Virus record (IMG/VR): IMGVR_UViG_3300024179_000001
Strand: one strand, 5' to 3'
Source of the DNA: an uncultured virus (IMG/VR IMGVR_UViG_3300024179_000001)
Lineage: Duplodnaviria > Heunggongvirae > Uroviricota > Caudoviricetes
DNA length: 64,000 bases
The notes beneath the pieces were generated by a model, which did no database searches, was not told the origin of the DNA, and saw nothing but the letters and a program-made list of their open reading frames with translations. Both the position numbers and the translations under genes were made by a program. How positions within the stretch are numbered: the stretch's first letter is position 1; the number at the start of each line of letters is the position of its first letter. This document shows, piece after piece, positions 1 through 64,000 of this stretch.

Positions 1-1
1 T

Positions 2-403
2 GTGTGGCACAAGGATGGCTGGCTCCCTTATATCGGTAACATCACTTCGCTCGATGGCGCCTGCACCGTTTTCAACGGAGGACTCGAGACGGCCGGAGTT
101 CCGTGGACGCGGTCAGACATCGTCAACGCAAAAAAAGTTGCGTGCGTCAGCTTCGATGAAGCCATCGGGTCTTTTGAGTGGGACTGTGTGAAGATGGACG
201 TCGAAGGAGCGGAAGCCGAGATCATCGTATACTCAAAACCTGAGACACTGAACAGAATCAGGTTCATGTACATCGAGTTCCATCCATGGATACCGCAAGA
301 TCTCTACGATTCGATGATCAGAAAACTTCAGGATTTCTTCACCTTCGAGGGTCTCTACGTCAACGATCAAGGCCGCTGGGAGGCGGCTTACCTCACCCGA
401 TAA
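2..403 (+). CDS. FkbM-family SAM methyltransferase (5' truncated by window edge)
   Basis: DCVKMDVEGAE...IEFH motif typical of the FkbM C-terminal half. Confidence 0.85.
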   Translation: MWHKDGWLPYIGNITSLDGACTVFNGGLETAGVPWTRSDIVNAKKVACVSFDEAIGSFEWDCVKMDVEGAEAEIIVYSKPETLNRIRFMYIEFHPWIPQDLYDSMIRKLQDFFTFEGLYVNDQGRWEAAYLTR

Positions 404-404
404 C

Positions 405-1109
405 ATGGCACCGAAATCAATTAACCGCGAAAAAGTGGAAGTGACATCTGGCGGAAAACGCGCCTCTCTGTTTACGAGAGAACCCGTCGATTTGGACATC
501 ATTGCGGAAATTTGGAAGCGCAACGTATACAAAGCGTTCCCAGAGAATGGGATGCGCGTCATGGACGTCGGTGCCCATAAAGGATTTTTCTCCATTCTTT
601 GTGCTCTTCACGGAGCAATCGTAACTTCTTTCGAGCCTCATCCGTCGACATTCTTGGAACTCACTGCGAACATCAAGCTTAACTCAATGGATTCACAGGT
701 TTTTCCAAACAAATTAGCAATCTGGTCGGAGAACACGATTCTTCGCCTTCATCAGAATCCGGGAAATCCCGGCGGCAGTAATGTGCATCGGGATCGCTGT
801 GAGTGCGTTGGTGCTTGCAAGGACCTTCCCGTTGTGGAAATCCCCTCAGTCAGTTTCACTTCTGCTTTAGGAGAGAACGAGTGGGATATTGTAAAATTGG
901 ACTGCGAAGGAGCCGAGTACGATTTCCTCTGCAAGACTCCCGACGATTCCTTATCCCTGATCCGCTACCTAACGATGGAAGTTCACGACTGGTCCGGTGT
1001 GGAAGTCTACCGCCGGATGGTCAGGAAACTTTCACGCATTTTCCACATTAAGGGCGAAGGGAAGAACGGGAAATTGTTCTACTATCTCCACGCCACAAGG
1101 AGAACATGA
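405..1109 (+). CDS. FkbM-family SAM methyltransferase
   Basis: VMDVGAHKGFFS, SFEP, DIVKLDCEGAEY and MEVH motifs. Confidence 0.9.
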   Translation: MAPKSINREKVEVTSGGKRASLFTREPVDLDIIAEIWKRNVYKAFPENGMRVMDVGAHKGFFSILCALHGAIVTSFEPHPSTFLELTANIKLNSMDSQVFPNKLAIWSENTILRLHQNPGNPGGSNVHRDRCECVGACKDLPVVEIPSVSFTSALGENEWDIVKLDCEGAEYDFLCKTPDDSLSLIRYLTMEVHDWSGVEVYRRMVRKLSRIFHIKGEGKNGKLFYYLHATRRT

Positions 1110-1591
1110 TCATGCAACCATTCGTAAGTTACGCCACAAATACGGGACAAACCACGCATCTTGCATCTGGAAACGACATTGCAGTTTACCCCTTCACTGT
1201 GCCATTCAAGATGGATGTGCGAGCACTCTGCGCGTTCATCGGAGTTGGTGACGGATCTAACAATTCCGACATCGGCATCTACGATGTGAACGGAACATTG
1301 CTCGGCCACATCGGTGCTCAAAAGATTGGAACGGCAGCCGCTCAAAGTTTTGGAATTTTGGATGGACCGATTATTCTCGAACCAGGAACTTACCTGTTTG
1401 CATTCACCAGCGAGGACGTTACTTTGGCGTGGGCCGTTGGAAGCCCTGCTTATCCCATCAGCCTTTATTCCACCAACTCCGTGTCAAGCGGTGGAGAACT
1501 GCCAGCGTCAATTGATGTGCTGTCCGAAATTGGGGAGGACATCACTGCCGCTCCACATCAGGGTTATCCGCCAGTGATGATTCTGCGTTAA
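1106..1591 (+). CDS. hypothetical beta-rich protein, possibly virion-associated
   Basis: AGGAG SD; DIGIYD...LEPGTYLFAF beta-sandwich-like pattern. Confidence 0.6.
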   Translation: MIMQPFVSYATNTGQTTHLASGNDIAVYPFTVPFKMDVRALCAFIGVGDGSNNSDIGIYDVNGTLLGHIGAQKIGTAAAQSFGILDGPIILEPGTYLFAFTSEDVTLAWAVGSPAYPISLYSTNSVSSGGELPASIDVLSEIGEDITAAPHQGYPPVMILR

Positions 1592-1599
1592 ACAATCAA

Positions 1600-1629
1600 G
1601 GGGCGTTCTTCGGAACGCCCCACTTTCTT
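1600..1629 (+). terminator. probable intrinsic terminator hairpin
   Basis: GGGGCGTTC-TTCG-GAACGCCCC followed by ACTTTCTT. Confidence 0.6.
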
Positions 1630-1643
1630 CAAGAATGGATACG

Positions 1644-2234
1644 ATGGCACCGAAATCACACTGGGAAATAGATCCTTGGGACGACAAAGAAATTTGGAAG
1701 CGTGTGATCGCACACGAAGAATACGATCCTCTGGAAGCGCGCGACCAAGCGCGATTAATCTTCGGTCTCGATACCGGAGCTCGTTGCCTTGAAATCGGTG
1801 CCGGCGTCGGCAGGCTGCTAAAGGAAGGCGGCCATGGATTTTTTCAATGCGTTGGTGTGGACTCCTCGATATCTCTCGTGGCCAGATCGACACGCTTTCT
1901 GATGTTTGAACCGATGTGCCGCGTGATCCTTACCGACGGGATGCACCTTCCATTCCCGGATGGGCATTTCGATTTCGTGTACTCGTTCACCTGTTTTCAG
2001 CACATGGAGTCGCTCGAGACGATCCGCAAGAATCTTTGCGAGGCGGTACGAGTGTTACGGCCGACACGGAAATTCAAGATGCAGACCGTCTGTGGCGAAC
2101 GGGCCTCCGGGCGCTATGACGGTTATGTCTTTGAATCCACCTACGAATTGAGTGCCGAACTTTTCAAGGCCGGATTCAACGAGGTGAGCGTCGTTCAACA
2201 GGCCGACTGGCTGTGGGCCACAGGAGTAAGGTGA
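1644..2234 (+). CDS. class I SAM-dependent methyltransferase (Methyltransf_11-like)
   Basis: LEIGAGVGR, GVDSS, LPFPDGHFDFVYS, RVLRP; alternative start at 1635. Confidence 0.9.
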   Translation: MAPKSHWEIDPWDDKEIWKRVIAHEEYDPLEARDQARLIFGLDTGARCLEIGAGVGRLLKEGGHGFFQCVGVDSSISLVARSTRFLMFEPMCRVILTDGMHLPFPDGHFDFVYSFTCFQHMESLETIRKNLCEAVRVLRPTRKFKMQTVCGERASGRYDGYVFESTYELSAELFKAGFNEVSVVQQADWLWATGVR

Positions 2235-3208
2235 TGATTATTGAAGCCGTGGTCGTGACGACGTACAGAAGGCCTGAGCTGCTCTACTGTTGCCTGAAGC
2301 GGATCCGCGAAATCGATCCATGGATTCCGATCTACGTCTTCCCGGATCGTGGGAGCGTCAATGATAAGGAACTCGCTCCGGTCATCGAAGCGTTCCAGAA
2401 AAACGTGCAGTGGAATTTTGTGCCGGATCACGACTATCACGGAAATTCCTTCAACACGATGGAGGCATTGCGGCTTGTTTACAACAATGATCACGGCCGT
2501 GTCTATTACGTGGAAGACGACGTGATGGTGCACAGGGATTTTTTTTCGTGGCACCGGGAGCAGCACGAGCTCTGGCCGAGGATCTTTGGAACGATGGCGT
2601 GGATCTTTAATCGCCACGCACCAATTGTCGATGACGTCCTCTTCCAGCCCTGGTACTACGCTATCGGGAGCTGCTTCAAGAGAGACAAGCTGAAACTAAT
2701 CGTCGAGCACGCGACGCCTCGATATTACGAGGACATGGCTGGTTACGTCGGAAAGCATTTTGGAGACACTCCGCTGAACAAGCGGCCGTTCGGGATCGAG
2801 CACTTCGAGCAGGATGGTCTGATCCAGAGAGTTTTGGACAGGGACAAGACGCAGACGATTTCTCCGGGAATCACGAAGTGCAGCCACGTTGGCATGTACG
2901 GCTACAACCGTGGATGGAGCACGGGGATCGATCTTTTCTCCGGGCTCGATCGCTTTGAGGATCGCGTAGAACGCCTCGAGGTTTTCATCGCCGATCCGTA
3001 TGAACGCGCGGAAATGTTCGGACGTGACATCGTTGAGCGCGAGATCGGATACGAACTACCGAAGCGCGAGCTCCGCTATAAAGTGAAGCATCCAGTGGGA
3101 TGGGAAAGCGAATACATCTCCGAGCGTGTTCTCACTCCTAAGGCTTTGCCGACGCGCGTCAACTCCATGCGGGTAACGGCAGAAACGACCTTCGAGCTCG
3201 TGAAGTAA
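2234..3208 (+). CDS. GT-A fold glycosyltransferase
   Basis: VVVTTYRRPELL N-terminus, YYVEDD (DxD-like) and late HVG motif. Confidence 0.75.
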   Translation: MIIEAVVVTTYRRPELLYCCLKRIREIDPWIPIYVFPDRGSVNDKELAPVIEAFQKNVQWNFVPDHDYHGNSFNTMEALRLVYNNDHGRVYYVEDDVMVHRDFFSWHREQHELWPRIFGTMAWIFNRHAPIVDDVLFQPWYYAIGSCFKRDKLKLIVEHATPRYYEDMAGYVGKHFGDTPLNKRPFGIEHFEQDGLIQRVLDRDKTQTISPGITKCSHVGMYGYNRGWSTGIDLFSGLDRFEDRVERLEVFIADPYERAEMFGRDIVEREIGYELPKRELRYKVKHPVGWESEYISERVLTPKALPTRVNSMRVTAETTFELVK

Positions 3209-3281
3209 AATCTGTGGTAGAGTAAGTCTCGAATCTCGCCAGAATCGGGCTGGCCTTCTAAACCGTTTTGGAGGCATCCCG

Positions 3282-3959
3282 ATGACCGCTTACGACAATA
3301 CACCACAATCAGTAGTCGAAATGCTGATCCCGGGCAGGCCTTCCTACGCTTACGGATCGAAAGCTCCCGGCCCGACGTGCCGGATGATCATCGATCACGA
3401 CTCGGTGACCACGAACGTCGTGACACTGACCGTCACCATTGTCGATGGAAACATTCCTCTCGTTGGTGATCTGATCTACGTTTATGCAACGGCGAACAGC
3501 GCCGGAGCTCTCAACCAAACGACAGGAATCGCGATCTCTGCCGTGAATATCACGGCCGCAACCGGAAAGGGCACCATCAGTTACCCGAAGACCGTCGGCA
3601 ACCAAGGAAACACTGTCGACACCGGATACGCGCTCTCGACGCCACAGGAAATTGCAGAGGCTCTGACCACCAACAAGAGCCGAGCGTTTGCGATCCAGAA
3701 CACTCTTGGGCGTGGCTATGGAGTGAGCTGGGCTTTCACATATCCATCGGCGCCGGCATCCGGATCCATCCAGCTGGAGGGCGCGATAAACGACGTCGAT
3801 AGCGAGTACACAATCATCGGAGCCGCGAACACAACGGTGTCCGGTTATAACGAGGTTTTTGCCACCGTTCCGGAGCTCGTCAACTTCGTGCGCCTGCACG
3901 TCACCGCCGCGAGTGGTGGAACGAACCCGACAGTTATCGGGAAGATCCTACAAGCCTAA
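3282..3959 (+). CDS. putative virion structural protein
   Basis: GGAGG SD; Thr/Ala/Gly-rich beta-strand protein. Confidence 0.55.
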   Translation: MTAYDNTPQSVVEMLIPGRPSYAYGSKAPGPTCRMIIDHDSVTTNVVTLTVTIVDGNIPLVGDLIYVYATANSAGALNQTTGIAISAVNITAATGKGTISYPKTVGNQGNTVDTGYALSTPQEIAEALTTNKSRAFAIQNTLGRGYGVSWAFTYPSAPASGSIQLEGAINDVDSEYTIIGAANTTVSGYNEVFATVPELVNFVRLHVTAASGGTNPTVIGKILQA

Positions 3960-3972
3960 GAGGCGCTAAAGT

Positions 3973-6645
3973 ATGGCAATAGGGTTTGTCCAAGCGCCTG
4001 CGGCCCCGGCATCGGGAACGTCCAGCCCTGTGACGCTGGCGTTTGGCTCGAACAACACGCTTGGAAATTTCCTCATTGCGTTCGTCCAGCTAAACAGCGG
4101 AGCCACGTTCACGAGCCTGACCGATTCGCAAGGGAATTCATGGTCGCAGGCTGGAGCATTTCAGGCCGACAGCGGTGGCAATAAGATCGGCGTGTTCTTC
4201 GCCATGAACGCGAAGGCTGGCGCGAATACCGTGTCTCTGGCCTTCACGGGCGGAATCACAGTTCGACTGGGTACAGCGGAATATTCCGGCGTCGCTCGAA
4301 CTTCCGCATTTGATACTTCCAACGGCGCAGCGGCAACCTCTGCATCCGTAACTGGCGGCGCGATCACTCCAGCTGCAGCTGGTGAGCTGTTCATTCTCGC
4401 TGGCGTGGCGTTGACTGCGCCAACTTGGGCAGCAGGCACGAGCATCAGCACAGTCTTGTACGGTGGCGCGAGAGCAGCAAACCTCGGCTATAACCTGTCT
4501 GGCGGATCCGGCAGCCTGACTCCCACCATGACCATCGCCTCTGCGGCTAACGCAGGCGTTGTGGCAGCGTTCACGCCGGGATTCACGATCTCTGGAAACA
4601 TTGGTGTTCCCTTTGGACTCGTTTCTTACACGGGAACCGTCAGTGGTTCCGTGCAAGCTGATGCGTCTGGAAACTATACGATTCCTACTTTGGGAAACGG
4701 ATCGAGCCTCACGATCACGCCATCCGCAAACGGCGTTACGTTCTCGCCGACGAATTCCTCGCAGACAATCAGCGGTGCCAACATCACGGGAGTGAATTTC
4801 ACTGCGACCATTACCCCCGTGATCGGCGTCTGGTCGGATCAGGGCACGGTGATCAACACGATCAGCGGAAATCACCTCGAATCCAGCACCCTCATGTACG
4901 AGGCAAACCCAGTCATAATCTCTCCTAACCCGGATGGAAAAGTTTTCAAGATTTGGGGCAGCACAGTTGCCGGGCCATGCTACTCGGAGTCTTCAGACTG
5001 CGTCACTTGGCATGACTATGGAAGCAATCCATTGGTCGCTCAGGGGCCGGGACAGTTTGAAACCAAAGTGAAAAAAGTCGGCAGCACGTACTACATGTTC
5101 ACTGGTCCGATTCCCGGTGGTCCGGTTGCAGTGTACACATCCACGGATGGCGTCACGTTCAGCTTGCAGAACGCAAGTGCCATCACTGTGGGTGGCGTGG
5201 GAACGGATGACCACATCTGGGCCGGGCAGCTTGCAGTCGTCGATATCGTGGGCGGAACTTGGTTCGCTTACTACGCGGGACAAGCGGTAGCAAATGGTCC
5301 GTATGTGATGATTCAAGCTACTTCACCTGATGGCATCACTTGGACGAAAAACTACAGCAATGAAATCACGAGTTTTGGCCCGAGCAATTTCGATTTTCAC
5401 AAAGTGAACGGAGTCTACTACGGCTGGTCCCAAGTAGTCATAAATGGCATTCCGAATTTCGGCTCTCTCGGTTTACCGTCGGACATCATGCGTTATTCGT
5501 CGTCCAGCCCATCCGGCCCGTGGACAGCGCTTGCAACTCCGACGTTCTACAGGACGCTGGCTTCTGAAGGCATCGGCCTGACGACAGGTCAGGTTGCCGA
5601 TCCTTCGATGGTGGAAGTGAACGGCGTCACTTATATGACCTTCACCGCAAAGTCGGCGGGACAGACCGGGAACAACGGGGTCGTCAATCTGGCAAAAGCC
5701 AACGCGACCATCGCACAAATAGTTGGCAGTTACGAAGGTGTGGTCAACGTCCCGATCCCCGGTACAGGCGGCTTCGAGATCAACGGCATCGGCGCAGGTC
5801 AATCGGGACAGATCGCCAGCGACAACTTTAACCGCGCTGATTCAAATCCCATCGGAGGAAACTGGACAACTATAAATGGAGCCGCTGTCACTCAGCTTTT
5901 GTCCAGCCAAGCAACTGCCGCTGTCGCGGGGACAACCGGAGAATCTTGGTGGAATGCCAACGCGTTTCCGAATGATCAGTGGGCACAAATAACGCTCCCC
6001 GTTTTCTCCGCTTCTCCGACTTCTTTTGGTGGCGTGGCTCTGCGAATGAACATGTCAGGGGTGTACACAGATTATCGCTGCTTCATCGCTTCAAACGGCA
6101 ACGGGAACATAGGGAGATTCAACGCGGGATCGAGCCTGAGTCTGTTTAGCCACGTCGCCACCGTTGCGCCGGGGGATACGGTAACAGGTACAGTAATGGG
6201 AATCGTTCTGGCGGTCTACGACGGCCGGAACTTGCTCGGGATCGCAAACGATGGGTTGGTCACTTCCGGCGCCGCTGGCCTTCTGATCGACCCGGTGACG
6301 TCGGTAGCAAACGCGGCCGCCGACAACTGGTCAGCTGGCAGCATCGCCGCTTCTCCAAGCATCGTTTTTGGCATTCGAGGAAATGCCGGGATTGCGGGAG
6401 CAACAGTCAGTTGGGTGGGACCTACATCGGGCTCCACAACCGCAGACGGCTCGGGTAACTTCAACACTGGAGAGATCCTTCCGAACGGAGTGTATACGGT
6501 CACGCCCACTTTGGCGGGGCACGCGTTCACGCCAGCGAACAAATCGGTAATCGTTTTGAATGCGGACACGACTGGAGTGAACTTTACGGCCGCAGCATCC
6601 GGTGGCGGTACGGGAGAGAAATTCGACTTCACGTTTCGATTCTGA
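3973..6645 (+). CDS. multidomain fibre/receptor-binding protein with GH43/GH32-like beta-propeller
   Basis: S-x-DG-x-TW/F boxes, VADPSMVEVNGVTYM; two carboxypeptidase-regulatory-like repeats ending TGVNFTA; lectin-like domain. Confidence 0.65.
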   Translation: MAIGFVQAPAAPASGTSSPVTLAFGSNNTLGNFLIAFVQLNSGATFTSLTDSQGNSWSQAGAFQADSGGNKIGVFFAMNAKAGANTVSLAFTGGITVRLGTAEYSGVARTSAFDTSNGAAATSASVTGGAITPAAAGELFILAGVALTAPTWAAGTSISTVLYGGARAANLGYNLSGGSGSLTPTMTIASAANAGVVAAFTPGFTISGNIGVPFGLVSYTGTVSGSVQADASGNYTIPTLGNGSSLTITPSANGVTFSPTNSSQTISGANITGVNFTATITPVIGVWSDQGTVINTISGNHLESSTLMYEANPVIISPNPDGKVFKIWGSTVAGPCYSESSDCVTWHDYGSNPLVAQGPGQFETKVKKVGSTYYMFTGPIPGGPVAVYTSTDGVTFSLQNASAITVGGVGTDDHIWAGQLAVVDIVGGTWFAYYAGQAVANGPYVMIQATSPDGITWTKNYSNEITSFGPSNFDFHKVNGVYYGWSQVVINGIPNFGSLGLPSDIMRYSSSSPSGPWTALATPTFYRTLASEGIGLTTGQVADPSMVEVNGVTYMTFTAKSAGQTGNNGVVNLAKANATIAQIVGSYEGVVNVPIPGTGGFEINGIGAGQSGQIASDNFNRADSNPIGGNWTTINGAAVTQLLSSQATAAVAGTTGESWWNANAFPNDQWAQITLPVFSASPTSFGGVALRMNMSGVYTDYRCFIASNGNGNIGRFNAGSSLSLFSHVATVAPGDTVTGTVMGIVLAVYDGRNLLGIANDGLVTSGAAGLLIDPVTSVANAAADNWSAGSIAASPSIVFGIRGNAGIAGATVSWVGPTSGSTTADGSGNFNTGEILPNGVYTVTPTLAGHAFTPANKSVIVLNADTTGVNFTAAASGGGTGEKFDFTFRF

Positions 6646-6650
6646 AGAAA

Positions 6651-7280
6651 ATGACAAACTATATCACCATCGTAAACACAAACTTCCCGCAAGCGGATGG
6701 CCCACTCAATCCGGCTCAATGGACAACCCTGCCGGGAACAAGTGCGATGGCTGTCGCCAGCCACCTTGCAGAGGCTTCGGTTAACAACACGCCTTGTGCA
6801 GCGTTTTGGAGTGCAGATTCTTTTCCGTTGGTCGGAAACCAATGGTGCGAAGCTGCTCTCCATCAATTGGGTGGAAACACGGCGAACTTCGTCGATATTT
6901 TCATACTTACCTCCGAGCCGTCTGTTCTGGGAGGTTTTTTCGCAGAAGCCGTATCAAATGGCAATGGAACCATCGGTATCAGTCTGTTTGACAATACGTC
7001 AGAATTGCAGATCGGTCCTACGTTCAACGTGACATTCGTTGTCGATGCGATCTTGAGGGTCGAGTTCATCAACGGTGTGGTCACGATGAAATATAACGGC
7101 GTGACCATCGAATCGATTGGTGGGCTCTCTTCTCACAATTCTGATTCCGGGCCTCCGGGGATGTTCGTGGGCACAGCGGATGTGGTGACCAACGCGACGG
7201 TGTCACATTTTTCCGCTGGAACAATTGTTCCGAGTAGCGGTAGTTCTGAGTTAGACTTTGGTTTCCGCTTTAAGTTTTAG
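6651..7280 (+). CDS. lectin-like virion protein, paralogous to a domain of the upstream gene
   Basis: NFPQADGPLNPAQWTT resembles DNFNRADSNPIGGNWTT; similar C-terminal motif. Confidence 0.55.
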   Translation: MTNYITIVNTNFPQADGPLNPAQWTTLPGTSAMAVASHLAEASVNNTPCAAFWSADSFPLVGNQWCEAALHQLGGNTANFVDIFILTSEPSVLGGFFAEAVSNGNGTIGISLFDNTSELQIGPTFNVTFVVDAILRVEFINGVVTMKYNGVTIESIGGLSSHNSDSGPPGMFVGTADVVTNATVSHFSAGTIVPSSGSSELDFGFRFKF

Positions 7281-7299
7281 AAAGTCGAAGGAGAAAGTC

Positions 7300-8208
7300 G
7301 TGAAGAAAATCTACCCAGCCTTGTTGTTCACACTCGCCCTGTGTCTCGCTCCCTTTTCAATGGCTCAAGTCAGCTTGTGGCCATCCACAACAGTTCCAGC
7401 GGTTCCAGATAACATAGACACTCGGCCTGCCGAATTGGGCGTGCAGTTCAAATCGGACGTCGCTGGAAAAATCACCGCGCTGCGCTTTTACAAAGGAGCC
7501 CACAATACCGGGACGCACACTGGCCACCTCTGGAGCAGCACGGGAACACTGCTGGCGAGCGCCACCTTCACAAGCGAGACGGCTACGGGCTGGCAGCAGG
7601 TTACGCTTTCAACTCCTATTGCGATTTCAGCCAACACGATCTACGTGGCTTCGTATTTCTCTCCAACCGGAAATTTCAGTTACACGCGTCCATATTTCAC
7701 GGTGAGCTGGGACACTCCACCGCTTCATGCTCCAGCCAGCACGACGACACTTCTGAATGGCGTCTATGCCTATGGAGCGACGAGCACTTTTCCCTCTTCG
7801 AGTTTTCAGCAATCAAATTATTACGCGGACATAGTGTTCGTCTCTGGTCCACAATTTCCCACGTCAGTCACCACGACTGTCGGTCCTGTCGGCATCACGC
7901 TAACTTGCGGATCCACAGGGTCCGTAACACTTGGACCTTTGACTTTCACCTGCAACGCAATCGGACCAGCGCACAACGTGCTGGTTGCCTGGACGGCGTC
8001 TACGAGCGTGGTGGTCGGATACAACGTCTACCGCAGTACGACGAGCGGCACTGGCTACGCCAAGATCAACACGTCGCTCATCAGCGCCCTGAACTACACG
8101 GACGGAAACGTGCAAAGCGGAACCACTTACTTCTATGTGGCCACAGCCGTGGACTCGAGCGGTGCAGAGAGTGCGTTTTCAAATCAGGGCACGGCGGTCA
8201 TCCCGTAA
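7300..8208 (+). CDS. secreted DUF4082 + fibronectin type III protein
   Basis: AAGGAG SD with GTG start; signal peptide; ELGVQFKSDVAGKITALRFYK (DUF4082); GYNVYRSTTSG...YFYVATAVDSSGAESAFSN (FN3). Confidence 0.85.
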   Translation: MKKIYPALLFTLALCLAPFSMAQVSLWPSTTVPAVPDNIDTRPAELGVQFKSDVAGKITALRFYKGAHNTGTHTGHLWSSTGTLLASATFTSETATGWQQVTLSTPIAISANTIYVASYFSPTGNFSYTRPYFTVSWDTPPLHAPASTTTLLNGVYAYGATSTFPSSSFQQSNYYADIVFVSGPQFPTSVTTTVGPVGITLTCGSTGSVTLGPLTFTCNAIGPAHNVLVAWTASTSVVVGYNVYRSTTSGTGYAKINTSLISALNYTDGNVQSGTTYFYVATAVDSSGAESAFSNQGTAVIP

Positions 8209-8534
8209 TGAACCCCAAGAAAAAGTCACTGGGGATCTATCTGACGACGGGGAGGGATGAGATCTTGGTTCACATCCCGCTTCGTTTCGTCCTCGAAGAC
8301 ATCCCGCAACCTCCAAATCTGGAGCAGCTCAAACGGGCTTACCTGACAAAGCGCGAAGAAGAAGTTCTGCACGGCGTGATGGAAGGGAAGGGCAACAAGG
8401 AAATCGCCGAGGATATACATCTGACCGAACGCACCGTGAAATTTCACATATCGAGTCTTCTGGCGAAGCACAGGGTTGTCTCGCGCATTCAGCTGTACGG
8501 CATCTACGCAAACGCAGGTGGAGAACGGCAATGA
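8208..8534 (+). CDS. LuxR-type HTH transcriptional regulator
   Basis: LTKREEEVL...GKGNKEIAEDIHLTERTVKFHISSLLAK; ATG overlaps upstream TAA. Confidence 0.9.
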   Translation: MNPKKKSLGIYLTTGRDEILVHIPLRFVLEDIPQPPNLEQLKRAYLTKREEEVLHGVMEGKGNKEIAEDIHLTERTVKFHISSLLAKHRVVSRIQLYGIYANAGGERQ

Positions 8535-8947
8535 TGAGTCTCTGGGAATGGTTCATGCAAAATACGCTGCTGATTTTCGGTGTACTCTTCGCGTTCTACA
8601 TCATCGCGTTCAATAAATTACCCGGCATCACGGGATGGCAGGCCTTTCTCGACAGCTTTGAAAGCAAGGGCGGCCAACTCTTGTTGCTGTGGGTATCGGA
8701 CGGTTTAGTCCTTCTGCTGCTCATTCATTTCTGGAAACTATTCGATGCCCAACTCCAGACCACCATCGTTGGAATTCTTTCGGCGGTGAACGGCGCTTTC
8801 CTTGGTGCGATTGGTGCACGTAACACCAACGAAGCCGGAGTGAATGGAAGTGGGAAGGGCCCAGCAACACCTGCACCAGCACCAGCACCTGCGCCGAAGC
8901 CGTCGCCGGCGCCGGCGCCGACTGCTGTGACTGACGTGCATCCGTAA
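8531..8947 (+). CDS. multi-TM membrane protein, holin candidate
   Basis: About three hydrophobic segments, Pro-Ala tail, upstream of the endolysin. Confidence 0.55.
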   Translation: MMSLWEWFMQNTLLIFGVLFAFYIIAFNKLPGITGWQAFLDSFESKGGQLLLLWVSDGLVLLLLIHFWKLFDAQLQTTIVGILSAVNGAFLGAIGARNTNEAGVNGSGKGPATPAPAPAPAPKPSPAPAPTAVTDVHP

Positions 8948-8964
8948 AAACAAGGGGCCACTTA

Positions 8965-9273
8965 ATGGGGATCCACTGGGACGGCACGATCACGCTGGGG
9001 AACGTGATTACGTTCTTTCTTTTCGCACTCGCGCTTATCAATTTTTGGAGAGCGCAAAGTGCTGCAAAAGAAGCGCAGTTGGAAGCCAAAAAGGATCTCG
9101 AGTGGCGAATCGCCAATCTTGAAGTTTGGCGCAAAGAGCACATGATCGACTCGGATGCGAGAGATCTTCTTCTAAGGAAGCTCGATGGCGCTACAGAGCT
9201 TCTCGAGTATCTGGTAAAAGAGAGGCATCGGGACAACGAGGGCAGGCGCAAGCCGAGAGAGGGACAGTACTGA
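8965..9273 (+). CDS. single-TM coiled-coil protein (lysis-associated)
   Basis: N-terminal TM segment then charged helix; adjacent to the endolysin. Confidence 0.55.
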   Translation: MGIHWDGTITLGNVITFFLFALALINFWRAQSAAKEAQLEAKKDLEWRIANLEVWRKEHMIDSDARDLLLRKLDGATELLEYLVKERHRDNEGRRKPREGQY

Positions 9274-9770
9274 TGCAGTTTTCTGAGCACTTCGATAGCA
9301 GCGAATTCGAGATGGACGCGCCGATTCCGGCAGAGTGCGTGGATGTGGCGATAGAGTTCTGCACGCTGGTCCTCGAGCCGATCCGCGCTTTCATCGATGA
9401 ACCCATGGATATCACGAGCGGCTACAGGCCACCAGGCGCGAACGCAGCGACGCATGGCGCCTTACACAGTGAGCACATCTGGACCGCACGCCATTGTGCC
9501 GCAGATTTCACTTTCAATACTTCAATCGGCAGGATTTCTTCCATCAGGGCGCTCTTCAATCTAATCCGCGAAAGCCCTTCGATCCCGTTCCATCAGGTGA
9601 TCCTCGAGCACGGCGCCAGCGGCACGAGCATCATTCACGTCAGCTACAACCTCGACAAGATCGGCGTTCGCCAAGCACTGGAAGGTGCCACTCACAACGC
9701 GTCGCCCTACACTTCGTGGGAAGTTGCCACGTATATTCCAACCGCCCCCGGGGGACAGGAGAACGCGTGA
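9273..9770 (+). CDS. endolysin, peptidase M15A family
   Basis: HFDSSEF, LEPIR, ITSGYR, SEH, AADF and IHVS motifs. Confidence 0.85.
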
Positions 9771-9982
9771 TGGCTGAGATCGAAACTGGAACGGTAAAGT
9801 GGTTCAACGCTTCAAAAGGTTTCGGCTTTATCGGCCGTGACCGGAAGCCGGACGTCTTTGTGCACTACAGCGGGATCGCTGGGGACGGATACAAGAGCCT
9901 GAACGAAGGCGATCAGGTAGAATTTGAGGTCACCAAGGGGCCGAAGGGCCAACAGGCCTCAAACGTCAGAAAGATCGATTAG
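9770..9982 (+). CDS. csp: cold-shock domain protein
   Basis: [16 protein letters not shown] (RNP1) and DVFVHYS (RNP2); 70 aa. Confidence 0.95.
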
Positions 9983-9990
9983 GAGAAATC

Positions 9991-10479
9991 ATGAAGAGAA
10001 ATCGCGCTGTACTCGCAGTGCTGCTGGTCGTCGTGTCTCTTGCCGGATGCGCCGCCAGAGTGAAAAACGTCACAGACCTGCCGCCGGGAGTGACGCAGAA
10101 GCAGGCTCAGGACTGGGATGCGGCGGTGCAGGATCTAAATAAGATCGCGGCGATCACCTCGACGGCGCGCACTTCGATTATCGAACTGCATACCGCTGGG
10201 CTCCTGAAGGACGGTCCACCGTACGTCACCGCGCTCACTGTTGTCGGAAAGATGGATGAGCTGCAGCTCGCAGCCAGTAACGTCCTGAAGCAGTCGCCGA
10301 ACAATTTCACGGATTCGACGAAGGCCAAGGTGAAGGATTACCTGACGCAGATCTCGGCGCAGATCCAGACGCTGAACCAGACCGGGGTGACCGGGATCAA
10401 GAATCCGAACTCTCAGCAGCAGATCTCGGATCTGATCACGCAGATCACTGCGCTCGTCACACTTGTCCTGTCGCTGTAA
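9991..10479 (+). CDS. lipoprotein (possible spanin component)
   Basis: AGGAG SD; signal peptide with LAGC lipobox; follows the endolysin. Confidence 0.65.
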   Translation: MKRNRAVLAVLLVVVSLAGCAARVKNVTDLPPGVTQKQAQDWDAAVQDLNKIAAITSTARTSIIELHTAGLLKDGPPYVTALTVVGKMDELQLAASNVLKQSPNNFTDSTKAKVKDYLTQISAQIQTLNQTGVTGIKNPNSQQQISDLITQITALVTLVLSL

Positions 10480-10552
10480 AAATTCAATCCCTCGGTTAAA
10501 TTTCAACGGGTGCATAAAATTTCAAGCATCGAAGTCCGAAAGGAAGGAAAGT

Positions 10553-10873
10553 ATGGGAACGAATCCGGTAACACCGAAGCAGACGGCATCGAATGTCCTG
10601 AACGCGCTGGCCGAGGCGAATGGCTACGTCAATCTGGCGCTGCAGTTGGGGACAGCTCTGATCCCGGTAGGGAAGGCGCTCGTGACGAAGATCAAGGACG
10701 CGACGACAGGGGTCGAGACGATCAGCTACCAGCTACTGCTGGCAGAGGATCAGGCCACTCTCTCAGCTATCGATGCTTCAAGCGTAGCTGACCTGCAGGC
10801 GATCAACGCGGAGCTGGTAAGGCAAGGAGCCCAACCCCTGCCCGTTCCGGGCCCTACGGGACCCCAAGGCTGA
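10553..10873 (+). CDS. hypothetical helical protein
   Basis: AAGGAAGG SD before ATG 10553. Confidence 0.6.
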   Translation: MGTNPVTPKQTASNVLNALAEANGYVNLALQLGTALIPVGKALVTKIKDATTGVETISYQLLLAEDQATLSAIDASSVADLQAINAELVRQGAQPLPVPGPTGPQG

Positions 10874-10934
10874 TCTGTTCAAAATTAGATAGCATCCTCC
10901 GGGTGTTTGAGAGACACTGCACTCGGAGGATCCT

Positions 10935-11096
10935 ATGGAATCTCACAACAGTGCTCCCCTACGTCTGATTCTGATGGTTCTTGCCGTCGTTCTGTTCTTC
11001 ATTGCGGCAACTGCGTGGCCAGCGCCAGTTGAGCCGTATCGCAACAAGTTAATTGCTGGCGGATTGTTCTGCTGGTCTGTGTCCACGTTCTTCTGA
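10935..11096 (+). CDS. 53-aa two-TM small membrane protein (below ORF-track cutoff)
   Basis: GGAGG SD; MESHNSAPLRLILMVLAVVLFFIAATAWPAPVEPYRNKLIAGGLFCWSVSTFF. Confidence 0.7.
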   Translation: MESHNSAPLRLILMVLAVVLFFIAATAWPAPVEPYRNKLIAGGLFCWSVSTFF

Positions 11097-11181
11097 TCTG
11101 CTTGTCCCCTACTGAACAGACAGCTCCTATGAGCCTCGCTACGATTGCGTTTGATCGAGGTAGAGCTCGTCAGGAGTTGAA

Positions 11182-11619
11182 ATGAAGAATCCACTTTACA
11201 TCACGGAATGCGTCAGAAAAGACGGCGTCACTTACCTCACAGTCCTTGGAAACGAATTGACCGAAGCGGACGAAGGCGGAACGGTGAAAGTGATGGGAGT
11301 TCAGAACGAAACGGTGAACGGCGAGTTCCCGATTCTCAAGATCATCCCACCGGACACGATTCGATTTCTCCAACCCAACCAACTGGACATTCCTGCAGGT
11401 ATCAGAGGTGGTGCGATTTCAACGGAAGCACCGGAGCACCCAAAGGCCGTGGTAGTCGTGATCCCGCCGAAACCAGTGGAAGCGCCAAAGGCAGCGACCG
11501 CTCCAGCGCAACCTGCAGTGAAGCCGGAATCTAAGGCCGAAGAGAAGCGTGAAGAAAAACACGAAGTGAAGAATGGGAAGAAGAACGGAAATCATAAAGC
11601 CCACGCCGCGAAGCGGTAA
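11182..11619 (+). CDS. hypothetical protein with beta-module and basic Ala/Lys tail
   Basis: AGGAG SD; last gene before the strand switch. Confidence 0.65.
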   Translation: MKNPLYITECVRKDGVTYLTVLGNELTEADEGGTVKVMGVQNETVNGEFPILKIIPPDTIRFLQPNQLDIPAGIRGGAISTEAPEHPKAVVVVIPPKPVEAPKAATAPAQPAVKPESKAEEKREEKHEVKNGKKNGNHKAHAAKR

Positions 11620-11622
11620 AGC

Positions 11623-11811
11623 CTAACTGATTTTGCCGTAGCTCTTGAGGATCCGTTCTGCCTTGCGGTACCCGGGACAGGACGGATCCTTTGTGTACAT
11701 GTAGCCGTCGTTCACGCCGTTGCGGTAAGCCGAATGGGTTCCAGCGATCCCGACCAAAATAGTGAGCATCCACCCCAGTCCCGCGACCCACATCGGAATC
11801 ATTTCCATCAC
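11623..11811 (-). CDS. small membrane protein
   Basis: GGAGG SD; N-terminal TM segment. Confidence 0.55.
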   Translation of the reverse strand: MMEMIPMWVAGLGWMLTILVGIAGTHSAYRNGVNDGYMYTKDPSCPGYRKAERILKSYGKIS

Positions 11812-12194
11812 TTTCCTCCGTTCTTAATCAAGCGAAGTGCGAACTCGCGCCCCAATGGAGTCAACTCCGACACCCACTTGTTCTCTTCTCGCCGGATCCG
11901 CACGACAATGCCGTCGTTCAGCAGCCTGGTAAAGATCGAGGACACATCAGCGATGGTGACCTTGATCAAGTCGGCGTATCTATAGGAATGCATCGGGCCG
12001 TTGTGGTAAAGGCAGAGAATACATTTCGCGGCCTTGCCATCGACGTCGAGATATTTTGCCCAAATCTTAGAGGTGTCCGGATCTGTGTTGCGCGGACGCG
12101 GCCTGCTGATCGGGAAGTCGGATCGGATCTTTTGCTCTTCAGGTTTGTCTTCAAATAGCTTCGGCTGGTCCGGGGTCTTCTTCTTTTCCTTCAT
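11808..12194 (-). CDS. winged-helix (MarR-like) DNA-binding protein
   Basis: RPRNTDPDTS; DVSSIFTRLLNDGIV...ELTPLGREFA. Confidence 0.6.
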   Translation of the reverse strand: MKEKKKTPDQPKLFEDKPEEQKIRSDFPISRPRPRNTDPDTSKIWAKYLDVDGKAAKCILCLYHNGPMHSYRYADLIKVTIADVSSIFTRLLNDGIVVRIRREENKWVSELTPLGREFALRLIKNGGK

Positions 12195-12420
12195 CGATTT
12201 TCTCTCTCACCTCGATGCTTTTCGGTTTCAGTGTTGCGACGATGGCGATGTTCACGTCTGGGTGCATCTGTCGAATGTCCTGCATGAGCCGCTCGGCGAG
12301 GCCTTGCTTGAAATCTTTTCCGTCGCAGACGATTAAGTACGATCGATCCGGTCGGAGCTCATATCCACGGATCAGCGGAGAGATCTTCGTGAAGTCGTCG
12401 ATGTTGAGTGGTGGCTTCAC
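12151..12420 (-). CDS. hypothetical protein
   Basis: Overlapping operon packing. Confidence 0.55.
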   Translation of the reverse strand: MKPPLNIDDFTKISPLIRGYELRPDRSYLIVCDGKDFKQGLAERLMQDIRQMHPDVNIAIVATLKPKSIEVREKIDEGKEEDPGPAEAI

Positions 12421-12740
12421 AGGTAGTGTGGGAGTGTTGCGGATATAAGGCAGTCCTCCCGGCGGATCGGAAAGAAGCCGTGCTGGTTGAGAGCTTCAGC
12501 GGCAGCCAACTCCGTTGTGCCGTATTTCTCCATCACAAATTTGATCAGGTTGGCGGCTTCATCGCCCTCCACCCTATTCCAGTCGATCAGGTAGATGTAC
12601 TCCGCGTCCTGACCGTCGAGCTTTCCCTTGACCGGAATCGGGCTCATGAGCGGGATCTCGTCCTGATTGAAGATCCGGCGCCAGATCAGATAGCGCGGAG
12701 AGGAAGGATTCAGTTTTCCTTGGAACCACTCGTCGGTCAT
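12417..12740 (-). CDS. hypothetical protein
   Basis: AAGGAG SD before ATG at 12740. Confidence 0.6.
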   Translation of the reverse strand: MTDEWFQGKLNPSSPRYLIWRRIFNQDEIPLMSPIPVKGKLDGQDAEYIYLIDWNRVEGDEAANLIKFVMEKYGTTELAAAEALNQHGFFPIRREDCLISATLPHYL

Positions 12741-12991
12741 TTCTTTTTCTCCTTCGGTCTGCGGAACTGTGCAGCGTTCGGGCATTTTCCGAAGTGACAC
12801 TCGAGGAGCTGGGGATCCTTGTCTTCGCTGCCCGGGATGATCGTCATCGGCATCTTCTTGAGCTTGCCTTGCGGATCGCGGTTGGGAGTAGTGAACCAGA
12901 GCATGAGCACTCCGCACCCGCGACAGTGCGATTCACCGTCGTACTTGTAGCCGATGGATTCGAGTCCGTCGCGGGTTTGCGGAAGTGCCAT
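12737..12991 (-). CDS. small Zn-binding protein
   Basis: CRGCG...HFGKCP motif common in phage early genes. Confidence 0.65.
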   Translation of the reverse strand: MALPQTRDGLESIGYKYDGESHCRGCGVLMLWFTTPNRDPQGKLKKMPMTIIPGSEDKDPQLLECHFGKCPNAAQFRRPKEKKK

Positions 12992-12995
12992 GGAT

Positions 12996-13664
12996 CTATT
13001 TCTCTTTCCCCTCGTCCTCGTCCCAGAGATCGTCCTGCGTGTTCTCCATCTCGATCCAGAAATCGTTGGCGAGATTTTTCGTGGCGAAGGTGTTGATCGT
13101 GTCGGAGTCCTCGGTCTGGAAACGGAAAGCGAACCGGATGACCTTGCGCGCCGATCCTTCACCCTTGCGCTGGATGACTGCGAGATTCGCGCCGATGATC
13201 TTCGCTGCTTTGAGTGTCAGCGACGCGGTCTTGCGATCCGATTCCAGGAAGAATTGAACGAACTGGTTGGGCAGATCCTTCAGGTTGATCCGGGATCTCC
13301 CTTTCTTGTTCACGTCGTGATAGCCGTCCGCGACGATCTTCGGCAGCAGGCTCAGGTGCTTTTCGGTGAGAGGCACTGTGCACTGCAGCGCGATCAGGAC
13401 CACATCCTTGTACTTCGAGAAGTGTGGCTTGTCGTAGAACACTTTCATGCGGCCATTCGCGACGGTGGGTGTGTCTGGCTGTTCGATGAGCAGTGAGCCC
13501 TTTTTAACCGGGGGCTTGTCCAGCTCCTCGAGTTGCTTTTCTGGATCCTTCTTCACTGGTGTGTCGAAGTCTTTCACCGGATCGAGTGGAGTGATTCCGC
13601 GCTTCCCGGTTTTCTTCGGCGCTTTCTTCTTGCTTGGTAGAAGGTCCGCTGGATCTGTCGTCAA
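12996..13664 (-). CDS. hypothetical protein with acidic C-terminal tail
   Basis: GGAGG SD with TTG start; 222 aa. Confidence 0.65.
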   Translation of the reverse strand: MTTDPADLLPSKKKAPKKTGKRGITPLDPVKDFDTPVKKDPEKQLEELDKPPVKKGSLLIEQPDTPTVANGRMKVFYDKPHFSKYKDVVLIALQCTVPLTEKHLSLLPKIVADGYHDVNKKGRSRINLKDLPNQFVQFFLESDRKTASLTLKAAKIIGANLAVIQRKGEGSARKVIRFAFRFQTEDSDTINTFATKNLANDFWIEMENTQDDLWDEDEGKEK

Positions 13665-13768
13665 CTCAATTCCTCCGTCGGAGGAGTCGACGCCGCCGGC
13701 GGCACTGGTGCTGGCTTCGCCTTCGGCGGTTTCTTCTTCTCCCGAGTAGGTTTGTTCTTACTTCCCAT
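13661..13768 (-). CDS. 35-aa Lys/Pro-rich peptide
   Basis: AAAGGAG SD; MGSKNKPTREKKKPPKAKPAPVPPAASTPPTEELS; stop overlaps the next start. Confidence 0.6.
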   Translation of the reverse strand: MGSKNKPTREKKKPPKAKPAPVPPAASTPPTEELS

Positions 13769-13814
13769 AGATCTCCTTTCAAAACTACGTGTGTGTACTG
13801 CAGGTGAGGATGCG

Positions 13815-13843
13815 ACTATACGCCGCGCAAGCCATCATCGCAA
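13815..13843 (-). promoter_or_regulatory. sigma70-like promoter
   Basis: TTGCGA-N17-TATAGT on the minus strand; TGCAGTACAC just downstream. Confidence 0.6.
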
Positions 13844-14611
13844 CTCTAAAAGGTGGATTAAACCACAGGTTTTGCACCGTTCCCGTTCAGCGTGGATGCC
13901 CATCTGCTTCAATGCCCGGGCGGTATTTTCGGCGACTTCCGTGTTGGCGTAGACCTGACGGGTACATGAACCACCGCCACGACTTTCCACAACGTCTTGC
14001 ACAATTTTTCGACAGGAAGAATCTGGCAACTTATTGAAATCACGGAGCAATTTCTTCTTTTCCACATTTCCACCGGGAGTAATTCTTTCTGCAACAAGAT
14101 TTTCAGAGTCTCCCTTGTTGTGATGATGACTCCTGTGGATCCGTGGAAAACGCTTCACTTTGCACTTAGCCGCAATGCGATCAAGCACTTGCGGGAGCTG
14201 GTTTTTCACAGCCCAGTTGGAAAACCTGAGGACGTCTATGGATAACTTTCCGAGGTTCCTGTCGCGGATCGCGTCTTTGTGGGCGTCATGGGTGGCACCA
14301 TCGACCTCGATGGCCAGTGAACAGGATGGACAGTAGAAGTCTACGATGTAGCCACGGAGGACGGACTGGCGCTGAAAGGTCAGGCCACCCAGCCGCTTGC
14401 ACCGAAGCTGCTCCCAGAGAATAGCTTCGTGGTGTGTTGGTTTCTTCCGCATGTCGCGAGCGAATTTCTTTATTTTTGGATCGACGTAACGTCGCAATGA
14501 ATTTGAACTGGGATGACGACGGGGGCCTTCGAGACGATGTTTCTCGCAGAACCTTCCGCAAGCCCGTGGTTCATCACATCCCTGCATCACGCAAGCCTTC
14601 CGAGGTTTCAT
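13835..14611 (-). CDS. DUF559/Vsr-like endonuclease domain protein
   Basis: ARDMRKKPT..EAILWEQLR...FQRQ...YIVDFYC...LAIEVDG..H...VLRFSN. Confidence 0.85.
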   Translation of the reverse strand: MKPRKACVMQGCDEPRACGRFCEKHRLEGPRRHPSSNSLRRYVDPKIKKFARDMRKKPTHHEAILWEQLRCKRLGGLTFQRQSVLRGYIVDFYCPSCSLAIEVDGATHDAHKDAIRDRNLGKLSIDVLRFSNWAVKNQLPQVLDRIAAKCKVKRFPRIHRSHHHNKGDSENLVAERITPGGNVEKKKLLRDFNKLPDSSCRKIVQDVVESRGGGSCTRQVYANTEVAENTARALKQMGIHAERERCKTCGLIHLLELR

Positions 14612-14808
14612 ATTTGAGGAAACTCCGGCAACCACTCTTTGTAGCTGAACGCGCGCGTAGTCTGCGTTTTCTTTGGAGGGCCGTGCCACTCCCACTTCCC
14701 TTCGTCCGTCTCCTTGTCCAGCTCGTGGAACCAATAGCCCACGCGTACTATCCTGACGAAGTCGTCCAGCCGGATCACTTCGACAAATTCTCTGGTGTGG
14801 ATGTCCAT
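14608..14808 (-). CDS. hypothetical protein
   Basis: GGAG SD before ATG 14808. Confidence 0.5.
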   Translation of the reverse strand: MDIHTREFVEVIRLDDFVRIVRVGYWFHELDKETDEGKWEWHGPPKKTQTTRAFSYKEWLPEFPQI

Positions 14809-15164
14809 TTGATCTCCCGATTGTGTCTGTTGCGGTGGCATGGATGGACCGAGAACATCCCGTGCACCCAGCGCAGGTTCGTGCAGGCCGTACCATCGGC
14901 GAGCGTCTGACCAAAGCACCAGCAGCGCACCAGTGGCCTCCCGCTCCTGACGTGATCGACGTCGCCGTCGCAGACGGAACAATACTTCTGACAGAGGGCG
15001 CATATAAGCTTCGCCTCCAACATTACCGCGATCCTCACGCGCCGTTTGTCGTCCGTGTCCTCGAGGTAGACGTGGCCAGCGATGGAGATCCAGCTCGGAG
15101 CATGAATCTGTTTCGCCTTCCGCGCCAGCTTAGTGGCGGCGACGTCCTTTTGGTTTTCGATCAT
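14775..15164 (-). CDS. HNH-like zinc-binding nuclease
   Basis: CALC...DVDHV...NLRWVH...CHRNRH. Confidence 0.6.
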   Translation of the reverse strand: MIENQKDVAATKLARKAKQIHAPSWISIAGHVYLEDTDDKRRVRIAVMLEAKLICALCQKYCSVCDGDVDHVRSGRPLVRCWCFGQTLADGTACTNLRWVHGMFSVHPCHRNRHNREIKWTSTPENLSK

Positions 15165-15415
15165 TTGCGAGCCGCCGCGATCTCTTCCTTGATGAACTTA
15201 TAGAGCTCTGGGGAAAGAGCGGCTGATTGCTTCTCCAACTCTTCACTGGTCTCGTGTGGACGGCGATAGATCTCTTCGAGCATAAAGACTGCCGCGCGGA
15301 GTGCGATCTTCGCATCATCGAGAGTCAGTCCCATGTCTTGAAGGCTGGCGACGGCCACGCCGATCCCCACAGTGGTTCGTATTACGCGGAATGTTTCATC
15401 GATTTCTTCTGGCAT
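15161..15415 (-). CDS. hypothetical protein
   Basis: Operon packing. Confidence 0.55.
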   Translation of the reverse strand: MPEEIDETFRVIRTTVGIGVAVASLQDMGLTLDDAKIALRAAVFMLEEIYRRPHETSEELEKQSAALSPELYKFIKEEIAAARK

Positions 15416-15710
15416 TTTTCTTCACCCTATTTCCCGGCCTTCGATCAATTTCTCCCCGGCGTTGTTCTGTGACCTTGTACTCGAGGCGGCGCCGGAGAAG
15501 ATGGTGCTCTTCGCACATCGCCTCGATCAGATAGTCGGTGGCGTCTTCGAGACCGAAGGCCGCCACCCAGCTGTCCCACAGGGTCAGGAACGCATCCATC
15601 GCCTTGAGATCCATCTTCACCGACAGATACCCGCGAGTCATGCACTTGGCTTTGCGGCGTTCGGCGAGGCCCTTAAAGAACTCCTTCTGTTCTGTCGTGA
15701 GTTCATTCAC
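15396..15710 (-). CDS. hypothetical protein
   Basis: Operon packing. Confidence 0.55.
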   Translation of the reverse strand: MNELTTEQKEFFKGLAERRKAKCMTRGYLSVKMDLKAMDAFLTLWDSWVAAFGLEDATDYLIEAMCEEHHLLRRRLEYKVTEQRRGEIDRRPGNRVKKNARRNR

Positions 15711-16960
15711 TCGACGTCTTCTCCCGGTTCGCGCTTGATCGGCGTGCGGCCATCCGCCTGAAACATCAGTGTGCCGAGCTTGCGAAGCCCGACGATGTTG
15801 TGTGCCTTGTCGAGATAGAATTCCATGACGCGCGAAACCATCTCGGCTTCATTCGGGAAAAACTGCTGGAGAGTTTTCGAGAAGCAGTTGTACCAGGTGC
15901 CGTTCACCTTGACGGAAATATACGGCTGATTGTTTTGCTTCGTCTTGCCGTAGATCACGCGGTGGATCGTTCCGCGCTGCAGGTCGGCGCCCTCTGGAAC
16001 CGTGTGAGGCTTTGCCGATTTCGATTTCGGCGCGCTGACCTTGGCTTCCACGTTGATCGTCTTCGCTTCCTCGTGGCGCTGCCACGCAGTTTCATTCTCT
16101 TCCTTGGTGTGCTCGTCAGCGGGACAGTGGATCTTCAGGCCGTGGTGCGTCTCACACCAGTCACCACGCTTCTTGGCCTCGAGTACTTCCTGAGGCGTGA
16201 GTTGGTTGACGGACTGGTTCAGTTGGCGATTTTCGCGGAGGATCTTGCCTGATGGCGCAACGCCGTCGTGCGAGATCTGGCGGCCTCCGGGAGTGAGATC
16301 CGCGAGACGCTGGCTCATCTCTTCTTCGCTGTAAATGTCAGAGAGATCCGGGAAGCACTTCCGGAGCGCATGGGCTTCGGCGCACTTCGCGAGCATGTGC
16401 TTAGGCATGCGGTTCCAGAAGTCCGAGCGCTTTTCCCTGAGGTTCGCCGGGGCGAATTCCTCCCAGTAGACGGTGGCGGCGCCGGAGCTCCCGTTCCTGC
16501 GGAAAGCTTCGACGCTGGCTGTCTCCGGGATCCTGCGGCCTGCCGGAGTTTTCCCAAGCTCTGGATCAAAGGTCCATCGAGGTTCCTTCGTTCCTCCGAA
16601 GTCCCGCTTGTGGCTGCGCGCGGCCATGGAACGATAGCCGCCGATGCCGACGATGATGACCATTTCGTCCGGCTGATTCTGCCGGGGCCATTTGATGCAG
16701 TAGACCTGCTTCGTGAAAGGATCGAGCTTCTTCTTCTTGCAGACGAGCATGAAGAGCGCGAACTCTTCGTCGGTGCAGTTCTTCGCCACGGTCTTCTTCA
16801 GGAGATCGATCTCCTGTGGCCGCAGCGTGCGCTCGGACGTTGGATGCTTGACGATGGCCATCGTGGCCGGAGCTGGCGGTGGCAATTGTTTCCGCCGGCG
16901 CCGAGGCCGAGCCCTATGCCGCCGGGGGGATGGGCGCGTCTTCTTGCGTTTGGTCTTCAT
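15707..16960 (-). CDS. bet: single-strand annealing recombinase, Bet/RecT family
   Basis: LDPFTKQVYCIK, GIGGYRSMA, WNRMPKHMLAKCAEAHALRKCFPDLSDIYSEEEM. Confidence 0.9.
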   Translation of the reverse strand: MKTKRKKTRPSPRRHRARPRRRRKQLPPPAPATMAIVKHPTSERTLRPQEIDLLKKTVAKNCTDEEFALFMLVCKKKKLDPFTKQVYCIKWPRQNQPDEMVIIVGIGGYRSMAARSHKRDFGGTKEPRWTFDPELGKTPAGRRIPETASVEAFRRNGSSGAATVYWEEFAPANLREKRSDFWNRMPKHMLAKCAEAHALRKCFPDLSDIYSEEEMSQRLADLTPGGRQISHDGVAPSGKILRENRQLNQSVNQLTPQEVLEAKKRGDWCETHHGLKIHCPADEHTKEENETAWQRHEEAKTINVEAKVSAPKSKSAKPHTVPEGADLQRGTIHRVIYGKTKQNNQPYISVKVNGTWYNCFSKTLQQFFPNEAEMVSRVMEFYLDKAHNIVGLRKLGTLMFQADGRTPIKREPGEDVE

Positions 16961-17216
16961 TCGTCTCCTCGATCCTTGTGTATTTGTGATTCGGTTTGAT
17001 GTACTTCAGGAAGTGGCTGCTGATGGAGTGCTTCTCTTCCGCCGTTTTGCCTTTGCCCATGAGCGCGTCGAACTGCTCTTGCGACACGTCGTGGTAATTG
17101 TAGACGGCACGAGCGGCTTCTTTCTGGCGACGCGGGAACTCCACCTGCAGAGTTTTCGTTGCCGGATCATACCCTATGCTTGTGAGGATGTGTGACTGGA
17201 TTGCCGTTCTTTCCAT
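16914..17216 (-). CDS. KTSC domain protein
   Basis: SHILTSIGYDPATKTLQVEF...YNYHDV...F..IK. Confidence 0.85.
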   Translation of the reverse strand: MERTAIQSHILTSIGYDPATKTLQVEFPRRQKEAARAVYNYHDVSQEQFDALMGKGKTAEEKHSISSHFLKYIKPNHKYTRIEETNEDQTQEDAPIPPAA

Positions 17217-17500
17217 GCGTGTTCTGCCTCTCCCGGTGCCCAGCCTATTTCGACCAAGCGCCGAATAAACTCTGCTTTTGAAGTGTGCGTCGCGTTGCCC
17301 GGATCGCCGAGGCGCTGTTGAATGAAGTACACGAGTTGATCTGGCGGCTTCACTCCGCGCTCGTTGGTTGAAATGTCATGCCAGCGCAGTTCGTATTTCT
17401 TGCCGATCCAGAAATCGAATACGCCATCGACGCGGTACTGGTAGGGCGAGAGTTGCTTTATCTCGTAGCCGATTTTTTGGAGTTCCTTGATCAGATCCAT
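17174..17500 (-). CDS. hypothetical protein
   Basis: GGAG SD. Confidence 0.6.
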   Translation of the reverse strand: MDLIKELQKIGYEIKQLSPYQYRVDGVFDFWIGKKYELRWHDISTNERGVKPPDQLVYFIQQRLGDPGNATHTSKAEFIRRLVEIGWAPGEAEHAWKERQSSHTSSQA

Positions 17501-17605
17501 GGTGTCTCCGTTTTTAGGAGCCCGGGGAAGAGCCCCATGCAGCCCACTCTCCCCCGGGTATTCGCGGCTGCTCGGTGGACCCCACCCCCTGCAGCCACGA
17601 AACTT

Positions 17606-18445
17606 TTAGAACTTTTTGTCTTCACTGACTTCGATGCCGCCGACTTCGGCGATCACTTGTGCGATGGTGAGTGAGCGATCCCTGACGACTTCACCGATGG
17701 CGACGTCGTCGGGCTTTAGGTACTTCAGTTTCACTTCCTGTGGGCGCACCACCTTGAATGTGCGGTTCGTACGTCCACCGCGCGGAACCTCGGACTGCAC
17801 CTTGGTGCTCTTTGCGGCCTCCGGGGCCTTGTTCTTCAGATCCTCGGCGTCTGCGGCCGCCTGCGCCTTCGCTGCTTCCTCGAGGGCACCAGCTTCGCGC
17901 AGGAACTTCTCGGCCTGCCGCTTCGTGATCTTACCGTTGCGGAGATCTTCGCGGATCTCCGAGACGCGGCGCTCTTTCAGTTCCTTCGCAAGCTGCTCGT
18001 CTGCGACGCGTTTCTTCTCGGCCTCGCGCTCGAGCTCGGCCTGCTTCAGCTTGCGCTGGCGCTCTTCCTCGGCCACCCGTTCCCGTTCGACTCTATTGGA
18101 GTACTCAACCATCTTGGCGTTTAGAGCTCCACGAAGCGCCTCGGCGGCGTTTGTTACACGGCGCTGGCGTGTGAGCACAAAATCTTTGGCCTTGTTAAGC
18201 ATCGTGCGAAATGGATCCATCGTGTCTTCGGCGGATCCGGATTCGCCCTTGATCTGTTTCAGTAGCGCGTCGGCTTTGTCGAAGCTGGCCTTATCGACCA
18301 CCTTGATCGCCATCACTTCGATCTTCAGCTGCTCGAGCCTGTCTTCCTGATCCTCGAGCTTTGCGAGCGCCTGGTTGAAAGGCTTCGCCTGAATAATCTC
18401 GACGGTACTGCCGTCCTTTACCTTGATGATTTCTCCGTTCGCCAT
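17606..18445 (-). CDS. coiled-coil protein of the recombination module
   Basis: AAGGAG SD; long E/K/R/A helix; C-terminal YLKPD...GGIEV. Confidence 0.7.
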   Translation of the reverse strand: MANGEIIKVKDGSTVEIIQAKPFNQALAKLEDQEDRLEQLKIEVMAIKVVDKASFDKADALLKQIKGESGSAEDTMDPFRTMLNKAKDFVLTRQRRVTNAAEALRGALNAKMVEYSNRVERERVAEEERQRKLKQAELEREAEKKRVADEQLAKELKERRVSEIREDLRNGKITKRQAEKFLREAGALEEAAKAQAAADAEDLKNKAPEAAKSTKVQSEVPRGGRTNRTFKVVRPQEVKLKYLKPDDVAIGEVVRDRSLTIAQVIAEVGGIEVSEDKKF

Positions 18446-18457
18446 TCGCTTTCTCCT

Positions 18458-18565
18458 TTAGAGTTTGAACCACCAAACCATCAACTTAATCAGCAGCACT
18501 GCGATCACTGGTCCCATGACCATCGCGGCCAGAACTTGCCCTCCGCGCAAATTGAGTTCGCGCAT
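18458..18565 (-). CDS. 35-aa membrane peptide
   Basis: GAGGAGG SD; MRELNLRGGQVLAAMVMGPVIAVLLIKLMVWWFKL. Confidence 0.5.
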   Translation of the reverse strand: MRELNLRGGQVLAAMVMGPVIAVLLIKLMVWWFKL

Positions 18566-18567
18566 GT

Positions 18568-18936
18568 CTACAATTCCTCCTCGCGCATCGTCCAGTGTTT
18601 CTTCTCGCCTCGTGGCCCACGTAATGCCCAACTTACAAGAAAGACGCGGCCGCCTGCCCGTTTCCAGATCTGGAATTCCGGGATCCCGAGGATCTTCTCC
18701 TTGTGCTCGGAGTGGCTGGCCCCGGGACAGCACTGCACGAGTGCAATGGACCCCTTCAGTAAAACAGGAGGATCGGTTGGTGGCCGCATTGCGAGGATGT
18801 CTCCGAAGTGGAACGCGTCGATCCGCTTTCCGCCGCCGGGGATCCCCGGAATCGTTACCCATTTCTCTACGACACAGGCGCTCCAGCCGTTATCCCGGAG
18901 CGCCTTGAGTGTGCGTTGCGTGGCGTTGGTCTTCAT
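18568..18936 (-). CDS. PD-(D/E)xK nuclease, Hjc-like resolvase candidate
   Basis: RTLKALRDNGW..VVEKW...DAFHFGDILAM...LVQC. Confidence 0.65.
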   Translation of the reverse strand: MKTNATQRTLKALRDNGWSACVVEKWVTIPGIPGGGKRIDAFHFGDILAMRPPTDPPVLLKGSIALVQCCPGASHSEHKEKILGIPEFQIWKRAGGRVFLVSWALRGPRGEKKHWTMREEEL

Positions 18937-19151
18937 TTTCCGTACTTCGCAATCATCAAGGTGCCGAACAGCACGGCGCCAAGGAGCGAGAAGAGGAGAA
19001 GGAATACTCCCATCCAGATAGCGTTGGTGCGGCGATGCAGGCGATAGGCCGCAGTCCAAGTATCGTTCCGCCACTTCCTCCCGGCCGTGCGGTCCACCAG
19101 ATCCTGCTCGGTCAGAAGTTTCTTGCGGTACCCCAGTTCCTTGTAGATCAC
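18933..19151 (-). CDS. small membrane protein
   Basis: C-terminal TM segment. Confidence 0.55.
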   Translation of the reverse strand: MIYKELGYRKKLLTEQDLVDRTAGRKWRNDTWTAAYRLHRRTNAIWMGVFLLLFSLLGAVLFGTLMIAKYGK

Positions 19152-19411
19152 GAGCGTTTGCCCCCTTGAGAGATTTCAAATGCGAGTTCGTCGATTTCTT
19201 TGAGCACCTGAGTTACTGCGGAGATCCGCGCGTCGTGATCCTTTCTGGCCTGCGCGTAGGCCTCAGTTCCTTGCGGATAGTAATCGCGGCCATTCGGGTA
19301 CATCTCTGTCAGCGCGTGAAGCGCTTTGCGGAGATGGAAATTGGCCTCGAGTGCCTGCTCGAGGAGCTCCTGCTTCGACGTGCCGTTCAGATGGATCGTT
19401 GGGATGATCAC
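19148..19411 (-). CDS. hypothetical phage protein
   Basis: PTIHLNGTS...PNGRDYYPQG; GTG start overlaps upstream stop. Confidence 0.65.
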   Translation of the reverse strand: MIIPTIHLNGTSKQELLEQALEANFHLRKALHALTEMYPNGRDYYPQGTEAYAQARKDHDARISAVTQVLKEIDELAFEISQGGKRS

Positions 19412-19509
19412 TTGCCTGCTCTCCGTTCCAGTTCTTTCGCCGCCATCCTGCACCACAGGTAGATCTTCAGGACCGCGTACGCAATGAAGATGTCAAAACC
19501 TATTTGCAT
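19408..19509 (-). CDS. 33-aa hydrophobic peptide
   Basis: GAGGAGG SD; MQIGFDIFIAYAVLKIYLWCRMAAKELERRAGK. Confidence 0.5.
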   Translation of the reverse strand: MQIGFDIFIAYAVLKIYLWCRMAAKELERRAGK

Positions 19510-19625
19510 GTGAATGCCTCCTCGAAAATTTCGGCCATCCAGGCAAAGAGCTCCGCGCGTCGTGCTGCTTCTTCGCGCAGATACTGCTCGGCACAGGCCA
19601 GCTCGATGGTGCTATCATCAGCCAC

Positions 19626-20036
19626 ATGGATTACAGGCTGAAGTGGCAGCGAGAGCACCCCAAGTCCCACCGAAGAGCACAAGCTGCCTACTACCGAAAG
19701 AAAAAACGAACGAGTAAATTTAGAGAAGCACGACTTAAAAAACAACGTGCTTACTTCGTTAGACTTAAAGAAGAAGCGTTTGAACACTACGGCAAATCGT
19801 GTAAATGCTGCGGGGAGATTGAGCCTCTTTTCTTGACTCTTCACCATAAAAATAACGACGGGGCAAGGCATCGGAAGGCGTTGGGGAATCGGGGGAACGC
19901 GATCTACCAATGGCTCCGAAAGCATAACTATCCTCCAATCTTTGAAACGATGTGCAATAACTGCAATCGCGGAATCTGGCTCAACCACGGTGTGTGTCCA
20001 CATCGGGCCTCATCAGTACGCGCTAAACGCGTATAG
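19626..20036 (+). CDS. HNH-type endonuclease, inverted within the early operon
   Basis: YGKSCKCCGE...FLTLHHKNNDG...MCNNCN...GVCPH; AT-richer than neighbours. Confidence 0.75.
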   Translation: MDYRLKWQREHPKSHRRAQAAYYRKKKRTSKFREARLKKQRAYFVRLKEEAFEHYGKSCKCCGEIEPLFLTLHHKNNDGARHRKALGNRGNAIYQWLRKHNYPPIFETMCNNCNRGIWLNHGVCPHRASSVRAKRV

Positions 20037-20070
20037 ACGGGGTGGAGGGAAGCAACCCCGCCTTTCGGCC
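20006..20070 (-). ncRNA. hammerhead ribozyme (type II)
   Basis: Minus strand GGCC-GAA-AGGCGGGGU-loop-ACCCCGUCU-A-UACGCG-uuuag-CGCGUA-CUGAUGA-GGCC; complete core and three paired stems. Confidence 0.9.
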
Positions 20071-20814
20071 TTACCGTTTCACGTACTCTGTGAACAGGCG
20101 ACCGAGATCTTGAGATGCAGCGAAGCGCGTGCTGACGGGCATCTGCTTCTGCACCTCAGTGAAGGCATTGTGCAAGGACCAGAGGTTCCGGGGAGCGAAG
20201 TCCTCGTGGCGTGGTTCATTCCATTCCTTGACGACGTCGGTGATGAACCGGACAGGCATGATCTCTTTCTGCACGAAGGCGTCGAGGATCAGGGCCTTGG
20301 CTTCGTTGACGCTGACGCCCCGATTCCGCATGGCGTCGATCTCATTCACGAGGGCAACCGTGTGCTGCTGCCAGCGCGCCATCCCCTGCGTGATCTGATC
20401 GATCAGGTTGAACCCTGTGGAATGCTTCTGCTTCAGGACGATGGAGTCACCACGGAAGCACAGGTTGTCGCAGACGAAGACCGAAGCTCCGGCCACCATC
20501 TGGATCGACATCGTTTTGTTGTTCGCATGGCGGAAGCCGAGGGCAAGGACGAACTCCTTGCGGACGATGTGCTCGATCTTCATCACACCGAAAAGCATTT
20601 CGCCGTCGCGGCGTATCGCGAACTGCTCGTCGGCGATCTTCATGTTGAGGTAGCTGACGCTCTTCTCGATGGTATCGACGAGTTCGATGTGCTTGATCGG
20701 CCTGAAGGTGGACGTGGGGAGATTCGTCTCCGACAGTTCGATGTGCGACAGCTGCTCGCGAGTAACTCGATCCGAATTCACTTGCGACGACATTAGGGAT
20801 GCATGGGCTTCCAT
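20071..20814 (-). CDS. DUF932-family protein
   Basis: PIKHIELV...LGFRHANNKTMS...FVCDNL...KH...LWSLHNAFTE. Confidence 0.8.
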   Translation of the reverse strand: MEAHASLMSSQVNSDRVTREQLSHIELSETNLPTSTFRPIKHIELVDTIEKSVSYLNMKIADEQFAIRRDGEMLFGVMKIEHIVRKEFVLALGFRHANNKTMSIQMVAGASVFVCDNLCFRGDSIVLKQKHSTGFNLIDQITQGMARWQQHTVALVNEIDAMRNRGVSVNEAKALILDAFVQKEIMPVRFITDVVKEWNEPRHEDFAPRNLWSLHNAFTEVQKQMPVSTRFAASQDLGRLFTEYVKR

Positions 20815-20888
20815 TTTTTCTTCTCCTGACAAAGCCTCTGGCCTCGTCGGCCTGCCTCCTCTGTTGCCAGAGGAAGCAGGACAAGCGG

Positions 20889-21632
20889 TCAGCGGTTGAA
20901 CTTCAACCAGTGGATGATCATGCGAACTGCGGTACCGTAAAACTCGTGCGTGAGATCAGGTGGAAAATCTCCGGTGCTAACCTCGGGGAATTTTGCGGCG
21001 ACAACGGTCCAAAACTCTTCGATGGCGTCCTTGGCGGCGACACTGATTTGTTCCTTCTGTTTGTCGAGCCCGATTCTGGCGACTTCTTCCCACTGTTCCT
21101 TCTCGAATGCCATGGCGATTTCCATCACATTTACCGCCGCACTACTCGCATCATCGAAGTCAATTTCCTTGGTCGTGTTGATGCTCCTACCTTCGAGGAA
21201 GTCACCGTTCACATAAACGTCAGCGCCCCAATTCACGTCCGAGGTGCCGAACCGGAGCATGACGCCGCCGTTGAACTTCACATCGATACAATAAATCCCG
21301 CCACCAGTGTGGACGGTTTCGGCATCAAGAGACGCATCGGTGCGAAGATGGGCGGCGACTTCTTCGAGGAAAGCTTCCTCATTTGGGTCTGGTGCGCCAT
21401 CACGTTGATTTTCAATCTTGATGATTTGGGCCACGATCAGATCCGGCTGGGCACAGTTGCCCGGGAGATCTGTCTCGGCGCCGTTGCCGTCCTCGTCGCT
21501 CCAGCCCCAGTTCCCATTCGCCGTGCCGTAGCTGCGTTCACCAAGGGCAATGTAACCCGGATATTCGTAAGTGGCTCCGAAGCCAGCAGCCCGGAGTTGC
21601 GTCACAACTTCCTTCATGATTGTGCTGTTCAT
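20889..21632 (-). CDS. acidic early protein, unknown function
   Basis: GGAGG SD; HTGGGIYC and GDFPPD motifs. Confidence 0.7.
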   Translation of the reverse strand: MNSTIMKEVVTQLRAAGFGATYEYPGYIALGERSYGTANGNWGWSDEDGNGAETDLPGNCAQPDLIVAQIIKIENQRDGAPDPNEEAFLEEVAAHLRTDASLDAETVHTGGGIYCIDVKFNGGVMLRFGTSDVNWGADVYVNGDFLEGRSINTTKEIDFDDASSAAVNVMEIAMAFEKEQWEEVARIGLDKQKEQISVAAKDAIEEFWTVVAAKFPEVSTGDFPPDLTHEFYGTAVRMIIHWLKFNR

Positions 21633-21856
21633 GCTGCCCTCCGTACGGCCTTGATGTGCTTACAGCCGCTGAAAGTGTTGGTGTCGAGGTGAGGAAGCTT
21701 GCGGTACATGAAGTCCGCGCAATTGCAGAAGAAGGTGGCTTTCCGTTCGCGAGTGACGCGCTGAACAGTGTAGCGTTTCCGCGCATCAGTCTCGGATTGG
21801 ACGTAGAAGGTTTTGGTGCCGCGCACCGGATTGCGTTTTGCAGTTGCGATTTTCAT
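21629..21856 (-). CDS. SWIM zinc-finger protein
   Basis: FFCNCADF...CKHIKAV. Confidence 0.8.
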   Translation of the reverse strand: MKIATAKRNPVRGTKTFYVQSETDARKRYTVQRVTRERKATFFCNCADFMYRKLPHLDTNTFSGCKHIKAVRRAA

Positions 21857-22062
21857 TAGAGCACCACCACTTCGACATGATGGGAACCGCAGCAGCGGCA
21901 AACAACGAACTCCTGATCCTCGAAGGATCCGTAGCCCTGCAGGATCTTGAAGGAGTTGGTCGCTGCGTTGTTCAGGGTGCCGTTGCCACAGGTCTTGCAA
22001 ATGGCTGCGAAGGAATCGGGATTTTCGGGGGTAACTTCGACTTGCTGTTCGTTGGCTCTCAT
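21856..22062 (-). CDS. small zinc-ribbon protein, first gene of the leftward operon
   Basis: AGGAGG SD; CKTCG...CRCCGS. Confidence 0.65.
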   Translation of the reverse strand: MRANEQQVEVTPENPDSFAAICKTCGNGTLNNAATNSFKILQGYGSFEDQEFVVCRCCGSHHVEVVVL

Positions 22063-22104
22063 CAGTCCTCCTGATTGATGCCGCATGCTTACCTTACTAT
22101 AGAT

Positions 22105-22184
22105 ATTATGCCTGAATGCAGTACACGAAGTCAACAGAAATCCACAACCTTAGTATTGCTGAGATCGATAAATTGCAGTACCCT
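22105..22184. promoter_or_regulatory. divergent promoter/operator region
   Basis: Leftward TTGACT-N18-CATAAT (22134-22105); rightward TTGCTG-N17-TACCCT (22156-22184); repeated TGCAGTAC. Confidence 0.65.
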
Positions 22185-22190
22185 CCGGAC

Positions 22191-22364
22191 ATGGCCAAGA
22201 AACAGCTACCGACCAAGCAGGACGCAGTGCTCTCTATCCGACTGTATTCACACGAGTTAAATACGATCAAAATAGCCGCCAAAACGAGCAATAGATCTGT
22301 GTCCAAGTGGGTAACAGACAAATGTATGGCGGCTGCGAAACGCACGGCAGCCCTCGCGAAATAA
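22191..22364 (+). CDS. ribbon-helix-helix repressor (DUF1778-like), probably leaderless
   Basis: KQDAVLSIRL...IKIAAKTSNRSVSKWV; ATG 6 nt after the putative -10. Confidence 0.7.
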   Translation: MAKKQLPTKQDAVLSIRLYSHELNTIKIAAKTSNRSVSKWVTDKCMAAAKRTAALAK

Positions 22365-22378
22365 AGGACAGAACTGGA

Positions 22379-22684
22379 ATGGCGTACATGACGAGAAGGC
22401 GAGGGGTCGGATCGTACCAGCACGCAGCAAGACGTGCTCACCGGATTGTTCAGCGTGCAGTACAGTCTGGTCGCTTGCCAAATCTCAGGCGCCGAAGGAT
22501 CAGATGTTCTGATTGTAGAAAACGCGCAGAGCTATACGATCATCGTGATTACGCAAAACCTCTTCGCGTGAATCCTGTTTGCCCTGGTTGCAATCGTCGC
22601 CGTGGAAAAGCTATCGTGAGTCGCACGGTTCCACGTCGAATGACAGAAGCCGAGATGGAGAAATATCTGAGGTCGTTTCACTGA
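22379..22684 (+). CDS. HNH-like zinc-finger protein
   Basis: AHRIVQRAVQSGRL...CSDC...HRDYAKPLRVNPVCPGCN. Confidence 0.65.
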   Translation: MAYMTRRRGVGSYQHAARRAHRIVQRAVQSGRLPNLRRRRIRCSDCRKRAELYDHRDYAKPLRVNPVCPGCNRRRGKAIVSRTVPRRMTEAEMEKYLRSFH

Positions 22685-22862
22685 TGCCAGCCCCATGGAA
22701 TCACCCCTCGAACCCTTTCTATAAACCTGTCGTTACCTGTATCGGCTGTGGAAAGTTCGGGGTCATTCTCTGCTCACACTGCAAGCAACTCAATGAAGCA
22801 GTCCTCACCAGAATCAGGAAGCTCCGGACGACGATCGAGCAGAGATTTTCGCTCAGGGAAAA

Positions 22863-23825
22863 GTGACAGCCTACTACAATGAGAACGACAAGTTCATGGC
22901 AGCGTGGCTCCGTGAACTGATGAAAGAGAATCTGATCGCGCCCGGGGAGATCGATGATCGAAGCATCAAGGACGTCGATGAAAAAGATCTCGAGGGATTC
23001 ACTCAGTGCCACTTCTTTGCCGGAGTCGGAGTCTGGAGTTACGCGCTTAGAAAAGCTGGATGGCCAGACGACCTTCCTGTTTGGACAGGATCCTGTCCCT
23101 GCTCATCATTCAGTGCAAGCGGGAAGCGGCAAGGCTTCAGCGATCCGCGTCACCTGTGGCCCACATGGGGCAGGCTCATTCAAAAGTGTCTCCCTGTCGT
23201 TGTCTTTGGCGAGCAGGTTGCGAAAAAAGACGGATACGCTTGGTTCGACCTTGTATCTTCAGAACTGGAAACAGAAGGCTACACCGTCGGGGCGACGGAT
23301 CTACCAGCTTGTGGCGTCGGCGCGCCCCATCTCCGTAACCGGATTTACTTCGTGGCCCACACCAACCGCTTTATCATTCGCGGACTCACATCGGCCGGGA
23401 AACAATCGCTACATGAACACGGTGACGAAACTGGTGGGATGGTCGACGCCGAATGGAGACGATGCGAACAACGGAACGCGCGTCTCGGGAGAGTTCAAGA
23501 GTCTGACACGCGACGCGCACTTGACAGGATGGGTCTCACCATCGGCGAGGGACTGGAAGGACACGCCCGGGATGTCGCGAACGGGAAAGAAAAACAGGAA
23601 GCGACTCGACCAGCTCCCGCGTCAGGCGCACTTAACGGATTCTGGAAAGAAGACGCCCTCTGGATCCACTGCGAAGACAAAACACTTCGGCCTACTCGAT
23701 CCGGCATTTTCCCTCTGGCTGATGGGACTCCCAATCGCGTGGGTTGTTTGCGGGGAGCGGGTAACGCCCTTGTCGCGCCGGCGGCGCAGGCGTTCATAGA
23801 ATCTTTTATCGAGGTGATGCACTAA
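22863..23825 (+). CDS. DNA cytosine-5 methyltransferase, catalytic (alpha) chain, permuted
   Basis: HFFAGVG (I), GSCPC (IV), GEQV (VI), PHLRNRIYFVA (VIII), LRGAGNA (X). Confidence 0.85.
   Translation: MTAYYNENDKFMAAWLRELMKENLIAPGEIDDRSIKDVDEKDLEGFTQCHFFAGVGVWSYALRKAGWPDDLPVWTGSCPCSSFSASGKRQGFSDPRHLWPTWGRLIQKCLPVVVFGEQVAKKDGYAWFDLVSSELETEGYTVGATDLPACGVGAPHLRNRIYFVAHTNRFIIRGLTSAGKQSLHEHGDETGGMVDAEWRRCEQRNARLGRVQESDTRRALDRMGLTIGEGLEGHARDVANGKEKQEATRPAPASGALNGFWKEDALWIHCEDKTLRPTRSGIFPLADGTPNRVGCLRGAGNALVAPAAQAFIESFIEVMH
22954..23799 (+). CDS. C5-MTase beta chain encoded in the +1 frame (TRD repeats + motif IX)
   Basis: WPTP/GWSTP/GWVSPSARDWKD repeats and LDPAFSLWLMGLPIAW; true start uncertain. 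Confidence 0.7.
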   Translation: MIEASRTSMKKISRDSLSATSLPESESGVTRLEKLDGQTTFLFGQDPVPAHHSVQAGSGKASAIRVTCGPHGAGSFKSVSLSLSLASRLRKKTDTLGSTLYLQNWKQKATPSGRRIYQLVASARPISVTGFTSWPTPTALSFADSHRPGNNRYMNTVTKLVGWSTPNGDDANNGTRVSGEFKSLTRDAHLTGWVSPSARDWKDTPGMSRTGKKNRKRLDQLPRQAHLTDSGKKTPSGSTAKTKHFGLLDPAFSLWLMGLPIAWVVCGERVTPLSRRRRRRS

Positions 23826-24064
23826 TGTATCCGAGCTGGATTCCACCAAAGCAGGAAGATCTCGAAGCAAACAAACTGAAAGAGCCTGAGGGTGAGCGGA
23901 TTCGCGCCGAGCTGATCGACTTTCTCGAGCGCAATAAGATTTGCGGGATTCTAATGGATACACCACACCACCACGTCTCTATTGATTACGGTCCAAACCT
24001 ACCGAGAGAGATCAAGAACGTACTCGGATGTTGGGGCTCGATCTACATCGTTGTGAAGGAGTGA
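23825..24064 (+). CDS. hypothetical protein
   Basis: GAGG SD; TAATG coupling. Confidence 0.55.
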   Translation: MYPSWIPPKQEDLEANKLKEPEGERIRAELIDFLERNKICGILMDTPHHHVSIDYGPNLPREIKNVLGCWGSIYIVVKE

Positions 24065-24067
24065 TCG

Positions 24068-24274
24068 ATGGCATTCTGTCCTTGGAAAAAAGGTGATCGC
24101 GTTCGCTTCGCGCACCAGCTCGAGACCGGACCATCGCACACAATTATTAGCACGTTTCTCGTGAACGGTGATTGGATGGTGGAGATCAACGACATGCCGG
24201 GAAACTTCGCGGCGCACATTTTCAGGGCAGAGGATTATCCTTCCGATTCCATCGTTCCTCGGCCAGCGCGCTGA
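24068..24274 (+). CDS. small SH3/KOW-like protein
   Basis: AAGGAG SD; WKKGDRVRF. Confidence 0.55.
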   Translation: MAFCPWKKGDRVRFAHQLETGPSHTIISTFLVNGDWMVEINDMPGNFAAHIFRAEDYPSDSIVPRPAR

Positions 24275-24294
24275 TCGTGATATCGTAGGCCATC

Positions 24295-24585
24295 ATGGAC
24301 GAGTTGAACCAGCACCACCCGGAGCTCGGCGAAACGATTCTCTTTTGTGGACACTACGAAGAGACGGAGTATCACTTCTTTGCAAAAACAGAAGAAGATG
24401 ATTCAGAACTACGGGCCGTTGTGGTCAAGCGCTGCGAAGAAGAACCGGGATTCCAGATCCGCTGGATCATTCTCTGCGATGATTGCACCAGGCAGAGAAC
24501 GAAGCACGACGGTGTGCATCCGTTCGAGGGTCCGCTGCACAAAGCAATGTGGGCACCGGACGACTTGAACACAATGAAGAACTGA
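24295..24585 (+). CDS. hypothetical protein
   Basis: FCGH...LCDDC. Confidence 0.5.
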   Translation: MDELNQHHPELGETILFCGHYEETEYHFFAKTEEDDSELRAVVVKRCEEEPGFQIRWIILCDDCTRQRTKHDGVHPFEGPLHKAMWAPDDLNTMKN

Positions 24586-24598
24586 ATCGGGTCAAAAC

Positions 24599-25186
24599 AT
24601 GGGCAGAAGAAAATCGGGCAAGCCTCCGAAGAAGAAGATCCGGAGTCTCAAAGCTCTCAAGGCTGCGTGCACCCCTAAGCAATCCAAATTCGTCGAAGCA
24701 TTCCTGAAAACCAGAAATAAAACCAAGGCCGCGTTGATGGCTGGATACAGTCCGAAGTATGCAGGTCAGGCTGGTCACGTCGTCTTAGAAGCTGTGAAGG
24801 AGAAAGCCCCTGAAGTCTTTGCACGCATGGGCCTTACTCTCGAACGCGTTATAGAAAGAAAGCTAATCCCGCTCATGGAAGCGCAGGAAGTCAGGGTTGC
24901 ACAGCACGAAGGAGAGTTCACGGATGTCATGGAAGTGGAAGCACTGGGGATCCAGCTTGGCGCCACGCGAATGTATTTCGAGCTCGCAGATGCATTTCCG
25001 CCGCGTGATCAATTCCTCGCAGCCCAGCTGGGGATTGAAGTAGTTGTGAATGACATGCCACGGCCGCACAGGCCAACGGTGGATGTGAAAGCGTACCTGA
25101 ACGCGCAATCCTCATCGAATGGCCACAAGAAAAAAGCGATCGAGCCGCCGCCGGAAGAACCAGAAGATCCTCGCCCAAAGGACTGA
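24599..25186 (+). CDS. terS: terminase small subunit
   Basis: TPKQSKFVEAFLKTRNKTKAALMAGYSPKYA HTH signature. Confidence 0.8.
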   Translation: MGRRKSGKPPKKKIRSLKALKAACTPKQSKFVEAFLKTRNKTKAALMAGYSPKYAGQAGHVVLEAVKEKAPEVFARMGLTLERVIERKLIPLMEAQEVRVAQHEGEFTDVMEVEALGIQLGATRMYFELADAFPPRDQFLAAQLGIEVVVNDMPRPHRPTVDVKAYLNAQSSSNGHKKKAIEPPPEEPEDPRPKD

Positions 25187-25187
25187 G

Positions 25188-25219
25188 AAGAGTATATACT
25201 CTTGCCGAGGTATATACCT
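25188..25219. promoter_or_regulatory. tandem palindromic operator-like sites
   Basis: AAGAGTATATACTCTT (perfect 16-bp palindrome) and AGGTATATACCT. Confidence 0.6.
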
Positions 25220-25331
25220 TGAGCGCATTCCGAATGAAGACAGATAACCGGACAAACTTCGCCATCGGCCTTGTGCTCGGCGCCTGCATCGGATTCGCCG
25301 CTGGCGTTCTGTTCATGGCTGTAGTGATGAG

Positions 25332-25535
25332 GTGATCATGGAACTCCACGAACTCACCGACAAGGCAATCGACTACATGCTCCCAGAACTTGAATCCCTC
25401 GTCGAGGCTGATGATCGGCGCCTGACTCCGTGGGAGAAGAGCTTCATCCCGAGCATTTCAGAGCAGTGGACCAGGAAGCGCTTCCTTACGGAAGATCAGA
25501 AGAAAACTCTCGGCAAAATATGGGACAAAATATGA
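25332..25535 (+). CDS. hypothetical phage protein
   Basis: LTPWEKSFI.SI...LTEDQKKTLGKIW pattern. Confidence 0.65.
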   Translation: MIMELHELTDKAIDYMLPELESLVEADDRRLTPWEKSFIPSISEQWTRKRFLTEDQKKTLGKIWDKI

Positions 25536-25948
25536 AGACAACGCTCATCGTAACCGTTGGTTTACCACGATCGGGGAAGACTACGTATTGCAATCAAGTG
25601 CTCAAACCGAAAGGATTCGTGATCGTGAATCCGGACAGTTTCCGCTTCGCAATTCACGGGCAGACGTTCGTACCATCGGCCGAGCCGTTTGTATGGGCTG
25701 CGGTCTATGCGGCCGTCGATGCGCTTCGGCTCGCTGGACATGACGTCGTGGTGGACGGTACGCACATGACGAAGAAGCGCCGGGAGTCCTGGGAGCAACG
25801 TGGCGCCGAATTCCATTTGATGGGCACGAAAAAAGAAGTGTGCCTCGAGCGAGCGAAACTCACGGGGCGTGAAGATATCTTGCCGGTGATCGAGCGGATG
25901 GCATACGAATGCGATTGGCCGGCTGCAATCGGGGAGGATGTGTTCTGA
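25532..25948 (+). CDS. P-loop kinase, AAA_33/PNK kinase-like
   Basis: VGLPRSGKTT, NPDSFR, VVVDGTH...RR. Confidence 0.8.
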   Translation: MKTTLIVTVGLPRSGKTTYCNQVLKPKGFVIVNPDSFRFAIHGQTFVPSAEPFVWAAVYAAVDALRLAGHDVVVDGTHMTKKRRESWEQRGAEFHLMGTKKEVCLERAKLTGREDILPVIERMAYECDWPAAIGEDVF

Positions 25949-26214
25949 TGAGCGAAGAGGTCACCATTATCGTTCCAGGCGATCCGGAGGCGCGCGGCCT
26001 CGTGGCCATCTGGTCGGATACACGTCCACATCCCTCGCACTGCTGGCTCCGAGCAGCCCAACACATTTTCCATTTCAAAGACGTGAACTACTTTCAGCAG
26101 ATCGAATCTGCGGCGACGTGCTGGCACATGGCCGAGGCGATCAACCGGATTCCACGTCCACCTCGGCGCGCGATCGACTGGGGTTGGGGAAAGGGATGGC
26201 CTGGGAAACGATGA
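25948..26214 (+). CDS. hypothetical protein
   Basis: GGAGG SD; TGATG coupling. Confidence 0.5.
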   Translation: MSEEVTIIVPGDPEARGLVAIWSDTRPHPSHCWLRAAQHIFHFKDVNYFQQIESAATCWHMAEAINRIPRPPRRAIDWGWGKGWPGKR

Positions 26215-26235
26215 GCGAACAAATCGACGGAAAGG

Positions 26236-26523
26236 GTGACACACATGGAACTGGAAGAACGTTGCGAACACTGCTATGAGGATTTGGTAGCGCATCATCA
26301 CAGGAATTTGCGCTGCCCCGGCGACAGGAAAACAATCTACCGTGCATTGCCGGAATCCGTCTACTGGAACCCGTACAACAAAGTGGTGCAGGACCATCGA
26401 GACGGGACTATCTACGAGGACGCGACGAATGCCATGCGTGCGAAGCAGGGTCTACCCGTTCCATGGACTTCGGCGATTGGCAAGTTTGAAGTATACGCTA
26501 CAGAGGACAAAAGGCCGCAGTGA
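26236..26523 (+). CDS. hypothetical protein
   Basis: CEHC...VYWNPYNKVVQDHRDG. Confidence 0.55.
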   Translation: MTHMELEERCEHCYEDLVAHHHRNLRCPGDRKTIYRALPESVYWNPYNKVVQDHRDGTIYEDATNAMRAKQGLPVPWTSAIGKFEVYATEDKRPQ

Positions 26524-26548
26524 GCGGCGCGGAAAGGGTGAGCGAGCG

Positions 26549-27058
26549 ATGGAAAAGGAACTGCGGGACATTGTGAAGGACTTGCGTGAAATGAAGATAT
26601 GGGGGCGAGCCGATATTACTGGCCCAGTGCGGGATGGGTTTAATCACATCGCTGACCGCATTGAAGCCGCCCTCGCGGAGAAGCCCGCCGAGCGGCCACG
26701 CAACCTAACTGACCACCAGCAAGCGGTAGAGGAAGCTGCTGGAATGCCAATCGACTGGGGCATGGCGAATGCTTCACAAGTTGCGGCCGTGCCAGCCAGC
26801 GTGCAGGGGAGCGGGGAGCGCGATGAAGCGCCAATGGGACGCAGCGAGTTCGATAAATTGAAAGCGCAAAAAGATGCGATTATCGAGCGTGAGCGTGAGG
26901 CCATCCGCCAATCAGCACGGGAGCCGCTTTTACTGGCGATGAAAAACGCTCTCTACGCACAAACAAACGAGGAAACGGACGAGATACTTGAACAGGTGCT
27001 TATAGAAAACAACTGGGGAGTAAGCGATTCCGCGTCGCCAGCGAAGGAGCAGCCATGA
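26549..27058 (+). CDS. hypothetical protein
   Basis: Helical protein from ATG 26549. Confidence 0.5.
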   Translation: MEKELRDIVKDLREMKIWGRADITGPVRDGFNHIADRIEAALAEKPAERPRNLTDHQQAVEEAAGMPIDWGMANASQVAAVPASVQGSGERDEAPMGRSEFDKLKAQKDAIIEREREAIRQSAREPLLLAMKNALYAQTNEETDEILEQVLIENNWGVSDSASPAKEQP

Positions 27059-27082
27059 AACCCCAGCGAGCGAAGAAGGCGA

Positions 27083-27313
27083 ATGAGTCCCTGTGAGCAC
27101 ATCAAGTTCCCGGATGGCAGCGTGGCCATCGTGCGTTTTGCGAAACGCCGTGGGAAGAAGTGTGCGTTCTGCCATCTGCAAGCTACGCGAGAATGCGATT
27201 ACGAGCTGGGCCGCACGCTCGACGGCCGTGTGATCACCTGCGACGCGCCGATCTGCGCCAGTTACGCGAAGCCGATTGGTGAGAACAAGGATCTCTGTCC
27301 ACGCCATTCGTGA
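27083..27313 (+). CDS. Cys-rich zinc-finger protein
   Basis: CAFC..ECDY..TCDAPIC..DLCPRH. Confidence 0.65.
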   Translation: MSPCEHIKFPDGSVAIVRFAKRRGKKCAFCHLQATRECDYELGRTLDGRVITCDAPICASYAKPIGENKDLCPRHS

Positions 27314-27351
27314 ATATATACTCTTGACCACTATATATACTGTCCTTTAAG

Positions 27352-28044
27352 ATGAGCCCGATGCGAGATCCGGCCACCGCTGACAGTTGCTTGGTTTATG
27401 TTGCGTGGTCCAAGAGAGGTACTTGCATCTACGTCGGCAGATCGTTTATCGGAATGCAGCGATTCAGGAAGCATGAGACGTTTGAAGAAAATCAGAAAAA
27501 TATCGAAGTCCTTGAACTGAACTGGTGCACAAATCGACAGGAGGCAATTGATCTCGAGAAGCGGTTGATCAGGGAATACAAGCCGAGGGCGAATAAAATT
27601 AAGTACACCGCAGGTCAGATGACCCCGAGGAGAAAGTTCAGGATTGATCACTTGAAAACCTATCTCTTGAAGCTGGACGACGATGTTTACGAAAAATGGA
27701 AACGAGCGGCTGATCAAGATGACATGAAGCTTGCTGAGTGGATCCGCTCTCAGTGCCAGAGACAAATATCTTCCCCGGCCCGGGAAGCGAAGGTGAGAAA
27801 TGGTAAGCGTGCAGACAATCGTGCGGCGCCTCCCCCACGGATGGGAAACCCTGCTCGAAGTAAACGGCGTGATCGGGCGCGCAGAGGAAGTCCTGTGCCT
27901 CGAGGAGAAGCCGGCGCCCCCGAAACCGATAGCAAACGAGAAGCTGCGGGTATTGCGTTCTCGACCGGAACGATGCATCGATGTGACAGTCCGACCTGCC
28001 GAATTTGCAAATTCCGTCGAGATGTAAAGGCTTCGAGAAAATGA
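27352..28044 (+). CDS. GIY-YIG nuclease fused to an RHH-like segment
   Basis: LVYV..CIYVGRS..RF..H..A.DLEKRLIREYKPRAN; KTYLLKLDDDVYEKWKRAA..LAEWIR. Confidence 0.7.
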   Translation: MSPMRDPATADSCLVYVAWSKRGTCIYVGRSFIGMQRFRKHETFEENQKNIEVLELNWCTNRQEAIDLEKRLIREYKPRANKIKYTAGQMTPRRKFRIDHLKTYLLKLDDDVYEKWKRAADQDDMKLAEWIRSQCQRQISSPAREAKVRNGKRADNRAAPPPRMGNPARSKRRDRARRGSPVPRGEAGAPETDSKREAAGIAFSTGTMHRCDSPTCRICKFRRDVKASRK

Positions 28045-28247
28045 ACCAGGTCGTCCAGCCCGATCGGTGCCGCGTCTGTGGATGTACGCTGGCTAACGCC
28101 TGCGTGCTTCAAGTTGGTCCCGAAGAAACGATGCCCTGCCGCTGGTACGATTTCGACCACACCCTTTGCACGAATCCCCGCTGCGTAGGGTCTATTCCGC
28201 TCGTTGAACTCGAGCAGATGCCTTTGATGCGACTAAGTCTGCCGTGA
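28041..28247 (+). CDS. Cys-rich small protein
   Basis: CRVCGCT..AC..PCRW..LCT..C. Confidence 0.6.
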   Translation: MNQVVQPDRCRVCGCTLANACVLQVGPEETMPCRWYDFDHTLCTNPRCVGSIPLVELEQMPLMRLSLP

Positions 28248-28714
28248 CCCGATTTTGTGCGTTTGATTTATGCGCGAAAGAGTACACTCCCGAACGAAAC
28301 AACCGCGGCCGGCAACGCTATTGCTCGCACAAATGCCGGCACAACGCCTGGTGGCGCGATCACCGCAAACGCCACAACCGAACGAGCAGCAAGTCGATGC
28401 GCCGATATTACCGGAAGCAAACGCCAAAGGAGCGTGCGGCTAGGGCGAAGAAGGTCCACGCCTATTACCTGGCCAACCGGGAGCGGCTGTTGGAAGCAAG
28501 GCGAGACTACTGGGAAATGAAAGGAAAGAAATGGCTATCACAAAAGCAAACCTCGAAAACTGGTTCACCTACCACAGCCCGACCCCGGAGCAATTCCCGA
28601 AATACAAAGCGATCCGCGAAGCAGCCCTCAAGTTCGCCGAAACGATCATCGAGAACACGCCGCCAAGCGCCGACCAGACGGCCGCGGTCCGCAAGGTCCG
28701 CGAAGCAACGATGA
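28244..28714 (+). CDS. basic zinc-finger DNA-binding protein
   Basis: C..CAKEY...QRYCSHKCR; C-terminus overlaps the next gene. Confidence 0.5.
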   Translation: MTRFCAFDLCAKEYTPERNNRGRQRYCSHKCRHNAWWRDHRKRHNRTSSKSMRRYYRKQTPKERAARAKKVHAYYLANRERLLEARRDYWEMKGKKWLSQKQTSKTGSPTTARPRSNSRNTKRSAKQPSSSPKRSSRTRRQAPTRRPRSARSAKQR

Positions 28715-28749
28715 CAGCCAATCAGTCGATCGCGTGCAACGGCGAATGA
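28531..28749 (+). CDS. Acb2/Tad1-hairpin family protein (anti-CBASS sponge candidate)
   Basis: NWFTYHSP..EQ..KYKAIREAA..FA...P.SADQTAAVRKVREATMTANQSIA; AAAGGA SD. Confidence 0.65.
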   Translation: MAITKANLENWFTYHSPTPEQFPKYKAIREAALKFAETIIENTPPSADQTAAVRKVREATMTANQSIACNGE

Positions 28750-28834
28750 CTCGGCGGCAGAGTTTGATATTCACGCTGGCCTGGATTGCCCTACTGGCCG
28801 CGTGTTTGCTGTTGGTCTATAGCGAGGCGCACAG

Positions 28835-29206
28835 ATGACGGCAGGACACTTTAACGGATGGATCGCAGTCGATTTCGACGGGACGCTCGTCGAGTACGAT
28901 AAATGGGTGAGCGCCACAAATATCGGTGCACCGATTCAACCGATGGTGGACCGCGTGAAGCTGTGGCTCTCGGAAGGGAAAGACGTCCGTATCTTCACAG
29001 CCCGGGTCTACGCGCCCACGGACGACTACGTGCGCCAGGACGACGCTGCTCGGGCTTTGCTGGCTATCCAAGACTGGTGTTTCGCCATGTTTCAGCGCGT
29101 CCTACCTGTGACCTGCGTGAAAGATTTCGGAATGATCGAACTATGGGACGACCGCTGCGTTCAACTCGAGCGGAACACTGGAGTTCGAGTGGACGGAGGC
29201 GAGTGA
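28835..29206 (+). CDS. HAD-superfamily phosphatase (PNK phosphatase-like)
   Basis: IAVDFDGTL, IFTAR, K...LWDDR. Confidence 0.8.
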   Translation: MTAGHFNGWIAVDFDGTLVEYDKWVSATNIGAPIQPMVDRVKLWLSEGKDVRIFTARVYAPTDDYVRQDDAARALLAIQDWCFAMFQRVLPVTCVKDFGMIELWDDRCVQLERNTGVRVDGGE

Positions 29207-29580
29207 TGAAATTCCGCAAATTGCCAGTGGTGATCGAGGCCACACAGTGGTTCAAGAACGGCGACCATCCGCTCGACTATTCCAAAGACCACCAGGGGTT
29301 CGAAGGTGGGGAGATACGAACGTTCACCGCGGTCGAGCGAAAAGAGCGTGGATGGGAAGGCGACATTGTCCGCTACTTCCGGCGACCGGACATTGCCGAC
29401 AACAGTCGGTGCAAGCACTGCGACAATGCGATGCACGATCACGGATGGATCGACACGAAGGAAGGCGGCCACATCGTCTGCCCGGGCGACTGGATAATCA
29501 CTGGCGTGGCTGGCGAAAATTATCCGTGCAAGCCGGACATTTTTGCGAGAACCTACGAGCCAGCAGAGGAGGGAACATGA
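29206..29580 (+). CDS. conserved phage protein, Acb4-like sponge candidate
   Basis: MKFRKLPVVIEATQW...TKEG...PGDWIITGVAGENYPCKPDIFARTYE. Confidence 0.55.
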   Translation: MKFRKLPVVIEATQWFKNGDHPLDYSKDHQGFEGGEIRTFTAVERKERGWEGDIVRYFRRPDIADNSRCKHCDNAMHDHGWIDTKEGGHIVCPGDWIITGVAGENYPCKPDIFARTYEPAEEGT

Positions 29581-30155
29581 GAAGAATTCTTCGAGTGGTG
29601 TTCCTGATTGGTTTGACGCTTACGGCCTCGGCCGCGATGGCGCAGAAGGTTGTGACGAAACAGCAGGTGGCCACATCGGCCTCTCTGGCAACCACACATC
29701 AAGCGGTGCTGACTTGGGTAAATCCCAACACCTGCACCGATGGAACGCCATGCACGCCCGTGGCGATCACTGTCTACAAAGTAGTGGGAACATGCGCGGC
29801 GCCGACAACTCAATTCACGAAGCTCGCGTCTCTCGCCGGGACAGCGAAGACGTACACGGATACTGGACTCGCGCCGGCGACGACGTACTGCTACTACGTC
29901 ACTGCATCACTGGCTTTGCCACCTGCGTGGGATTCGACAGTCACCTACACTGGCGGTCAAACCGTTTCGTACAACGGTGCTGCTTATGTGGCGCTGAACA
30001 ACGCGAATCCAAATTTGAACCAGCCACCTTCGACGTCGACGACATTTTGGGCACTAAGCCCGGTTGAATCGTCTCCATCGAACACTGCAGGCGGTTCGAC
30101 GTCGACCACAGGGCCACCGAATGCGCCGCAAAACCTCACCATTACCGTGCAGTAA
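29577..30155 (+). CDS. secreted FN3 protein with inserted CBM5/12-like module
   Basis: Signal peptide; YTDTGLAPATTYCYYVTA; AWDSTVTYTGGQTVSYNGAAYVA. Confidence 0.7.
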   Translation: MRRILRVVFLIGLTLTASAAMAQKVVTKQQVATSASLATTHQAVLTWVNPNTCTDGTPCTPVAITVYKVVGTCAAPTTQFTKLASLAGTAKTYTDTGLAPATTYCYYVTASLALPPAWDSTVTYTGGQTVSYNGAAYVALNNANPNLNQPPSTSTTFWALSPVESSPSNTAGGSTSTTGPPNAPQNLTITVQ

Positions 30156-30163
30156 AGGAAGCC

Positions 30164-30430
30164 ATGATCTATTTCAATACCAGCGACGAAAAGCACGTTC
30201 TCATCATCGACCTCGAGGCCCTCGATCTCCTGCGTCAAGGGAACGCGGTTATTTCTCCGGACGGTCTGGTCTTCGTCGCCATCTCTGTTGATGAGAGCTG
30301 GACGGCCCAGCAGTTCCAGAAAGAATTCACGACTGGAGATAAGAAGCTCACCGCCGAACGAATGAAAGCGATCCTCGCCGAAGGTTTGTTGCGTCCCGAT
30401 CCGCGAAAGAAGCCTAATGAAGAACGCTAA
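30164..30430 (+). CDS. hypothetical protein
   Basis: AAGGA SD. Confidence 0.55.
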   Translation: MIYFNTSDEKHVLIIDLEALDLLRQGNAVISPDGLVFVAISVDESWTAQQFQKEFTTGDKKLTAERMKAILAEGLLRPDPRKKPNEER

Positions 30431-31025
30431 AGGCGATCCGATCTACAAGCACATCGAGTTCAAAGTGTTTGTGGGTGGGAAAATATTCCCGATCAAGTTC
30501 ACTGCGAATCCCGGGAAGATGTTCAATCAAGCGAACATCGATCACGAGCTCGAGCGCGTCGCCGCGTACATCGAGGAAAAGTTTCCGAATCTCGAGTTTC
30601 GGATGGTGGAATTGCTCCCGAACCGATTCAACTTCATAGCGGTTGGGCAGCGAGGAAAGGTAAAAGATGAAAGCACGCAAGACAACAGAGAGACCGCCAA
30701 CAATACGGAAGATGTGGCAAGTGTTGATGGAGGTGGCCAAAAAAGCGAACGATCAAGCGAACGAGATATATGTCCTGCAGAACAATCTGCCGGGGAATCG
30801 AGATCGAGTGGTCAGCAACCAGATGACAGCGGCTACGGAAAGCGAGCCGAAGACGTCGTCGATGCAGACCGTGGAGAGGCGAGTATGCCATGTGAACGGC
30901 CATCAGATCTGCCAAATCGACAGACAAGTGCCGAACACGGAGCTCGCGGATCCATCGAAAGCGTTTCACCGCACGACGATCACGAAGCAGGAACTGATCT
31001 GCCTGCACTGCGGCATGACGCTTGA
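30417..31025 (+). CDS. hypothetical protein; globular N-terminus, C-terminus overlaps next gene
   Basis: Folded-looking first ~80 aa. Confidence 0.5.
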   Translation: MKNAKGDPIYKHIEFKVFVGGKIFPIKFTANPGKMFNQANIDHELERVAAYIEEKFPNLEFRMVELLPNRFNFIAVGQRGKVKDESTQDNRETANNTEDVASVDGGGQKSERSSERDICPAEQSAGESRSSGQQPDDSGYGKRAEDVVDADRGEASMPCERPSDLPNRQTSAEHGARGSIESVSPHDDHEAGTDLPALRHDA

Positions 31026-31047
31026 AGAAATTCGCACGGCGAAGTAG
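30667..31047 (+). CDS. hypothetical Zn-binding protein
   Basis: AAAGG SD; C..GH...CLHCG. Confidence 0.5.
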   Translation: MKARKTTERPPTIRKMWQVLMEVAKKANDQANEIYVLQNNLPGNRDRVVSNQMTAATESEPKTSSMQTVERRVCHVNGHQICQIDRQVPNTELADPSKAFHRTTITKQELICLHCGMTLEEIRTAK

Positions 31048-31185
31048 ACTCCCCTGCAGGTGTGCTGGATGTGAAAGTCCGGAGGCTGTTGACCTGGGAG
31101 GGAAGGCAGCCTCTGGCGCATTGCGGAAAAGCGGTACCGCGAAAATCAGCCGAGACAAGCAGCGCGGCAAATCCAAGAGGACAAT

Positions 31186-31440
31186 ATGGCTGATGTCATC
31201 GGCAAATTCCGCGTCGATTCAGTTGAGAACTTTTTCCATCCACCGAAGTCGCACAGCGTGAAGCTCTCGGCCGTGTACCCGTCGAAAGATGATGTGGCGA
31301 ACATGGAAGAGAATAAGCGTTTTTCAGAAGCGACACCGAGTGGACAGATCACCATGTACATCTCGAATCCGGCAGTCTACGGCACGTTCGTTCCCGGTGA
31401 TGAGTTCTACGTGGAGTTCACAAAGAAATTGAAGGTCTAA
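31186..31440 (+). CDS. conserved small phage protein
   Basis: GAGG SD; KFRV...EENKRFSEATPSGQI...NP...PGDEFYVEFT. Confidence 0.75.
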   Translation: MADVIGKFRVDSVENFFHPPKSHSVKLSAVYPSKDDVANMEENKRFSEATPSGQITMYISNPAVYGTFVPGDEFYVEFTKKLKV

Positions 31441-31457
31441 CCCATACAACCGCGAAA

Positions 31458-31603
31458 GGCAACACGGCGGCAGCGACGATGCAGATGAAGCACAGGGATG
31501 GCGCGAAGGGCAAGCCGTGTAGACGGCGCGAGACCGGAGCCGAAAACTCCAATCCATCTCCGAGAGCGGATGCGTAGTACGTCGGGCTCGCCACCGTGTT
31601 GCC
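31458..31603 (+). ncRNA. candidate structured RNA upstream of terL
   Basis: GGCAACACGGCGGC / GCCACCGTGTTGCC closing stem plus nested helices. Confidence 0.45.
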
Positions 31604-31626
31604 ACTTTTAGTGATAACCTCTCTCC

Positions 31627-33279
31627 GTGGCCACTGCAGTTCAAGATCCTAATCGAACACTAAAGATCTCCGACTTTTACAAACCTTGGGAGAAGCAGGA
31701 ACTCTTCCACTGTCTTCCGGCGAAGCATCGTCTGCAGGTTGGCGGATTCGGATCTGCGAAATCACGCGCACTGCTGATGGAAGGAATTGCGTGCCTCACC
31801 GACTGCCCCGGCGCCAACGGCATCATTCTCCGCAAGACCATCCCTGATCTGAAGCGCACCGTCATCGACAAGTTTGAAGTGGACGTCCCTAAGGCTTTCT
31901 ACGAAAAAGGATCGCAGGAGAAAGGCACGTTCAACAAGAGCGATCACATCGTGTACTTTCCGCCTGTCTGGTGTGACGACTATGATCCTGAAAGCGGACA
32001 AATAATTTACGAAGACGCAGAGAAGAAAAAGCCGAAGCGCGTGCTGCGGCAGAGCAAGCTTTACTTCGGTGCCTGCGAGCGGATCGAGGACGTCGGCAAA
32101 TATCTGTCGACCGAATTTCTCTTCGTGGGTTTCGAGGAGCTCGGCGAGTTCCCTTACCTGATCTATGACGCGATGGAAGGACGTAACCGCTGCACGATAC
32201 CAGGCGCTCGGCCGTGCATGGCCTCGGCGACAAACCCCATGGGCGTTGGTTGGGGCTGGATCAAGAAGCTGTGGATCGAGAAGAAACCTGTTCACGGAAT
32301 GGATCCGGAGAAATACAACCCCGACGACTATCAGTACGTGCATTCAACTGTCGACGACAATCCGATCCTGATCAGGGACAAGAAGTACGTCGAGTCACTC
32401 GAGAAATCTCCACTGCGTGAGAAGATCCGCTGGGGCAACATCGAGACAGTCAGCGGCCAGTATTTCGACAACTGGGAAGAGAATGCGCGTGTGCTGCCGG
32501 CGTCGAAGTTCATCTTCGAGCGGTGGCAGCCTGTGTGGGTTGGCTGGGACTATGGCTTCGGCCACTTTGCAGTGATCACGTTCTGGACGAAGGCGATCCT
32601 GAAGCCGCGCTTTGAAAGCGAGAAGCCACGCATCGTGAACGTGACGCTTTACGAGATCGTGCTGCACGAGAACACACCAAAGCAGCAGACGGAAGCTTTG
32701 ATCGCCTCAATCCCCCGTGTGAAGAACGAAGACGACGGAACAGAAGGCTACGCGTGGGACATCGATTCGATCCACCTGTCGTGGGAGCGTTTCAATCGCA
32801 CAGTCGAGAATAGAACGGTTGCTGACGAGATTGGCGATCTTCTGTCAGCCGCTGGATTGCCCCGGCCGACTCGCAGCAACAATGATCGTGTAGCTGGCTG
32901 GACCGAGATGTACGAAATGATCGACAGCGACGAGTGGTTCCTGATCGAGGGTGCCTGCCAGACGGTGGCGGAAGCGATGCCGCTACTTGTGCGCGGTGAT
33001 GGCATCACTGTTTCGGCTGAAGATGTCGTGAAGCCGAAGGGCGTAAGTTTAACGGATGACTGTGGCGATTCCCTGCGATATGCTGTTGCTGGATTTCTTT
33101 TGGAAGCCAACGAGAAACCACGTAACCAACTTCTTCGGGAAAAACTCGCTGGCATCAAAGACCCAATGCAACGCCACATAGCTGCATTCCGTGAATGGAA
33201 CAAAGAACAAGCCGAAAATCGAAAACCACAAGGCCCCGGTAAAATCATTCCGTCATGGCAAAGGCGAATAAGGCCGTAA
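31627..33279 (+). CDS. terL: terminase large subunit
   Basis: QELFH, Walker A GGFGSAKS, Walker B VGFEEL, ATNP, GWDYGFGH and DDCGDSLRY. Confidence 0.92.
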   Translation: MATAVQDPNRTLKISDFYKPWEKQELFHCLPAKHRLQVGGFGSAKSRALLMEGIACLTDCPGANGIILRKTIPDLKRTVIDKFEVDVPKAFYEKGSQEKGTFNKSDHIVYFPPVWCDDYDPESGQIIYEDAEKKKPKRVLRQSKLYFGACERIEDVGKYLSTEFLFVGFEELGEFPYLIYDAMEGRNRCTIPGARPCMASATNPMGVGWGWIKKLWIEKKPVHGMDPEKYNPDDYQYVHSTVDDNPILIRDKKYVESLEKSPLREKIRWGNIETVSGQYFDNWEENARVLPASKFIFERWQPVWVGWDYGFGHFAVITFWTKAILKPRFESEKPRIVNVTLYEIVLHENTPKQQTEALIASIPRVKNEDDGTEGYAWDIDSIHLSWERFNRTVENRTVADEIGDLLSAAGLPRPTRSNNDRVAGWTEMYEMIDSDEWFLIEGACQTVAEAMPLLVRGDGITVSAEDVVKPKGVSLTDDCGDSLRYAVAGFLLEANEKPRNQLLREKLAGIKDPMQRHIAAFREWNKEQAENRKPQGPGKIIPSWQRRIRP

Positions 33280-33282
33280 AAG

Positions 33283-33690
33283 ATGACCTTCCAAGTAGGA
33301 CACCAGCTTAGAAAAGTCCACGGACATACTTCCGGCAGTGGGAAGAACGCGAGAGTAAGCAGGACGTACCAATCTTGGCACTGCATGAAATTGCGTTGCC
33401 TTCGTTCCTACCACAAACACTTCAAGGACTACGGTGGACGCGGAATAAAAATTTGTCGAAGATGGATGAGCTTTGCCAATTTCCTCGCCGACATGGGAGT
33501 GCGCCCAGCAGGAAAAACGCTCGACCGTTGGCCCAACAGAAACGGCAACTACACGCCACGAAATTGCCGATGGGCAACTCCTAAGCAGCAAGCCGAAGGC
33601 CGACGACCATTGCCGCCATTTTCACGCGAGCATCGTCAGCACATAAGCGAAGCAGCAAAACGTCGAGAGCAACGAAGGAAGAAAATATGA
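33283..33690 (+). CDS. HNH homing endonuclease-like protein
   Basis: YQSW..MK.RC..YGGRGIKIC.RW..F..FLADMG..TLDR...NGNY.P.NCRWAT. Confidence 0.85.
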   Translation: MTFQVGHQLRKVHGHTSGSGKNARVSRTYQSWHCMKLRCLRSYHKHFKDYGGRGIKICRRWMSFANFLADMGVRPAGKTLDRWPNRNGNYTPRNCRWATPKQQAEGRRPLPPFSREHRQHISEAAKRREQRRKKI

Positions 33691-34232
33691 GCTTCTTCGC
33701 AAATCTTTTCCGTAATCGTAGGGCCGAAGCGGCCGAGGCGAATGCCGAACGCATCGTGGCGCTGTGGAAAGAGCAGGTCTGCCGGCAGATCGAGATGGAA
33801 GCTCGATTGGTTGAAGCGCATCGTGTCCACGTCGCCGCGATCGAAGCGCTGAACCTCCAACTTCAGTATGAGTCCATGCGAGAGCGCACCGAATTGAAAA
33901 AGGCTCACGCCGACGAGCTGAAACGTGTTATAGAAGAGAAACAGAAATTGTGGGACGAGCTCACGAAAGTGAGATACGTCGAGACCCCAGCACTCCGGCA
34001 AGTGCAGGTGAACACAACGGAAGACAGCGCACCGCCGCCATCGCCGAAGTTAGAGACTCCAGTCGGCACTCCCTGGCAGCGAGTACAGCGATTCTACGCA
34101 GAGCAACAGGAAGCGGCAGCACGAACCCGTTTCACGAAGCCTGCGGAGGCTCCTGTAAAGGGAGAGACAAATGGCAATGATGGCGAAGGACGGGACTCGG
34201 CACCACTCGGCAAGCCGAGCTCGAATGCATGA
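33687..34232 (+). CDS. coiled-coil hypothetical protein
   Basis: ATGA coupling. Confidence 0.6.
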   Translation: MSFFANLFRNRRAEAAEANAERIVALWKEQVCRQIEMEARLVEAHRVHVAAIEALNLQLQYESMRERTELKKAHADELKRVIEEKQKLWDELTKVRYVETPALRQVQVNTTEDSAPPPSPKLETPVGTPWQRVQRFYAEQQEAAARTRFTKPAEAPVKGETNGNDGEGRDSAPLGKPSSNA

Positions 34233-34641
34233 TGAGTTGTCCACGAGCAAAGGATCCGCGACAGTAACACCGATGCGGACGCCCGGAGCTGGCGAGAAAG
34301 ATGGAGGTCAGGGCCCGAAACACCCGCAACCTTCAACGACTTCGATCACCGATCACGTCAACGAACACGGTCCAGCGCACGCGGTCCATCACGAGTTCGA
34401 CAAAGGCTCGAATCTTCACCACGTAAGTTCCTTCCACGGCGACGCAAAACCCGGAGAGAACGACCACCCGGGCGCGCACCACTCGCAGCACAAAACTCAC
34501 GCCGCCGCTCACCAGCACATGGGCAAATCCATGGGCCTCGATCACGAAGCCGAAGATCGTCCCGAAGAAGAGGGCGACGAGACTCCGGATTCGACAGAGG
34601 ATCAGGAAACCGGAAAGCACGCAATCCCCGGCCTCGCGTAA
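34171..34641 (+). CDS. His-rich protein
   Basis: GGAG SD; dense His tracts and acidic tail. Confidence 0.65.
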   Translation: MAMMAKDGTRHHSASRARMHDELSTSKGSATVTPMRTPGAGEKDGGQGPKHPQPSTTSITDHVNEHGPAHAVHHEFDKGSNLHHVSSFHGDAKPGENDHPGAHHSQHKTHAAAHQHMGKSMGLDHEAEDRPEEEGDETPDSTEDQETGKHAIPGLA

Positions 34642-34647
34642 ACCGCA

Positions 34648-35112
34648 ATGCCGTGGACCTACAAAATCGAAGCATGCCCTTCGTGCGGGAAGAAACGGAG
34701 AATCCAAACCTGCAGGAGTAGACGACTCTGCAAGGATTGCAGTAATGCGATAAATTCGCGCAGAGGTGCTGCCAGCAACCTGTTCAAGCACGGTGGAACA
34801 GGACGCACTGAGTTTGTTATTTGGTGCTCGATGCGTCAACGCTGTATGAATCCAAAGCATCCGGCCTACGCTGACTACGGTGGACGCGGGATCAGGATTT
34901 GTGAACGGTGGAACAAGTTCAAGAATTTCCTGAAAGACATGGGGCCGCGCCCCAAAGGCAAATCGCTGGACCGTCGAAATAATGACGGCGATTACACTCC
35001 GCGAAATTGCCGGTGGGCCACGCGATTCCAGCAAGCGAGAAATAGAAGGCCACGCCAGAAGTTAACATTGGAACGGTGGCTGGGGATGGTGGCCCATTCC
35101 ATGGACACCTAA
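34648..35112 (+). CDS. HNH homing endonuclease-like protein
   Basis: WCSMRQRC..YGGRGIRICERW..FLKDMG..SLDR.NNDGDYTPRNCRWAT. Confidence 0.85.
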   Translation: MPWTYKIEACPSCGKKRRIQTCRSRRLCKDCSNAINSRRGAASNLFKHGGTGRTEFVIWCSMRQRCMNPKHPAYADYGGRGIRICERWNKFKNFLKDMGPRPKGKSLDRRNNDGDYTPRNCRWATRFQQARNRRPRQKLTLERWLGMVAHSMDT

Positions 35113-35263
35113 GCAGTTCAGATTTCTGATGTCTTCAGGATCTCCGCTCACTGAAGCTCAGAAGGAGAAAGACAAGGCCGAGGCGCACGCGGATCCCTCG
35201 ATGGTTCATCGTAAAAAGGGATCGCGAATGGCCGAGGCCTTCAGGAAGGCACGCCGGGGATGA
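35096..35263 (+). CDS. 55-aa basic protein, probable ATT start
   Basis: (I/M)PWTPKQFRFLMSSGSPLTEAQKEK...; stop overlaps the next ATG. Confidence 0.55.
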   Translation: MPWTPKQFRFLMSSGSPLTEAQKEKDKAEAHADPSMVHRKKGSRMAEAFRKARRG

Positions 35264-35562
35264 GTGAGCTCTACGAATTCAACGCGAACGGAAGCTGGAT
35301 CTCTCCGCAGATGGGGCGTTACGTTCGCGAGCATGCACCGCTGGCTCACGAAGTGCGCGTCCATCCGATGCAGATGAGGAAACTCGTGCAGCTCTATCCT
35401 CCGGAGCCGCCGAAGAAGAATGCAGATGTCACGTTGTCGCAATTGGGTCACGTATTTGCAGGCCTGCACCTCACGCAGGATCAGTACATGCCGGACAGTG
35501 AAATGCGTTTCTACGACGCCTCGGGAGCGCTCGTCGCAAAGATAATCGGGCTGGAGCGGTAG
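35260..35562 (+). CDS. hypothetical protein
   Basis: Operon packing. Confidence 0.55.
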   Translation: MSELYEFNANGSWISPQMGRYVREHAPLAHEVRVHPMQMRKLVQLYPPEPPKKNADVTLSQLGHVFAGLHLTQDQYMPDSEMRFYDASGALVAKIIGLER

Positions 35563-35780
35563 TGATCAACGAGAAAGCGATCAAGGGCGAAGAAGGCACC
35601 GGATACGAAGGACCAGAAGGCGGCGCTTTTCGTTGCTCCAACTGCGAGTACTTCAACTCCACCACCGACGGCTGTCACCAAGAAGACATGAAGAAAAAAT
35701 CCAAGCGGGAGCGGTTGCCGAGTGGGGATGTCCTCGTTCAACCAGGCGGATGCTGCGAATACATCGACAGGAGGAAGTGA
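35562..35780 (+). CDS. HiPIP-like Cys-pattern small protein
   Basis: Y...CSNCEYF...C...VQPGGCC. Confidence 0.5.
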   Translation: MINEKAIKGEEGTGYEGPEGGAFRCSNCEYFNSTTDGCHQEDMKKKSKRERLPSGDVLVQPGGCCEYIDRRK

Positions 35781-35971
35781 TGGCCGGGAATAGGTGGATG
35801 CAAAAAGTCAGCAAGGGGATCAAGCATCGCGGCACGGAAGGCGTGTTCAGTTCTGCTGCGAAGCGCGCTGGCAAGAGCACGCATGAATTTGCCGAGGAAC
35901 ATGAACACTCGAGCGGTAAGTTAGGGAAACGCGCACGCCTCGCATTGGCATTTGCAAGCGCAAAGCATTAA
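35780..35971 (+). CDS. small basic protein
   Basis: AGGAGG SD; W...G.F..AAKRAG...GKRARLA. Confidence 0.65.
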   Translation: MAGNRWMQKVSKGIKHRGTEGVFSSAAKRAGKSTHEFAEEHEHSSGKLGKRARLALAFASAKH

Positions 35972-35984
35972 CTGAGGAGCCCCA

Positions 35985-38582
35985 GTGGCAACAGCAGTTC
36001 AAGATTATGCCGGGAGCGCTCCGGCGCCTGACGAGAAACCGAATCAGGAACCGAAGTACGACATCGGTGTCCTCGCAGGCCTTGAGTGGTCTCCGGTTCC
36101 GAACGCCAAGCTCGATACCAAGCAGCAGAATTTGCTGAAGGAGATCGCGCGCAAAGCGGCAAAGCGCGATTATCCTGCTCGGTTGATCGAGGTCATTCAG
36201 GCGTGGGAAGCGGCTCTATTCTATCGCGGCTTTCAATTTCTCATTCCGCAGCGCGGCGGCGGTTGGATCATCCCGGGCGAAGCAACGGGTTACGGGCCAT
36301 CGATGCAGATGGACATGGCGCTCCTGCCGACGAACATTTATTCGGCTCGCGCACAGATGATCATCGCAGCTCTGACGCGTACCGTACCGAACGTGCGTTT
36401 TGCTCCGATGCGTGCGAACTCCGACGCGCAGATCACAGCGGCTGATTCCGCCGAGAAGTTCCGCAAGGTCATCAGTAAAAACAATGACCTGATCCAGATC
36501 CAGACGGACGCTTCACGCTACCTATGGACGGACGGACGATTCCTGTACTACTCGCGGTTCATTAAAGACGGTCAGAGATTCGGTTGGGAAGAGGACGACG
36601 AGCCAGATGATCTCGTTCCGGAAAACGAAGGCGAACCTGCTCCGACTCCTGTTGAGGGTGCCGCTGCTGCAGCGACGCCGGAATCTCCTGAGACCGCTCA
36701 GGAAGGCGCCGAGAGCAAGGAAGTAGTGCCTCCGGGCGAAAGCCACGTTGAACATGAAGCGAGCGAGAGCGACGAAGAGAAAGAAGCAGAAGGAGAAACG
36801 GGAGAATTCGAGAAGCGCACACCTCGCGGTCAGGAAGTTCGTACGGCGCACGGAAAGCTGGAAGTGAAGTTGACGCCGATGATGGCGAACGATCTTCCTG
36901 AAGTCGACGTGCTGCAGTATGAAACCGAAGTCGATATCTGCCGCGCCAAAGGAATGTTCCCGTGGGTCGCTGACGATCTGAAATCGGAAACGAATCAGGC
37001 GGCCATGGGAGAGATCGGCAGACTGGCACGCCAGAACGTGAAGCTCGGCATGCAATCGACGTATGTGACCTCGGACAGTATCGCGGCCGACGTCACAATC
37101 CAGCGGACATGGATGCGTCCGAGCCAGTTGATGGACATCAAGGACAAAAGCGATCGAGACAAGATGATCGCGATGTTCCCGAACGGCTGCTACGTGGTCT
37201 ACGCCGGAGAAACTTTCTGTTTCGCTCGCAATGAATCGATGGACGACTGCTGGGCCCTCGGGCAGGCCTATTCCGGCGACGGACAGAACCGCAACGCCAT
37301 GGGCACGTCGACGATGCCAATCCAGAAACGGCTAAACAACTGGCTGGATCTGATGAACGATATTTTCGTTCGGACGATCCCGAAGAAGTGGATGGACTCG
37401 AAAGCGTTCGCCGTTGAAACGCTGCGCCAGCAAACCAACGTGCCCGGGGACATCGGTGGATTCAAGCGTCAGCCTGGTGTACCTGTCGCCGAACTGATCT
37501 TCGTAGAGCCTGCAGTAAACCCACCCGCGAATCTCGCGGACTTCATCAAGGAATACTCAGGTCCTCTTGCGGAGCTGCTCTCGGGAGCGTATCCCGCATT
37601 AGCTGGGGGCGATGTCGGCACGGCTGACAGCGGTGTAGCCATCGCCACCCAGCGAGATTCCGCGCTCGGGCGCCTCGCACCAACATGGCACTCGATCAAG
37701 AATGCGGAAGCTGTGTCGATGAAGCAGATGGTTCGCTGGGGCGCGAAGTGTCGCGACAAGTCGATCAACGAAAAGATTCCCGGCGGCGAGACGATCACTC
37801 TCGAGATCAATGATCTCAAGGGGAATATCACGGTCTTCGCCGAGAGCGACGAAAACTTCCCGGAGACCTACACCCAGAAGAGCAACAAGCTCATGGGAGT
37901 CTTCGATAACCTCGGGAAGAATCCGCAGCTCGCCGAAGTTTTCTTCAACGCTGCGAACCTCGAGTTCCTGCAGAACATGCTCGGACTATCCGATCTCGTG
38001 ATCCCGCAGGTGATCTCGCGCAACAAGCAGCTCGGGGAGATCGAGCTGATGATGAAGACGGGACCTGTCCCGAATCCGCAGGTGGAAATGCTGCGTGAGA
38101 AGATCGAACAGATCAAAGCGAGCGGAGTGGATCCACAGGAACTCGCGCAGGCCGAGCAGGAGCTCGCTGCGATGCCGCAGAATATCTGCTCGATTCCAAT
38201 CGAATCGACGGACGACAATGCCACCGAGGCGGCGACATGCTGGATCTGGATCAACGGCGACGAAGGCCGCAAAGCGAAGAAGACCGACAAGGATGGATTC
38301 GACAACGTGGTGCTACACTTCCACGAACACGATGAGGCAGCGAAGCAGGCTGCAGCAGCCGCGCAACAGACCGGAAAGCCGCCGAGCGTCAGCGTTGGAT
38401 ACAAGGACGTCGTGCAGGTCGATCAGGGCGCGGCACAACAGATCTTGCAGAAGGCTGGAGTAACTCCCTCCCCGGGGGCAACCGCTCCCGCGCCAGTCCC
38501 TGCAGGTGCAGGAGCGAAATCTCCGGCACCGCCGATACCAGTCGGCACGCCGCAAGGCGCTGGTGGAGCACCGAAACATTAA
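35985..38582 (+). CDS. portal protein
   Basis: 865 aa between terL and scaffold/capsid; TNIY and DSGVAI portal-like motifs; GAGGAG SD. Confidence 0.75.
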   Translation: MATAVQDYAGSAPAPDEKPNQEPKYDIGVLAGLEWSPVPNAKLDTKQQNLLKEIARKAAKRDYPARLIEVIQAWEAALFYRGFQFLIPQRGGGWIIPGEATGYGPSMQMDMALLPTNIYSARAQMIIAALTRTVPNVRFAPMRANSDAQITAADSAEKFRKVISKNNDLIQIQTDASRYLWTDGRFLYYSRFIKDGQRFGWEEDDEPDDLVPENEGEPAPTPVEGAAAAATPESPETAQEGAESKEVVPPGESHVEHEASESDEEKEAEGETGEFEKRTPRGQEVRTAHGKLEVKLTPMMANDLPEVDVLQYETEVDICRAKGMFPWVADDLKSETNQAAMGEIGRLARQNVKLGMQSTYVTSDSIAADVTIQRTWMRPSQLMDIKDKSDRDKMIAMFPNGCYVVYAGETFCFARNESMDDCWALGQAYSGDGQNRNAMGTSTMPIQKRLNNWLDLMNDIFVRTIPKKWMDSKAFAVETLRQQTNVPGDIGGFKRQPGVPVAELIFVEPAVNPPANLADFIKEYSGPLAELLSGAYPALAGGDVGTADSGVAIATQRDSALGRLAPTWHSIKNAEAVSMKQMVRWGAKCRDKSINEKIPGGETITLEINDLKGNITVFAESDENFPETYTQKSNKLMGVFDNLGKNPQLAEVFFNAANLEFLQNMLGLSDLVIPQVISRNKQLGEIELMMKTGPVPNPQVEMLREKIEQIKASGVDPQELAQAEQELAAMPQNICSIPIESTDDNATEAATCWIWINGDEGRKAKKTDKDGFDNVVLHFHEHDEAAKQAAAAAQQTGKPPSVSVGYKDVVQVDQGAAQQILQKAGVTPSPGATAPAPVPAGAGAKSPAPPIPVGTPQGAGGAPKH

Positions 38583-38603
38583 GAAAAACATCGGGAGGAA
38601 GAC

Positions 38604-40025
38604 ATGCTTGACGATTTGATCGCAGGAGCAGGTGCAGGTGCAGCCGTAGCAGATGCAGCTGGAGCAGGTGATGGGGCCGGAGCCGGAGATGGTACAGGCG
38701 CTGGTGGTGGAGCTGGAGAAGGCGCAGGTGCTGGTGAAGGCGCTGCTGAAGGTGCTGGAGAAGGAACTGGCGAAGGCGAAGGTGGAGAAGGTGCCGGAGC
38801 TGGAGAAATTGACGATCAAGCCGGCGCCGGAGAAGACGATGCGGAGCTGGGTGGCGAGACCGATGGTCGCAAGATCGATGCCGCGACACGCAAGGCACTC
38901 GCTGCACTCAAGAAGGTAGATCCCGCCGCAGCAAAACAACTATTCGCAGATCACGGGCGCGCGGAGCGAATCCGCGAAGAGCTCGGCGTCAAAAATCTCA
39001 GTGAGGCCGTAACCAAAGTCCGGCAGATGGCTGCGACGTTTGAAGCCGTCGGCGGCGAAGAAGGCCTCGTCGAGATCCAGAACGAAGTCGAGGATTACCG
39101 GAAAGAGGTCGCACAGTTCTCGAATGGCGATCCCGCACTGCTCACGCAACTCCGCGAAGCGAATCCCGAACAGTTCGCCAACATGGTGACGCAAGGCCTC
39201 GAGCAGATCGCGCAGCACATGACTGCGGACCAGTTCGACAACACGATCCTGCCGACGATGGTGGCGCGTTTGGACAAGGCCGGATTCTACGGATCGGTCA
39301 CGGAACTCCTTTCGCTCATCAAGGAAGGGAAAGGTCAGGAAGCTTTCGATCTCACCACGAAGATCCACAACTGGCTGAACAACGCCAAGGGAATGGTGAA
39401 GAAGCAGCTCGACCTGAAGTCGCAGAAAAATCCGGAACGCGAAGCACTCGAGAAGGATCGCGCCGCACTCAATCAGGAAAAGCAGGAAGCGTTTGAAGGA
39501 CGCGTCTCGAGTGACGTGAACCGCAGCAACAATACGGCAACGGCAAAGATCGTCGAGCCGTTCTTCAAGGACCTAAAACTCAGCCCGGAAGGCCGCCGCG
39601 AATTCGTCAACGCTCTCAATTCCCGGATCTTCAAAATAATGGCGAAGGATGTGCAGTTCCAGCGCGCCGCAAAATCACTTCTCGCCAAGGGCGACCAGGC
39701 GAGATCTGCACGATTTGTCAGCGCGAAGTTCGCCGAGCTTTTGCCGGATCAGTTCCGCGCACTCCGCAACGCGATGTATCCGAACTACTCGCGAGGTGGA
39801 ACGGCGGCAAGCGCTGCAGCGGGAAAGAAAGCTGCGGCTGCTGGCGCGAACGGAAAAGAAAAGGGAGCCGCAGGGGCTGGATCCGGAGTGAACTACACCG
39901 GAGGGAAGCCGAACCGCGACGACGTGGACTGGAAGCGGACGAGCGAGACGTTGTGGATCAGTGGCCGCGCGTTTCTGAACGGGAAGCCGGACATGGTTAA
40001 ATTCAACTGGAACGACGTCAAGTAA
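38604..40025 (+). CDS. capsid scaffolding protein (putative)
   Basis: G/A/E low-complexity N-terminus, helical core, position before the capsid gene. Confidence 0.65.
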   Translation: MLDDLIAGAGAGAAVADAAGAGDGAGAGDGTGAGGGAGEGAGAGEGAAEGAGEGTGEGEGGEGAGAGEIDDQAGAGEDDAELGGETDGRKIDAATRKALAALKKVDPAAAKQLFADHGRAERIREELGVKNLSEAVTKVRQMAATFEAVGGEEGLVEIQNEVEDYRKEVAQFSNGDPALLTQLREANPEQFANMVTQGLEQIAQHMTADQFDNTILPTMVARLDKAGFYGSVTELLSLIKEGKGQEAFDLTTKIHNWLNNAKGMVKKQLDLKSQKNPEREALEKDRAALNQEKQEAFEGRVSSDVNRSNNTATAKIVEPFFKDLKLSPEGRREFVNALNSRIFKIMAKDVQFQRAAKSLLAKGDQARSARFVSAKFAELLPDQFRALRNAMYPNYSRGGTAASAAAGKKAAAAGANGKEKGAAGAGSGVNYTGGKPNRDDVDWKRTSETLWISGRAFLNGKPDMVKFNWNDVK

Positions 40026-40042
40026 TGGAGTAGGATTCCGTC

Positions 40043-40549
40043 GTGTTCAGATGCGAACATTGGTTCCGGAAGATTTGGGATAAGCTGGAAGAGATCTGGG
40101 AAGTGCTTGTCCAGATCTGGAGAAAACTCGAACAGGTCTGGCAAGAGATCCTGTGCATACATCGGGATATCAAGAGACTTTTGCAGTGGATTGCCCTGAA
40201 AGAGATCGACTTCGTTCAATTTGGAGGCAGTATGAATTTTTCAATCGTTCGTGGAGCAGCAGGAACCTTCACCGCAGTCCTGAATCCAGTTAATGGCGCT
40301 CAGGCTGCGGGTACAGTTCCGCAGTGGACGGCAAGCGACAGTAGCGTAGTTCTCAATCCGAGCGCTGACGGGCTTTCGTGTGACGCCACTGCTCCGGCTG
40401 GCAGCACGTTTACGACATTCGATTTGAACCTCAAGGCAACTTCCTCGGATCCGGCTGTCGGTGTCGTGAGCGTGACTCACACGATTGCGGTAACCGAGCC
40501 TGTGGCACCTCCGCTGCAGTCTATCGATTTCGCGCAGACTGGCGGCTAA
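40043..40549 (+). CDS. Trp-heptad coiled coil + Ig-like domain, with internal in-frame start at 40232
   Basis: IWDKLEE/IWEVLVQ/IWRKLEQ/VWQEILC; GGAGG-N4-ATG at 40232; PQWTASDSSV Ig-like segment. Confidence 0.65.
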   Translation: MFRCEHWFRKIWDKLEEIWEVLVQIWRKLEQVWQEILCIHRDIKRLLQWIALKEIDFVQFGGSMNFSIVRGAAGTFTAVLNPVNGAQAAGTVPQWTASDSSVVLNPSADGLSCDATAPAGSTFTTFDLNLKATSSDPAVGVVSVTHTIAVTEPVAPPLQSIDFAQTGG

Positions 40550-40572
40550 TTCGTTCCGAACCGCGAGTAGGT

Positions 40573-40618
40573 CGGGATTCCCCGGGTGCTCCCTCAGGGC
40601 GCCCGGGGATCTCGTTTT
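40573..40618 (+). terminator. intrinsic terminator
   Basis: CGGGATTCCCCGGGTGCTC / GGGCGCCCGGGGATCTCG hairpin followed by TTTT. Confidence 0.6.
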
Positions 40619-40634
40619 GGTATATACTCTTCTC

Positions 40635-40886
40635 ATGTTTCGTGGCAAGAAGTGGATCAAGAAAGAACGTCGCACTCCAGAAGAAGAACATCGGATGCGA
40701 TCTCAGGCCGTCAAGAAAAGCTGGAAGACACGCCGCTCCAAACGCATACTCGCTGCCTCTTCTGTTGGCTCGATCAAGGCTGGTAAAGCGAAAAGGAAGA
40801 CCAGACTCCTGTTGCAGCACCATCTGGCCGAAGACGCTGGTGAGGCCATTTTCATGGAACTTCTCGATGCATTTTGTAAAACGTGA
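40635..40886 (+). CDS. small basic hypothetical protein
   Basis: K/R-rich 83 aa; no SD; follows a TATATACTCTT motif. Confidence 0.35.
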   Translation: MFRGKKWIKKERRTPEEEHRMRSQAVKKSWKTRRSKRILAASSVGSIKAGKAKRKTRLLLQHHLAEDAGEAIFMELLDAFCKT

Positions 40887-40940
40887 CACACCCATCCGAT
40901 CTCTCTGAAAACAAGTAGGAAGCTACCCTGCAAAAATTAC

Positions 40941-40969
40941 TTGCATCCTGAACAAGTTCGCAGTAACTT
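40941..40969 (+). promoter_or_regulatory. sigma70-like promoter for the capsid operon
   Basis: TTGCAT-N17-TAACTT. Confidence 0.5.
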
Positions 40970-40974
40970 CACAC

Positions 40975-41190
40975 CGAAGAAGATGTTGGAGCCATCGGGG
41001 TCTTCCCGAAAATAAGTGCCGTACTTCCGAGGCAAGGTCAGGGGCGGGACCAATATCGGTTGAATCTCCGCAACTTCTGCATTGTTCCAAGCACATCGGG
41101 TGTAGGGAAAACTCCGCGATTGATTTCGTGTGAGTCGCCAACGTGCACGCGTTCGGGTCGCCGACCACCGTTGAGCTAATGCAGAGGTCC
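40975..41190 (+). ncRNA. candidate structured 5' leader RNA of the capsid gene
   Basis: Two multibranch domains closed by GATGTTGG/CCAATATC and ACTTCTGCATT/AATGCAGAGGT. Confidence 0.45.
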
Positions 41191-41194
41191 AACC

Positions 41195-42535
41195 ATGGCA
41201 GCGAATCCTTTGGCAGAAGCGGCTGTTGAAGCCGTAGAGCTCGAGAATTTCGCGAAGGGCATTCCGGATCTTGTCTACAAGGGCCACACGGTCTACAACC
41301 TTTTCAAAAAGGGAAGTAAGACCTATCCGACGGCAGTGACCACGCAGGCTGGTGGCACCGCTCGTCCGGCTTTCCGTATTCCTGTACGCATTCAGTCAGG
41401 CGCAGCTATCTTCCAGGCAACTGGAAACGGCGACGCCCTGCCGCGTGGAACCGGATCGCAGTGGGTCGGTGGAGACATTTCTCCGATTGGTCTCTTCGCC
41501 GGATGCGAGATCACGTATCTCGCCCGAATCGCAACACAAGGCCCGAAGCGCGGCTTGATCAGCTTGCGCGCGGAAGAGTTGAAGAATTCTTTCAACTCCT
41601 TCATGCAGGGCGTGGACGCGCAGTTCCTGAGCGATGGCTCGGGCGCAATCGTCCAGATCCCTTCCACCGCGACGGTCAATAACAACACTCTGGGCGGCTC
41701 CAACCCGTCCTCGATCGTCGGTCTCGGTGGTCAGGCGAACCAATTCCAAGAACAGCAGGTCATCCAGATCTTCCCCACTGAAGGCGGCGTGGCTCGCACC
41801 ACTCCGGCGACGGCGACGGTTTCCTACGTCGATGGCGCAAACGACACCGTGTATTTTTCGACGGCTCTGCCGACGAACACAGCGGTGGGCGACTTCGTGA
41901 TGATTCAGGGATCGACTGGTGCGCTGAACTCCGGCCTCGCCGGACTGTATGCGTATCAGGTCGCCTCGAACACGGGAACGATTCTGAATCTTGCGCGTTC
42001 AACCTATCCCGGCCAACTGTCCACGCCGAACATTGCGAAGGGCAACGCCGCGATCAACATGACCGACGCCTACAAGGCCGAGATTCTGATCGGCCGTGGC
42101 CTCGGTGCGGACAACGAAGCTGTTGCGGACTTCGAGTGGATCTGTGGACCGGATCAGGAACTGGCCGTGACGCAGCTGTACACGAACGTCCTCACGCAGA
42201 ATTACGTGCCGCCCGGGGAGAAGGCTCTCGACATGGTCAAGAAGCACATGTCGCCGACTTACGGTGGCCGTCCGCTGAACGTGAGCTACACCGCAAAGCA
42301 GGGCCGTCTCGATGCAGTGTGCCCGGAGACATGGGGCATTGTGGAAACTGTAGAGCCGTCGCTCTACGATTTCGGAGATGGCGTCACCACGATGCCGATC
42401 CCCGATTTCGTTGGTCAGGGCAGCTATTTGACGTCCTCGATCTTCTTCTACAACTGCTTCCTCAACCTCTTCAACTCGAACATGAAGGCTGGCGTTTTTA
42501 TTTCCGGCGCCGCCGTTCCGAGCGTGACGAGCTAA
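41195..42535 (+). CDS. major capsid protein (putative)
   Basis: 446 aa after the scaffold; DGSG motif; followed by a GroES-like gene. Confidence 0.8.
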   Translation: MAANPLAEAAVEAVELENFAKGIPDLVYKGHTVYNLFKKGSKTYPTAVTTQAGGTARPAFRIPVRIQSGAAIFQATGNGDALPRGTGSQWVGGDISPIGLFAGCEITYLARIATQGPKRGLISLRAEELKNSFNSFMQGVDAQFLSDGSGAIVQIPSTATVNNNTLGGSNPSSIVGLGGQANQFQEQQVIQIFPTEGGVARTTPATATVSYVDGANDTVYFSTALPTNTAVGDFVMIQGSTGALNSGLAGLYAYQVASNTGTILNLARSTYPGQLSTPNIAKGNAAINMTDAYKAEILIGRGLGADNEAVADFEWICGPDQELAVTQLYTNVLTQNYVPPGEKALDMVKKHMSPTYGGRPLNVSYTAKQGRLDAVCPETWGIVETVEPSLYDFGDGVTTMPIPDFVGQGSYLTSSIFFYNCFLNLFNSNMKAGVFISGAAVPSVTS

Positions 42536-42602
42536 TTTCCAACCTGCGTGAGAAAGGGGGAGGAGTAACGCCCTCCCCACAAATTCAAACATCGGGTGAT
42601 CA

Positions 42603-43010
42603 ATGAACGAAAATCAGACTGCAGTTGCAGGACCGATTGATGTGCTGGACCGCCGTAGATTTGAAGACAACGGCGAACCGAAGAGCACTACGGATGTGAG
42701 CGAGAGGAAGTTCAAACTCGTTCCGCGACACAAGTGGGTGCTCATCCGGCAAGTTCAGAAAGAGGAAGTGCGGACGGAAGCAGGCGTTGTGATTCCGGCA
42801 GCAGATTTCTTCCTCATGCAGGGCGAAGACAAGTCACAGCGCGGAGTGGTCGTCGCGGCTGGGCCAGAGTCCGATCTCAAAGAGGGAGACCTCGTGATCT
42901 TCACAGCGTTCCCGATGGAGATCGAAGGCCTCAAGGATCTGACAGGCGACGAACGCATCAAGCTGGTTCGGGACGAGGAAGTGTACTCTCGGGTCGTGGA
43001 ATGCCAGTAA
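42603..43010 (+). CDS. groES: GroES-like co-chaperonin
   Basis: LVPRHKWVLIR...EVRTEAGVVIP...GVVVAAGP..LKEGDLVIF...LVRDEEV. Confidence 0.8.
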   Translation: MNENQTAVAGPIDVLDRRRFEDNGEPKSTTDVSERKFKLVPRHKWVLIRQVQKEEVRTEAGVVIPAADFFLMQGEDKSQRGVVVAAGPESDLKEGDLVIFTAFPMEIEGLKDLTGDERIKLVRDEEVYSRVVECQ

Positions 43011-43726
43011 AAGGCGCAGAGACGAGAGAATGCCCGAAGGAATATCAGGACCGACTCACGCAGATCTTCGGCGTGAATCAGTTCGGAGATCCCAACTTCA
43101 AGATCGTCTGGGGCCAGTCTACTTTCATCCGGATGGGAAATATCTGGCGCGACAAAAACGGCAACGAGCGCGTCGGATACCGTGAACGCTACCAGTGTCA
43201 CGGGATGCCCTGCTGGGTGATCATGCGATGGCACTCCCCGACGGAATACGGATCTCCCCGGGCCTACTACTCGAGCACCTTCGATTCACTCTCACGCCTG
43301 TACATGGTCGGCGAGTATCCATGGCGCGGACGGTATGAAATCGTCCAGCCGCTGATCTCGAAAGAGTTCGTGGGTAAGAAACTCGTCGTCACACATTTCC
43401 CGCTCACGCATTTCCTGATCGACACGCTGATCCCGATGATGGAAGCGTTCCAGAAACTTTCCGTCAAGCAGAAAGCGGCAGCGCGAGCGGCAGTGAAAGC
43501 TGTCGAGGATAAGGCCGAAACAGAAAGGATCGCGGACCAGCTCGAAGAGAACATGCCGAAGTGGTGGGGTCCGGTGTCGTACGGGAATCAGGGAATCCGC
43601 ACATCTCTGCTGGACCGGAAGATGGAGCAGATCAAGAAAGTCTGGGACCGGATGAGCCGTGGTGGTCACAGGCCGAAGTTCAATCGGGGCATGGCTCTCG
43701 GCGACAAGCCGATGATTTCACACTAA
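43001..43726 (+). CDS. hypothetical protein
   Basis: ATG 43001; G.NQFGDPNFKIVW, GEYPWRGRY. Confidence 0.65.
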   Translation: MPVKGAETRECPKEYQDRLTQIFGVNQFGDPNFKIVWGQSTFIRMGNIWRDKNGNERVGYRERYQCHGMPCWVIMRWHSPTEYGSPRAYYSSTFDSLSRLYMVGEYPWRGRYEIVQPLISKEFVGKKLVVTHFPLTHFLIDTLIPMMEAFQKLSVKQKAAARAAVKAVEDKAETERIADQLEENMPKWWGPVSYGNQGIRTSLLDRKMEQIKKVWDRMSRGGHRPKFNRGMALGDKPMISH

Positions 43727-43747
43727 AAATATCGGGAGGAAAGAGAA

Positions 43748-44644
43748 ATGGCTTCGATTCCAGTAACAGCACAGTTGGCGCAGGACCAGCGTCGAGCGCA
43801 GCAGCAGGCGAAATCGACGCAGGACGGCGCGAATCACGGCGCCACGATGATCGAGACACAGGACAGCGGCAAGGAAGCTGGCTATGTGATCTACGTCTAC
43901 AACATCCTGAACAAGGAGCACACCGTTTCGCAGCCGCCGATCTTCCCGGGCGTCATCATCCCAGCATGCAAGACGCACGAGAAATTCGCTTTCACTGTTC
44001 TTCCTCCGTTTGTGAAAGAGCCGTACTTCAAACCAGGCACAACGGAGATGTACTACAAGAACGTCGATGGGCGGAAGGCCGCGACATCGCTTCTGAATCC
44101 CAGCGCATTCCCCGGGATCAAGTGGGAAGGCCAGCTGCAGAAGTGGGACACAGGCGATCAGTACGGAAACAATTTGAACGCCTATGGCGTGTGGTGGTCC
44201 CTGACGAAGCCGGAAGAGACCGAAAAGCTCGACAGGGAGATCGCGCAGTTCAAGGAGCGCGTGCACCGGACGATGGACGAGCTCGTGAAGCGCGGCGAGG
44301 AACTAAGCGCCGGCGGCGACCTGAAGTCGATCACTCCGTGGATGCACTTCGCCATGGACTACCTCGGCAAGCAGGCGTCGTGGCACATGGCGACTCACCA
44401 CATGATCACCTGCCCGAACTGCGGAGATCCCGTCAAGGAAGGGATCGCATATCACCGCAACAGTTTTGGAGAGCGCTGCATCGTGAATCCGGTTCGCTAC
44501 CGCGAGATGCTCGAGATGAAGAAACAACTCGAGGAACAAGCTGGTGTCGAAGAGGATCCAGACGCGACGCAGGAAGCAGAGCTCGTCGGATCTGCGACTA
44601 CTCCGGCCCGGGCGCCGAAAAAGAAAGTGGCGCCGAAGGCTTAA
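43748..44644 (+). CDS. hypothetical protein with CPNCG zinc motif
   Basis: GGAGG SD; CPNCG...H...C. Confidence 0.7.
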   Translation: MASIPVTAQLAQDQRRAQQQAKSTQDGANHGATMIETQDSGKEAGYVIYVYNILNKEHTVSQPPIFPGVIIPACKTHEKFAFTVLPPFVKEPYFKPGTTEMYYKNVDGRKAATSLLNPSAFPGIKWEGQLQKWDTGDQYGNNLNAYGVWWSLTKPEETEKLDREIAQFKERVHRTMDELVKRGEELSAGGDLKSITPWMHFAMDYLGKQASWHMATHHMITCPNCGDPVKEGIAYHRNSFGERCIVNPVRYREMLEMKKQLEEQAGVEEDPDATQEAELVGSATTPARAPKKKVAPKA

Positions 44645-44734
44645 CGATCTTCTTGGAGGTGGCCCCGTAACCCCCTGTACACCCGATTCAGGGGAGCGCG
44701 ACCACCTCCAAGTCGAAATTTGCGAGAGGGAAAA

Positions 44735-45562
44735 ATGAGCAACGTACAACCATCTCTTTTCCCGGTGATCGAGGACGTCACGACTTTGTGGCGCGCACTC
44801 GTGAACGATACATTCACCGGAGTGAGCGGCGTTGCGGGATCCGGTCGCATTGCAACCGACGATGCGCCATTCACTCTTCCTTTTCTGAATTCAGCGATCA
44901 ACAAGGTTCTCCGGGATCTCCGCAACGAAGGCGTGACCTTTCCGATCAAGGACGGCATCGTCCTGAACGCAGTGCCTCCCGTGGTGCAGTCAGATCCGTC
45001 GGTCTTCGTGAACATCGGATACACGGGCACGAACAACGGGACGACGACGTCCGCTTCGCCAGCGCTACCAGGCGACTGCATGCAGGTTTACACGGTGCGC
45101 CAGCGGCAGACGGGATCGAATCTGCAGTTCACTCCGATGCGTCAGGCGCAGGAAGGCCTTGCATCTTCCTACCAGAACAACTGGCTCGGAATGTGGGAGT
45201 GGCGGCAGTACGCCATCTGGCTGAACGGATCGCTCGTGCCGCAGGACCTGATGATCCGTTATCAATCTGGTCAACCACCGATTAGGGTTGCTGCATCAGC
45301 GTTTTCAAGCACTCCTATCTTTATTCTGGACTGTGTTGACGCTCTCGCCAACCTGATGGCGGGGATGTACGGACGAGCTCGCGGAGCGAATCCAGTTTCG
45401 ATCAAGTCCGTCGAAGACGCAGCCGAGGGATACATCAGCGCCATGGCCGAGGAGTACATCCGTCGGCAGCAGACGGTGACCTATCAGCGGCAGTCGTATC
45501 AGGGTGGCGGATCGAACGAAGGCACGTTCACAGATCTTGGGGCAACCGGGACGGTGCAATAA
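44735..45562 (+). CDS. head-tail adaptor-like protein (putative)
   Basis: PFLNSAI..LP.DC pattern; position after the head genes. Confidence 0.55.
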   Translation: MSNVQPSLFPVIEDVTTLWRALVNDTFTGVSGVAGSGRIATDDAPFTLPFLNSAINKVLRDLRNEGVTFPIKDGIVLNAVPPVVQSDPSVFVNIGYTGTNNGTTTSASPALPGDCMQVYTVRQRQTGSNLQFTPMRQAQEGLASSYQNNWLGMWEWRQYAIWLNGSLVPQDLMIRYQSGQPPIRVAASAFSSTPIFILDCVDALANLMAGMYGRARGANPVSIKSVEDAAEGYISAMAEEYIRRQQTVTYQRQSYQGGGSNEGTFTDLGATGTVQ

Positions 45563-46578
45563 TGTCGGTCTTCCGCAAGGACGGCTCGATCAACTCGGCG
45601 CAAGGACCAGCTCTGCAGGGCGTCGTCGTTTACGTCTGCACGCAACCAGCAGTCACGAATACGGTGCCGCCCTCTCCGCTCGCATCCATCTTCTCGGATA
45701 GCGCGGGGCTCGTGCCGATCAATCAATCGACGAATCCGCTGCAGAGCGACGGCCTCGGCAACTGGTTTTTCTACGCGGCCACGGGCGTCTATACGATTGT
45801 GCTCTTCGATCCGATTGGACGGATCCCGACGGTAATCTTCCCGGATCAGCAAGTCGTGAGTCAGGGCGGGGGATCGGTCACGAGCGTCGCGCTGACAATG
45901 CCTGCGGAATTCTCGGTCGCCGGATCCCCGATCAGTTCCACTGGAACTTTCGCAGTAACGAAAGCGAACCAGAACGCCAACACTGTCGCCGCCGGACCAA
46001 CGAGCGGAGGCCCTGCGGCGTGGACTTTCCGGACTCTCGTCACTGCAGATCTTCCGGCGGGAGTCGGAACTGTAACGAGCGTACAGCTCGCAGTTGCAGC
46101 GAGCGCTCTTTTCACGGCGTCGATCACCGGAACGAATCCGATCATCGCCTCGGGCACGTTCACGCTGAATCTGGGTCTCGCAAACCAGAACGCGAATTCA
46201 TTTCTCGCCGGACCTGCTTCAGGCGGCGCCGGCGCGACAGCTTCGCGCTTAATGGTGGCAGCGGATATTTTCGGCATCACCACCGTGGCTTTTGTGGCGA
46301 CTCCGGTTTTCGACGCGTCCACTTTCCCTTCACCGCTTTTCAAGATGACGCTGACCGGAAACGTGACCTCGAGTAGTGTGACGAATCCGACGAACGGTCA
46401 ATTGATCACGTTCGAGCTCACTCAGGACGGCACAGGGAGTAGGACGTTCGCGTGGCCAGCGGATTTCAAGGGAGCTTCACCGATTGCTCCGGATGCGACG
46501 CTCGTCAGCTTGCAGAGTTTTCGTCGTGACGGTTCATTCTGGCGCGCGGAGAGCCCGGGCATCACGATGGCCCCGTAA
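45562..46578 (+). CDS. tail fibre/spike-like protein
   Basis: NPLQSDGLGNWFFYA head-binding-like N-terminus; GSVTSV/GTVTSV repeats; QDGTGSRTFAWP. Confidence 0.7.
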   Translation: MSVFRKDGSINSAQGPALQGVVVYVCTQPAVTNTVPPSPLASIFSDSAGLVPINQSTNPLQSDGLGNWFFYAATGVYTIVLFDPIGRIPTVIFPDQQVVSQGGGSVTSVALTMPAEFSVAGSPISSTGTFAVTKANQNANTVAAGPTSGGPAAWTFRTLVTADLPAGVGTVTSVQLAVAASALFTASITGTNPIIASGTFTLNLGLANQNANSFLAGPASGGAGATASRLMVAADIFGITTVAFVATPVFDASTFPSPLFKMTLTGNVTSSSVTNPTNGQLITFELTQDGTGSRTFAWPADFKGASPIAPDATLVSLQSFRRDGSFWRAESPGITMAP

Positions 46579-46662
46579 AGATTTTCACTCGCGCTTCGAT
46601 GGGCGAGGAAAGTAAGACACTGCAGTCCTTCTCAGGTTGCAGACAATAGAAGGAGCCACACC

Positions 46663-47040
46663 ATGGCCGTCGCAACACTTACAGTTAAGGCTGGATTCGT
46701 ACAGACCAACGACCAGCGTACGCAAAGCTTCTGGGGCACGTTTCAGGTCAGCGCGCCGACGGACATTTATCCGGCCGGTGGGTTCTCTCTGGATCCTGTG
46801 CTTCTGGCAGCTCTCCAGCCGAACACTAATACTGGTTTAATCGGATTTCAGGCGAACGGTTCCGGTGCTGGTTATATCTATCAGCGCATTCCGTCCACCG
46901 GAAAACTGATGGTCTTGCAGGTTCCTTTCAACGGATCGCTCACCACGGCGGCGCCGCTGATTCAGTATCCGTCCTCGGCGGTGTCTGGCATCTGGGCTGA
47001 CGTGATCAGCTTTGAAGCCATCTATCTCCGCAACGCGTAA
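46663..47040 (+). CDS. small virion structural protein (putative)
   Basis: AAGGAG SD; YPAGG...GYIYQ...GKL. Confidence 0.55.
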   Translation: MAVATLTVKAGFVQTNDQRTQSFWGTFQVSAPTDIYPAGGFSLDPVLLAALQPNTNTGLIGFQANGSGAGYIYQRIPSTGKLMVLQVPFNGSLTTAAPLIQYPSSAVSGIWADVISFEAIYLRNA

Positions 47041-47492
47041 GCCTTATTTTCGGCTTGTTGCTTCCATGTGGCCCAACGGCAATTACTCGGCTCGTAGTTG
47101 CCGTTGGGGTCCGGGAATCTATCCAAGGTGAGACGCGGAGATTTTTTGTGACCCATATCAGCGAGAAAATTCGCAAAGGACTTTTTCCATCTGGAGCACA
47201 CAGTTACACCTCTACCCCCGTACCTATGGAAGCTGTGATAGTTGGGATTGAGACAACGCTGAAGCATGTTCCAGTAAGAAAAATATTCCGGCTTTCCCCA
47301 GTGCCCGTGTTTAGAAAGCGCGCATCCGCAACTCGTTGTTTGTTTCCCAACGAGATTTTTCCCGAGAGCGCGCTTTGTCTTTCCGCAATCGCAGAGGCAC
47401 AACCAGAGAGATCCACTTTTTCTATTTGGGATCCGTTTGATTACCACAAGTCTTCCAAAGCGGAGTCCTTGAAGTGTGAGCGCTTTTCTCAT
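47022..47492 (-). CDS. HNH homing endonuclease-like protein, inverted in the late operon
   Basis: GLRFGRLVV..WLCLCDCG..SCGC..YGGRGVTVCSRW..LDR...NGNYEPSNCRWAT. Confidence 0.88.
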   Translation of the reverse strand: MRKALTLQGLRFGRLVVIKRIPNRKSGSLWLCLCDCGKTKRALGKNLVGKQTTSCGCALSKHGHWGKPEYFSYWNMLQRCLNPNYHSFHRYGGRGVTVCSRWKKSFANFLADMGHKKSPRLTLDRFPDPNGNYEPSNCRWATWKQQAENKAYALRR

Positions 47493-47520
47493 TTCGTGCA
47501 TTTTATAAGGGAGTAGTAAA

Positions 47521-50500
47521 ATTAACAACGCTGATCAGCCTTTCATCTCTGCACCGATGGAGTTGATGGGTGGCCTCTACACCGAGGCCACGCCTGAATC
47601 GCTCCCGCTCGGCGCGAGCCCCCGCGTAATCAACTGCGATTTCATTCTTGGTTCGGTCTTTCAGCGCCCGGGAAAACAAAGCCAGTTCTACTTCGGAAGT
47701 ATCTTCATCGAAAATGTCACGAAGTCGGCATCGAGTGTCGCTGGATCGCAGGCGCCGAATGAAGCCGCCTGGTCGAACCCAACCAACGCCACGAAAAATA
47801 TTCCCGGGACGTACGCTTCCGTCACACTGAATTTCGGTGGTGGAACTGGTCCGATTGGTCCTGTCGATAAAGTGGTGACCGCTGGATCTAACATTGCTCA
47901 GGCAGGATTTTCCGTTGGTCCCATCACGCCGAGTCTCGCCGGAGAGTGGGCTTTCCTCGCTCTCCATTCGTCTGGAACTGTTTACGCCCCGCCTTTTGCC
48001 GTATTCGATTCCGTGAGCGTCCAAGCCAGCGCACTGTTCACTGGCCTGAATCCACTTACTGCCACTGGAAATTTCGGTGGACCGAATCAGACATGGGCTG
48101 CTGTTCTCGCTTCGTTTTTCACAAACGGATCCACGCCAGTAGTCTTTAACACCAATCACGGAAACAACTCGGCGTCTTTCCCAGTGTCGTCGATGGTGGT
48201 CAATCTTCCGCACTCCACGGTTCAGGGGCATACGATTCTCGTGACCTGTTACGACCTCGGTGCCGTCAACCTAAACAACGTCACTGCCGTAGACAACCTC
48301 GGGAACAACTACACGCTGATCGGGAAGTCGCAGAACGGCATTGGCGGCCGCGACATGTTCCTGCTTGGCCTTGCGAACATCCCTGCGGGAATCACTCAAC
48401 TCACGATCTCAAAGTCTGGTGGTTTTGCCAGTGCCCAGTGCGAAGTGCAGGAAATCGCTAACTTCTCTTCTCCACCACCGACCCCGGGAGTGAGCCAGAT
48501 CCTGCAGTCGCTGAATTTCGCATTCAACATTCCATCGACACAATTCGTGCTCGGCATGGAAGTCGAAGTCAGCGGGAATCAATCGGACCTGACGGCCAAC
48601 TCGATCCTGACGGCGACAGTCGTCAGCGGTGGCGTTACATCGGCGCCTGTCACTGGCCAGCTTCCTTCTGTCGATGGGACTATCGCCCTCGGCCAGCCAA
48701 CTTCCAACTTCGGATTTGCACTGACTCCTGCGTTCATGAACAGCCCGAACCTCACCGTGAATCTGGTGGCGAGCGCATCGGCGGCGAACGCTGTTTTCAA
48801 TATCTATGCCGTGAAACTGAAAGTTTTCGTGACACCAAATCCGCCGCCGAATTTCAACTACATCAAAACCTTTGCAGAGACGGGCGGCGAAGTACTGACG
48901 CTGGTGCTCGGAAGCGACGGAGTCTTCTACCAGGAAGACGCGATCAATGCTCCGGGCGTGCTCACGGGTGTCGCCACGAATATTCTTCCGGATAGTTTCG
49001 CGCAGTCCGCGACAGTCGATGATCGTGAGTTCATCGCGGTATCGAATCTGCAGAACGGCACCGATGTACCGCGCACCTACACGCCGCCGAATTTCGACCG
49101 CCTGAGCCAAGTGGGCCCGGGAGCTCCTCCGGCGGCTTCCTCTTCCTCGGCGTCGAATACCATCGTGTCGATCACGCAGCCGACGGTGAAAAGCGACGTC
49201 GCTAATCCGGGACATCTTTCCGGGATCCTGTGGTCCGCTGGCCCCGGATCCACCGCTGTTGGAAACGTGCTCACCGTTTATTACGTCGGAACAAATTTCC
49301 AGCCAGTTGCTGATCCGGATCTCGTGATCGGCGCCGGCGTGCAACTTGCCGGAATCGATCCCTCACAATTCGCTGGCCAGACGGTGAACGGCGATTACAT
49401 CATCACGAGCGTTGGACAGGGCGTTCCTCCGGGCGCGGCACAATCGCGCTGGTATTTCACGGTGACGATGCCGTCGTCGCAGTCGATCAATCAGGCGAAT
49501 CACATCGAAGCGCACGCACCGACAGGAACCTATCAGGTGACAACGGCAACCCTGACGGCTGCCGCGCAGGTTCCGAATCTCGAGGTTGGCGGCACGCTGC
49601 AGATTTCCGGGACCGGAGGAGCTCCGACTGCCGGATACGATGGCAGCTGGACCGTCAACGCCACGCCGAACGCTTCGCAGCTGCAGATCACGAGCACGGT
49701 GCTCAATGGAAACGTGGCGACGTACGGATTCAACCTGATCACGGGAACGAATCCTGTCGTCGGCCAGATCATCACTGTCAGCGGAACACTGAACGGAAAC
49801 GGGATCTTCAACGTCCAGAATCAGGCGATCTCCGCGACGTCGCCGGGATCGTTCTCGATCACCTTGTTCGGTCCCAATGTTTCGTCAGCTGCTGAAACCG
49901 GATCAGGCATCATTTTCGGAACGATCTTCCAATTTGATCCTCTGGTGATCGTCGGCAACAGGCTCGGTGGGAATCTCGTCACCACCGGGATCATCAGCGC
50001 TGGCGTGCGGAAGGTCTGCTACTCGTTCCTGACGCGAAATGGCTTCATGACCCAGCCTTCGCCGATTACGACTTTCGATGTGACATCCGGCGCCGCGAAC
50101 CTGCAGATCTCGAATCTCCTGACCGGACCCTCGAACGTGATCGCCCGGGTGATCCACCTGACGGCCGCGAACGGCAGCAACTTCTACAATATTCCCGAGC
50201 CCGTTCCGATAAATGACAACGGAACGATTGTCACCAGCACATCGACGTGGGTGAACGACAACACGACCCAGAGCGTCACACTGAGTTTTTCAGATGGTGT
50301 GCTCCTCGCCGCCGATCAGATCGATATTCAGGGAAACAACCTCTTCGAGAATATCGAGCTCGGAAGCTGTGTTGCGCTGATCCCTTACAACCAGCGGATC
50401 TTCGCCGTCGGCGAACAGAACAAGATCACAAATCTGCTGAACTTTTCCTTTGACGGCGGCATTACGGCCTCCGGAGCTCCAGCCGGATGGACCGTGGATC

Positions 50501-52092
50501 CAACGAACGGCGCCGGCGGCAGCGTTGTGAGCTCGCCCGTTTTCGGAAACGCTTATCAGATCCTGAATTCCTCGGGCATTTCGCAAGCAACCTACGGGAT
50601 GATCACGCAGAACGCGTTCGAGGATGAATTCCTCGTGCCGATCATCAACGCGTCAACGACGTACAGCGTGCGCGTGACCGCACAGGTGCCGACAGGAGCT
50701 GCTGGCGGAAATCTTGTCGTGGATCTCTTCAGCCCGTCGTTCAACAAAGTTTTCGGATCGTTCACTCAGGCGCTCTCCGGAATCGCGACAACGATGCAGA
50801 TCTTTACCGGGACGCTGCTGACGACAACCTTTGCTCCAGTTCCCAGCGATCTCCTGATCCGGATCTACGCGACGACGATTGCGAATGGCGTCGAAGTGAT
50901 CATTGATCGCATCGAGCCATTCCCCACGGAGACGCCGAACCTGAACGTGCAGGTGATCGGATCCTATAGCGAGGCCTTCGAGCAGTTTGATCGTCTGACT
51001 GGAATCGTGAAGGCGAACCAGCAGAACCAGCAGCCAGTGGTTTCCGGATTCGTGCTCTCCGGAAATTTCTATCTCGTGAAGACTGGCTCGATCGTCGCCG
51101 TCAACAGCAATGACACGACGGAGCCATCGTTCTGGAATACGCCGCGCGTGATTTCTCAAACCGTCGGCGCCGTCGGTCCTTACGCTGTTTCGCTCGCCAT
51201 CGACACGAAGAATTCCGGCGAAGAGTGGGCCGTCATCGCCAACCAGGCAGGAGCATTCCTCTTTCAGGGCAGCCAGCCGATCAAGCTTTCTGAAGAGATC
51301 CAGCGGCTCTGGAACATGATCAACTGGATCGTCGGCTACACAGTGTGGGTGCAGAACGACATCATCAACCGCAGGATCCTGATCGGCGTGCCGCTCAAGG
51401 CGCTGCAGGTGGATGGAACAGTGCCGACGTGGCTCCCTGTAGGGCTTTTCACGGATAACAATCCTCAGACACCGAATGCGATCCTTGCGCTGAACTACAA
51501 GCAGCTGAACACGGCGAACGCGCTCGCAAGCGACGTGATGATCCACCGGAGCTACTCCGGGAAACTGATCGCCTCGGACATCGTGCGGAAGTGGTCGATC
51601 TGGACCGTGAAGGCGCCGTGCGCCGCCTTCGTGCAGCGGCTGGACACAACGACACCGCTCTTCCTCGGGAATTCGGATCACAACGGAAAGATCTTCGCGC
51701 TAATCGAGGGCCTGCTGCAGGATGACGGCAATGCCGTCAACCAGATCTACGCGACAGCAGGCTTCATGCCGACAGAGGCCGCCGAAGGAATGCAGCTGGG
51801 CGTCACGCGGTTCACATTCGAGTACGCGACGATGGTGATCGACGGATCTGGAACTGTCGTGACGACGGTCTATCCGAACACGCTCGACACTCCGTACTCG
51901 CACGTCCTGTTGCCGAATCTGGCGCTGCCGGCGTCTACCAACGGAGACGTCGAAATGCCGCTGAACGAAACCGGATCGCGTCTCTTCCTGATCTTCAGCT
52001 CGAACGCAGTTGGATCAGGATACGAGCTCTCGCGGCTGATCGTGATGATGACAAAGGATCCATGGAGCCCGATCCGTGGTGTGAATAATTAA
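47521..52092 (+). CDS. large tail nozzle/stabilisation-like protein with inserted beta-domains; probable ATT start
   Basis: MGGLYTEATPESLPLGASPRVINCDF N-terminus typical of podovirus tail proteins; AAGGGAG 7 nt before ATT 47521. Confidence 0.7.
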   Translation: MNNADQPFISAPMELMGGLYTEATPESLPLGASPRVINCDFILGSVFQRPGKQSQFYFGSIFIENVTKSASSVAGSQAPNEAAWSNPTNATKNIPGTYASVTLNFGGGTGPIGPVDKVVTAGSNIAQAGFSVGPITPSLAGEWAFLALHSSGTVYAPPFAVFDSVSVQASALFTGLNPLTATGNFGGPNQTWAAVLASFFTNGSTPVVFNTNHGNNSASFPVSSMVVNLPHSTVQGHTILVTCYDLGAVNLNNVTAVDNLGNNYTLIGKSQNGIGGRDMFLLGLANIPAGITQLTISKSGGFASAQCEVQEIANFSSPPPTPGVSQILQSLNFAFNIPSTQFVLGMEVEVSGNQSDLTANSILTATVVSGGVTSAPVTGQLPSVDGTIALGQPTSNFGFALTPAFMNSPNLTVNLVASASAANAVFNIYAVKLKVFVTPNPPPNFNYIKTFAETGGEVLTLVLGSDGVFYQEDAINAPGVLTGVATNILPDSFAQSATVDDREFIAVSNLQNGTDVPRTYTPPNFDRLSQVGPGAPPAASSSSASNTIVSITQPTVKSDVANPGHLSGILWSAGPGSTAVGNVLTVYYVGTNFQPVADPDLVIGAGVQLAGIDPSQFAGQTVNGDYIITSVGQGVPPGAAQSRWYFTVTMPSSQSINQANHIEAHAPTGTYQVTTATLTAAAQVPNLEVGGTLQISGTGGAPTAGYDGSWTVNATPNASQLQITSTVLNGNVATYGFNLITGTNPVVGQIITVSGTLNGNGIFNVQNQAISATSPGSFSITLFGPNVSSAAETGSGIIFGTIFQFDPLVIVGNRLGGNLVTTGIISAGVRKVCYSFLTRNGFMTQPSPITTFDVTSGAANLQISNLLTGPSNVIARVIHLTAANGSNFYNIPEPVPINDNGTIVTSTSTWVNDNTTQSVTLSFSDGVLLAADQIDIQGNNLFENIELGSCVALIPYNQRIFAVGEQNKITNLLNFSFDGGITASGAPAGWTVDPTNGAGGSVVSSPVFGNAYQILNSSGISQATYGMITQNAFEDEFLVPIINASTTYSVRVTAQVPTGAAGGNLVVDLFSPSFNKVFGSFTQALSGIATTMQIFTGTLLTTTFAPVPSDLLIRIYATTIANGVEVIIDRIEPFPTETPNLNVQVIGSYSEAFEQFDRLTGIVKANQQNQQPVVSGFVLSGNFYLVKTGSIVAVNSNDTTEPSFWNTPRVISQTVGAVGPYAVSLAIDTKNSGEEWAVIANQAGAFLFQGSQPIKLSEEIQRLWNMINWIVGYTVWVQNDIINRRILIGVPLKALQVDGTVPTWLPVGLFTDNNPQTPNAILALNYKQLNTANALASDVMIHRSYSGKLIASDIVRKWSIWTVKAPCAAFVQRLDTTTPLFLGNSDHNGKIFALIEGLLQDDGNAVNQIYATAGFMPTEAAEGMQLGVTRFTFEYATMVIDGSGTVVTTVYPNTLDTPYSHVLLPNLALPASTNGDVEMPLNETGSRLFLIFSSNAVGSGYELSRLIVMMTKDPWSPIRGVNN

Positions 52093-52101
52093 GGCTTAAT
52101 T

Positions 52102-52695
52102 ATGCCCATCGACATCGAAAAGGAGATCACCTTCCTCCGCAACATTCCGGAGATCGGACGCTATCTGGGTGAAGCGTTCCGGAAGATGGTCGATGGAACA
52201 AACCTACTGGGCCAGAATTCAGCGGTGGATGCGGTTGGAACGATGCCGCCGCCTCCGACAGTGCAGCAGCTGCAGGTAAAGACAAACGGCGCAGGCCTCG
52301 TCCACGCCGTGATCACCGATAACAATCCGATCCAGAAAAACCTGCACTACTTCGTCGAGTACGATACGGATCCAAGTTTTCTAAAGCCGCACGTCGTTCA
52401 CCTCGGCGCATCCCGTTCAATGAACCCGTTGAACCTGCCAGCGCTCGACGACAACGGGAATCCGCAGAAGTTTTATTTTCGCGCCTATTCGCAGTACCCG
52501 GGAAGCAAACCAGGCACAGTGGTGCATTTTGGCGGCGACATGCCGACGGCAGTCGATCCCGGAGGAACGCAGCAGATGACGCTGCTCCCATCGACGGGAT
52601 CCGGAACCGCGCAAGCGACAGGTGAGCAGGGCGGATCTGGTTTTGGTAAAGTCCTCTTCAGGCCAGCGCCCAGTGCGAAGAGGTCCGCGAAGTGA
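52102..52695 (+). CDS. tail-associated protein
   Basis: Position; FN3-like YFVEY...YFRAYS. Confidence 0.55.
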   Translation: MPIDIEKEITFLRNIPEIGRYLGEAFRKMVDGTNLLGQNSAVDAVGTMPPPPTVQQLQVKTNGAGLVHAVITDNNPIQKNLHYFVEYDTDPSFLKPHVVHLGASRSMNPLNLPALDDNGNPQKFYFRAYSQYPGSKPGTVVHFGGDMPTAVDPGGTQQMTLLPSTGSGTAQATGEQGGSGFGKVLFRPAPSAKRSAK

Positions 52696-53120
52696 TCAGG
52701 CATTTCGACTTCAGTGAAATAGAAAAAGCGCGTGAGATTCACAAGGCAAACGGACTCGACGAAAGATGCTTCCCGGATCTCGAAGTCAGGACCGAGAAGG
52801 GCGATATCGTTCCGAATCCGCTTTTTGTCGTGAAAGAAGTTTTCGAGCACGAAGGCGCGCCAGTGCTGATGAGCTTTCTGAAGATCACCTCGGAGCTCTA
52901 CCTGCTCGTCGATCACACGGTGGGAACGCCAGCGGATCGCTGGGAGTGGCTCAAAGCTTTCAAGGAGCACATGAAAGTGGAAGCGTGGCGGCTGGGTCTC
53001 GATCAGATGACCGCATGGATCCCGTCCGACATCGAAAAAAGTTTCGCAGACAGGCTTGAGGAAATGGGCTTCATCAAGTCGCCGTGGCAATCGTGGACAC
53101 TGAATATCGAGAACGAGTGA
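52692..53120 (+). CDS. GNAT-like virion assembly protein
   Basis: C-terminal FADRLEEMGF; position before the ejection proteins. Confidence 0.5.
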   Translation: MIRHFDFSEIEKAREIHKANGLDERCFPDLEVRTEKGDIVPNPLFVVKEVFEHEGAPVLMSFLKITSELYLLVDHTVGTPADRWEWLKAFKEHMKVEAWRLGLDQMTAWIPSDIEKSFADRLEEMGFIKSPWQSWTLNIENE

Positions 53121-53180
53121 TCAGCGAGTCCGATTTGTGGCATACTCTACACGAATCGGGTTAAGGTGAGGAGCAGCACT

Positions 53181-53843
53181 ATGGCCCGAATCACGATCAA
53201 CCCAGTCATCGACATGGAAACGCTCCAACTCGTCGGCCACGACGGGCAGTACGAAATCGATCACATCCCACTTCGTTTTGATCGCGGCGCCACGGGGCAA
53301 GCGAAGAAGCTCGGCCAGCAGGCCGGAGAAACCGGAGCAACGGCTGGATCAGAAGCTGCCGTTGATCGGTCTTCTGTTATTCCCGGGCTCGTTCGCGACG
53401 TCAATAATCCAACCGGATTCACTCCCGAGCAACGAAACGACATGCTCGTGAAGCAGCAGGAAGCGGCTGGCGGTGGAAACGCAGCCGTGACCGGAGAAGG
53501 GCGCCTCGCGGCATTGCGTACGCGCACCGCCGGAGGTTTTGCGCCGGCGCTCGCCGAAGCCGCGCGATCCAAGGGACGCACACTCGCGACAGGTGCTCTC
53601 GACGTAGCGAACCGCAACGCGGAGCTCGAGCAACAGAAGCAGGCGCAGGCGCGCCAGCAACTGCTCGGACTGTACGGAGTCGATACATCGAACATGCTGA
53701 AATCCATGGGCCTGCAGTCTCAGGATCTTCAGGATCAGCTCGCCGCTGGCCGTCAGGGCTGGCTGCAGAACACCGAAGGCGTGCTGGGTACCCTCGGAAA
53801 TCTCGGATCGAGTGCAGCTGGAGTTAAGAAGGCGTTCGGCTAA
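53181..53843 (+). CDS. ejection (internal virion) protein, small
   Basis: GAGGAG SD; A/G/Q-rich helical protein. Confidence 0.6.
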   Translation: MARITINPVIDMETLQLVGHDGQYEIDHIPLRFDRGATGQAKKLGQQAGETGATAGSEAAVDRSSVIPGLVRDVNNPTGFTPEQRNDMLVKQQEAAGGGNAAVTGEGRLAALRTRTAGGFAPALAEAARSKGRTLATGALDVANRNAELEQQKQAQARQQLLGLYGVDTSNMLKSMGLQSQDLQDQLAAGRQGWLQNTEGVLGTLGNLGSSAAGVKKAFG

Positions 53844-53852
53844 GGGAAACTG

Positions 53853-55718
53853 ATGGCTCTCTCTCTCGATGACATCATCGCAGCTCCGACAGATCCCGAT
53901 CTCCTGAACCAGCATCTTCAGGGTCTGGGACTTTTGAAGCGGCCAGAAGAAACGGCGCCCGTGCAGGTTGCGCCGATGTCTACGGTGACGCCGCATTCCG
54001 ACGTCGCTCCGATGTCACCAGTAAAAACGGAAACAGGAACAGCTGCACCGCTGACTGGCCTGAATCGTGAGCTCGCCCTCGGTGCAACTGTTCAACCGAA
54101 CAAGCCAGTGGCGCACATGGCGGATCTTTCCGGCGGGGCAGATATCGGCGCTGCCGCAACGCCCGAAGGTGGAGTCAGCGTGAAGCCAATGACTCTTCCG
54201 AATCTTACGCACACGGAAAAGATGGCTCTGCCGCAAACTTCTCCCGGAGTCTCTGACGTGGGCAGCGCGGCCTTCACGCGCAATGAGCTCGAGCGGCTCG
54301 AGGAGCAGAAAGCGCATCCGTGGGGAACTCCTGAAAATCATCCGGGCACTCTCGGGAAGATTGGCCACGTCGCTGGCAAGATCGGAAATATCGCGCTCGA
54401 TGTTTTGGCGCCTGGTATCGGCGTCAATATTCCGGGAACGGATCTGAACCGGATGGCGAACGAATCCGAACTGAAGCGTGAGCTCGCTTCGCGCACCGCT
54501 GCGGAGGGCCAAGCGAAGAATCTCGCCTCCGAAGAAGAGGCTCGTGACGTCACTACCGCGGAGGGCCGTGAACGATTGAAGAAAATGCAGACCGAGCAAA
54601 GCCTCGAGAAGGATATCGAAGGCAATATCACCGGATGGAAAGGCCCTGACGGAAAACTTCACTCGCTCGATGAAGAAGGAACTCCGCAGGCGATCAAGGA
54701 CATCGCCGCTGAAACGACAGCGAAGCAGACGAAGCCGACGATCGAGAAGATGGACAACGGCGACATCGTTGCCGTCACTCCGGGAGTCAACGGAGCTCCG
54801 GCGAAATCGCAGGTCGTTTATCACGGGGATCCTAAGCTCGAAACCGAACTCACGCAGCGCACCGTCGGCGGTCAGGAGCACAAGATCCTGATCAACAAGA
54901 AAACGGGCGAGGACATCAAGGATCTCGGCGCATTTAAGACCGAGGTCTCTCCGACGGCAGCGATCAACAAGGAAAAGGCCAACGAGCGAGTTGTTCTGGC
55001 CTACGACAAGAACAACAAGGCGCACCTGATGTCGAGGGGTGACGCCGAAGAAGAAGGAATGCAGCACATCACTGCGGCGCAGTCCGGTGACATCGATAAA
55101 GCCAAGACTCACCACGTCGTGCTGAACACGCTGCAGACGCAACTCAACAGCGTTGTGAACTCAAGCAAGGCGCTCGATCAGGGATACGCGCAACGCTCGA
55201 TCATCGCCAGTGCTCTCAGCCATCCGACGAACACGACGGTCGATTCCTTGATGCGTGCGGCCGTCCTTTCTGGCGCGACGGAAGAAACGAAGAATTATGT
55301 GCAGGCGGTGATCGCGCTCCGCGAAGCAGGGCTCGCACTTCCGAAGGAGATCACGGGTGGATCGCGGATTGCGGAAGTTCAAGCGTCGGCGTTGTGGGCA
55401 ACGATGCCTTCGGCTGCTTCACTTAACAGCAAGTACGCGCTCAAGCAGGCCAAGAAGTTTCAGCAGGACATTGATCGTCTGCGCGAACGTGCACCTGACG
55501 TTCGGGGAATGAATATCGTGGATCCGGACGACATGATTAAGAGCAAGGGTGAGGAGAAACAACACACAACTGGTGGTGGTGCCGCTCCAGCTCCTCCCCC
55601 GGGTAAAGTGACTGTGAATGATCCTGAAGGCAAACCGCATTTCGTGAACGAAAACGCTGTCGATGATTTCCTGAAAGATCCGAAGTACAAGGGATGGAAG
55701 CGTGGCACAGGACGATAA
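53853..55718 (+). CDS. ejection protein, medium
   Basis: 621 aa, position and composition. Confidence 0.6.
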   Translation: MALSLDDIIAAPTDPDLLNQHLQGLGLLKRPEETAPVQVAPMSTVTPHSDVAPMSPVKTETGTAAPLTGLNRELALGATVQPNKPVAHMADLSGGADIGAAATPEGGVSVKPMTLPNLTHTEKMALPQTSPGVSDVGSAAFTRNELERLEEQKAHPWGTPENHPGTLGKIGHVAGKIGNIALDVLAPGIGVNIPGTDLNRMANESELKRELASRTAAEGQAKNLASEEEARDVTTAEGRERLKKMQTEQSLEKDIEGNITGWKGPDGKLHSLDEEGTPQAIKDIAAETTAKQTKPTIEKMDNGDIVAVTPGVNGAPAKSQVVYHGDPKLETELTQRTVGGQEHKILINKKTGEDIKDLGAFKTEVSPTAAINKEKANERVVLAYDKNNKAHLMSRGDAEEEGMQHITAAQSGDIDKAKTHHVVLNTLQTQLNSVVNSSKALDQGYAQRSIIASALSHPTNTTVDSLMRAAVLSGATEETKNYVQAVIALREAGLALPKEITGGSRIAEVQASALWATMPSAASLNSKYALKQAKKFQQDIDRLRERAPDVRGMNIVDPDDMIKSKGEEKQHTTGGGAAPAPPPGKVTVNDPEGKPHFVNENAVDDFLKDPKYKGWKRGTGR

Positions 55719-58700
55719 GTACGGCCTTGAACCAGCGGATGAAAAGTATGGCCTGTCTCCCGCAGGCACCGCTGCAGCTACGGCTGAACCTCCGTCCGAT
55801 GAAGAGATCGAGGCGGCGTACGGCAAAGACGTCTCTCCGAAGATCCGCGCAGCCGTAAAAAGCGGCGTCGCGAAAATGCAGCCGCCGACGAAGTTCGAGC
55901 AAGATCGGCCGCAGATAAAAGAAAATTACGGATTCACTCCCGGCAATGTAGCCAAAAATGCAGTGGAAGGCGCGGCTGGCCTCGTGAAGTCAGGCGCCGA
56001 GGGCCTCTACGACGTTGGATTCGTACAGGGCAAGGACGAAGAGGGAAACATCAAGCACGGCGTCGGTGGACTTGTCGGGATCAACGACAAAGGCGAGTTC
56101 GCTCCCATGGAGCGCCTCAACGCACTCACGCAGAAATATGTTACGGATCCCGCAGTCGCCGAATGGAATAAAGGAAGTGAAGAGGGCGGCTTTGCTGGCA
56201 TTGGTCACAAAGCGCTGTCGACGATTCCACTGGTCGGCCCATGGGCCGGAAGCATCGGTGAGCAAGCTGGAACCGGAGACATCGGTGGTGCCACTGGTCA
56301 GGTCGCTGGCCAAGTCGCTCTTGGTGAGCTCGCTCATCACGCTCCGGCGCTCGCCGACAAAGTTGTGCGCGGAACGCCACTCACGGAAGCCGGAAAACTC
56401 GCGGCTGCGAAGGAACAGGCGCTGACTGTCAAAAAGCCGACGATGACGGAGACGGAATATTCCGCGAAGGTACAGGCTGCGCTTCCGGATCTGCAAAAAG
56501 TCGCGCAGGACAATACCGGAAAGATCAAAACGCCGCGCGACGCCGTCGGCGCTATCAATCGCCGCGTTCAGGAAATGGAAGCGCCAATCGGCGAGCACCT
56601 GAAGGGTCTGAACAGGCCAGAAGACATGGTGCACGTCGATCAGTACCACGATCAGATCGACAAAGCCATCGACGCGGAGATGGCGAAGCATCCCGGGCAG
56701 CTGACGGCCGCAGAAATCGAGAAGGCCAAGACCCAGATCGATAAATTTGTCGGCGATCAGCCGAAAACTCTCGAAGAAGTCGAAGGAAACCGCAAGCGGT
56801 TGAATCAGGACGCGGAGGATTACTACAAATCGCGGCCAGCCGACAAGCGCGTGATGGATTCTTCCGACGCAACAGCGATTGCACAGCGTGCGGCGGCGAA
56901 TGCGATCCGTTCGATCCTCTACGGAGACGACGCGAACCCCGGATTGCTCGAAAAAGCTGGCGTGACAGCCGTCGATCAGGCTGGGAATCAGGTTCCGCTC
57001 CGCGAATTCCGCCAGAAAGTCGGAAACCTTCTCGAAGTGCGCGATCACTTCGAGGATGCAATTGTCCGCGCGGAACAAACCGGGAACTGGAAGGCGTTCG
57101 ACAAGCTGCACAGCGGTCCTTCTTTGGCTGCTGGTGGTCTTGGCGCCATCGGTGGTCTCGTGGCTGGTGGTCCGCTTGGCGCGCTCTTTGGAACGCTCGC
57201 TGGTGAGGGTGTGAAGGCGTGGGGCGACTACCTGCGCTCGAAAAATCCGAATCTGAACGTCCAGAAAATGTTCCGGAACCTCGAGGCCACCGGAAAACCG
57301 AACACGATCGAGCCCGTGACGCGGGATATCCAGCATCAGTACCAAGACGCCATCGGACCACAGACATCGCAGCACGCCGAACCGATTGGACCCGCGCGGC
57401 CTCCGGGAAACTTCCAGATGGAAGACCTCCAGCCGAATCAGGACGCCCTTTGGCAGCAGCAGGTGGGCCAGCCACCGCCGCTCGAGACCGGAGCTCCTTC
57501 GCCGGGGCGCCACGTAGAGCCCATAGGACCGCAACCACAGGCCGAAGCGCCCCTCGGACCCATCCAAGGTCAGCAGATCCCTTTGCACCTCCCCAGCGGC
57601 CCGGAAGAGGCTCCTCTGTTCGGTATAGGGCTTCCTGAGTCTCGGAAGGCACCTGCGGGAGCTCCAGAAGCCCCTGCGGCGCCCCCGGCAGCCGTCGGAG
57701 GGCCCGGGCGGGAAGGTACGCTGGGCCGGATCGACATGACGCCCAAGAGGACGGCAGTCGAGGACCTGAAAGTCGGGGATACGTTCGTCGACGACAAGGG
57801 CGATCCGCGCCGGATCACGGATATCACCGAGGACGGCACGGTGAAGACCGCCGATCACACGATGCGCGATTACAAGGCCGACGAGATCGAGCACCTCGGC
57901 GAGATCAACTCTCCACGGGCGCAGCTGGCGCGCGGCGGCGTGTTCCACGCTGGGCCTGAGGAAGACAGGTACGATCTCGGAGAAATTGGCGGCACGGAAA
58001 CTCCGCGTGGCGAAGAAGTGGCGCCGATGGAGCGCCCGACGGAAGAGAAGAAAATCGGAGAGCCGGAGAGGAAAGAATTCCTCGACGCCATTAAAAAGCT
58101 CGGTGGAGACACTGAGCTCGCGGACGAGCAGTGGCATGAGATGAGCGAAGAAGAACGCGCTCACGCGCTCGACAGGTATCGTGGCCAGCTCGAAGGGAAG
58201 GGACCAAGGACTGAGCCCGTCCAGTCTGTCGAAAAGGCCATCGATGCGCTAAAGGAACGCGTCAAGGATCGATCACACAAGGGTCAGGAACGCGATTATC
58301 AGGTGGCTCCGTCTGGCGAAGTAAATCCGCGCCAACTCTACCAGACGACGTTCCTCCTCGACGACGGATCCGCGCTGCAGGGCGACATGGGAATCAAATC
58401 GCACATGCAGCTCGCGCGTGAAGTCGGCCAGCATCACTTGAACGATGCGAATGCGATCCGCATCGTCACGCCAGATTCGTACGAGCTCCATGGAATGCCG
58501 TCCGAAGCGCAGCTCGCGGAAATGAATCGTTACTTCCGTGAGTTGTCGCGCGCAGATCGGCAGAACGTCCACGACGCCGGCTATGTGTACTGGGATTTCT
58601 ATCCGAAAGAAGTGACCGGATACTCGGCTGACGCGGTGCACGCGGATCACGCGACTGGAGCTGGATCGTTCTCCGATTTCCGCAGGGCTATCGACGAATA

Positions 58701-59781
58701 TTATTCTCCGACGACAACCGTCAAGGTTTCTCCTGACGGATCCTCGGTGAAGTTGATGGAGAATCCGCTCAATGTGAAAGGCACCGGAGAGAAGGGGCGC
58801 GTCAGCACCGCAGATCTCCTGAAGGCCTTCAATAAGTACACGAAGCAAACCATCGGCAAGCTGTCGATGGAAAAAGCGGAGCCAGCAGAAATGGTCGAAC
58901 GCGCAAAATCTCTCGCTGAAGATGAAGCGAAGTATCAGCTCGCACGGGACAACAGCGGCGCCGCCTGGTACACGAAGCAGATGGACGAGCATGATGCCGT
59001 AGCGCAACAGATGCGCCCCGATCTGCGGGATCCCGCGAAGCTGAGTCTTTTCAAAATGGCCGAGGCGGTTCTTTCCGCAGGCCAGAAGCCGTACGGAAAT
59101 TTCAAGTCCGCGATGAAGGCGTGGGACGGATACGTGGACACCGGGAAATTCCCCGAGCGGAATCCGGAGACAGGGAAATCGTGGGGCCCGAGATCCGCTG
59201 CAGCTTACGGAAACGCGCTCGGCATGCTCAATAATCTGATCGAAGAGCATGGCGAGAAAGGCGCATCGGACTGGTTGCTGTCCGAGCATCCAGTCAGTGA
59301 GTTGCGGAAATACAACGAAAATGTTTCGGGCAAAATGGATTCGCAACGTCCCGGAGTTCTGATCCTCGGCGAGAAGCGTGGACTTTTCGCGCAAAACCTC
59401 CACAAGATCGAAAGCGCGTTCACTGCGGACATGTGGGTGGCGCGAACTTGGAACCGCTGGATGGGAACTGCGGAGGTCGATCCGAAAACAGGCGAGATCG
59501 CAAGCGATGCCCCGCGCAACGACTCCGAACGCGCGCTGATGCGCGAGACGTTCGACGCGACAGCTGAAAAGCTGGGATTGTCGACGAGCGCCCTGCAGGC
59601 CGTGCTCTGGTATTACGAGCAGGCGTTGCACAACGCGCACGGTGTGCCGAAGGAAAGCTGGAGCTTCTCAGACGCGGCGAAAAGGGCTTCGGACGAAGAG
59701 GCGGGAATTGCGACGACGACAAAGAGCGGGAAAGCCGTAAAGCCGAAAGCTGCTGCTACTTTGTCGCCTGTCCGTCAGTGA
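55702..59781 (+). CDS. large ejection/polyvalent protein with a C-terminal enzyme-like domain
   Basis: Gly-rich hydrophobic hairpin, Pro-rich linker, WY...FTADMWVARTW...LQAVLWYYEQ. Confidence 0.65.
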   Translation: MAQDDKYGLEPADEKYGLSPAGTAAATAEPPSDEEIEAAYGKDVSPKIRAAVKSGVAKMQPPTKFEQDRPQIKENYGFTPGNVAKNAVEGAAGLVKSGAEGLYDVGFVQGKDEEGNIKHGVGGLVGINDKGEFAPMERLNALTQKYVTDPAVAEWNKGSEEGGFAGIGHKALSTIPLVGPWAGSIGEQAGTGDIGGATGQVAGQVALGELAHHAPALADKVVRGTPLTEAGKLAAAKEQALTVKKPTMTETEYSAKVQAALPDLQKVAQDNTGKIKTPRDAVGAINRRVQEMEAPIGEHLKGLNRPEDMVHVDQYHDQIDKAIDAEMAKHPGQLTAAEIEKAKTQIDKFVGDQPKTLEEVEGNRKRLNQDAEDYYKSRPADKRVMDSSDATAIAQRAAANAIRSILYGDDANPGLLEKAGVTAVDQAGNQVPLREFRQKVGNLLEVRDHFEDAIVRAEQTGNWKAFDKLHSGPSLAAGGLGAIGGLVAGGPLGALFGTLAGEGVKAWGDYLRSKNPNLNVQKMFRNLEATGKPNTIEPVTRDIQHQYQDAIGPQTSQHAEPIGPARPPGNFQMEDLQPNQDALWQQQVGQPPPLETGAPSPGRHVEPIGPQPQAEAPLGPIQGQQIPLHLPSGPEEAPLFGIGLPESRKAPAGAPEAPAAPPAAVGGPGREGTLGRIDMTPKRTAVEDLKVGDTFVDDKGDPRRITDITEDGTVKTADHTMRDYKADEIEHLGEINSPRAQLARGGVFHAGPEEDRYDLGEIGGTETPRGEEVAPMERPTEEKKIGEPERKEFLDAIKKLGGDTELADEQWHEMSEEERAHALDRYRGQLEGKGPRTEPVQSVEKAIDALKERVKDRSHKGQERDYQVAPSGEVNPRQLYQTTFLLDDGSALQGDMGIKSHMQLAREVGQHHLNDANAIRIVTPDSYELHGMPSEAQLAEMNRYFRELSRADRQNVHDAGYVYWDFYPKEVTGYSADAVHADHATGAGSFSDFRRAIDEYYSPTTTVKVSPDGSSVKLMENPLNVKGTGEKGRVSTADLLKAFNKYTKQTIGKLSMEKAEPAEMVERAKSLAEDEAKYQLARDNSGAAWYTKQMDEHDAVAQQMRPDLRDPAKLSLFKMAEAVLSAGQKPYGNFKSAMKAWDGYVDTGKFPERNPETGKSWGPRSAAAYGNALGMLNNLIEEHGEKGASDWLLSEHPVSELRKYNENVSGKMDSQRPGVLILGEKRGLFAQNLHKIESAFTADMWVARTWNRWMGTAEVDPKTGEIASDAPRNDSERALMRETFDATAEKLGLSTSALQAVLWYYEQALHNAHGVPKESWSFSDAAKRASDEEAGIATTTKSGKAVKPKAAATLSPVRQ

Positions 59782-59926
59782 TCTTCTTGAGCTTCGGGAC
59801 GTAGTCCTTGCGAGCTGCACCCATGGCCTCACTGAACTTTTCTGGCGTGGGCATCTGTCCGGACTTGATGAGTTGCTGGGCAATATTGCGGAGTTCCGAA
59901 GGCGTCAGTTGTTTCTCGTTGTCCAT
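59756..59926 (-). CDS. 56-aa protein convergent on the large ejection gene (not in ORF track)
   Basis: AGGAGG SD; MDNEKQLTPSELRNIAQQLIKSGQMPTPEKFSEAMGAARKDYVPKLKKITDGQATK. Confidence 0.7.
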   Translation of the reverse strand: MDNEKQLTPSELRNIAQQLIKSGQMPTPEKFSEAMGAARKDYVPKLKKITDGQATK

Positions 59927-60146
59927 GGATTCCTCCTGTCGAATTGTACTCCGGAAAGTCGCGCTGTGCCGATCACTGTTACTGGGTGGCCCTTAGTCGC
60001 CGCCGACTTCCGTCAGCGAAGGGTGCCAATGGATCGGGCGTTTCCCCAGCGCACGATCATCATCGCATCTTGGGGCTGATCCTCCTATAGTCCACCAGTT
60101 TCCCTCGCTGGTACTTTGGTAATGGTATATACTTTGCCCGTCCCTA

Positions 60147-60344
60147 ATGGCCATTCCCGTCGAGATCACGGTAGAGAAGGCGCTTGACCAGATCGCAGCA
60201 AGGAAACGCGTCCCCATCGGGATCCTCTCGTACGACATGGAGAAAGAGACGCTGGTGATCGAGCTCGTGGGCCAGATCCACCCGGATGAAGTGAACGCCC
60301 TCCTCATAAAGCTCGGAATCGAAGCGAACTTCACAGAAAAATGA
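60147..60344 (+). CDS. hypothetical protein
   Basis: Stop overlaps the GT start. Confidence 0.5.
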   Translation: MAIPVEITVEKALDQIAARKRVPIGILSYDMEKETLVIELVGQIHPDEVNALLIKLGIEANFTEK

Positions 60345-62218
60345 AAATTGCAATTGTCACAAACCTGAACGGAATAGGTTTGCAGCGCGACTACGAGCTC
60401 CTGCGCGATTTCCTCCAGCGTCTTGGGCACATTGTCGACGGGATCCAGTGGGACGGTCCAATCGATGAAGAAATTCAAGCATCGATACCGTACGATCTCG
60501 CGATCTTCCTTGAGGTGATTCCCCGGAACTTCCTCGAGCTCGCTCCGGTGAAGTGGGCATTCCTGAATCCGGAGTGGTGCAAGCCGGATGTGATCAAGAT
60601 GGCCGAGCGGCACATCGACAGGATCTTCGCAAAGACGCACGAAGGCCAGAGGATCCTCGAGGGGACATTTCCGGGCAAAGTTTTCTATACGGGCTTCCTG
60701 ACGCGCGATCAATTCACGCCGGCGATAAAACGCCAGAAATGGTTCCTGCACATCGGGGGAAATTCTTCGATGCGCGGGACACAGGCTGTGGTCGACGCAT
60801 GGAAATGGAAAAAGGACGGCTTTGAGCTTCAGTGCAAGCTCTTCGTCGTCTCTTCGGTCTTGCAGGATAAGCCGAATCTTCTAAACGTCACCTACATCGA
60901 ACGCGCGACGGAAGAAGAGCTCTACAGTCTGCAGAACCAGTGCATGTTCCATATCTATCCGAGCGGCACCGAGGGCTTCGGTCATGCGCTCCACGAATCG
61001 CTGAGTGTCGGCGCTGTCCTACTCGCTACGGATGCGCCGCCGATGAATGAAATTAGCAACGCGTACCGGATGAAGGCGAAGAAGGTCGGCAAGTACAATC
61101 TTTCGGATGTCTATGAAGTGGACGCTATCGAGATCTTTGAATCGGTGCAAGCGGTCCTGACCGTCTATGATGGACCGCCCCAGTCGTGGCATTTCCCGCG
61201 AAAAGAATTTGAATCGCTGAACGCGGAATTCGCGACGCGATTCGAGAAGGAACTGCTTGCCATGGAGCCGGGAAAGAAAGCTCCAGTGGTCCGCACCGCG
61301 AAAACGAAACCGAGCATCGCGTTTATCGGAAATTTCAAGGCCAGCGAGAGCACAGAGAACATGATCCGCTGGGCGCTCGAGGAACGTCTCGGCTACGACG
61401 TCGAGCAGTTGCAGGAAAACGAAGTGAATCTGGCAGCGATCCGGAGCGCGTGTCTTTGGAACGACGCTCTCTTGTGGGTGAAGACTCCAAACTGGCTGCA
61501 GGTGACGAACCGTGAGATGGAGGAACTGCTCGAGGAGATCAAAATTCCGTCGTTCTCGATTCACCTCGACAAGTTCTGGGATATCACGGAGAGAGAGCCG
61601 CAGATCGGCGTGCATCCTTTCTGGAAGACCGATTTCGTTTTTACGGCCGACGGATCCGCGCAGGACAGATTCAGGGAACGCGGAGTGAATCACATCTGGA
61701 TGAAGCCAGCGGTGAGTGAAGTCTACTGCCACCCAGGCTGGACGTGGGATATGTACCGCTGCGACGTCGGCTTCGTTGGAGCAAAGGACTACCACGCGCA
61801 ATATCCCTTCAGGAAGCAGCTCGTCGAGTTCCTCGAGAAGACCTACAAGGAACGCTTCCAGCACATCACAGGCCTGCGCGGCCACGGCCTGAACGATTTC
61901 TATGCGAGCTGCAAGGTTGTCGTCGGTGACTGCATCTTCGCCGGGACGGAGAATTATTGGAGTGATCGTCTCCCTGAAACTGTCGGCCGCTACGGCTATC
62001 TCCTCCACCCCGATGTCGAGGGAATCGACATCCCTGTGAATGTATATGGAGCACAGGAGCTTGATCATCTCCAGAACCGCATCGAGAGTTGCTTGGTTAC
62101 AAATGAGCGGATCAGGAGAGACTGGATTGAAAATTGCGCGGAACATGTACGGAAGTACGATACATGGACAGCGAGAATGCGCTGGATCCTCGAGCAGGTA
62201 ATGGATGGAGGTTCCTGA
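60341..62218 (+). CDS. bifunctional GT-B glycosyltransferase (GT4-like + CgeB/Glyco_trans_1_2-like)
   Basis: PSGTEGFGHALHES..TDAPPMNE; DVGFVG..YWSDRLPETVG..TW..R. Confidence 0.85.
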   Translation: MKIAIVTNLNGIGLQRDYELLRDFLQRLGHIVDGIQWDGPIDEEIQASIPYDLAIFLEVIPRNFLELAPVKWAFLNPEWCKPDVIKMAERHIDRIFAKTHEGQRILEGTFPGKVFYTGFLTRDQFTPAIKRQKWFLHIGGNSSMRGTQAVVDAWKWKKDGFELQCKLFVVSSVLQDKPNLLNVTYIERATEEELYSLQNQCMFHIYPSGTEGFGHALHESLSVGAVLLATDAPPMNEISNAYRMKAKKVGKYNLSDVYEVDAIEIFESVQAVLTVYDGPPQSWHFPRKEFESLNAEFATRFEKELLAMEPGKKAPVVRTAKTKPSIAFIGNFKASESTENMIRWALEERLGYDVEQLQENEVNLAAIRSACLWNDALLWVKTPNWLQVTNREMEELLEEIKIPSFSIHLDKFWDITEREPQIGVHPFWKTDFVFTADGSAQDRFRERGVNHIWMKPAVSEVYCHPGWTWDMYRCDVGFVGAKDYHAQYPFRKQLVEFLEKTYKERFQHITGLRGHGLNDFYASCKVVVGDCIFAGTENYWSDRLPETVGRYGYLLHPDVEGIDIPVNVYGAQELDHLQNRIESCLVTNERIRRDWIENCAEHVRKYDTWTARMRWILEQVMDGGS

Positions 62219-62526
62219 TGCCGAAGTGCACAAAAGTTGACTGCGGAAACAAGGCCACCAAGGCCCTGAAGTTGATTTTCCGCAATGTGGCTGACGGTCC
62301 AGCGGTGAGCGCTTACGTCGCGCTGGTCGTCTGCGACGAGATCCACATGCCGGAGGAAGAAGTCGTCGAGTTCTACACGATGAACTTCGAGACGCTGTGC
62401 CTGTGCATCGATCAAGTGGGAAAGATCAAGCCGAACCTTGCACTCACGAGATTTGCGTGGGTTCCTATCGCCGACGCGGAAGCGGAATGGACGAAGGCGA
62501 TCAATGAAGCGAGGGAGAAACTATGA
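62218..62526 (+). CDS. hypothetical Cys-containing protein
   Basis: GGAGG SD; TGATG coupling. Confidence 0.55.
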   Translation: MPKCTKVDCGNKATKALKLIFRNVADGPAVSAYVALVVCDEIHMPEEEVVEFYTMNFETLCLCIDQVGKIKPNLALTRFAWVPIADAEAEWTKAINEAREKL

Positions 62527-63404
62527 TTCCGGTTATCTGGCACCACTCGGACGGTTTCTGGGACTGTGCGTTTCCGAAATATATTCTCGATCACGCCGCT
62601 CGCTGCATGCACGTCGTCGGCCTCGACAAAGCGCCGATGTTTCTCGGACAAGATACCGTAGTGGTGGTTGTGCCTGGTCGGCACTCGGATCATCTCGATC
62701 AGTACGCCAGTCTGCGCGGAGTCGCAAGCGATTTCAAGAAAGTGATCTACATCATCATCGGCGACGAAGAGGGCGTCTTCCAAGTCCGTGCGCTCCACAA
62801 TGAGAACGCAAAGATCTGGTGGTTCATGCCGCCGTTCAATCCGAAGCAGGAAGTGGACCGCGTGGCGCCGAACGGATGGCCGACAAATGCGATCGAGATG
62901 ATCGGTGAGGCGAGAAAAGCGAGCCGGGGAATCCGCAGCTTCGACTGGAGCTTCATGGGACAGGTGACGCACCGGAGGCGTGAGGAATGCGTCGCTGCCG
63001 CGAAGGATATCCCCCGGGGCCACCTTCTGTGCACGACTGGCTTCACGAAGGGAGACACGCGAGAAAATTATTACGACGTCATGGTGAGATCCCGCGCGGT
63101 CCTTTGTCCTTCGGGGCCCTGCACGCCGGACTCGTTCCGGCTTGCAGAGGCCCTCGAGGCCGGATGCATGCCGATTGTCGATGACGCGACTCCGAACCCG
63201 CTTTATCCTCCGGGCTACTGGAAATACGTCTTCGCGAATCATCCGATCCCATTTCCACTGGTCACCGATTGGAAAAATCTTCCTTTCATACTTGAGTTCT
63301 GCCGGGATAACTGGGAGCAGCGCATCGGCGCGTGCCGCCTCTGGTGGAAGAGCCAGAAGGAACGGATGATCGCGGAGATGAAGGAGGATCTCAGTGAAAA
63401 ATAA
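62523..63404 (+). CDS. exostosin (GT47)-like glycosyltransferase
   Basis: SFMGQ..RR...YY..M.RSRAVLCPSG...SFRLAEALEAGCMPIV. Confidence 0.8.
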   Translation: MIPVIWHHSDGFWDCAFPKYILDHAARCMHVVGLDKAPMFLGQDTVVVVVPGRHSDHLDQYASLRGVASDFKKVIYIIIGDEEGVFQVRALHNENAKIWWFMPPFNPKQEVDRVAPNGWPTNAIEMIGEARKASRGIRSFDWSFMGQVTHRRREECVAAAKDIPRGHLLCTTGFTKGDTRENYYDVMVRSRAVLCPSGPCTPDSFRLAEALEAGCMPIVDDATPNPLYPPGYWKYVFANHPIPFPLVTDWKNLPFILEFCRDNWEQRIGACRLWWKSQKERMIAEMKEDLSEK

Positions 63405-64000
63405 AATCACCGTTCTGATCCCGACGTCGCCGATTCCCGCGCATCCCTCGACGGACGTAATCGAAAAGGCGATCAACTCCGTTCGCCAGCATCTGCCGGA
63501 TGTCCGCATCATCATCATGGCCGACGGCGTCCGCAAAGAGCAGGAGCACTACCACGACCAGTATCTCGAATACATCAAGAACCTCGTGGGGAAGTCGATC
63601 TTCCACTGGAAAAATATAGCGCTGATGCCGTTCACGGAGTTCATGCACCAGGCGGCAATGACGCGCAAAGCGCTCGAGATGGTGGAGACGCCGCAGATCC
63701 TGTTCGTCGAGCACGACACGTTTTTCCTCGACGGCCTGCCGATTGATTTCGAGGGTATCTCGAGAGTGATCGAGAAAGGCCACGCGAACATGGTCGGCTT
63801 CCATTGTCAGTGGGAGCCATGGGTGATCCCGGAACACGAGCACCTGATGCTCGACAAGGAGCGCGCATACTTCGATGGCGTGCCGATGATCAGGACGTGG
63901 CAATGGAGCCAGAGGCCGCACGTCGCTTCGGCTGAGTTCTACCGGATGATCCTCAGAAACCTTTTCAGCAAGAATTGCCGGACGATGATCGAGGACCGCA
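63394..64000 (+). CDS. GT-A fold glycosyltransferase (runs off window end; not in ORF track)
   Basis: AAGGAGG SD with GTG 63394; ITVLIPTSPIPAHPS..IIMADG..ILFVEHD. Confidence 0.75.
   Translation, partial: MKNKITVLIPTSPIPAHPSTDVIEKAINSVRQHLPDVRIIIMADGVRKEQEHYHDQYLEYIKNLVGKSIFHWKNIALMPFTEFMHQAAMTRKALEMVETPQILFVEHDTFFLDGLPIDFEGISRVIEKGHANMVGFHCQWEPWVIPEHEHLMLDKERAYFDGVPMIRTWQWSQRPHVASAEFYRMILRNLFSKNCRTMIEDR

Follow-up and report, generated by a model that had tools for sequence, protein, structure and literature searches.

A probably active type II hammerhead ribozyme flush with a DUF932 stop codon in a soil phage

The DUF932 locus and its hammerhead

The window analysed here, a stretch of 64,000 nucleotides, is most of a 66,446-bp virus record found in soil metagenomes (16 runs, four of them possibly the source); no RNA runs are listed among these 16. 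A block on its minus strand holds small ORFs together with DUF932, KTSC and RecT genes. The DUF932 gene (20071..20814, minus strand; PF06067, 23.6 bits for a cut-off of 23) is preceded by a gene for a 247-aa protein, for which a profile search yielded neither name nor function. A sigma-70-like promoter match (22105..22134, minus strand) reads into this early operon about 2 kb before the ribozyme, but it is no better than chance, with one match in 18800-22600 versus 1.9 expected in shuffles. On the opposite strand lies an HNH endonuclease gene (19626..20036, plus strand), and after it on the early strand a small conserved ORF of 41 aa (19500..19625, minus strand) with a homologue in the related locus L001 (52% over 33 aa). 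Among GTDB genomes, a Terracidiphilus MAG contig carries the closest DUF932 (L294, 70%), and the next seven (46-49%) are also from Acidobacteriota, so that the host probably belongs to this phylum. Elsewhere in the window, a second small endonuclease-like gene (phrog_2340; 22307-22684, plus strand) sits beside the divergent early promoter region, and a 281-aa ORF (22954-23799), read in a different frame of the same strand, covers most of a cytosine methylase ORF (22863-23825, plus strand).

Directly after the DUF932 stop codon, the minus strand carries a type II hammerhead ribozyme (20006..20070). It reads, 5' to 3', as the first arm of stem II (20070-20067), GAAA (20066-20063), stem III (20063-20055 with 20043-20035; 8 bp plus A15.1-U16.1), the triplet CUA with A17 at 20034, stem I (20033-20028 with 20022-20017; 6 bp and a 5-nt loop), the core CUGAUGA (20016-20010) and the second arm of the 4-bp stem II (20009-20006). 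Loop III (20054-20044) has 11 nt, is C/U-rich and resembles an anti-Shine-Dalgarno sequence. Loops close stems I and III while stem II is open, which is the type II topology, and the features that define hammerheads (a CUGANGA core, GAAA, and a U-H triplet with A15.1-U16.1) are all there. Cleavage is predicted between 20034 and 20033. Core, topology, cleavage site and overlaps are as described in the original prediction, each element at its place on the minus strand.

At each of three stringencies, a descriptor covering all three hammerhead permutations found this motif as its sole match in the 66,446-bp genome. Among dinucleotide shuffles, 0/60 had a match at the observed stem lengths, and 1/60 and 2/60 at the looser settings; a far looser descriptor added one weak type III match in the real genome, near 33,640. 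The minimum free energy structure of a 77-nt piece has the three-stem shape, with unremarkable stability (z -1.37). The hammerhead is very probably capable of catalysis. An exact second copy of the 7-nt core lies just past the other end of the HNH gene (19621-19615, minus strand); it is a chance occurrence or the remnant of a second ribozyme.

Relatives and a family of phage hammerheads

Hammerheads flush with the same stop codon were found in both distinct close relatives, L001/L002 (DUF932 69%) and L294 (70%). Compared with these, all three stems (6, 4 and 8 bp) covary through double changes: pairs 1-3 of stem I differ on both sides and are fully compensated, and stem III is re-paired, with 11 and 9 bp in the relatives and 8 in the window. 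The L001 copy has an additional U after A9, a tolerated variant known from viroid work and shared by 19 of 119 copies of the family described below. More distant loci, L003 and L092 (DUF932 53%), were without a hammerhead.

Beyond this lineage the association thins out. Of 138 distinct DUF932 3' ends in viral and metagenome loci, three have a stop-linked hammerhead (L001, L004 and L045), as does one of 80 DUF932 genome loci (L294). The linkage of DUF932 and ribozyme, left for checking in relatives by the original prediction, is therefore tight in the window's lineage and only sporadic outside it. A ribozyme-first pattern search of 401 genomes of L294's family gave three matches, two of them hammerheads, and the new one (L385) again follows a distant DUF932, so that DUF932 recurs as a host gene for the ribozyme. 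This L385 copy (G315:C34, around 179507) is flush with the stop and is followed by AAA-type and recombinase-like ORFs, their translations read by eye; the locus looks like a small integrated element. A class-wide pattern matched 21 of 401 genomes (including the unpublished G490), with no new canonical hammerhead by eye. Five genomes of the class (L402-L404, L406, L407) carry a 64-nt motif that has pieces of the core but lacks a U-H triplet before its last stem; it is possibly a variant, or coding sequence. An Rfam search of 20 DUF932 loci for other ribozyme classes behind the gene returned two tRNAs only.

A wider family was collected with a pattern fixing the core and stem II alone, run on 17 of 64 parts of the viral collection. 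It returned 131 viral loci, 95 of which fold as full hammerheads. Pattern loci and DUF932 loci together gave 119 distinct copies, the window copy excluded. Position 1.7 is U in 115/119, the base before stem II is A in 118/119, and stem I with its loop spans 17 nt in 101/119, although none of these three features was specified in the pattern. The window copy has U1.7 at 20027 and A at 20071; its CUA triplet recurs in a single family copy (1/119). The A at 20071 is also the last base of the DUF932 stop codon TAA (20071..20073, minus strand), and is the predicted partner of U1.7.

Conservation of the two positions suggests that U1.7 and this A form a tertiary pair in the window copy. O'Rourke, Estell and Scott reportedly described in 2015 hammerheads activated by one U1.7-A trans-Hoogsteen pair. 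The window resembles such ribozymes in having a U seven nt past the cleavage site and an A directly 5' of the stem II arm leading into GAAA. It differs from them in that their A belongs to a closed GNRA loop II, whereas in the window stem II is open and the stop codon supplies the A. The trans-Hoogsteen contact in hammerheads is described in PMC9217987, and Figure S5 of Perreault 2011 may already count a U-A contact.

Placement against a stop codon recurs in the family. ORFs of at least 50 codons end at offset -1 or 0 in 29 of the 76 copies with sufficient upstream DNA, and of the stop triplets at these two offsets 29/35 terminate such ORFs, versus 13/66 at offsets -40 to -10. Start codons 0-4 nt past stem II are not enriched (8 over five positions in 80 copies, about background). 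The possibility that the ribozyme's own GAGG serves as Shine-Dalgarno sequence of the next gene was considered and dropped; the spacing allowed it before the HNH insertion, but family starts are near background. Among the named genes upstream of family copies are RadC, ArdC and Mu Gam, in keeping with early or anti-defence regions. A Pfam scan found DUF932 in 0/93 upstream ORFs, though it also missed the known DUF932 fragment of L287.

A search with the Rfam hammerhead models, the first check proposed with the original prediction, left the window without a match, both at the gathering threshold and at E<=10. RF02276 (Hammerhead_II, threshold 37 bits) was also unmatched in L001, L004 and L045, and in 20 sibling loci it gave four matches, at 2/20 loci, with 37.3-39.3 bits, barely over threshold. 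The L004 locus (G003 7431-11325) carries nine type II hammerheads in 3.9 kb, mostly followed by a purine-rich Shine-Dalgarno sequence, and Rfam finds none of them. Rfam thus misses most of a common set of phage hammerheads. Nor was a pseudoknot of at least 4 bp between loop I and the 3' tail found in the window copy by inspection; across the family, pseudoknot potential was 21/117, the same as with shuffled tails (21/117). The motif had been called canonical, a term that suits its core but, on both these counts, not its periphery.

Of the 119 family copies, 23 have a tail behind stem II whose sequence complements the first five bases of the core, and L294 has one too (examples are L001 3790-3806, L294 2527-2542, L165, L170 and L240). 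This complementarity covaries with N7 (18 C, 5 U, none mismatched), and the window copy is without the tail. A complementary tail could refold the 3' product and block religation.

An HNH gene reading into the ribozyme

The HNH gene (phrog_2255, E 6e-6; unmatched in Pfam and NCBIfam) has the invariant His, Asn and Cys columns of the fold, and its phage relatives include 32 annotated records. Its GC content is 47%, compared with 55-57% in the flanks. It overlaps the hammerhead by 31 nt: the final ten codons together with the stop are antisense to stem II, core, stem I and triplet, and the stop itself is the exact complement of the cleavage triplet. Homology to its four closest relatives, which are longer at both ends, stops at a Cys-Pro-His motif. 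This alignment, in which homology ends before the ribozyme antisense begins, supports the suggestion that the HNH gene borrowed its C-terminus from the ribozyme. That suggestion had been posed as an alternative to processing of the early polycistron, yet both can hold. Selection of the HNH stop to match the triplet need not be invoked, the next in-frame stop being 18 codons on. Conserved His/Asn/Cys motifs, lower GC and a patchy distribution among relatives are shared with freestanding phage HNH endonucleases (phrog_2255), from which this one differs in being antisense to the operon, shorter at both ends and ending in ribozyme antisense. Neither an evident Shine-Dalgarno sequence nor a plus-strand promoter match was found for it.

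Both distinct close relatives, L001 and L294, carry the ribozyme without HNH at the locus, so the HNH gene very probably came later. It probably inserted in antisense orientation 2 nt beyond stem II, its frame continuing through the ribozyme until the complement of the triplet ends it, and is likely not the reason for the motif. A 6-bp direct repeat at the two ends of the HNH gene (left copy 19622..19627, right copy 19998..20003 and 2 nt from stem II, both plus strand) is suggestive, a 6-mer being shared by 3.3% of random pairs of 16-nt windows. No junction skipping the HNH gene and no exact empty allele was found in seven distinct runs, and an HNH-led search of viral contigs found no relatives.

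The overlap raises the question of whether ribozyme and HNH gene form one mobile element, in which the ribozyme would, for example, limit antisense read-through or free an element RNA. A divergent strain with 110 differences over 18500-21644 has only 2 in 19100-20450 and none in 19100-20082; this identical tract is consistent with recent transfer, and would imply that the HNH gene and the ribozyme moved together recently. However, the tract spans neighbouring genes too, a hammerhead is lacking at L101, the only other locus with an HNH homologue, and L001 and L294 have the ribozyme alone. The mobile-element reading is thereby largely refuted, and we regard it as very improbable.

Two further frames were noticed. 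An ATG 2 nt past stem II opens a stop-free frame of 167 codons (20003-19500, minus strand) that runs antisense through the whole HNH gene, and shares its reading frame with the small conserved ORF, itself otherwise lacking a Shine-Dalgarno sequence; it may be a shadow frame or a route for translating the small ORF. In L294, an ORF at 505-852 has HNH-like Cys/His motifs by eye, but is unmatched in NCBIfam. Its end shows the same Arg-Arg-Ala-Ala-stop/RBS overlap as the unrelated window gene at that place, which may make it a second case of a borrowed C-terminus.

Probable cleavage of the early transcript and its possible control

As our main explanation, which we hold with reasonable confidence, the hammerhead flush with the DUF932 stop would cut the early polycistronic minus-strand RNA at 20034/20033. 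A stem III hairpin bearing a 2',3'-cyclic phosphate would then close the upstream product, and the downstream product would carry a 5'-OH on a leading stem I hairpin. Stability and translation of each part would become independent of the other, as has been proposed for other prophage hammerheads. Speed would come from the single U1.7-A contact, made through the last A of the stop codon, rather than from a pseudoknot. In L001 and L294 the ribozyme is followed by a tail and a Shine-Dalgarno sequence; the window has lost both, and the downstream product may for this reason no longer start with a translated gene.

Such processing would fit published cases. Perreault 2011 (PMC3088659) presents prophage hammerheads of the same layout, which were proposed to cut polycistronic RNA, and reports that clustered prophage hammerheads cleave in vitro and in E. 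coli; the stop-flush layout of phage hammerheads is thus known since 2011. The window copy shares with those and with RF02276 the core, the permutation and an intergenic position in a phage operon of small genes. It differs from them in being unmatched by RF02276 and pseudoknot-free, with a long stem III, a conserved 11-nt loop and a single genomic copy. In the non-subscription literature we found no report of a DUF932-linked hammerhead, of one overlapping an HNH gene or of an anti-Shine-Dalgarno loop III.

Fold predictions complicate the picture. The predicted probability of the active fold in the window is 0.70 for the ribozyme alone, 0.21 with 30 nt of upstream RNA and below 0.001 with 60 nt, compared with family medians of 0.77, 0.28 and 0.10. 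At 60 nt of naked upstream sequence the energy cost of reaching the active fold is 7.5 kcal/mol, and just 3 of 116 family copies have a lower probability of it. These predictions, made with ViennaRNA, which ignores tertiary energy, count against simple constitutive cutting. Cleavage of the early transcript in vivo nevertheless appears likely to us.

Might the competing structure itself be regulatory? The predicted partner of 20070-20065 is a segment of DUF932 Leu-Gly-Arg codons (20100..20105, minus strand). Where the RNA is not being translated, these codons would pair with stem II and the GA of the core before the ribozyme is fully transcribed, and cleavage would follow only once a ribosome has melted the helix and left the stop, in which case cleavage would report DUF932 translation. 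The 6-bp helix is predicted with pair probabilities of 0.89-1.0 in the window, 0.8-1.0 in L294 and 0.35-0.8, depending on context, in L001. Masking the upstream RNA restores the active fold to 0.70-0.96 (0.70 in the window), and the tertiary A is part of the stop codon. Near the DUF932 end, synonymous identity is also somewhat raised (14/19, 15/19 and 17/18, versus 62-67% overall). However, L003 has the same Leu-Gly codons without a hammerhead, so that coding could explain the match, and the three orthologues are not independent. ViennaRNA's neglect of tertiary energy applies here too, and the family median also falls with 60 nt upstream; the blocking helix itself is predicted mostly within the window's lineage. 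Gating by translation is for these reasons a tentative proposal, which we think somewhat doubtful.

The poor folding could instead mark decay: the HNH insertion would have removed the tail and downstream RBS and disturbed the fold, leaving a motif that survives mainly as the last codons of the HNH gene. The lost tail and Shine-Dalgarno sequence and the rare CUA triplet are in line with this, as is the active-fold probability of only 0.05-0.08 with the upstream masked and the HNH-derived tail present (family medians 0.42-0.63). Yet core, U1.7, tertiary A and all stems are intact, the three pair changes in stem I relative to the relatives are fully compensated, and the borrowed residues lie beyond the conserved HNH motif. 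That the ribozyme is a relic seems quite unlikely, and processing of the early transcript remains our preferred reading.

Loop III was examined as a possible antisense element. The hairpin at the 3' end of the upstream product would pair with the RBS of the gene before DUF932 and silence it, in cis or in trans. Loop III is identical in L294 (11/11) and nearly so in L001 (9/11), while stem III differs; DUF932 synonymous identity, for comparison, is about 63%. A similar loop occurs in 1/119 other family copies, the L001 orthologue. The best partner of loop III on the whole 66-kb minus strand is the RBS and first base of the gene for the 247-aa protein (21632..21642, minus strand; 10/11 pairs, -17.1 kcal/mol), an energy reached in 114/3000, 28/3000 and 15/2000 null trials (0.75-3.8%), and in L294 the best partner on its own strand is likewise that RBS. 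On the other hand, the pairing was found post hoc, two plus-strand sites bind the loop better (-20.2 and -17.7), and the RBS also forms the end of the preceding gene, which is another reason for its conservation. The signal is absent from L001 (-9.5; 1837/3000 random loops equal), whose loop binds the window RBS equally well (-9.6), so that there is no covariation. A 10-bp duplex within a closed 11-nt loop is, moreover, sterically doubtful. A search for additional loop III orthologues gave ten pattern matches, with hammerheads only in the two known contigs. Silencing through loop III is thus improbable in our estimate.

The other end of the DUF932 gene also carries a structured RNA. A two-hairpin leader (20828..20882, minus strand) lies directly before the DUF932 Shine-Dalgarno sequence and after the upstream stop, with counterparts in L001 (2930-2976) and L294 (1671-1715). 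Comparison of the three genomes shows double-sided changes at 6 of 19 pairs; the apex of the second hairpin is invariant. Rfam left the leader unmatched, and among 15 distinct matches in viral contigs the only one that pairs is the known one. Possible roles are those of an operator, a 5' stabiliser or a processing site. Leader, translation-fired hammerhead and an anti-Shine-Dalgarno 3' hairpin silencing the upstream early gene might together place DUF932 in an RNA-controlled cassette of this Acidobacteriota phage lineage. We consider this combination unlikely; if true, it would amount to a ribozyme-made timer for early gene expression.

Taken by its sequence, the hammerhead is real, probably active, and in a known setting. 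The biological role of phage hammerheads is called open in De la Pena 2017 and Weinberg 2019, and the window copy does not settle it. It does provide a simple test case, a single copy with two natural orthologues, in which three specific features, the stop-codon A, the coding-region blocking helix and loop III, can be mutated.

Follow-up and report, generated by a model that had tools for sequence, protein, structure and literature searches.

A nested two-start phage gene with a duplicated beta-strand, predicted to encode a donor-strand Ig polymer and its anchored cap

Why should one phage gene carry the same short beta-strand twice, once just ahead of an internal start codon and once just ahead of its stop codon? 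The gene lies in a stretch of 64,000 bases, here called the window, from a complete virus record of 66,446 bases. The long ORF, at 40043–40549 on the plus strand, encodes 168 aa from a GTG start that follows a weak ribosome-binding site (GGAG/AGGA; site and start at 40027–40045) with an anti-SD pairing energy of −5.9 kcal/mol. An in-frame ATG at 40232 opens a frame of 105 aa. The GGAGG at 40223–40227 sits 4 nt upstream of this codon (site and start at 40223–40234) and pairs at −9.3 kcal/mol; sequence, conservation and anti-SD pairing mark the ATG as the putative short-form start. Reading along the plus strand, the long product begins with an amphipathic heptad helix (residues 4–49; 40052–40189), which includes W12, W19, W26 and W33 and is predicted to be an oligomerising or membrane-facing anchor. 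The N-terminal strand copy, LKEIDFVQFGG (residues 52–62; 40196–40228), is modelled as docking in cis, where it supplies the long form with its strand A. It is followed by a Big_2-like Ig domain modelled as strands A′–G, which without strand A presents an acceptor groove (40232–40495), by a 6 aa proline-rich linker, EPVAPP (40496–40513), and by the C-terminal copy, LQSIDFAQTGG and a stop codon (residues 158–168; 40514–40549), the predicted donor of strand A to the next subunit. A terminator-like GC-rich hairpin at 40579–40609 on the same strand is not above chance (one found against a shuffle mean of 1.8).

An earlier note on this DNA had described the nested ORF with its internal GGAGG and ATG, the tryptophan heptad and the two strand copies, and the coordinates, the translation and the motifs in the long product are as it gave them. 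A motif PSSM built from close relatives, with the two sites themselves included, scored the copies at 30.2 and 26.3, while the next best of the 93,608 six-frame 8-mers in the 64-kb window scored 9.0. The gene is single-copy, being its own sole match in the complete genome (66,446 bases, with terminal repeats). A sequence check revealed no signal-like N-terminus on the short form.

The close family comprises 31 proteins, 22 of them long. A methionine occupies the domain boundary in 22/22 long forms, and both strand copies are present in 21/22, the exception being P0022, the end of which is aberrant. Thus the internal SD and ATG and the paired copies are kept among close relatives, and none of the sequence-level observations that the earlier note had named as contrary to its reading turned up. 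The nine close proteins that are short do not testify to short-only genes, as the upstream frame is open at L006 and L033. At all 13 distinct close loci at least 35 open codons precede the internal ATG in its frame, and the internal SD pairs with the 16S tail more strongly than does the SD of the upstream start selected by the analyst. Ten of these 13 upstream starts are GTG codons. The purine tract at the internal SD is retained while the residues it encodes vary (GG, GE, GR and GD), and a test of the GGA codon was weak (11/13 against a baseline of 0.45). As 77 of 149 control ORFs also have at least 35 open codons ahead of their first SD-ATG, internal SD-ATGs are common and the case for this one rests on the fixed position of the methionine. 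A profile search (E ≤ 0.001) reached 298 clusters at 50% identity, and its 150 listed matches included 148 new representatives. Of these, 125 were anchorable and 95 of the anchorable ones long; at the protein level a methionine falls in the boundary window in 81 of the 95, compared with 10 of 274 control windows. The possibility that only the long form is made, with an N-terminal copy that acts as a temporary cap until displaced by a neighbour's C-terminal copy and an incidental internal methionine, draws on the frequency of internal SD-ATGs by chance. It is hard to square with a methionine fixed in position, an internal SD that is stronger at 13/13 loci and the 17 of 74 more distant loci that have no long frame (see below), and we consider it very improbable.

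The layout recurs in about a hundred distant, unannotated relatives, and no curated family in Pfam, PHROGs or NCBIfam covers the gene. With the window protein as query, the Big_2 family (PF02368) did not reach the Pfam cut-off and no family was returned; weak Big_2 matches were found in 2 of the 31 close members (best E 0.0013), and Big_2 is absent among the families listed for 147 members (E ≤ 0.01). In a protein atlas, 29 of 30 matches were unnamed clusters, among them at least three that are viral and of 105–109 aa, and one was a cluster with Big_2 in 17% of its members. A search of GTDB genomes did not turn up the close family. At least six loci of the more distant branch described below were found in bacterial genome assemblies. 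Searches of cultured phages with tblastn returned weak Bacillus phage matches and one distant member; three further tblastn queries gave no match, and two viral scans with distant representatives returned one unrelated-looking locus and nothing else. Among cultured phages, a distant member was found in Ralstonia phage RP13 alone, where the gene is ORF216 (L121 4902–5348). The frame there is open for 33 codons ahead of the annotated start and includes a strand-like stretch, and the gene lies among small genes and tRNAs. A literature search, mainly of openly readable main texts, found no description of such a system.

Structure prediction with AF2 and an alignment of 31 sequences gave the helix and an Ig domain with neither strand copy docked. 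Structural matches to this strand-less model start at residue 63, equivalent to residue 385 of pb6 and 170 of gpV, which is seven to ten residues inside known Big_2 domains; the top VIA match was 8jou_D (Z 8.3, rmsd 2.8, 82 aligned). With 147 sequences (pLDDT 94.7, pTM 0.76), the helix spans residues 4–49, strand B is longer and the N-terminal copy becomes a strand at residues 54–60 (pLDDT about 95), while the C-terminal copy lies outside every sheet in the monomer. Residues 52–153 of this deeper model align with T5 pb6 375–470 (Z 10.0, rmsd 3.2, 94 aligned) and with lambda gpV 161–246 (Z 9.4, rmsd 2.2, 85 aligned), and the model covers whole domains of T5 pb6, lambda gpV, the phi29 capsid protein and SbsC (Z 9–10), with other Ig folds scoring within 1 Z of the Big_2 matches. 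No known filament was among the top Foldseek and VIA matches listed, the wide VIA search having been run on the strand-less model. The N-terminal copy is therefore predicted to dock in cis on a Big_2-like Ig domain and to serve as its first strand, which agrees with the earlier suggestion that the long form is self-complemented. The short form is predicted to be the same fold without strand A, carrying strand A at its tail, and the suggestion of an Ig fold short of one strand is thus backed by both modelling and comparison. Big_2 accessory domains of the lambda gpV C-terminal domain, T5 pb6 and the phi29 capsid are complete and fused to virion proteins. The domain described here shares their predicted fold over residues 52–153, but is stand-alone, falls below the Pfam model and is circularly permuted in the short form: with the order A′–G, linker, A, the short form would correspond to a single repeat of a tandem Big_2 rod after circular permutation.

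If the two copies occupy the same groove, they should be constrained together. An alignment (A4) combined 20 close proteins with 127 of the 148 representatives, with 21 long, truncated or odd ones omitted, and both motifs could be aligned in 101 long forms, namely the query and 100 representatives of different 50%-identity clusters. The similarity between a protein's own N- and C-terminal copies was 22.7, against 8.5 for mispaired copies and a maximum of 11.9 in 5000 shuffles. In 69 of the 101 (with 6 ties), a copy is more similar to its partner in the same protein than to the corresponding copy of the nearest relative. Identity between the copies at positions −7, −4 and −2 was 0.79, 0.87 and 0.81 (expected 0.27, 0.28 and 0.58), and at −9, −3 and −1 only 0.14, 0.16 and 0.18, so that the positions at which the copies change in step are mostly those that face inward. 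Unusual variants are also paired, as in PTALGPLVQ with PTSLGPLTQ and PATGGKIVQ with PATGGTITQ. Correlations between the two copies in their profiles of co-variation with the domain were 0.74, 0.88 and 0.75 at −7, −4 and −2, and 0.09–0.25 at the outward positions −9, −5 and −3. A recent DNA duplication was ruled out as an explanation, as outward positions and synonymous sites differ between the copies. As inward positions match and outward positions differ, the aligned sequences indicate that the two copies are constrained by one groove.

Positions of the C-terminal copy also co-vary with the domain, −7 with A88 (z 8.2), −4 with G140 and P93 and −2 with H146, and these partners are the same as those of the N-terminal copy. 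This signal could be partly indirect, arising via the N-terminal copy or from shared ancestry. It fits equally well with docking in cis or in trans, and so is consistent with the short form being an ordinary monomeric Ig accessory domain with its C-terminal strand folded back on itself. In an Ig topology strand G ends at one pole of the domain, and the partners of −7 and −4 lie at the other, some 35 Å from it. The linker available to cross this gap is 6 aa here and 2–4 aa in 19 of 146 aligned members (overall range 2–15 aa), which makes an in-register fold-back implausible. The fold-back appeared in neither AF2 model, and a strand can be encoded by an ORF of its own that has no domain to fold back on, as described next. 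The monomeric arrangement accordingly seems to us to have very little going for it, and we favour donation of the C-terminal strand to another subunit.

A more distant branch, reached via L023, gave 118 viral matches, from which 80 loci were kept and 74 remained after duplicates and one truncated locus were removed. Its link to the nearer family is an HMM match of modest score (best E 5e-7). An in-frame extension is open in 57 of the 74 loci, compared with 22 and 17 for the other frames and a mean of 15.9 (maximum 26) in shuffles, and an SD precedes the domain ATG in 49. The likeness of the fused segment to the C-terminal copy is weak (n = 58; 13.4, where shuffles gave 11.6 and a control segment 12.5), and clear duplication therefore belongs to the nearer superfamily. 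The 17 remaining loci have no long frame, and at several of them a small adjacent ORF ends in a strand. At L095 and L102 this ORF ends in AEITVGKPQDK, compared with VELTAGTPEDK in the domain, and at L107 in TIELGKPEPK, compared with GIELGTGEPK; at all three, the helix-and-strand ORF stops 2 nt ahead of the domain ATG. L072 and L075 have a separate ORF made up of a transmembrane helix, a strand and a stop codon, and at L044 a strand-bearing ORF with a tryptophan-rich helix lies downstream. With L102 dropped, a strand-bearing neighbour ranked first among the ORF ends of its locus in 8 of 16 cases, where 2.6 would be expected for the top two ranks; the case of L066 (score 16) is probably due to chance, and L044 ranked third. 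No partner ORF appeared in the top two ranks in 8 of the 16 short-only loci. A strand followed by a stop codon in a separate ORF can act only in trans. The proposal in the earlier note that the C-terminal copy is a donor strand thus gains from three sides, namely the co-variation, a model in which that copy is free and the naturally split loci.

At five loci of the distant branch (L070 4327–4641, L076 4339–4656, L077 4327–4641, L091 4338–4652 and L115 2928–3272) a second Ig-like ORF of 104–114 aa with a similar end strand lies downstream. It is possibly a second subunit type, and the one in L115 has a weak match to phrog_215.

Taken together, we think it probable that short subunits polymerise by strand donation and that the long form caps and anchors the polymer. 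One gene would give rise to two proteins, an abundant 105 aa subunit and a rarer 168 aa form made from the weaker upstream start. The C-terminal strand of each short subunit would fill the groove that the missing strand A leaves in the next copy, producing a head-to-tail chain in which a tandem Big_2 rod is rebuilt without covalent links. The long form, with its own groove filled, would close off the chain at one end and hold it in place through the helix, donating a strand but unable to accept one, like FimI and PapH. If it is donor-only, the ratio of the two starts would set the number of subunits per anchor. Assembly would take place late in infection with no chaperone or usher, and it would be cytoplasmic, given that a signal peptide is absent from the short form. 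We infer use of both starts, docking in trans, an open polymer and its location from these lines of evidence. A tip or second acceptor subunit was not found in the window. The earlier note had cast the long form as an anchored initiator; the helical anchor stands as a prediction, but rather than an initiator the long form reads better as a cap and anchor for one end, as FimI and PapH are.

Donation in trans might instead close on itself, so that short subunits form swapped dimers or small rings and the long form binds just one or a few of them. All of the sequence evidence for trans donation fits this arrangement, the proline-rich linker ranges over 2–15 aa, and Ig dimers are known in phages, in the fibres of GP4 and A1002 (PMC13730344). 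Short proline-rich linkers would favour an extended path, and a closed ring with no free groove would leave a donor-only anchor peptide or a self-capped long form unbound. We therefore rate closed assemblies as unlikely relative to an open chain, though less so than either of the two readings dismissed above.

Polymers of donor-strand Ig domains are of a kind already known. Type V pili, TasA fibres and archaeal cannulae are strand-exchange polymers, some of them chaperone-free, and in type V pili the donor strand is C-terminal. Type V pilins have two domains and are made as lipoprotein precursors that are matured by a protease, whereas here there is a single 88-residue Ig domain and the short form has no signal peptide. 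The Pam pili of CPR bacteria are also strand-exchange polymers (PMC13278184). All four are appendages that cells secrete, and they differ from the present case in their folds and in having anchors encoded by genes of their own. In chaperone-usher pilins (FimA/FimI, PapA/PapH) a neighbour's strand completes an incomplete Ig fold (PMC10673952, PMC9046445), and FimI and PapH terminate and anchor the pilus, the length of which is set by the subunit ratio (PMC10673952). The short form resembles these pilins in that it is predicted to be an Ig fold lacking one strand, but the first rather than the last. The chaperone-usher donor is an N-terminal extension inserted between strands A and F, whereas here it would be C-terminal and replace strand A. 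The long form is a candidate counterpart of FimI and PapH, its groove being predicted to be filled by itself, and the distant branch includes apparent donor-only ORFs; unlike in those pili, the cap would be closed by its own strand, come from the same gene via a second start and be encoded by a phage. Chaperone or usher families were not found among 16 neighbouring proteins searched against Pfam and PHROGs or 19 more searched against PHROGs.

Phage fibres offer two further comparisons. The neck fibre of cyanophage A-1(L), gp82-gp81-gp80, builds itself head-to-tail out of an anchor subunit and a large number of repeated ones (PMC10966104). It is encoded by three genes, consists of trimeric beads joined by beta-hairpins, has a defined length and a tip subunit and, unlike the gene described here, is not known to involve a nested start. 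A paralogous tip or anchor of the A-1(L) type was not detected here, the gene having one match in the complete genome. In the chain fibres of podophages GP4 and A1002, small beta-sandwich subunits are chained by beta-sheet augmentation (PMC13730344), and dimers are arrayed on a separately encoded rope that sets their number, in contrast to a donor strand carried by each subunit. The entry 8jou_D, the top VIA match to the strand-less model, is associated with these fibres. No rope protein with motif repeats was found in the 64-kb window, where both motif copies are in this gene.

Where the polymer would be anchored depends on the helix. In the window protein it is amphipathic (hydrophobic moment 0.55–0.65) and not transmembrane (KD19 maximum 0.65), with L/I at heptad positions a and d and W/H at e. 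General coiled-coil rules and PDB sequence searches, in which the best were weak coiled-coil matches to designed bundles of 4–7 helices, suggest a bundle of four or more strands. A CxH motif at residues 38–40 (window 40154–40162) is present in 20 of the 22 close long forms, and the N-termini of several relatives, including P0014, P0019 and P0133, are rich in His and Cys; these residues may form a metal site in the helix bundle. Transmembrane-like anchors are found in 23 of the 101 long forms and in 9 of the 57 in the distant branch. In the 23, there are 7 K/R before the segment and 71 after it, so the Ig domain is predicted to be cytoplasmic, the same compartment as the signal-less short form. 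On a tree of low resolution the two anchor types are intermixed, with 20 changes as compared with 20.9 after shuffling.

The gene follows a terminase gene, a portal-sized gene assigned by position and, at 38604–40025 on the plus strand, a 473 aa neighbour that is scaffold-like by position and has no family match. Downstream, at 41195–42535 on the plus strand, is a major-capsid-like gene (SU10_MCP-like by language-model features only). The order scaffold-like gene, this gene, MCP-like gene is found in 11/11 close loci that reach both sides. Among the 74 distant loci, in which 273 neighbours were scanned, 17 have a head or packaging neighbour (a major head protein in four), nine an endolysin and two baseplate genes; DNA-metabolism genes were also seen, and most neighbours had no match. 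A spanin or holin role, considered for the loci near endolysins, was ruled out as the Ig domain is predicted to be cytoplasmic and the window gene lies in the head module.

These contexts bear on whether the same polymer is instead a virion appendage, its helix bundle docked on the capsid or neck, a reading that differs in location only. The constant head-gene flanks of the close loci, the head or packaging neighbours in the distant ones, best fold matches that are virion-surface Big_2 domains and the precedent set by phage A-1(L), whose neck fibre assembles itself head-to-tail (PMC10966104), all point this way. So does L105, where a separate strand-bearing ORF of 97 aa (3674–3967) lies directly after the major head gene and ahead of the subunit gene. 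It has no family match, consists of a small N-terminal domain, an Ala/Glu-rich helix and a donor strand at its end, and is a candidate capsid-binding anchor. Against capsid docking are the transmembrane-like anchors, anchor sequences that are highly variable, the endolysin, baseplate and DNA-metabolism neighbours of distant loci, and L020 and L021, which have no head genes nearby. We therefore place the inner face of the host membrane first, at about even likelihood, the virion head or neck second, as a serious but distinctly less likely site, and a free bundle last. For the capsid-borne filament that the earlier note had suggested, the gene order in the close loci holds up, but the varied distant contexts and the membrane-like anchors count against it.

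Several other features of the region were recorded. A small basic ORF with no family match (window 40617–40886) lies between the gene and the capsid leader, and the spot after the gene is variable among relatives, being occupied by a tRNA-like element or other small ORFs. The element, about 175 nt and directly after the gene in L005 (6438–6615), L008 (6534–6712) and L033 (377–555), has acceptor and D stems and a GGTTCAA loop; the D loop contains an inserted hairpin of some 60 nt, the variable region is extended by further hairpins, and across three sequences 9 of 55 pairs show compensatory changes. It was undetected by ARAGORN and Rfam and was not seen in the window. The capsid gene is preceded by a conserved structured leader (window 41070–41192), closed by CUCUGCAUU and AAUGCAGAG beside the ribosome-binding site, in which 6 of 35 pairs are compensatory (six sequences). 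It has no Rfam match and possibly controls translation of the capsid protein. A GroES-like co-chaperonin gene (window 42603–43010), kept in close loci, directly follows the capsid gene. Elsewhere in the window (60341–62215, 405–1106, 33283–33690, 34648–35112 and 47022–47528), a glycosyltransferase gene and a methyltransferase gene lie near fibre-like genes, and several ORFs that are HNH-like by eye are in the structural region.

If the favoured reading is right, a filament, its anchor and its length control would be encoded in about 500 bases, in a large unannotated phage family. Donor-strand polymerisation, so far a feature of secreted pili, would also operate among cytoplasmic phage proteins, nested in-frame starts would gain a new use in separating subunit from cap, and a covalent tandem Ig repeat would have become a non-covalent polymer by circular permutation. 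The gene would also provide a simple self-assembling fibre and a natural strand-tag and acceptor system with co-varying pairs. More tentatively, and with slightly less than even confidence, we suggest that tailed phages widely encode a chaperone-free, one-gene pilus that grows in the infected cell from a membrane-bound cap, with its length set by the ratio of the two ribosome-binding sites. Such filaments would form a class of cytoplasmic structure not yet recognised in phages and might, for example, tether assembly sites or progeny to the membrane, or bundle progeny at lysis.
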